Positions 1-13,845 of a DNA stretch of 13,845 bases are shown in pieces; position 1 is the stretch's first letter, and every line of letters starts with the position of its first letter. Origin of the DNA: Candidatus Asgardarchaeum abyssi (GTDB lineage: Archaea; Asgardarchaeota; Asgardarchaeia; Asgardarchaeales; Asgardarchaeaceae); contig JBECUL010000052.1 in the NCBI GenBank assembly GCA_040225955.1, forward strand, positions 1 to 13,845. Reading direction: 5' to 3'. The position numbers and the translations under genes were made by a program. A model generated the notes under the pieces. That model was not told the origin of the DNA. It saw nothing but the letters and a program-made list of their open reading frames with translations, and ran no database searches.

Positions 1-145
1 TCCGAAACGCATAAACACTCTTTAGTTGCGACTCTATAGCTTCAAGCAACTTACGTTTAACTTCGATAAATTCAGCACGCTGCTCCTTACTAGGGCTACA
101 TAATGCAAGCTCTCTTAAACTGCGGTACAGCTCCAGTAGAAACAA
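1..145 (-). CDS. 5' part of a hypothetical helical protein running off the left edge
   Basis: Manual translation from TTG at 145: (M)FLLELYRSLRELALCSPSKEQRAEFIEVKRKLLEAIESQLKSVYAFR..., 48 codons without a stop and amphipathic-helix-like composition. Not in the ORF track; start uncertain. Confidence 0.5.
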   Translation of the reverse strand, partial: MFLLELYRSLRELALCSPSKEQRAEFIEVKRKLLEAIESQLKSVYAFR

Positions 146-150
146 TGTGC

Positions 151-235
151 TGGAAAGTAGCGGGACGATGCTATAAACCTTGCGGTGATGCAGATGACTC
201 CCGCTACCTTTCCACTAACACTTTTTCAAGTGCCA
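151..235 (-). ncRNA. Candidate structured RNA or 5' leader (two hairpins)
   Basis: Arms TGGAAAGTAGCGGGA (151-165) and TCCCGCTACCTTTCCA (199-214) pair with one bulge. On the minus strand the apex is ACC-GCAA-GGT, and a second hairpin TGGCACTT-GAAA-AAGTGTTA (235-216) precedes it. Both loops are GNRA. Confidence 0.5.
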
Positions 236-582
236 GGTTAAATTTCAAATAAGCTTGATTAATTTAGATAATTTCTATGTTTTTGCTTCTTAATACCTTA
301 ATTAGAAAATTTAAAGCAACTTGAACATTTTTTTACTCTTAAAACACGTATATTTTTGTCAAAAATATAATCTCTCGCTAATAGTGCATCTAGCCATTTG
401 ATTTTAACTATGGGTTTATACTAGTTAGTGGCAACTATAAAAGGTGAATTCCTCGCCTCTAATGTAATAACAACAATTTTTTATGGATTAAAATATAAAA
501 AGAAAGCTTTAGTCTTCTTAAGGAGCCAAATGTCATTGATGCTAGAAAAAGCAAGGAATCATTAGAAAATCATCTTAGGTAA

Positions 583-1335
583 TCAATCATGTATATCGTC
601 TAAGATCGCATTAAAAGCTATTTTTGATGCGATTTTCAGTCTTTCATTTATTATTTTCTTATCTTTTTCTAATTGATTTTCATCCATAGCTTTTTTCATA
701 GTTCCTTCTACCAGATTTCCATCAATAACTAGAATTGCCGCACTTTGTATTCCCTTAATGTATGCAAAGGTAAATAAGATTGAGCATTCCATTTCTACAG
801 CAATAATTCTTCTAGCACTCCAGTAATTAACCAGCTCATCGTAATTACTCATGTAGTAAACATCTGAGGACCATATAATACCCTTGTATGTTTTAATTTT
901 CTCTTCTTCGGCGAAGAAATTTAATCTGAAATAAAGAGTAGGATCTGCAACGGCTGGGAAAGAGGATTGTGCATAATTTAAACTTGTCCGTTCATCTCGA
1001 ACCGCGGCAAAAGGAATAATTATGTCGCCGATGGCTATTTTTGGTTGCATGGCCCCAGCGGTTCCAACACGAATTATTTTCTTTGCACCAATGTTTTTTG
1101 CTTCTTCTAGAGCAATCGCCGTTGCAGGCGCACCAATACCTGTCGAAAGGATAGTTATTTTTTCATCTTTCCAGTACCCATTGTAGGTTACATATTGTCT
1201 ATTTTCCGCAACCTTGTAAGAATCTTCCAATAATGATGCCATCATCAGTACGCGTCTCGGGTCACCAGTGATTATTACTTTTTCAGAGATATCACCTTTT
1301 TTACACATTATTGATGGTTGGATTATGTTGCTCAT
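583..1335 (-). CDS. Nucleoside phosphorylase (PNP_UDP_1; uridine/purine nucleoside phosphorylase family)
   Basis: Motifs ITGDPRR, NRQY, STGIGAP, IRVGTAG, SSDVYY, AVEME; RBS GAGGTGGG at about 1339-1346. Confidence 0.93.
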   Translation of the reverse strand: MSNIIQPSIMCKKGDISEKVIITGDPRRVLMMASLLEDSYKVAENRQYVTYNGYWKDEKITILSTGIGAPATAIALEEAKNIGAKKIIRVGTAGAMQPKIAIGDIIIPFAAVRDERTSLNYAQSSFPAVADPTLYFRLNFFAEEEKIKTYKGIIWSSDVYYMSNYDELVNYWSARRIIAVEMECSILFTFAYIKGIQSAAILVIDGNLVEGTMKKAMDENQLEKDKKIINERLKIASKIAFNAILDDIHD

Positions 1336-1338
1336 TTA

Positions 1339-1385
1339 GCCCACCTCAATTTATTTTTAGTTATGGTACTTAAATTTTTTAAAAT
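1339..1385 (-). promoter_or_regulatory. RBS plus TATA/BRE-like element upstream of the nucleoside phosphorylase
   Basis: Minus strand reads AAAAAATTTAAGTACC...TTGAGGTGGGCTAAATG. Confidence 0.45.
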
Positions 1386-1595
1386 AGACTGGATCTTTGA
1401 GTTAAAAGTAGTAGCTACCACAATGGGGCAGATATATTCCTAAATGCAATATATGTATCATTCTTTGCAAAGACGAATCATAGTGTATAGATAATATTTA
1501 GTTTATTGAGCCATGTTGATTCTCTTAATCTTTAGCAGCTTTTTCTTGCTCTTTAATAAAAATAAATAAAGAAGAAATGTTATAATAGCAAAAGA

Positions 1596-1886
1596 TTAAC
1601 TAAGAGCTTCTACGGTTGGTGTTGTTGGTGTAACTACTTTGGGTGGTGGTTTTGACCTTTTCTTTATGAAACCAGTCGCGCCGGTTATTATACCTAATAT
1701 ACCAGTCATCATTAAAGCAAAGAGCGTATTGTACACAAATGCTCTAAGGCTTGGATCTAGAGTTTGGAATATTGGATAAGATCTTGCATAACCGAATCTA
1801 CTAATTTGTTCTTGGACTCATATGTACACTAGTCCACTTGATACTAAAATAAGTATTAACCCAGCGATGAGAAATTTCTTTCTCAT
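1596..1886 (-). pseudogene. Small two-TM membrane protein gene interrupted by an in-frame TGA (codon 23, 1818-1820)
   Basis: Manual translation: MRKKFLIAGLILILVSSGLVYI*VQEQISRFGYARSYPIFQTLDPSLRAFVYNTLFALMMTGILGIITGATGFIKKRSKPPPKVVTPTTPTVEALS-TAA. RBS GGGGTG 7 nt upstream of the ATG. Confidence 0.7.
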
Positions 1887-2183
1887 CTAGCAACACCCCG
1901 TGATTTTTCCACGGACTAATGTCTTATTTCTAAAATTTAGCAGAAGAAATGTAAACTAATTATAAATAAAATTAGTATATATGTCATATTAAATTAAGTA
2001 AGTAGAAAAGTATAAATTTTTATAGACAAATTGTCTGTATCCATTATTTTCTGCCTTTAGAAACTTTACTGATTTGGCTTAATAGCCTCATGCTTACACA
2101 TGAAAAATCCTCATTTATAAATTGTAAAACGTAGTTGTCATAATTATTTGTGAGAGTTATAGTATAAGTCGGTTCTATCTAAA

Positions 2184-3158
2184 TTAATAGTGAATTGTTC
2201 TTGTAAGGTGATGTGGCCTCATACTCTCTTTACCTTTAAGCCAGAGATACCCGTCTAGAATGACTTCCGTAATTTTGTCACTCCTATGTCTGTTAATTTC
2301 CTCGCATAAAAGATGAGCAGAATAAATGGTACACGCTCTAATTTCAACTTCCTCATCAGATCCCTCAGGTATCGGTATCCTATTATCAATTTTATACGCT
2401 AGCTTGTCAGAATACATTATAATCCCCAGATCTCTCAGTGCTTGGGGAAGTCTATAATCAGCAAAAACTGTTAACTTGCCAACATCTTCCAATTTAAACT
2501 GACAATTTGGATTATAATGCAGCATTGCAAAAAGCAACTGAGCTCTCTTATAGAACTTAACTACAGTACCCGTGGGTCTGTAAACTCTAACATCATTAAA
2601 AGATGGAAAATCTTTCACTAATCTTTCAACCAATCCTTTTCCCTCATCAAACGCCTTATTAGAAAGTTTCAGAAAATTTGAAAAGCTTCCTTCGTATTTC
2701 TCAAGCAGTACCTTTCCTATTTCTCTAAGTATTTTCACCCTTTCCTCAAACATCGGAATTATAATATTATCTCCCTTCAGAAATTTTAAAGCTCTCTCCT
2801 CAGTGAGCTTCGCTAAATATTTTGCGTCTAGAACTGGTATATCGTCCTCTAAAGCTTTTCTTAATGAATAAATAAGTCCAATAGCTCCACTATAAGTAGT
2901 TCCTCCATATTTTATCTCAAATCTCCGCCAAGGTTTTTTAAGCTCACAAAACTGAAAATTAATAGAATTAAATACAAATGTAAACTGAACTAAATCATCA
3001 CCCCTTAAATTCGGAAGGAAATCGTAATGTAACGGAGGAAACTTATAATCCTTTAACGTTGTAGCAACTTCTTTTATTTTCTCAAAATTAATCTTAACAT
3101 GTAATGTCTTCTCTATGATCGACCCTACACTTTCTAAAACAGGGTTTATATGCATCAT
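2184..3158 (-). CDS. Queuosine salvage family protein (DUF2419 / QNG1 / C9orf64-like nucleotide N-glycosylase/hydrolase)
   Basis: Family motifs NSINFQF, FPSFND, FYKRAQL, LTVFADYRLPQALR, EVEIRA, LDGYLW and C-terminal HHLTRTIHY. Confidence 0.92.
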   Translation of the reverse strand: MMHINPVLESVGSIIEKTLHVKINFEKIKEVATTLKDYKFPPLHYDFLPNLRGDDLVQFTFVFNSINFQFCELKKPWRRFEIKYGGTTYSGAIGLIYSLRKALEDDIPVLDAKYLAKLTEERALKFLKGDNIIIPMFEERVKILREIGKVLLEKYEGSFSNFLKLSNKAFDEGKGLVERLVKDFPSFNDVRVYRPTGTVVKFYKRAQLLFAMLHYNPNCQFKLEDVGKLTVFADYRLPQALRDLGIIMYSDKLAYKIDNRIPIPEGSDEEVEIRACTIYSAHLLCEEINRHRSDKITEVILDGYLWLKGKESMRPHHLTRTIHY

Positions 3159-3291
3159 TCGGATCCCTCTATTATCAAATGATTGCTACTTTTATAAATA
3201 AAAGTCTATTTCTATCTGCTTTTAGAGCAATTCACAATTACTGTTAATATGAGTAATATCAATATTGGTAAAAAGTCCTAGCATTCAGATG

Positions 3292-5964
3292 TTAATCGCT
3301 CATGGCTGTGTACTTAAAATACAATCTAGGAACTAATCGAGTAATTATAAAGATAGTAGCGCTTACAATGAGCCATACAAGAAAGAAGATTAAAGGAGTA
3401 GGTGTAATGATATGGCTTAGCACTTGTGATGTAAAATCAAATGCTAAACTCCCAGAGAGTAGTAGATTAATAAAGAGAAAGGCCCACTCATCCGAGCTCA
3501 TTTTTCTCCTTGATAAGAATTCGTCTAATTCGGATTTTTGGGTTTCAATATATTCGCTATTTTTGTCAACACGGAATATTTTGAATAATTTCTCGGCAAG
3601 CATAATTTCTTCTCTATTACGTAAAACACGGCTGGGCATGAGAAGGCTATAATACTGGATCCATTTGCGCTGTAACTTAACAAAATAATCAATATGTTGT
3701 ATTCTAGGAGATTCTTTAATTAGCTTATCCAGTTCGTAATATGCAACTAACACACTCTGTCTAGCAGCCATAATATAGCTGAAGAATAGAGTAAGATAAT
3801 TTATCTCTTTAGTATAATATATTACATAATTTGGATCTTTATGTAAAATCAGCGAATTAAAGTCCGTAAAGATTGCGAATTCAGAATAAGGCGAAATGTT
3901 CTCCAGATTACTTGAAATAAATCTGTGAGGGCCTCTAAATTTAGTAGTAATTATTCTTATTATCTTTTCTCGAATGTTATCGTTATTATAAAGATCCTCA
4001 ATAGACTTATATGATGCATCTCTTAGAAGATTTTCATTTATCGAAAAATGAAGAAGGGGATGATTAAGTCCAAAATGATATGTTGTTTCCTCTTTAGTAA
4101 GATTACATATCTCACGTATTCTCTCCAATAATCGTCTGGGTAAATCACTTAAATTTTTAGCACTACTTATATCGTTGTTTTCAGCAAGAAATAAGCGTCT
4201 AAAGCGTAACTCTGCCGATCTATCATTCTTATCATTTAAAGGATAAATTTTAACTTCTTTTACCTCAGATAATTTAGTCCACCATGTAAGAATATAACTT
4301 AGAGGGACTGTTCTAATAAGCTTTTCAAAATCAGAAAATCTATAAATTATACTAATGATACCATTTGAAAATATAATAAGAAACAAATCAAATTTGGTAG
4401 AAACTTGTTTAATTTTTGGATTTTTTGATGTAACCTTCATCTCGTAAGAATCTAAATAGACTAAGGAAATAAAATTTGTTTCCATCATTGACGGATTTAC
4501 CATCTCCTCTATATTTTCAAAAAGTTCATCAATAAACTCGAAAGCATTGATCTGTTTTAAACAATTCAGTCTTTGATCTATCTTTATTATTCTTTCCATA
4601 TCACGTTGTTGTTTCTCTTTTAAATGCGAGAAGGTACAATAGGCTATGGCACTTGCGACTCCTTCTTCTAGAAGCTTATTAGCTACGTAAGCAGGATTTA
4701 CAGATTGGCGAAGATTACGAGTGAATATCCAATCCAGCCATGGGGAAGAAAATATATTGGTAACATCATCATAAGGTTTCTCTTTAAGGAGAGCCTTTAT
4801 CTTTTGTACTTTTGGATCATCATCAAACTCTGACATTTTTTTACCATCTATTAAAAAGGTTGTATTCAAATAATCTTCAACGAAATCAGGACCCCATAAT
4901 TTAAAAGTAAAATCTAAAATTCTATCATTATATTCCTGGATTGGATAAAGCTTAACACCAAAACGCTCAGTGAGAGTGTATCTAATAACTTGAGTGGTCT
5001 CTTCTCTTACTATTCTATCAAGCACGCTACTAAGCAAAATAATTAATATTTGCTTAATATCAACGGAAGTACCGATGTTTAATTTCAATTTATCTTTCAG
5101 AATTTGCTGAAATTCGGCTTTAAATTGCTCACTATTATCAGTCATTAAATCCAGTTGAGTAATAATATCTTCCAACTCTTTAGTGGACGCATTGCCAACA
5201 TACGATAAGACGACCTTCTTAATATCTTGAAGCCCTTCAATTCTTTTATACTCGTTATAAATATTATTAATAATAAGTTGAGGATCCATCGTGGACGGAA
5301 ACATAATAGCTCTGCCTATGGAAATTATTTTTTCTACAAGATTTATTGAGTATCCAGTACGAGGAGCTTCCGCAAATACGAGTATTTCTTCAGGCATTAT
5401 ACTTCTAATAGCTTCTACTACTTTTTCAGAATCAACATTCTCCAGTTTTTGCCGAATATGCGAATAATCATCTGTTTTTTCAAATGTTAAATTTATTATG
5501 TCTTCTATATTACTTCTCATCTCTGGGTAATAGAATATCGCTTGAGCCAAAAAATCCCGGTTATATTTGTCATATATAAATAACAAGTCTTCACGTTTTA
5601 TTTTACACAAATCATAACCATGTTCCCTTTCTTTCAGAAATTCTAATTGTTCATCGGATATGTTATAACCAATCACAGCGTTGAAATACTCAGCACCTTT
5701 TATGGGGGTAGTACTTAGTTCTAACGTAAGTACAGCCCTTTGGTTTGTTTCTATTTGCTTTTTCGTTAAAGATCTTTTAGTCCTCGGGTGAGAAAAAACG
5801 CGTTTTGCATAATATTTTATTTCCTGTCCGTTTTTTTCAAGGAAAATAATATTTCTGATTCTTATAGGAATAAAAATTACTTGGTTCTTACTTTTGGCTT
5901 GGCTCAATGTTCGTTCGAAAGATGATACATTCATAAGTGAACCATAACCACAAACAGCGATCAT
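3292..5964 (-). CDS. 890-aa fusion: gamma-glutamylcyclotransferase (GGCT/ChaC)-like domain with helical insertions plus CorA-like domain with 2 C-terminal TM helices
   Basis: N-terminal GYGSLMN, FNAV, LKEREHGY; distal YPIQEY...WGPDFVEDYLNTTFLIDG. C-half has LFLIIFSNGIISIIYRF, long helices and two terminal hydrophobic segments (WAFLFINLLLSGSLAF; LIFFLVWLIVSATIFIIT). Confidence 0.7.
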   Translation of the reverse strand: MIAVCGYGSLMNVSSFERTLSQAKSKNQVIFIPIRIRNIIFLEKNGQEIKYYAKRVFSHPRTKRSLTKKQIETNQRAVLTLELSTTPIKGAEYFNAVIGYNISDEQLEFLKEREHGYDLCKIKREDLLFIYDKYNRDFLAQAIFYYPEMRSNIEDIINLTFEKTDDYSHIRQKLENVDSEKVVEAIRSIMPEEILVFAEAPRTGYSINLVEKIISIGRAIMFPSTMDPQLIINNIYNEYKRIEGLQDIKKVVLSYVGNASTKELEDIITQLDLMTDNSEQFKAEFQQILKDKLKLNIGTSVDIKQILIILLSSVLDRIVREETTQVIRYTLTERFGVKLYPIQEYNDRILDFTFKLWGPDFVEDYLNTTFLIDGKKMSEFDDDPKVQKIKALLKEKPYDDVTNIFSSPWLDWIFTRNLRQSVNPAYVANKLLEEGVASAIAYCTFSHLKEKQQRDMERIIKIDQRLNCLKQINAFEFIDELFENIEEMVNPSMMETNFISLVYLDSYEMKVTSKNPKIKQVSTKFDLFLIIFSNGIISIIYRFSDFEKLIRTVPLSYILTWWTKLSEVKEVKIYPLNDKNDRSAELRFRRLFLAENNDISSAKNLSDLPRRLLERIREICNLTKEETTYHFGLNHPLLHFSINENLLRDASYKSIEDLYNNDNIREKIIRIITTKFRGPHRFISSNLENISPYSEFAIFTDFNSLILHKDPNYVIYYTKEINYLTLFFSYIMAARQSVLVAYYELDKLIKESPRIQHIDYFVKLQRKWIQYYSLLMPSRVLRNREEIMLAEKLFKIFRVDKNSEYIETQKSELDEFLSRRKMSSDEWAFLFINLLLSGSLAFDFTSQVLSHIITPTPLIFFLVWLIVSATIFIITRLVPRLYFKYTAMSD

Positions 5965-5972
5965 TTTAATCT

Positions 5973-6016
5973 CTACCTACGTTTTAAAGTTAATTTCACT
6001 CTAATTTATAAATTTA
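5973..6016 (-). promoter_or_regulatory. TATA-like box and RBS-like motif upstream of the 890-aa gene
   Basis: Minus strand ATAAATTTATAAAT (TTTATAAA at 6005-6012) and AGGTAG shortly before the ATG. Confidence 0.4.
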
Positions 6017-6060
6017 TCTAGGTTTATGTTTTTCAATAACTGCTAGTATGTAATTTGCGG

Positions 6061-6196
6061 CTAGGAATTCAAATGAGAGGTAGAAGAGATAATTAAAAAT
6101 TATGAAGTCTGATATAGAAGATGTTACAAAAAGAATCCAATGGATAGAATTACTGCAGAAGAGCTAATAAAGCAACTTCAAGCATTGGATCTATGA
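6061..6196 (+). pseudogene. Decayed C-terminal remnant of a Ser/Thr protein kinase
   Basis: ...KL*SLI / frameshift / RRCYKKNPMDRITAEELIKQLQALDL-TGA resembles kinase subdomain XI (LIxxCxxxxPxxRxTAxEL). Confidence 0.55.
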
Positions 6197-6272
6197 GCTG
6201 GCCGTTTAATCTTGGAAAATAGAATAATATTCCATTTTTTATTTAATTCGTTAGAGTGAAATATTGGTTAAC

Positions 6273-7550
6273 TTAAACATTACCAGAAAAGATTTTATTT
6301 CTCAGTTCTACAAATAGCTTTTTCCCCTTATCGGTTATCACTATCCAGCCTCTAGGGAAACCTTTTGTGCTCTCAATTTCAAAATCTATGATTCCTTGAT
6401 CTTTTAGATGGCCGAAAAAGTTAGTCAACCATGCTGCTAATGAAACATCACCCATCCTATACCCCAATTCTTCAGCAGGTATCTTAAAAACTCCTTGGGA
6501 GATTTTTTCGCTTAGGATTCTGATAGCAGAGTACTGTGGGTTACTTTTCATTAACTCGTCAAGAATATGTATTTGCATTATTAGTTTGTCATATTCTGTT
6601 GCTTTTCTGATGTAAATTGCGGCTTCTCTTTCCATCATTTGTTTTTCTTTTTGTAATTTCAGTAAGACATCACGCACGTTTTCTAGTTCCGTAACTATCT
6701 TTTTATTTTTCTCCTTTAACTCCTTTAGTTTATTTTCAAGTTCGGCATTTCTATTCCGCAATTCCAGAATTATAGTGTTAAGCTCTTCAATTTTATTGCT
6801 GAGAGATATATTCTTCTTGACCTCTAGGGTATATTCCGCTTTAAGCAAATTAATCGCTTTTTCAAGTTCTTCCTTTTCATGATCAATTACTTTCTCTTGA
6901 GGACCAAGTCTTTCAATCTCCGATTTGTACTTCATTAAGCTTGCCATGAGTTGCTTAATTTTTTCGTCTCTTTTCCTAATTTCACTTTCCAAATCTTTGA
7001 TTTTTTCTTTATTCACTTTCTGGGATTTTGCCATCTCCTCCAATTTTTTCATTAGTTGCTGATTTGCCTCTTTAAGTTCTAAATTCTCCTTTGTCACGGT
7101 TTCTAATTGTTTTTTAACTTGCTGCAACAGCATTTGGATTTCATTTCCGTACTGCGTTTTTACAATTTCATCTGTTATAATAGGTGCTTTTTGTTCAAGA
7201 GTGACCTTTTTATGGGATTCCAGAGCAGAAGATATCATTCCAGTTAAAAAATCAACGACCTTCGCAAACTCCTTTTGTTGGATGATTGCCTGATTTAAGC
7301 TTTCATAGATTCTTGATTTTGCAGCAGTTGTTTCTTGTTGGATTTTATACTCCAAGACTTCGAAATCCTCTTTTACTAAGGTGTCGATGGCAAATGATTT
7401 CATTTTTTCGTTAAGTTCCTCCAGAGCATCTATAATTCTCTTTACGAACTGTGTGAGCTCCCTATTTATATGAATTATAACTCTGTTAACAAAGGACTCT
7501 AAAAATGCATCCTGGAGAATGCTAGCGGTACTTTCAGATATTTTATTCAT
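6273..7550 (-). CDS. Long coiled-coil protein with C-terminal winged-helix domain
   Basis: E/K/L heptad-rich about aa 135-335; tail HLKDQGIIDF...WIVITDKGKKLF is a wHTH wing/helix signature. No Walker motifs. Confidence 0.8.
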   Translation of the reverse strand: MNKISESTASILQDAFLESFVNRVIIHINRELTQFVKRIIDALEELNEKMKSFAIDTLVKEDFEVLEYKIQQETTAAKSRIYESLNQAIIQQKEFAKVVDFLTGMISSALESHKKVTLEQKAPIITDEIVKTQYGNEIQMLLQQVKKQLETVTKENLELKEANQQLMKKLEEMAKSQKVNKEKIKDLESEIRKRDEKIKQLMASLMKYKSEIERLGPQEKVIDHEKEELEKAINLLKAEYTLEVKKNISLSNKIEELNTIILELRNRNAELENKLKELKEKNKKIVTELENVRDVLLKLQKEKQMMEREAAIYIRKATEYDKLIMQIHILDELMKSNPQYSAIRILSEKISQGVFKIPAEELGYRMGDVSLAAWLTNFFGHLKDQGIIDFEIESTKGFPRGWIVITDKGKKLFVELRNKIFSGNV

Positions 7551-7894
7551 CTCTCATAACCCATCTTCATTGTTTTCAAAATATATATGTACATTTTCAT
7601 ATTTCAACTTCTTGCAACGACTTATGACTCTCATCCGAACTAAGAAACATCCAATCTTGTTACAATTGAAAATGTCTCTCTTCTTGATAAATTCTGGTGT
7701 ATTATATTTCCCTTTAAGAGTTAAATCCAAATACGCTTTTTTTATTATTTCTTACAATGCCTTTTACATTTTTGTCTCTTTCACTTTATGGAATTATCGT
7801 TCTCCTTCTACTTCCAATATTCTACATTCCTGATCTATTTCTAAAAATATCCCTATAAAATTAAAAATATTTATAACGTTGCAAAGTTGTCTCT

Positions 7895-8344
7895 TTATAA
7901 CGTCTCTTTAAGCGGCAGAACAGCATCAACGCGTTTCCAATTATTTGGATTTTCCAGCATTGCAATTATCACACCACCTAGAAGTCTATTGTTATCTTTA
8001 ATGGCATCAGCGTATGCCTTAGGCCATACTCCAATTAATAAACTTCCTTCTTCTGAGATTCTAAAAAGAAAGCCAAATCTAAGATCGTCTTTATCAATAC
8101 CGAGTAAAGCCCAAATGCTTTGTAATTCTATCTCTTCCAACTCTGGAGGAATAACCTCCTTAATGTTACCAACTGCGTGATAATTATCATGACTCTTAAT
8201 TAGATCGACTAAAATGCGCATAGCCTTTTCTTTTAACTCTAAAAAATCACCCATGATGTCCCGCAGGTCAATAAAAGTTAACGTAAAGTCATCAGCAGTA
8301 CCTGGTTCTTCCCCTTCAAAAACAATATCCCACTTGCGTGACAT
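7895..8344 (-). CDS. Hypothetical protein, 149 aa, globular alpha/beta
   Basis: ATG with GGGGT RBS, protein-like composition, co-oriented with neighbours; no family recognised. Confidence 0.8.
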   Translation of the reverse strand: MSRKWDIVFEGEEPGTADDFTLTFIDLRDIMGDFLELKEKAMRILVDLIKSHDNYHAVGNIKEVIPPELEEIELQSIWALLGIDKDDLRFGFLFRISEEGSLLIGVWPKAYADAIKDNNRLLGGVIIAMLENPNNWKRVDAVLPLKETL

Positions 8345-8484
8345 ATCTTACCCCATTAGACCTTTTCAGAACCAGTTACTCCAGATGAGAATAATCCTGG
8401 TTCATGATACCTATTTTATTACATTTAAGTATTTACGTAATATTTAAGATTTATGAATTTAAATAAGACAAATTATCAAAGTGG

Positions 8485-8657
8485 ATGGCTCCCAGAACTT
8501 ATGTTATATTAGGAGGCCCTGAAAAAGGCTTTCCTCATTATGAATTCAACAAGAAGATTTTACTAAAGGAGTTTAAGAGATTCAAAATTATTGATTTTTG
8601 GATAGATCGGAAAATTACTATTGCTTACTTAGAAGAGTAAAGCAGAAGGTCAAATAA
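8485..8657 (+). pseudogene. Gene remnant, possibly the C-terminus of a class I SAM methyltransferase
   Basis: MAPRTYVILGGPEKGFPHYEFNKKILLKEFKRFKIIDFWID, then in a shifted frame NYYCLLRRVKQKVK*. Resembles methyltransferase tails (H-Y-F...F-I...YCL); family call is from recall. Confidence 0.4.
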
Positions 8658-8668
8658 TTTTTGAATTT

Positions 8669-10267
8669 TTAAGAACTCATACTTTCCTTGAATTCTCTAA
8701 TGAGATACTTTTTACTAATTAAAACGTCAATATGGTCCCACGGTAATGTAGAATCGAGAGACTTCTGAACTTCAGTTATCTTAGCTAAGTCTATGCCAAA
8801 CATCTTCTGCGCTCTTCGCCATACACCTAAACTATTTCCATAGTCTGCTACATAAGCTATAAGTTTACTTAAAGAACTATCACCAAGTGATAGTGCTGCT
8901 TGAATTTTTGCCCATGCTGGATTATAGTATGTTACATATGTTATACCTATTTTTTTCAAACCTTTGGCAACGAAGTGGATTCTTTTTCTGAGTTCTGAAA
9001 GTGGTAGTTGAGAAGTCCATTGAAATGGTGTATGTGGTTTGGGGATAAATGGCGTGATACTTATATGGATGTCTCCTGGCAAATACCCTACTTTAATGAG
9101 TTTCTGCGACAATGTTACAATACCTTGTAGGTCCTCGTAAGTTTCTCTAGGCAGCCCAACGATAAAATATAGTTTTATACGTCTGAGTCCACAGTCCCTT
9201 GATATTTTTGCTGCGTTAAGGATCTGATCATCGGTAAATCTCTTATTTACTATGCAACGAAGCCTATATGTCCCTGCTTCTGGAGCAAAGGTAACTGTTT
9301 TCTGTCCACCTTTAACTAATGCCCTAGCAATAGATTCGGTATATCCATCTACCCTTAGCGATTCCACTGAAAGCTCAAGATCTTTATTAACAATATACCA
9401 AATGAGGTCTTCAAATTTCGGATAATCGGTCACGTTGGATCCTATTAACACCATCTTATTAACGCCAGTCAACATAGGACCATTATCAACCAAGTATTGA
9501 AGCTTCTCTAAACTTCGAATGCGAAGCGGCCTATTCTGAAATCCGATCAAACAAAATCTACATCCTCGATTGCAGCCGCGTGAGACTTCCAAAAAATATG
9601 CTTTTCCAAAAACTGGTGCGTGAATACTTTTTTCATCTATCTGAGGAACAATTTCAATAATCGGATGAAATGCATCGTCTAATTTTTTAATTAATGCCCT
9701 CTTTACAAGATGTTTACCTAAAGAGGGAACATAAACTCCTTTTATTTCAGCAAAAGCTTCAAGATTTTTTCTTGGGTTTTTTAATTCTAAACATAGGTCA
9801 ATTATTCTATTTAGAACAGCATCCCCATCACCAATTACAAATAAATCAATAAAGTCACGTATTGGCTCGGGGTTTTCCCAAGCACAAGGCCCTCCAGCAA
9901 TTATAAGCGGATCTTTATCAGACCTATCTTTGGAATAAATGGGAATGCCAGACCTCTCTAAAATATGAACTACATAAACATAATCTGTCTCAAACTGCAG
10001 AGTAAATCCTACTATATCAAAATCTCTTAAAGGAAAACCAGATTCTAAAGATTCTGGGACAGCAGAATAATCAGAAGGAAGGAAAAAACGCTCGCATAGA
10101 ACATCATCCCTAGAATTTAAGAAGAAGTAAAGTAGCTGAGTTGTAAAGGACGACATCCCAACCTTATATATATTAGGGTAAACTAATGCAAACTTTAACT
10201 TGACTTTTCTCCAATCCTTTTTTACTATGTTTGCTTCTAAAACTCGCTCAATCATTATATGCACCAT
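8669..10267 (-). CDS. Radical SAM protein with N-terminal B12-binding-like domain (COG1032 / TIGR03960-like)
   Basis: CxxxCxxC motif EVSRGCNRGCRFC; YPNIYKVGMS, IAGGP, IGDGD, TFAPEAG, KLYFIVGLP, FIPKPHTPFQW, LPWDHID. Confidence 0.9.
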   Translation of the reverse strand: MVHIMIERVLEANIVKKDWRKVKLKFALVYPNIYKVGMSSFTTQLLYFFLNSRDDVLCERFFLPSDYSAVPESLESGFPLRDFDIVGFTLQFETDYVYVVHILERSGIPIYSKDRSDKDPLIIAGGPCAWENPEPIRDFIDLFVIGDGDAVLNRIIDLCLELKNPRKNLEAFAEIKGVYVPSLGKHLVKRALIKKLDDAFHPIIEIVPQIDEKSIHAPVFGKAYFLEVSRGCNRGCRFCLIGFQNRPLRIRSLEKLQYLVDNGPMLTGVNKMVLIGSNVTDYPKFEDLIWYIVNKDLELSVESLRVDGYTESIARALVKGGQKTVTFAPEAGTYRLRCIVNKRFTDDQILNAAKISRDCGLRRIKLYFIVGLPRETYEDLQGIVTLSQKLIKVGYLPGDIHISITPFIPKPHTPFQWTSQLPLSELRKRIHFVAKGLKKIGITYVTYYNPAWAKIQAALSLGDSSLSKLIAYVADYGNSLGVWRRAQKMFGIDLAKITEVQKSLDSTLPWDHIDVLISKKYLIREFKESMSS

Positions 10268-10494
10268 GTATTTTCATTATCCTTATGTCCAAAAATTTAC
10301 GTATAATTCTGAATTTATCAGCATAATATCTTGAATGTATTAAGTGAAAGGTATATAATATGCTATCGAAAGATAATGATATAGGAATTTTACCATAATC
10401 AGAAATATGGCCTATTTAAGATCAAATTGGATTAAAATGGATATAAAACCAAAATTTTTATTCTTATCTACAAATTGTAATTTTGGTGCTATAG

Positions 10495-10821
10495 ATGGCA
10501 ATTATTTTAAAGATGGATAAGCAAAGAAGAATCAGAATCCCTAAAAAGGTAAAACTTGAAAGCGACACTTTTCTCCTAATTATAATCGGACCTTATAAAA
10601 TGTTATTTCCTATTCCAAAGGAAAAGCCAGAGGTCGATATATCCGAAAAAGATGTGACTCGGTTGCTTAAAGATGCAGATAGGTTTGCAAAAGAGGATGC
10701 TCTATCAAGACTACATAGGCGACTAAAAGAGTATGAAAAAATGCTGATAGAGAGTGATATTCCTGCTGCGTATTTCAAGAAGAAAAATTGGCTTGAAAAT
10801 ACTGCTGAAGATTATAATTAA
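10495..10821 (+). CDS. AbrB/MazE-type (VapB) antitoxin reading in frame into the start of a VapC
   Basis: N-terminal KMDKQRRIRIPK matches the AbrB motif DxxGRIxIPK (G replaced by R). GGTG RBS and TTTTTATT box upstream. The last 26 aa are a PIN-domain start. Confidence 0.7.
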   Translation: MAIILKMDKQRRIRIPKKVKLESDTFLLIIIGPYKMLFPIPKEKPEVDISEKDVTRLLKDADRFAKEDALSRLHRRLKEYEKMLIESDIPAAYFKKKNWLENTAEDYN

Positions 10822-10918
10822 TAGAATGAAGCTTGGAGAGTTTAGTGAGGCTATTATAGCTAGTGAAGTAGTTATGCATAATTTTTACCATATTTTTCGT
10901 AAATACACTAGCATTTAA
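10741..10918 (+). pseudogene. vapC: Frameshifted, truncated VapC (PIN domain) toxin
   Basis: MLIESDIPAAYFKKKNWLENTAE, +1 shift near 10810, then IIINRMKLGEFSEAIIASEVVMHNFYHIFRKYTSI-TAA. Only the N-terminal part of a PIN domain, ending next to the convergent peptidase stop. Confidence 0.7.
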
Positions 10919-10919
10919 T

Positions 10920-12680
10920 TTACTTCTTCAAATGTCTTTCAAAGAATATTAGAGCTGGGAGTAGTATTTTAACTGCGTCATCCATTTTAGCTATAAAGTG
11001 TCCCATATCCGGTGCTATATGTGCTTCAAATGTTTTACCTGCTTCTAACAGTTTGTTCATATACCGAAGTATAGGTTTTAATGGAGTTCTAGTATCATTT
11101 TGTGGATGTATTATGCACAATGGACCACTTACTTTATCCACATATGTTATTGGAGATCTCTCCTTAAACAGATCTTTCTTCCCTGCGAAAAGGATTTCTA
11201 TGGTCTTTCTGAATATATCATCGCTAAGTCCATACATCTCTTCCCAATCAGAAATGCTTGCTCCAGCAACACCGCACCTCCATAGGTCTGGATGTTTGCC
11301 CATAGCTAGCAGTGTCATATATCCTCCATAACTATAACCTATTATAGAGACTTTCTTTTCATCCGCAATCCCGTTTTTAACAGCCCAACTTCTAATATAA
11401 ACGATGTCTTGTAAATCACCACCACCTGGATCTCCAATATCAAGTACCCTAAAATCATCACCGTAACCTATAGAACCTCTGAAATTGGGTGCTAAAACAT
11501 GGTATCCAGAAGTCACTAGTGACGCTATAAAAATACTCCATAAATCTCTTACTTCTGCCCATGGCCCTCCATGCACATAAACTGCACTTGGGCCCGGCTT
11601 AGTTGCTATTTTACTCTCTACGATATATGCTGGTATTTCAAGACCATCAAATGATTTATATTTCACAAATTTTACTTCCCCAAATCTTTCTCTAAGCTCT
11701 TTAGGTAAAACATTGTCTACTATAATCTCCGTTTTCTTATTTTTCAAGTCTATTTCTAATATTCTGGGTGGTTGTACAAGGCTAGATACTGCTACGAAAA
11801 CACGATCCTTGGTAAAAGCAGGTATGCCGTGTATTGTGCCTAAAGGCGTTGGAATTTCTTTCCCATCCACGAAAAGTCTAGATCTGCCATTTCTTTTACC
11901 TACAGCCCATACCTTCCCATCAATCGTCCATCCATAAGCATCATGCTCAATGGGGTTAAAATCATCATAGTCATTATAGCTAAATTTTACTTTCTCGATA
12001 GTGTTATTCTTAGGATCATAAAAGTAAAGTCTATTTACGCCCTCAAAATTGCTCTCAAATAGAATCGTTTCTTTTAATATTCTAGGATCTTTATTTTGGG
12101 ATCCTTCTTTAGGCGTATAAACTTTAAACTCATTAGTTTCTAAGTCTAAGATGAAAATTTCATATGTTTTGGGATCCTTTCTGAGATTACCAAAGCCTAC
12201 TACATATCTGTCACTAACATCGGTTACAAGAGCCAGTGCTTCAAGCTTAACAAGCTTCTCCCATGTACTATCCATTTTCGCTAAATATATAGCAGTATCT
12301 TCTGCTGTAGCTCCAGTAAAAGCTACTTTTGAGCCGTCAAAGGCTATGCCGAAAATTCTCATGAGAGGAGTATCGGCCAAAAGTTCTTCCTTACCAGATC
12401 GAACATCCGTATAAAATACCTTGTGTAGCTCTTTACCTTTAGCAACATCTCTAGTGAATATTGTATAAGGTGAAGTGGCTGTAGGTATCGCAGGTTCATG
12501 AACAGGTTCTACTGTAAGCCTCTTTACACTCTTAGACTCCAAGTTAATGGACCATAGGCTCCTAATACCTTCTTGTGTGGATAAATAGACCAAGTTGTTA
12601 GCTGTGATACCTAAGGTTCCGTATAACGGGATCCTCACCAAATTTTCTAAAGTTTTAACTATTTCTGAAATACTCAACAT
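10920..12680 (-). CDS. S9 family acylaminoacyl peptidase (beta-propeller plus alpha/beta hydrolase)
   Basis: VHGGP, PNFRGS, nucleophile GYSYGG, NDTRT (Asp) and GH (His). Start placed at MLSISE (12680), which has a GGAAGGA RBS, rather than 12758. Confidence 0.93.
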   Translation of the reverse strand: MLSISEIVKTLENLVRIPLYGTLGITANNLVYLSTQEGIRSLWSINLESKSVKRLTVEPVHEPAIPTATSPYTIFTRDVAKGKELHKVFYTDVRSGKEELLADTPLMRIFGIAFDGSKVAFTGATAEDTAIYLAKMDSTWEKLVKLEALALVTDVSDRYVVGFGNLRKDPKTYEIFILDLETNEFKVYTPKEGSQNKDPRILKETILFESNFEGVNRLYFYDPKNNTIEKVKFSYNDYDDFNPIEHDAYGWTIDGKVWAVGKRNGRSRLFVDGKEIPTPLGTIHGIPAFTKDRVFVAVSSLVQPPRILEIDLKNKKTEIIVDNVLPKELRERFGEVKFVKYKSFDGLEIPAYIVESKIATKPGPSAVYVHGGPWAEVRDLWSIFIASLVTSGYHVLAPNFRGSIGYGDDFRVLDIGDPGGGDLQDIVYIRSWAVKNGIADEKKVSIIGYSYGGYMTLLAMGKHPDLWRCGVAGASISDWEEMYGLSDDIFRKTIEILFAGKKDLFKERSPITYVDKVSGPLCIIHPQNDTRTPLKPILRYMNKLLEAGKTFEAHIAPDMGHFIAKMDDAVKILLPALIFFERHLKK

Positions 12681-13022
12681 TGCAAATCCTTCCAAAATTA
12701 TTATTACTACTATAATAATAGAATATTCACATACATAATAGTTTAGATTATAGTACAATTATTTAGATTTCTAGTTTTATAAAGCATTCAAAGAATTTCT
12801 CAGATGACATTTTTAATATGTTAAATTTGGGCTTATGCGCTTTTCCTCTCAACAGTGCAAAGAGTTATCTTAATTTTCCTTCACACAATAATATCTCTTA
12901 CTACTCCATAAGGATCGTTAGTTACCAAGTTGCCAGAATATCTTCCTTCTACTTTATGCGCTCACTATATAACGTGTAATTAATTTTCAAAAATATAAAA
13001 CAATGTGGTTTATCCAATTACC

Positions 13023-13567
13023 TCAGTAATATATTCTCTCTCCTTTTATTTTGCTTTCCTCATATTCACACTTTATTTTAGCTTTAAGAGGGATCCGTCT
13101 TCTCAATAAATCGATAAATGAATATATGTCCCCTGCTGAGCTCAACAAGTGAAGGGCATAAAGGCCGAACAATAACATGGCAAGTTGAACATCTTGAGCC
13201 AATATTGAGAGCAATAAAAGAACTATAGAGATCACCTGAGGAACTATCAACACAATATAATACTGCAATATGGTGACCTCATTATAAAAAATAGCTAGTG
13301 TAAACGGTATCTTTATGGGTCCTAGTTCCGAGCTTAAGACTCTAATTTTTTACTATTTTTATCCCATCTTCTAATCACTATGAAATGAGTTAACTCATGC
13401 AGAATCGATATAAAAATAATTAGTGCAATAGGAACTATTATACCAATCAGAAACGAATTCCAATTCTCATCCATTACTACAAGCTTTATACTCCGAAATG
13501 GAAGCAGTCCTATACTTCCTAAATAATCAACCTGAAACAAGTAGTTACAAAAAACTACTAATAGGTT
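13023..13567 (-). pseudogene. Frameshifted DUF3267-like membrane zinc metalloprotease
   Basis: LHELTH (HExxH) in the upstream ORF and IVPQ / SSAGDIY in the downstream ORF. The frames join at the A6 run (13346-13351): ...WDKNSK/KIRVLSSELGPIKIPFTLAIFYNEVTILQYY... No clear ATG plus RBS. Confidence 0.75.
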
Positions 13568-13845
13568 TTAAACATATTTTTCGGCAACAACACGCATGGT
13601 AAATGATCTTTTGACTTTGTCTTCGTTATTATCAAGCTCTGGCAAAGAATAAATACCTAAAACATTATATCCGTTTTCTTTCAAAATTCTTCTAATATCG
13701 TCCAAGGTATAGGTTCTAATGATATGATTTTCTGTAAATCTATCAATCAAATAATTATTTTCTATTACTGCTTTGTTGATTAAAACAATGTTATATGAAA
13801 TAGCCGACGAAAAGATTTTTTTCATCATACGTATTATTTACCGAT
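13568..13845 (-). pseudogene. 3' end of a class I SAM-dependent methyltransferase, apparently frameshifted
   Basis: Tail ENHIIRTYTLDDIRRILKENGYNVLGIY...MRVVAEK is typical. An in-frame TAA lies just upstream of 13828, while another frame (SVNNTYDEKNLF) is open to the window edge. Confidence 0.6.

Follow-up and report, generated by a model that had tools for sequence, protein, structure and literature searches.

A Qng1-family protein with a replaced queuine pocket in an Asgard archaeon, probably a nucleotide N-glycosidase for another guanine-type base

What does a relative of the queuosine-salvage hydrolase do in an archaeon? The question is raised by a stretch of 13,845 nucleotides (hereafter the window), which is contig C52 of a 2.64-Mb MAG of Candidatus Asgardarchaeum abyssi. 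On its minus strand lies an open reading frame that, by the ORF list and its translation, starts with ATG and encodes 324 aa before the stop codon; we call the protein P0001. An earlier note, written from the sequence, took the gene for an intact queuosine-salvage hydrolase of the QNG1/DUF2419 type, and proposed either that it recycles archaeosine/preQ0 nucleotides or that it marks an archaeon using Q, possibly related to the origin of eukaryotic QNG1.

2184..3158, minus strand: coding sequence of the Qng1-family protein P0001 (ORF list, PF10343 at 231.7 bits, AlphaFold2 model, dN/dS)

P0001 matches the Pfam profile PF10343 (Q_salvage, DUF2419) with 231.7 bits and E 1.7e-68, over profile positions 7-285 of 285 and against a curated cut-off of 25 bits, so that the complete 324-aa frame is indeed an intact gene of the Qng1 family, as had been claimed. 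The solved structures matched by the sequence are Qng1 entries only: E is 5e-47 for the enzyme of Sphaerobacter thermophilus (StQng1) and 2e-42 for human QNG1, and the family match is far above chance. The AlphaFold2 model, built on 70 homologues, has a pLDDT of 96.5 and superimposes on StQng1 (7UK3) with TM 0.89, rmsd 2.0 A and 34% identity, and on human QNG1 (7UGK) with TM 0.86 and 32% identity. It displays the two-lobe HhH fold with the beta-hairpin insertions specific to Qng1 (E81-90, E190-201); these hairpins, as modelled, would fit a mononucleotide substrate better than DNA. HhH DNA glycosylases (Ogg1, AGOG, EndoIII) have in common with Qng1 the HhH Lys/Asp chemistry and the two-lobe core (PMC9881137). 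To the P0001 model, however, DNA glycosylases are remote, being the next-best structural matches after Qng1 at TM 0.3-0.4, and P0001 still has the insertions and the C-terminal plug by which the DNA cleft is closed. With the full-length profile match, the fold, the catalytic residues and the C-terminal Tyr all present, P0001 is a member of the PF10343/Qng1 family in the broad sense.

Residue roles established for StQng1 (PMC9881137) were transferred to P0001 through a HMMER alignment (7U07). Four segments carry most of what is kept:

2538..2555, minus strand: FYKRAQ, aa 202-207; in the alignment to 7U07, K204 falls on K199, the HhH lysine of StQng1
2451..2465, minus strand: FADYR, aa 232-236; D234 corresponds to D231, the catalytic Asp, Y235 to Y232, the ribose/phosphate Tyr, and R236 to K233, a phosphate contact
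2241..2258, minus strand: LDGYLW, aa 301-306; D302 (D298) and W306 (W302) serve guanine-face recognition, with G303 in place of W299
2187..2204, minus strand: C-terminal TRTIHY, the terminal Tyr being followed by the stop codon; Y324 is StQng1 Y323 and is invariant in 70 homologues

K204 and D234 are likewise invariant among the 70 homologues. In StQng1 the carboxylate of the terminal Tyr (Y323) belongs to the active site (PMC9881137), and the ribose contacts are retained in P0001 as F70, Y235 and the terminal carboxylate of Y324. Qng1 loses its activity when a tag is placed at this end. The guanine-face set (D298, W302 and an aliphatic residue at 203) is found as D302, W306 and L208, the latter, just after FYKRAQ, corresponding to I203, which stacks on the base. 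The basic 5'-phosphate site (R80, K233, Q306) is found as R79, R236 and K310—K310 being a conservative change—and N72 and F75 are retained as N67 and F70. Judged by these residues, the general Qng1 chemistry appears intact in P0001; the queuine-specific part does not. The replaced positions fall in the following segments, in addition to G303:

2946..2969, minus strand: NSINFQFC, aa 64-71; N64 stands for the relay D69 and C71 for W76, with N67 (N72) and F70 (F75) kept
2880..2888, minus strand: G91-A92-I93, where the pocket for the queuine side chain has G-Y93-W94 in StQng1; the same in all members of the >=90% identity cluster
2523..2525, minus strand: M212, in place of the relay Asp D207, by alignment to StQng1 and human QNG1
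3012..3038, minus strand: PPLHYDFLP, aa 41-49, the pocket rim; H44 stands for W48 and P49 for H53, the N-terminal alignment being less certain

The aromatic pocket that receives the cyclopentenediol-aminomethyl side chain of queuine is thus absent (W48 to H44, H53 to P49, Y93 to A92, W94 to I93, W299 to G303, and also W76 to C71). The hydrogen-bond relay to the side-chain amine, D69-N72-D207, reads N64, N67 and M212, with both aspartates gone. Human QNG1 shares only 39% identity with the bacterial enzyme and nonetheless has D, W, Y, W, D and Y in six pocket and relay positions (D69, W76, Y93, W94, D207 and W299), and reads D...N..FW where P0001 has its N64..C71 stretch; at the same six positions P0001 has N, C, A, I, M and G/E. 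The last is a polymorphism, position 303 being G in P0001 and E in close alleles (P0164 and P0165). The comparison with Qng1 structures, run by alignment and by superposition of the model, therefore recovers the catalytic set and not the queuine side-chain residues. Likewise the earlier statement that all recognisable family motifs are present holds for FYKRAQ, FADY and LDxxLW (here LDGYLW), and does not extend to the pocket and proton-relay residues, which are substituted. With the pocket for the 7-substituent of queuine and the Asp-Asp relay both replaced, P0001 probably releases a base other than queuine.

Among 100 family members, the canonical D/W/Y/W/D/W signature occurs only in a small Chloroflexota clade (loci L084 and L102, and partly L117), and human QNG1 has it too. 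The substitutions are specific even at short range: the lineage of P0001 is alone in having C71/A92/I93, where the clade nearest to it has R71/F92/F93 together with a conserved Glu at 303, beside F92/F93. The pocket of P0001 thus appears, from the aligned residues, to differ even from that of its nearest kin. P0001 nevertheless belongs to the same signature class as the other PF10343 proteins of N64/M212 type, found in Aenigmatarchaeota, Woesearchaeota and Pacearchaeota as well as in Auribacterota, Chlamydiota and Anaerolineae, and to which the near clade, 56-70% identical, also belongs. These proteins are annotated as 'queuosine salvage family protein'.

One may ask whether P0001 could still convert queuosine-5'-monophosphate to queuine, by a function inherited from its donor lineage. 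The PF10343 match over the full length and a general catalytic set with nothing missing would agree with it. A bacterial TGT is moreover encoded by 39 of 46 bacterial hosts that were searched; these have several pocket classes with the N64/M212 class included, so that this class could serve Q salvage there. Bacterial-type TGT is also present in some DPANN hosts of homologues (PMC8204110), and bacterial-type queuosine genes have been published for DPANN and some Methanosarcinales (PMC8204110). On the other hand, all six side-chain and relay residues shared by the human and Sphaerobacter enzymes are replaced in P0001, the StQng1 variants D69A and D207A are compromised in complementation (PMC9881137), no queA/queG-type context was seen, and the host, as described below, has only an arcTGT, which is not known to use queuine. 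We regard this continued queuine release as unlikely.

Does the gene belong to the genome in which it was found? The host MAG comprises 189 contigs (93.5% completeness, 7.8% contamination, 34% GC). Because the 60 genomes nearest to it are all related at the phylum level only, it is a deep, solitary lineage. The tetranucleotide profile of C52 is central in the MAG (rank 41 of 117), and the repeats at the ends of the contig are also present on other contigs of the MAG. The cluster mates at 90% of proteins from C52 and from another contig, C33, bear the NCBI name 'Candidatus Odinarchaeota archaeon', and two other Asgard genomes encode full-length homologues (35-39% identity) of an 890-aa protein whose gene lies next to that of P0001. 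The taxonomy check thus agrees with the archaeal look first attributed to the locus: the MAG is Asgard and the contig fits the rest of it.

The surroundings of the gene are by contrast unstable. Upstream, the 890-aa gene corresponds to a 3.1-kb indel that a close strain (locus L126) does not have; the neighbours on L126 differ from those in the window, and no Pfam domain was found in the 890-aa protein. Downstream, a small membrane ORF is the remnant of a gene for a 177-aa membrane protein, and a nucleoside phosphorylase gene lies 850 bp downstream in the window, on a segment missing from another locus, L038. The latter is a 6.9-kb contig, binned in the MAG 'Candidatus Wolframiiraptor sp. B99-G9', that carries a 99% identical copy of window positions 2160-6380. 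The remainder of this contig consists of repeats found on nine contigs of the host MAG, and no other DNA resembling the host MAG was found among the regions tested of the 'Wolframiiraptor' genome; on these two grounds we read L038 as a stray contig from the same population as the host MAG. Ahead of the P0001 gene, a GAGGG 7-11 nt before the ATG and an element resembling a TATA box suggest that the gene may have its own promoter.

3190..3203, minus strand: TTTTATTTATAAAA, TATA-box-like element about 38 nt before the ATG, read from the sequence

An operon of the P0001 gene with the 890-aa gene (taken for 'GGCT-CorA'), the small membrane protein and the nucleoside phosphorylase was considered and is not supported, given the lack of a Pfam domain, the indel, the remnant, the missing segment and the TATA-like element of its own. 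No conserved neighbour tied to deazaguanine metabolism was found around the P0001 gene, and none recurs for the archaeal clades across 81 loci. With such unstable surroundings—the 3.1-kb indel, the remnant gene and the missing phosphorylase segment—the gene works alone, outside any conserved cluster.

Such a locus could house a mere passenger, either on a mis-binned contig or as a recently transferred and drifting copy with no role in the host. The contamination of the MAG, the near-identical copy binned as 'Wolframiiraptor', the contig-end repeats, the indel, the decayed downstream gene and the polymorphism of pocket residue 303 would all be expected from it. They are countered by the compositional rank of C52 and the end repeats it has in common with the rest of the MAG, by the Asgard homologues of the 890-aa protein and the Odinarchaeota name of the cluster mates, and by the absence of other host-like DNA from the tested regions of the 'Wolframiiraptor' genome, whose contig has repeats of the host type. 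Besides, the gene itself is maintained: compared with the L126 allele, from a related population, it shows 34.5 synonymous and 23.5 non-synonymous changes, that is a dN/dS of 0.16, and is under purifying selection. The 90% cluster of P0001 holds 12 sequences from several sources, and at least eight full-length variants keep the frame unbroken, such variants coming from several independent assemblies. A passenger is thus very improbable.

Which deazaguanine base could the host use? A single protein of the MAG matches PF01702 (TGT). It is TgtA, scoring 571 bits with the arcTGT equivalog TIGR00432 (cut-off 350) and only 132 bits with Q_tRNA_tgt, below the cut-off of 307. In a protein of 472 aa, a RaSEA-like radical-SAM half is joined to a DUF5591 domain of the ArcS type, which points to the formation of archaeosine. 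In this MAG, whose completeness of 93.5% means that the absence of a gene is not proof, QueC was not found (only PP-loop noise at 22 bits), PTPS/QueD had no match, QueE gave weak radical-SAM matches only, and the YhhQ transporter was not found. The survey of TGT, ArcS and Que genes thus yields an arcTGT and archaeosine-forming enzymes with no gene found for the synthesis of preQ0, and the host looks like an archaeosine user unable to make preQ0. Neither a queuine- nor a preQ1-accepting TGT, of bacterial or eukaryotic type, was found in the MAG. The use of Q34 by the host, one of the two readings of the earlier note, is rejected, as its sole TGT is TgtA and the queuine pocket of P0001 is not conserved. 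P0001 therefore lacks three defining features of the characterised queuosine-nucleotide hydrolase, namely the pocket, the relay and the partner TGT.

As an arcTGT is present and QueC and QueD were not found, the salvage of a base of the archaeosine/preQ0 type is a sensible hypothesis for the host. The reading that we prefer, at a probability of about 0.4, is that P0001 is a functional, horizontally acquired enzyme of the Qng1 family whose likeliest substrates would be archaeosine-5'-monophosphate or preQ0-5'-monophosphate. On the steps suggested by the conserved residues and the confident model, P0001 would enclose a single nucleoside 5'-monophosphate coming from tRNA turnover or from scavenged RNA. 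The ribose would be held by K204, Y235, F70 and the C-terminal carboxylate of Y324. R79, R236 and K310 would bind the phosphate, and D302, W306 and L208 the base, by its 2-amino-6-oxo face. Cleavage of the N-glycosidic bond by D234 would follow and leave the free base and ribose 5-phosphate. Since the host keeps an arcTGT and a protein resembling a RaSEA-ArcS fusion, and no preQ0 synthesis genes were found, the freed base could re-enter its tRNA, preQ0 directly and the G+ base presumably after spontaneous deamidation. Archaeosine and preQ0 are the 7-deazaguanines to be expected in archaeal environments. Free G+ base is reported to deamidate to preQ0, and preQ0 to be salvaged by archaea (PMC5699537). 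In addition, the transporter encoded beside an acidobacterial qng1 carries preQ0/preQ1 and not Q (PMC11130926). In the near clade, Glu303 beside F92/F93 would suit a cationic 7-substituent, e.g. the formamidinium of G+.

How did the gene reach this lineage? Of 400 Asgard genomes, that of the host alone matches PF10343 strongly; no other exceeds 65 bits. The sequences closest to P0001 (56-70% identity) are metagenomic, and those that are named come from Aenigmatarchaeota MAGs. In one of these the homologue sits among genes for a ribosomal protein, eIF-6, SRP54 and Pus10, and so is truly archaeal there. The gene is rare in that phylum as well (3 of 151 Aenigmatarchaeota genomes), and P0001 is 60% identical to the Aenigmatarchaeota copy, versus 35-57% for housekeeping genes on the same contig. 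A quick maximum-likelihood tree of non-eukaryotic sequences, with human QNG1 compared by PDB alignment, groups P0001 and two alleles with another homologue, P0003 (SH-aLRT 97), within the near clade of 17 members (support 100), whose sister is a mixed group of Chloroflexota, CPR and Auribacterota. The lone strong match in 400 genomes, the placement in the tree and the excess of identity over housekeeping genes together point to the acquisition of the gene by this Asgard lineage through horizontal transfer.

The proposed link to the origin of eukaryotic QNG1 is not supported. With one strong match in 400 Asgard genomes, P0001 nests with Aenigmatarchaeota and metagenome sequences and lacks the signature of the human and Sphaerobacter enzymes. 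Both a vertical Asgard origin and a eukaryotic connection are rejected on these grounds, and the human protein is no closer to P0001 than the bacterial enzyme. The earlier note had also foreseen that a lone recent transfer, with no TGT able to use the product, would speak against its proposal: the transfer is indeed a lone one, and the second half does not apply, an arcTGT able to use a product of the preQ0 type being present.

The distribution of TGT bears on the preferred reading in a less favourable way. The hosts of the closest homologues (genomes G401 and G402, and also G414) have no TGT in a family-profile search. TGT is absent from 15 of the 21 archaeal genomes that have a PF10343 homologue, among them all near-clade hosts, and is present in only 26 of 151 sampled Aenigmatarchaeota. 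With near-clade hosts devoid of TGT and few Aenigmatarchaeota having one, the ancestral role of the clade cannot be to feed a TGT. Within Asgard archaea, arcTGT is found in 59 of 61 sampled genomes, the host included, and QueC in 21 of the 60 relatives of the host; about two thirds of the sampled genomes are thus arcTGT-positive and QueC-negative, yet do without the P0001 gene. Across genomes, the gene does not co-occur with arcTGT and the absence of QueC. To these points against an archaeosine or preQ0 substrate are added the loss of R71, F92 and F93 in P0001, the G/E polymorphism at 303, and the absence of a neighbour linked to deazaguanines and of YhhQ. The idea of archaeosine/preQ0 salvage, which the earlier note had put forward, thus gains from the gene content of the host and loses from that of the other genomes. 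No paper on archaeal Qng1-like proteins was found in the literature.

The same distribution would be explained if P0001 were a scavenging or house-cleaning enzyme independent of TGT, acting on other guanine-type 5'-monophosphates (m7GMP, methylated GMPs, wyosine-type, GMP) from degraded RNA, so as to yield ribose 5-phosphate and to remove non-canonical nucleotides. Besides the TGT-less archaeal hosts, this finds some echo in loose links to base and nucleoside metabolism, i.e. the phosphorylase downstream in the window and an adenine deaminase gene adjoining the homologue at another locus (L016); DPANN are thought to depend on scavenged nucleotides (PMC8204110), and the aromatic pair and Glu of the near clade would equally suit the cationic m7G. 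However, the sole characterised members of the family are specific for 7-deazaguanines, these neighbours vary between loci (L038 lacks the phosphorylase segment and the L126 neighbours differ), and hydrolysis of GMP without regulation would deplete the pool of nucleotides. We hold such scavenging to be possible, and only somewhat less probable than the preferred reading.

The preferred archaeosine/preQ0 reading can also be widened. The whole near clade might consist of N-glycosidases for archaeosine (or preQ0) nucleotides, closing an undescribed loop from G+-5'-monophosphate to G+ base, preQ0 and arcTGT, while DPANN devoid of TGT would strip ribose 5-phosphate from archaeosine nucleotides derived from their hosts. 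This is a speculative extension, which we consider rather doubtful. If true, the loop would let preQ0-auxotrophic archaea like the host keep archaeosine in their tRNA.

P0001 is best placed by comparison with the characterised enzymes. With StQng1 (7UK3, 7U07, 7U91) and human QNG1/C9orf64 (7UGK), which are queuosine-5'-monophosphate N-glycosylases/hydrolases, it has in common the family, the fold and the HhH Lys and Asp, and further the guanine-face Asp/Trp, the ribose Phe/Tyr, the basic 5'-phosphate site, the hairpins and the catalytic C-terminal Tyr. It differs from them by the replacement of W48, Y93, W94, W299, H53, W76, D69 and D207, and by an archaeal host without a queuine-accepting TGT. 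From its near clade it differs not only by C71/A92/I93 in place of R71/F92/F93 but also by its host, an Asgard archaeon with arcTGT as opposed to hosts without TGT. QueK (of the nucleoside hydrolase family) and QueL, in bacterial queuine salvage, perform a like step of the pathway, in which a 7-deazaguanine base is released or reworked for TGT (PMC11130926), but their folds are unrelated to that of P0001 and their substrate is a nucleoside or a free base, not a 5'-nucleotide.

P0001 is thus a divergent variant of a known enzyme family, and, as its residues and model suggest, probably a nucleoside-5'-monophosphate N-glycosidase for a guanine-type base other than queuine. Its gene provides no evidence that archaea use Q, and none on the origin of eukaryotic QNG1. 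This guards against annotating the protein as 'queuosine salvage' and against a mistaken account of its evolution, the gene being a lone transfer into an Asgard lineage rather than the precursor of the eukaryotic one. Characterisation of Qng1 has been confined to its queuine-specific form, and P0001 falls in a large unstudied section of the family, with kept chemistry and a different base pocket, many of whose archaeal members occur in genomes without TGT or with arcTGT only. Knowing its substrate would tell whether archaeosine/preQ0 nucleotides are recycled in archaea, a question sharpened by the occurrence of arcTGT without QueC in about two thirds of the sampled Asgard genomes.

The surroundings of the Qng1-like gene of the window can in part be read against L126, the locus of a related strain that carries an allele of the same gene. 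Five features are concerned:

window 1614-1886, minus strand: remnant of a membrane-protein gene
L126:9186-9719: its intact counterpart, 177 aa
window 3196-6268: upstream segment, with an 890-aa ORF at 3292-5964
window 1-235: contig-end repeat
window 13753-13845: contig-end repeat

Compared with the intact L126 gene, the remnant is interrupted by a stop codon in frame, and residues 68-139 are missing from it; the decay of this membrane-protein gene accounts for the 46-aa ORF, and for the "empty" stretch of 850 bp, downstream of the Qng1-like gene. On the other side, the upstream segment is absent from L126, where the Qng1-like gene comes directly after a 425-aa coiled-coil gene. For the 890-aa protein, Pfam and NCBIfam give no match; from its sequence its C-terminus looks like two membrane helices, and homologues are encoded by two other Asgard genomes.

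The Qng1-like gene region itself (window 1698-3195 versus L126:7889-9374) shows 89.6% identity from one population to the other, whereas the segments flanking it are 94-97% identical, which suggests that recombination or a faster turnover occurred at this locus. The repeats at both ends of the window have copies 88-100% identical on other contigs of the same genome (C70, C75, C6, C20, C49, C73 and C21; C57, C10 and C22), and are probably ends of mobile elements where the assembly broke. Besides, window 2160-6380 has a 99% identical counterpart on a contig (L038, QMUP01000048.1) that is binned in the MAG "Candidatus Wolframiiraptor sp. B99-G9"; no other DNA resembling the host genome was found there in the regions tested, and this contig is likely mis-binned in that public genome.

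The host genome encodes a putative archaeosine enzyme:

L006:649-2064 (contig C11, about 29551-30966): 472-aa RaSEA-DUF5591 fusion protein

Its RaSEA-like half, of the radical-SAM type, matches positions 7-180 of the 313 of TIGR01210 and is fused to a DUF5591 domain of the ArcS type; the cluster of this protein at 90% identity counts 13 members. No ArcS of the canonical form, in which the N-terminus is TGT-like, was found in this genome.

Six archaeal genomes, mostly named DPANN, possess together a PF10343 homologue and a bacterial-type TGT (430-455 bits, 370-412 aa): G405, G409, G412, G416, G413 and G415, the hosts of loci L043, L047, L067, L092, L069 and L090 respectively. Among such hosts, two archaea of 4.4 Mb have both TGT types. 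The bacterial TGT of DPANN is already published (PMC8204110); we found no published account of its pairing with Qng1-like genes.

Other Asgard genomes display more distant Qng1-like genes:

L023:1030-2055, L012:1198-2235, L010:1237-2259, L014:949-1974: divergent family
L128:2761-3684: 307-aa Qng1-like gene of the Asgard genome G040
L127:562-1617: second TGT-like gene of G040

Members of the divergent family (340-360 aa, 25-37 bits to PF10343, weak matches to AGOG/DUF2400) retain the Lys and Asp, the D..W motif and the terminal Tyr, with a Cys-rich insertion preceding the C-terminus. In G040 the Qng1-like gene (65 bits) adjoins a SNF2-family helicase gene, with a DNA N6/N4 methyltransferase gene further downstream; the second TGT-like gene, shared with its family-mates, is short and divergent (352 aa, weak DpdA/TgtA matches). 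Taken as a whole, this might correspond to a DNA-modification or defence setting.

The divergent protein is encoded by 17 of the 19 genomes of one Asgard family lacking QueC. More widely, arcTGT is present in 58/60 Asgard relatives but QueC in just 21/60, so that most of the sampled lineages appear to need preQ0 taken up from outside.
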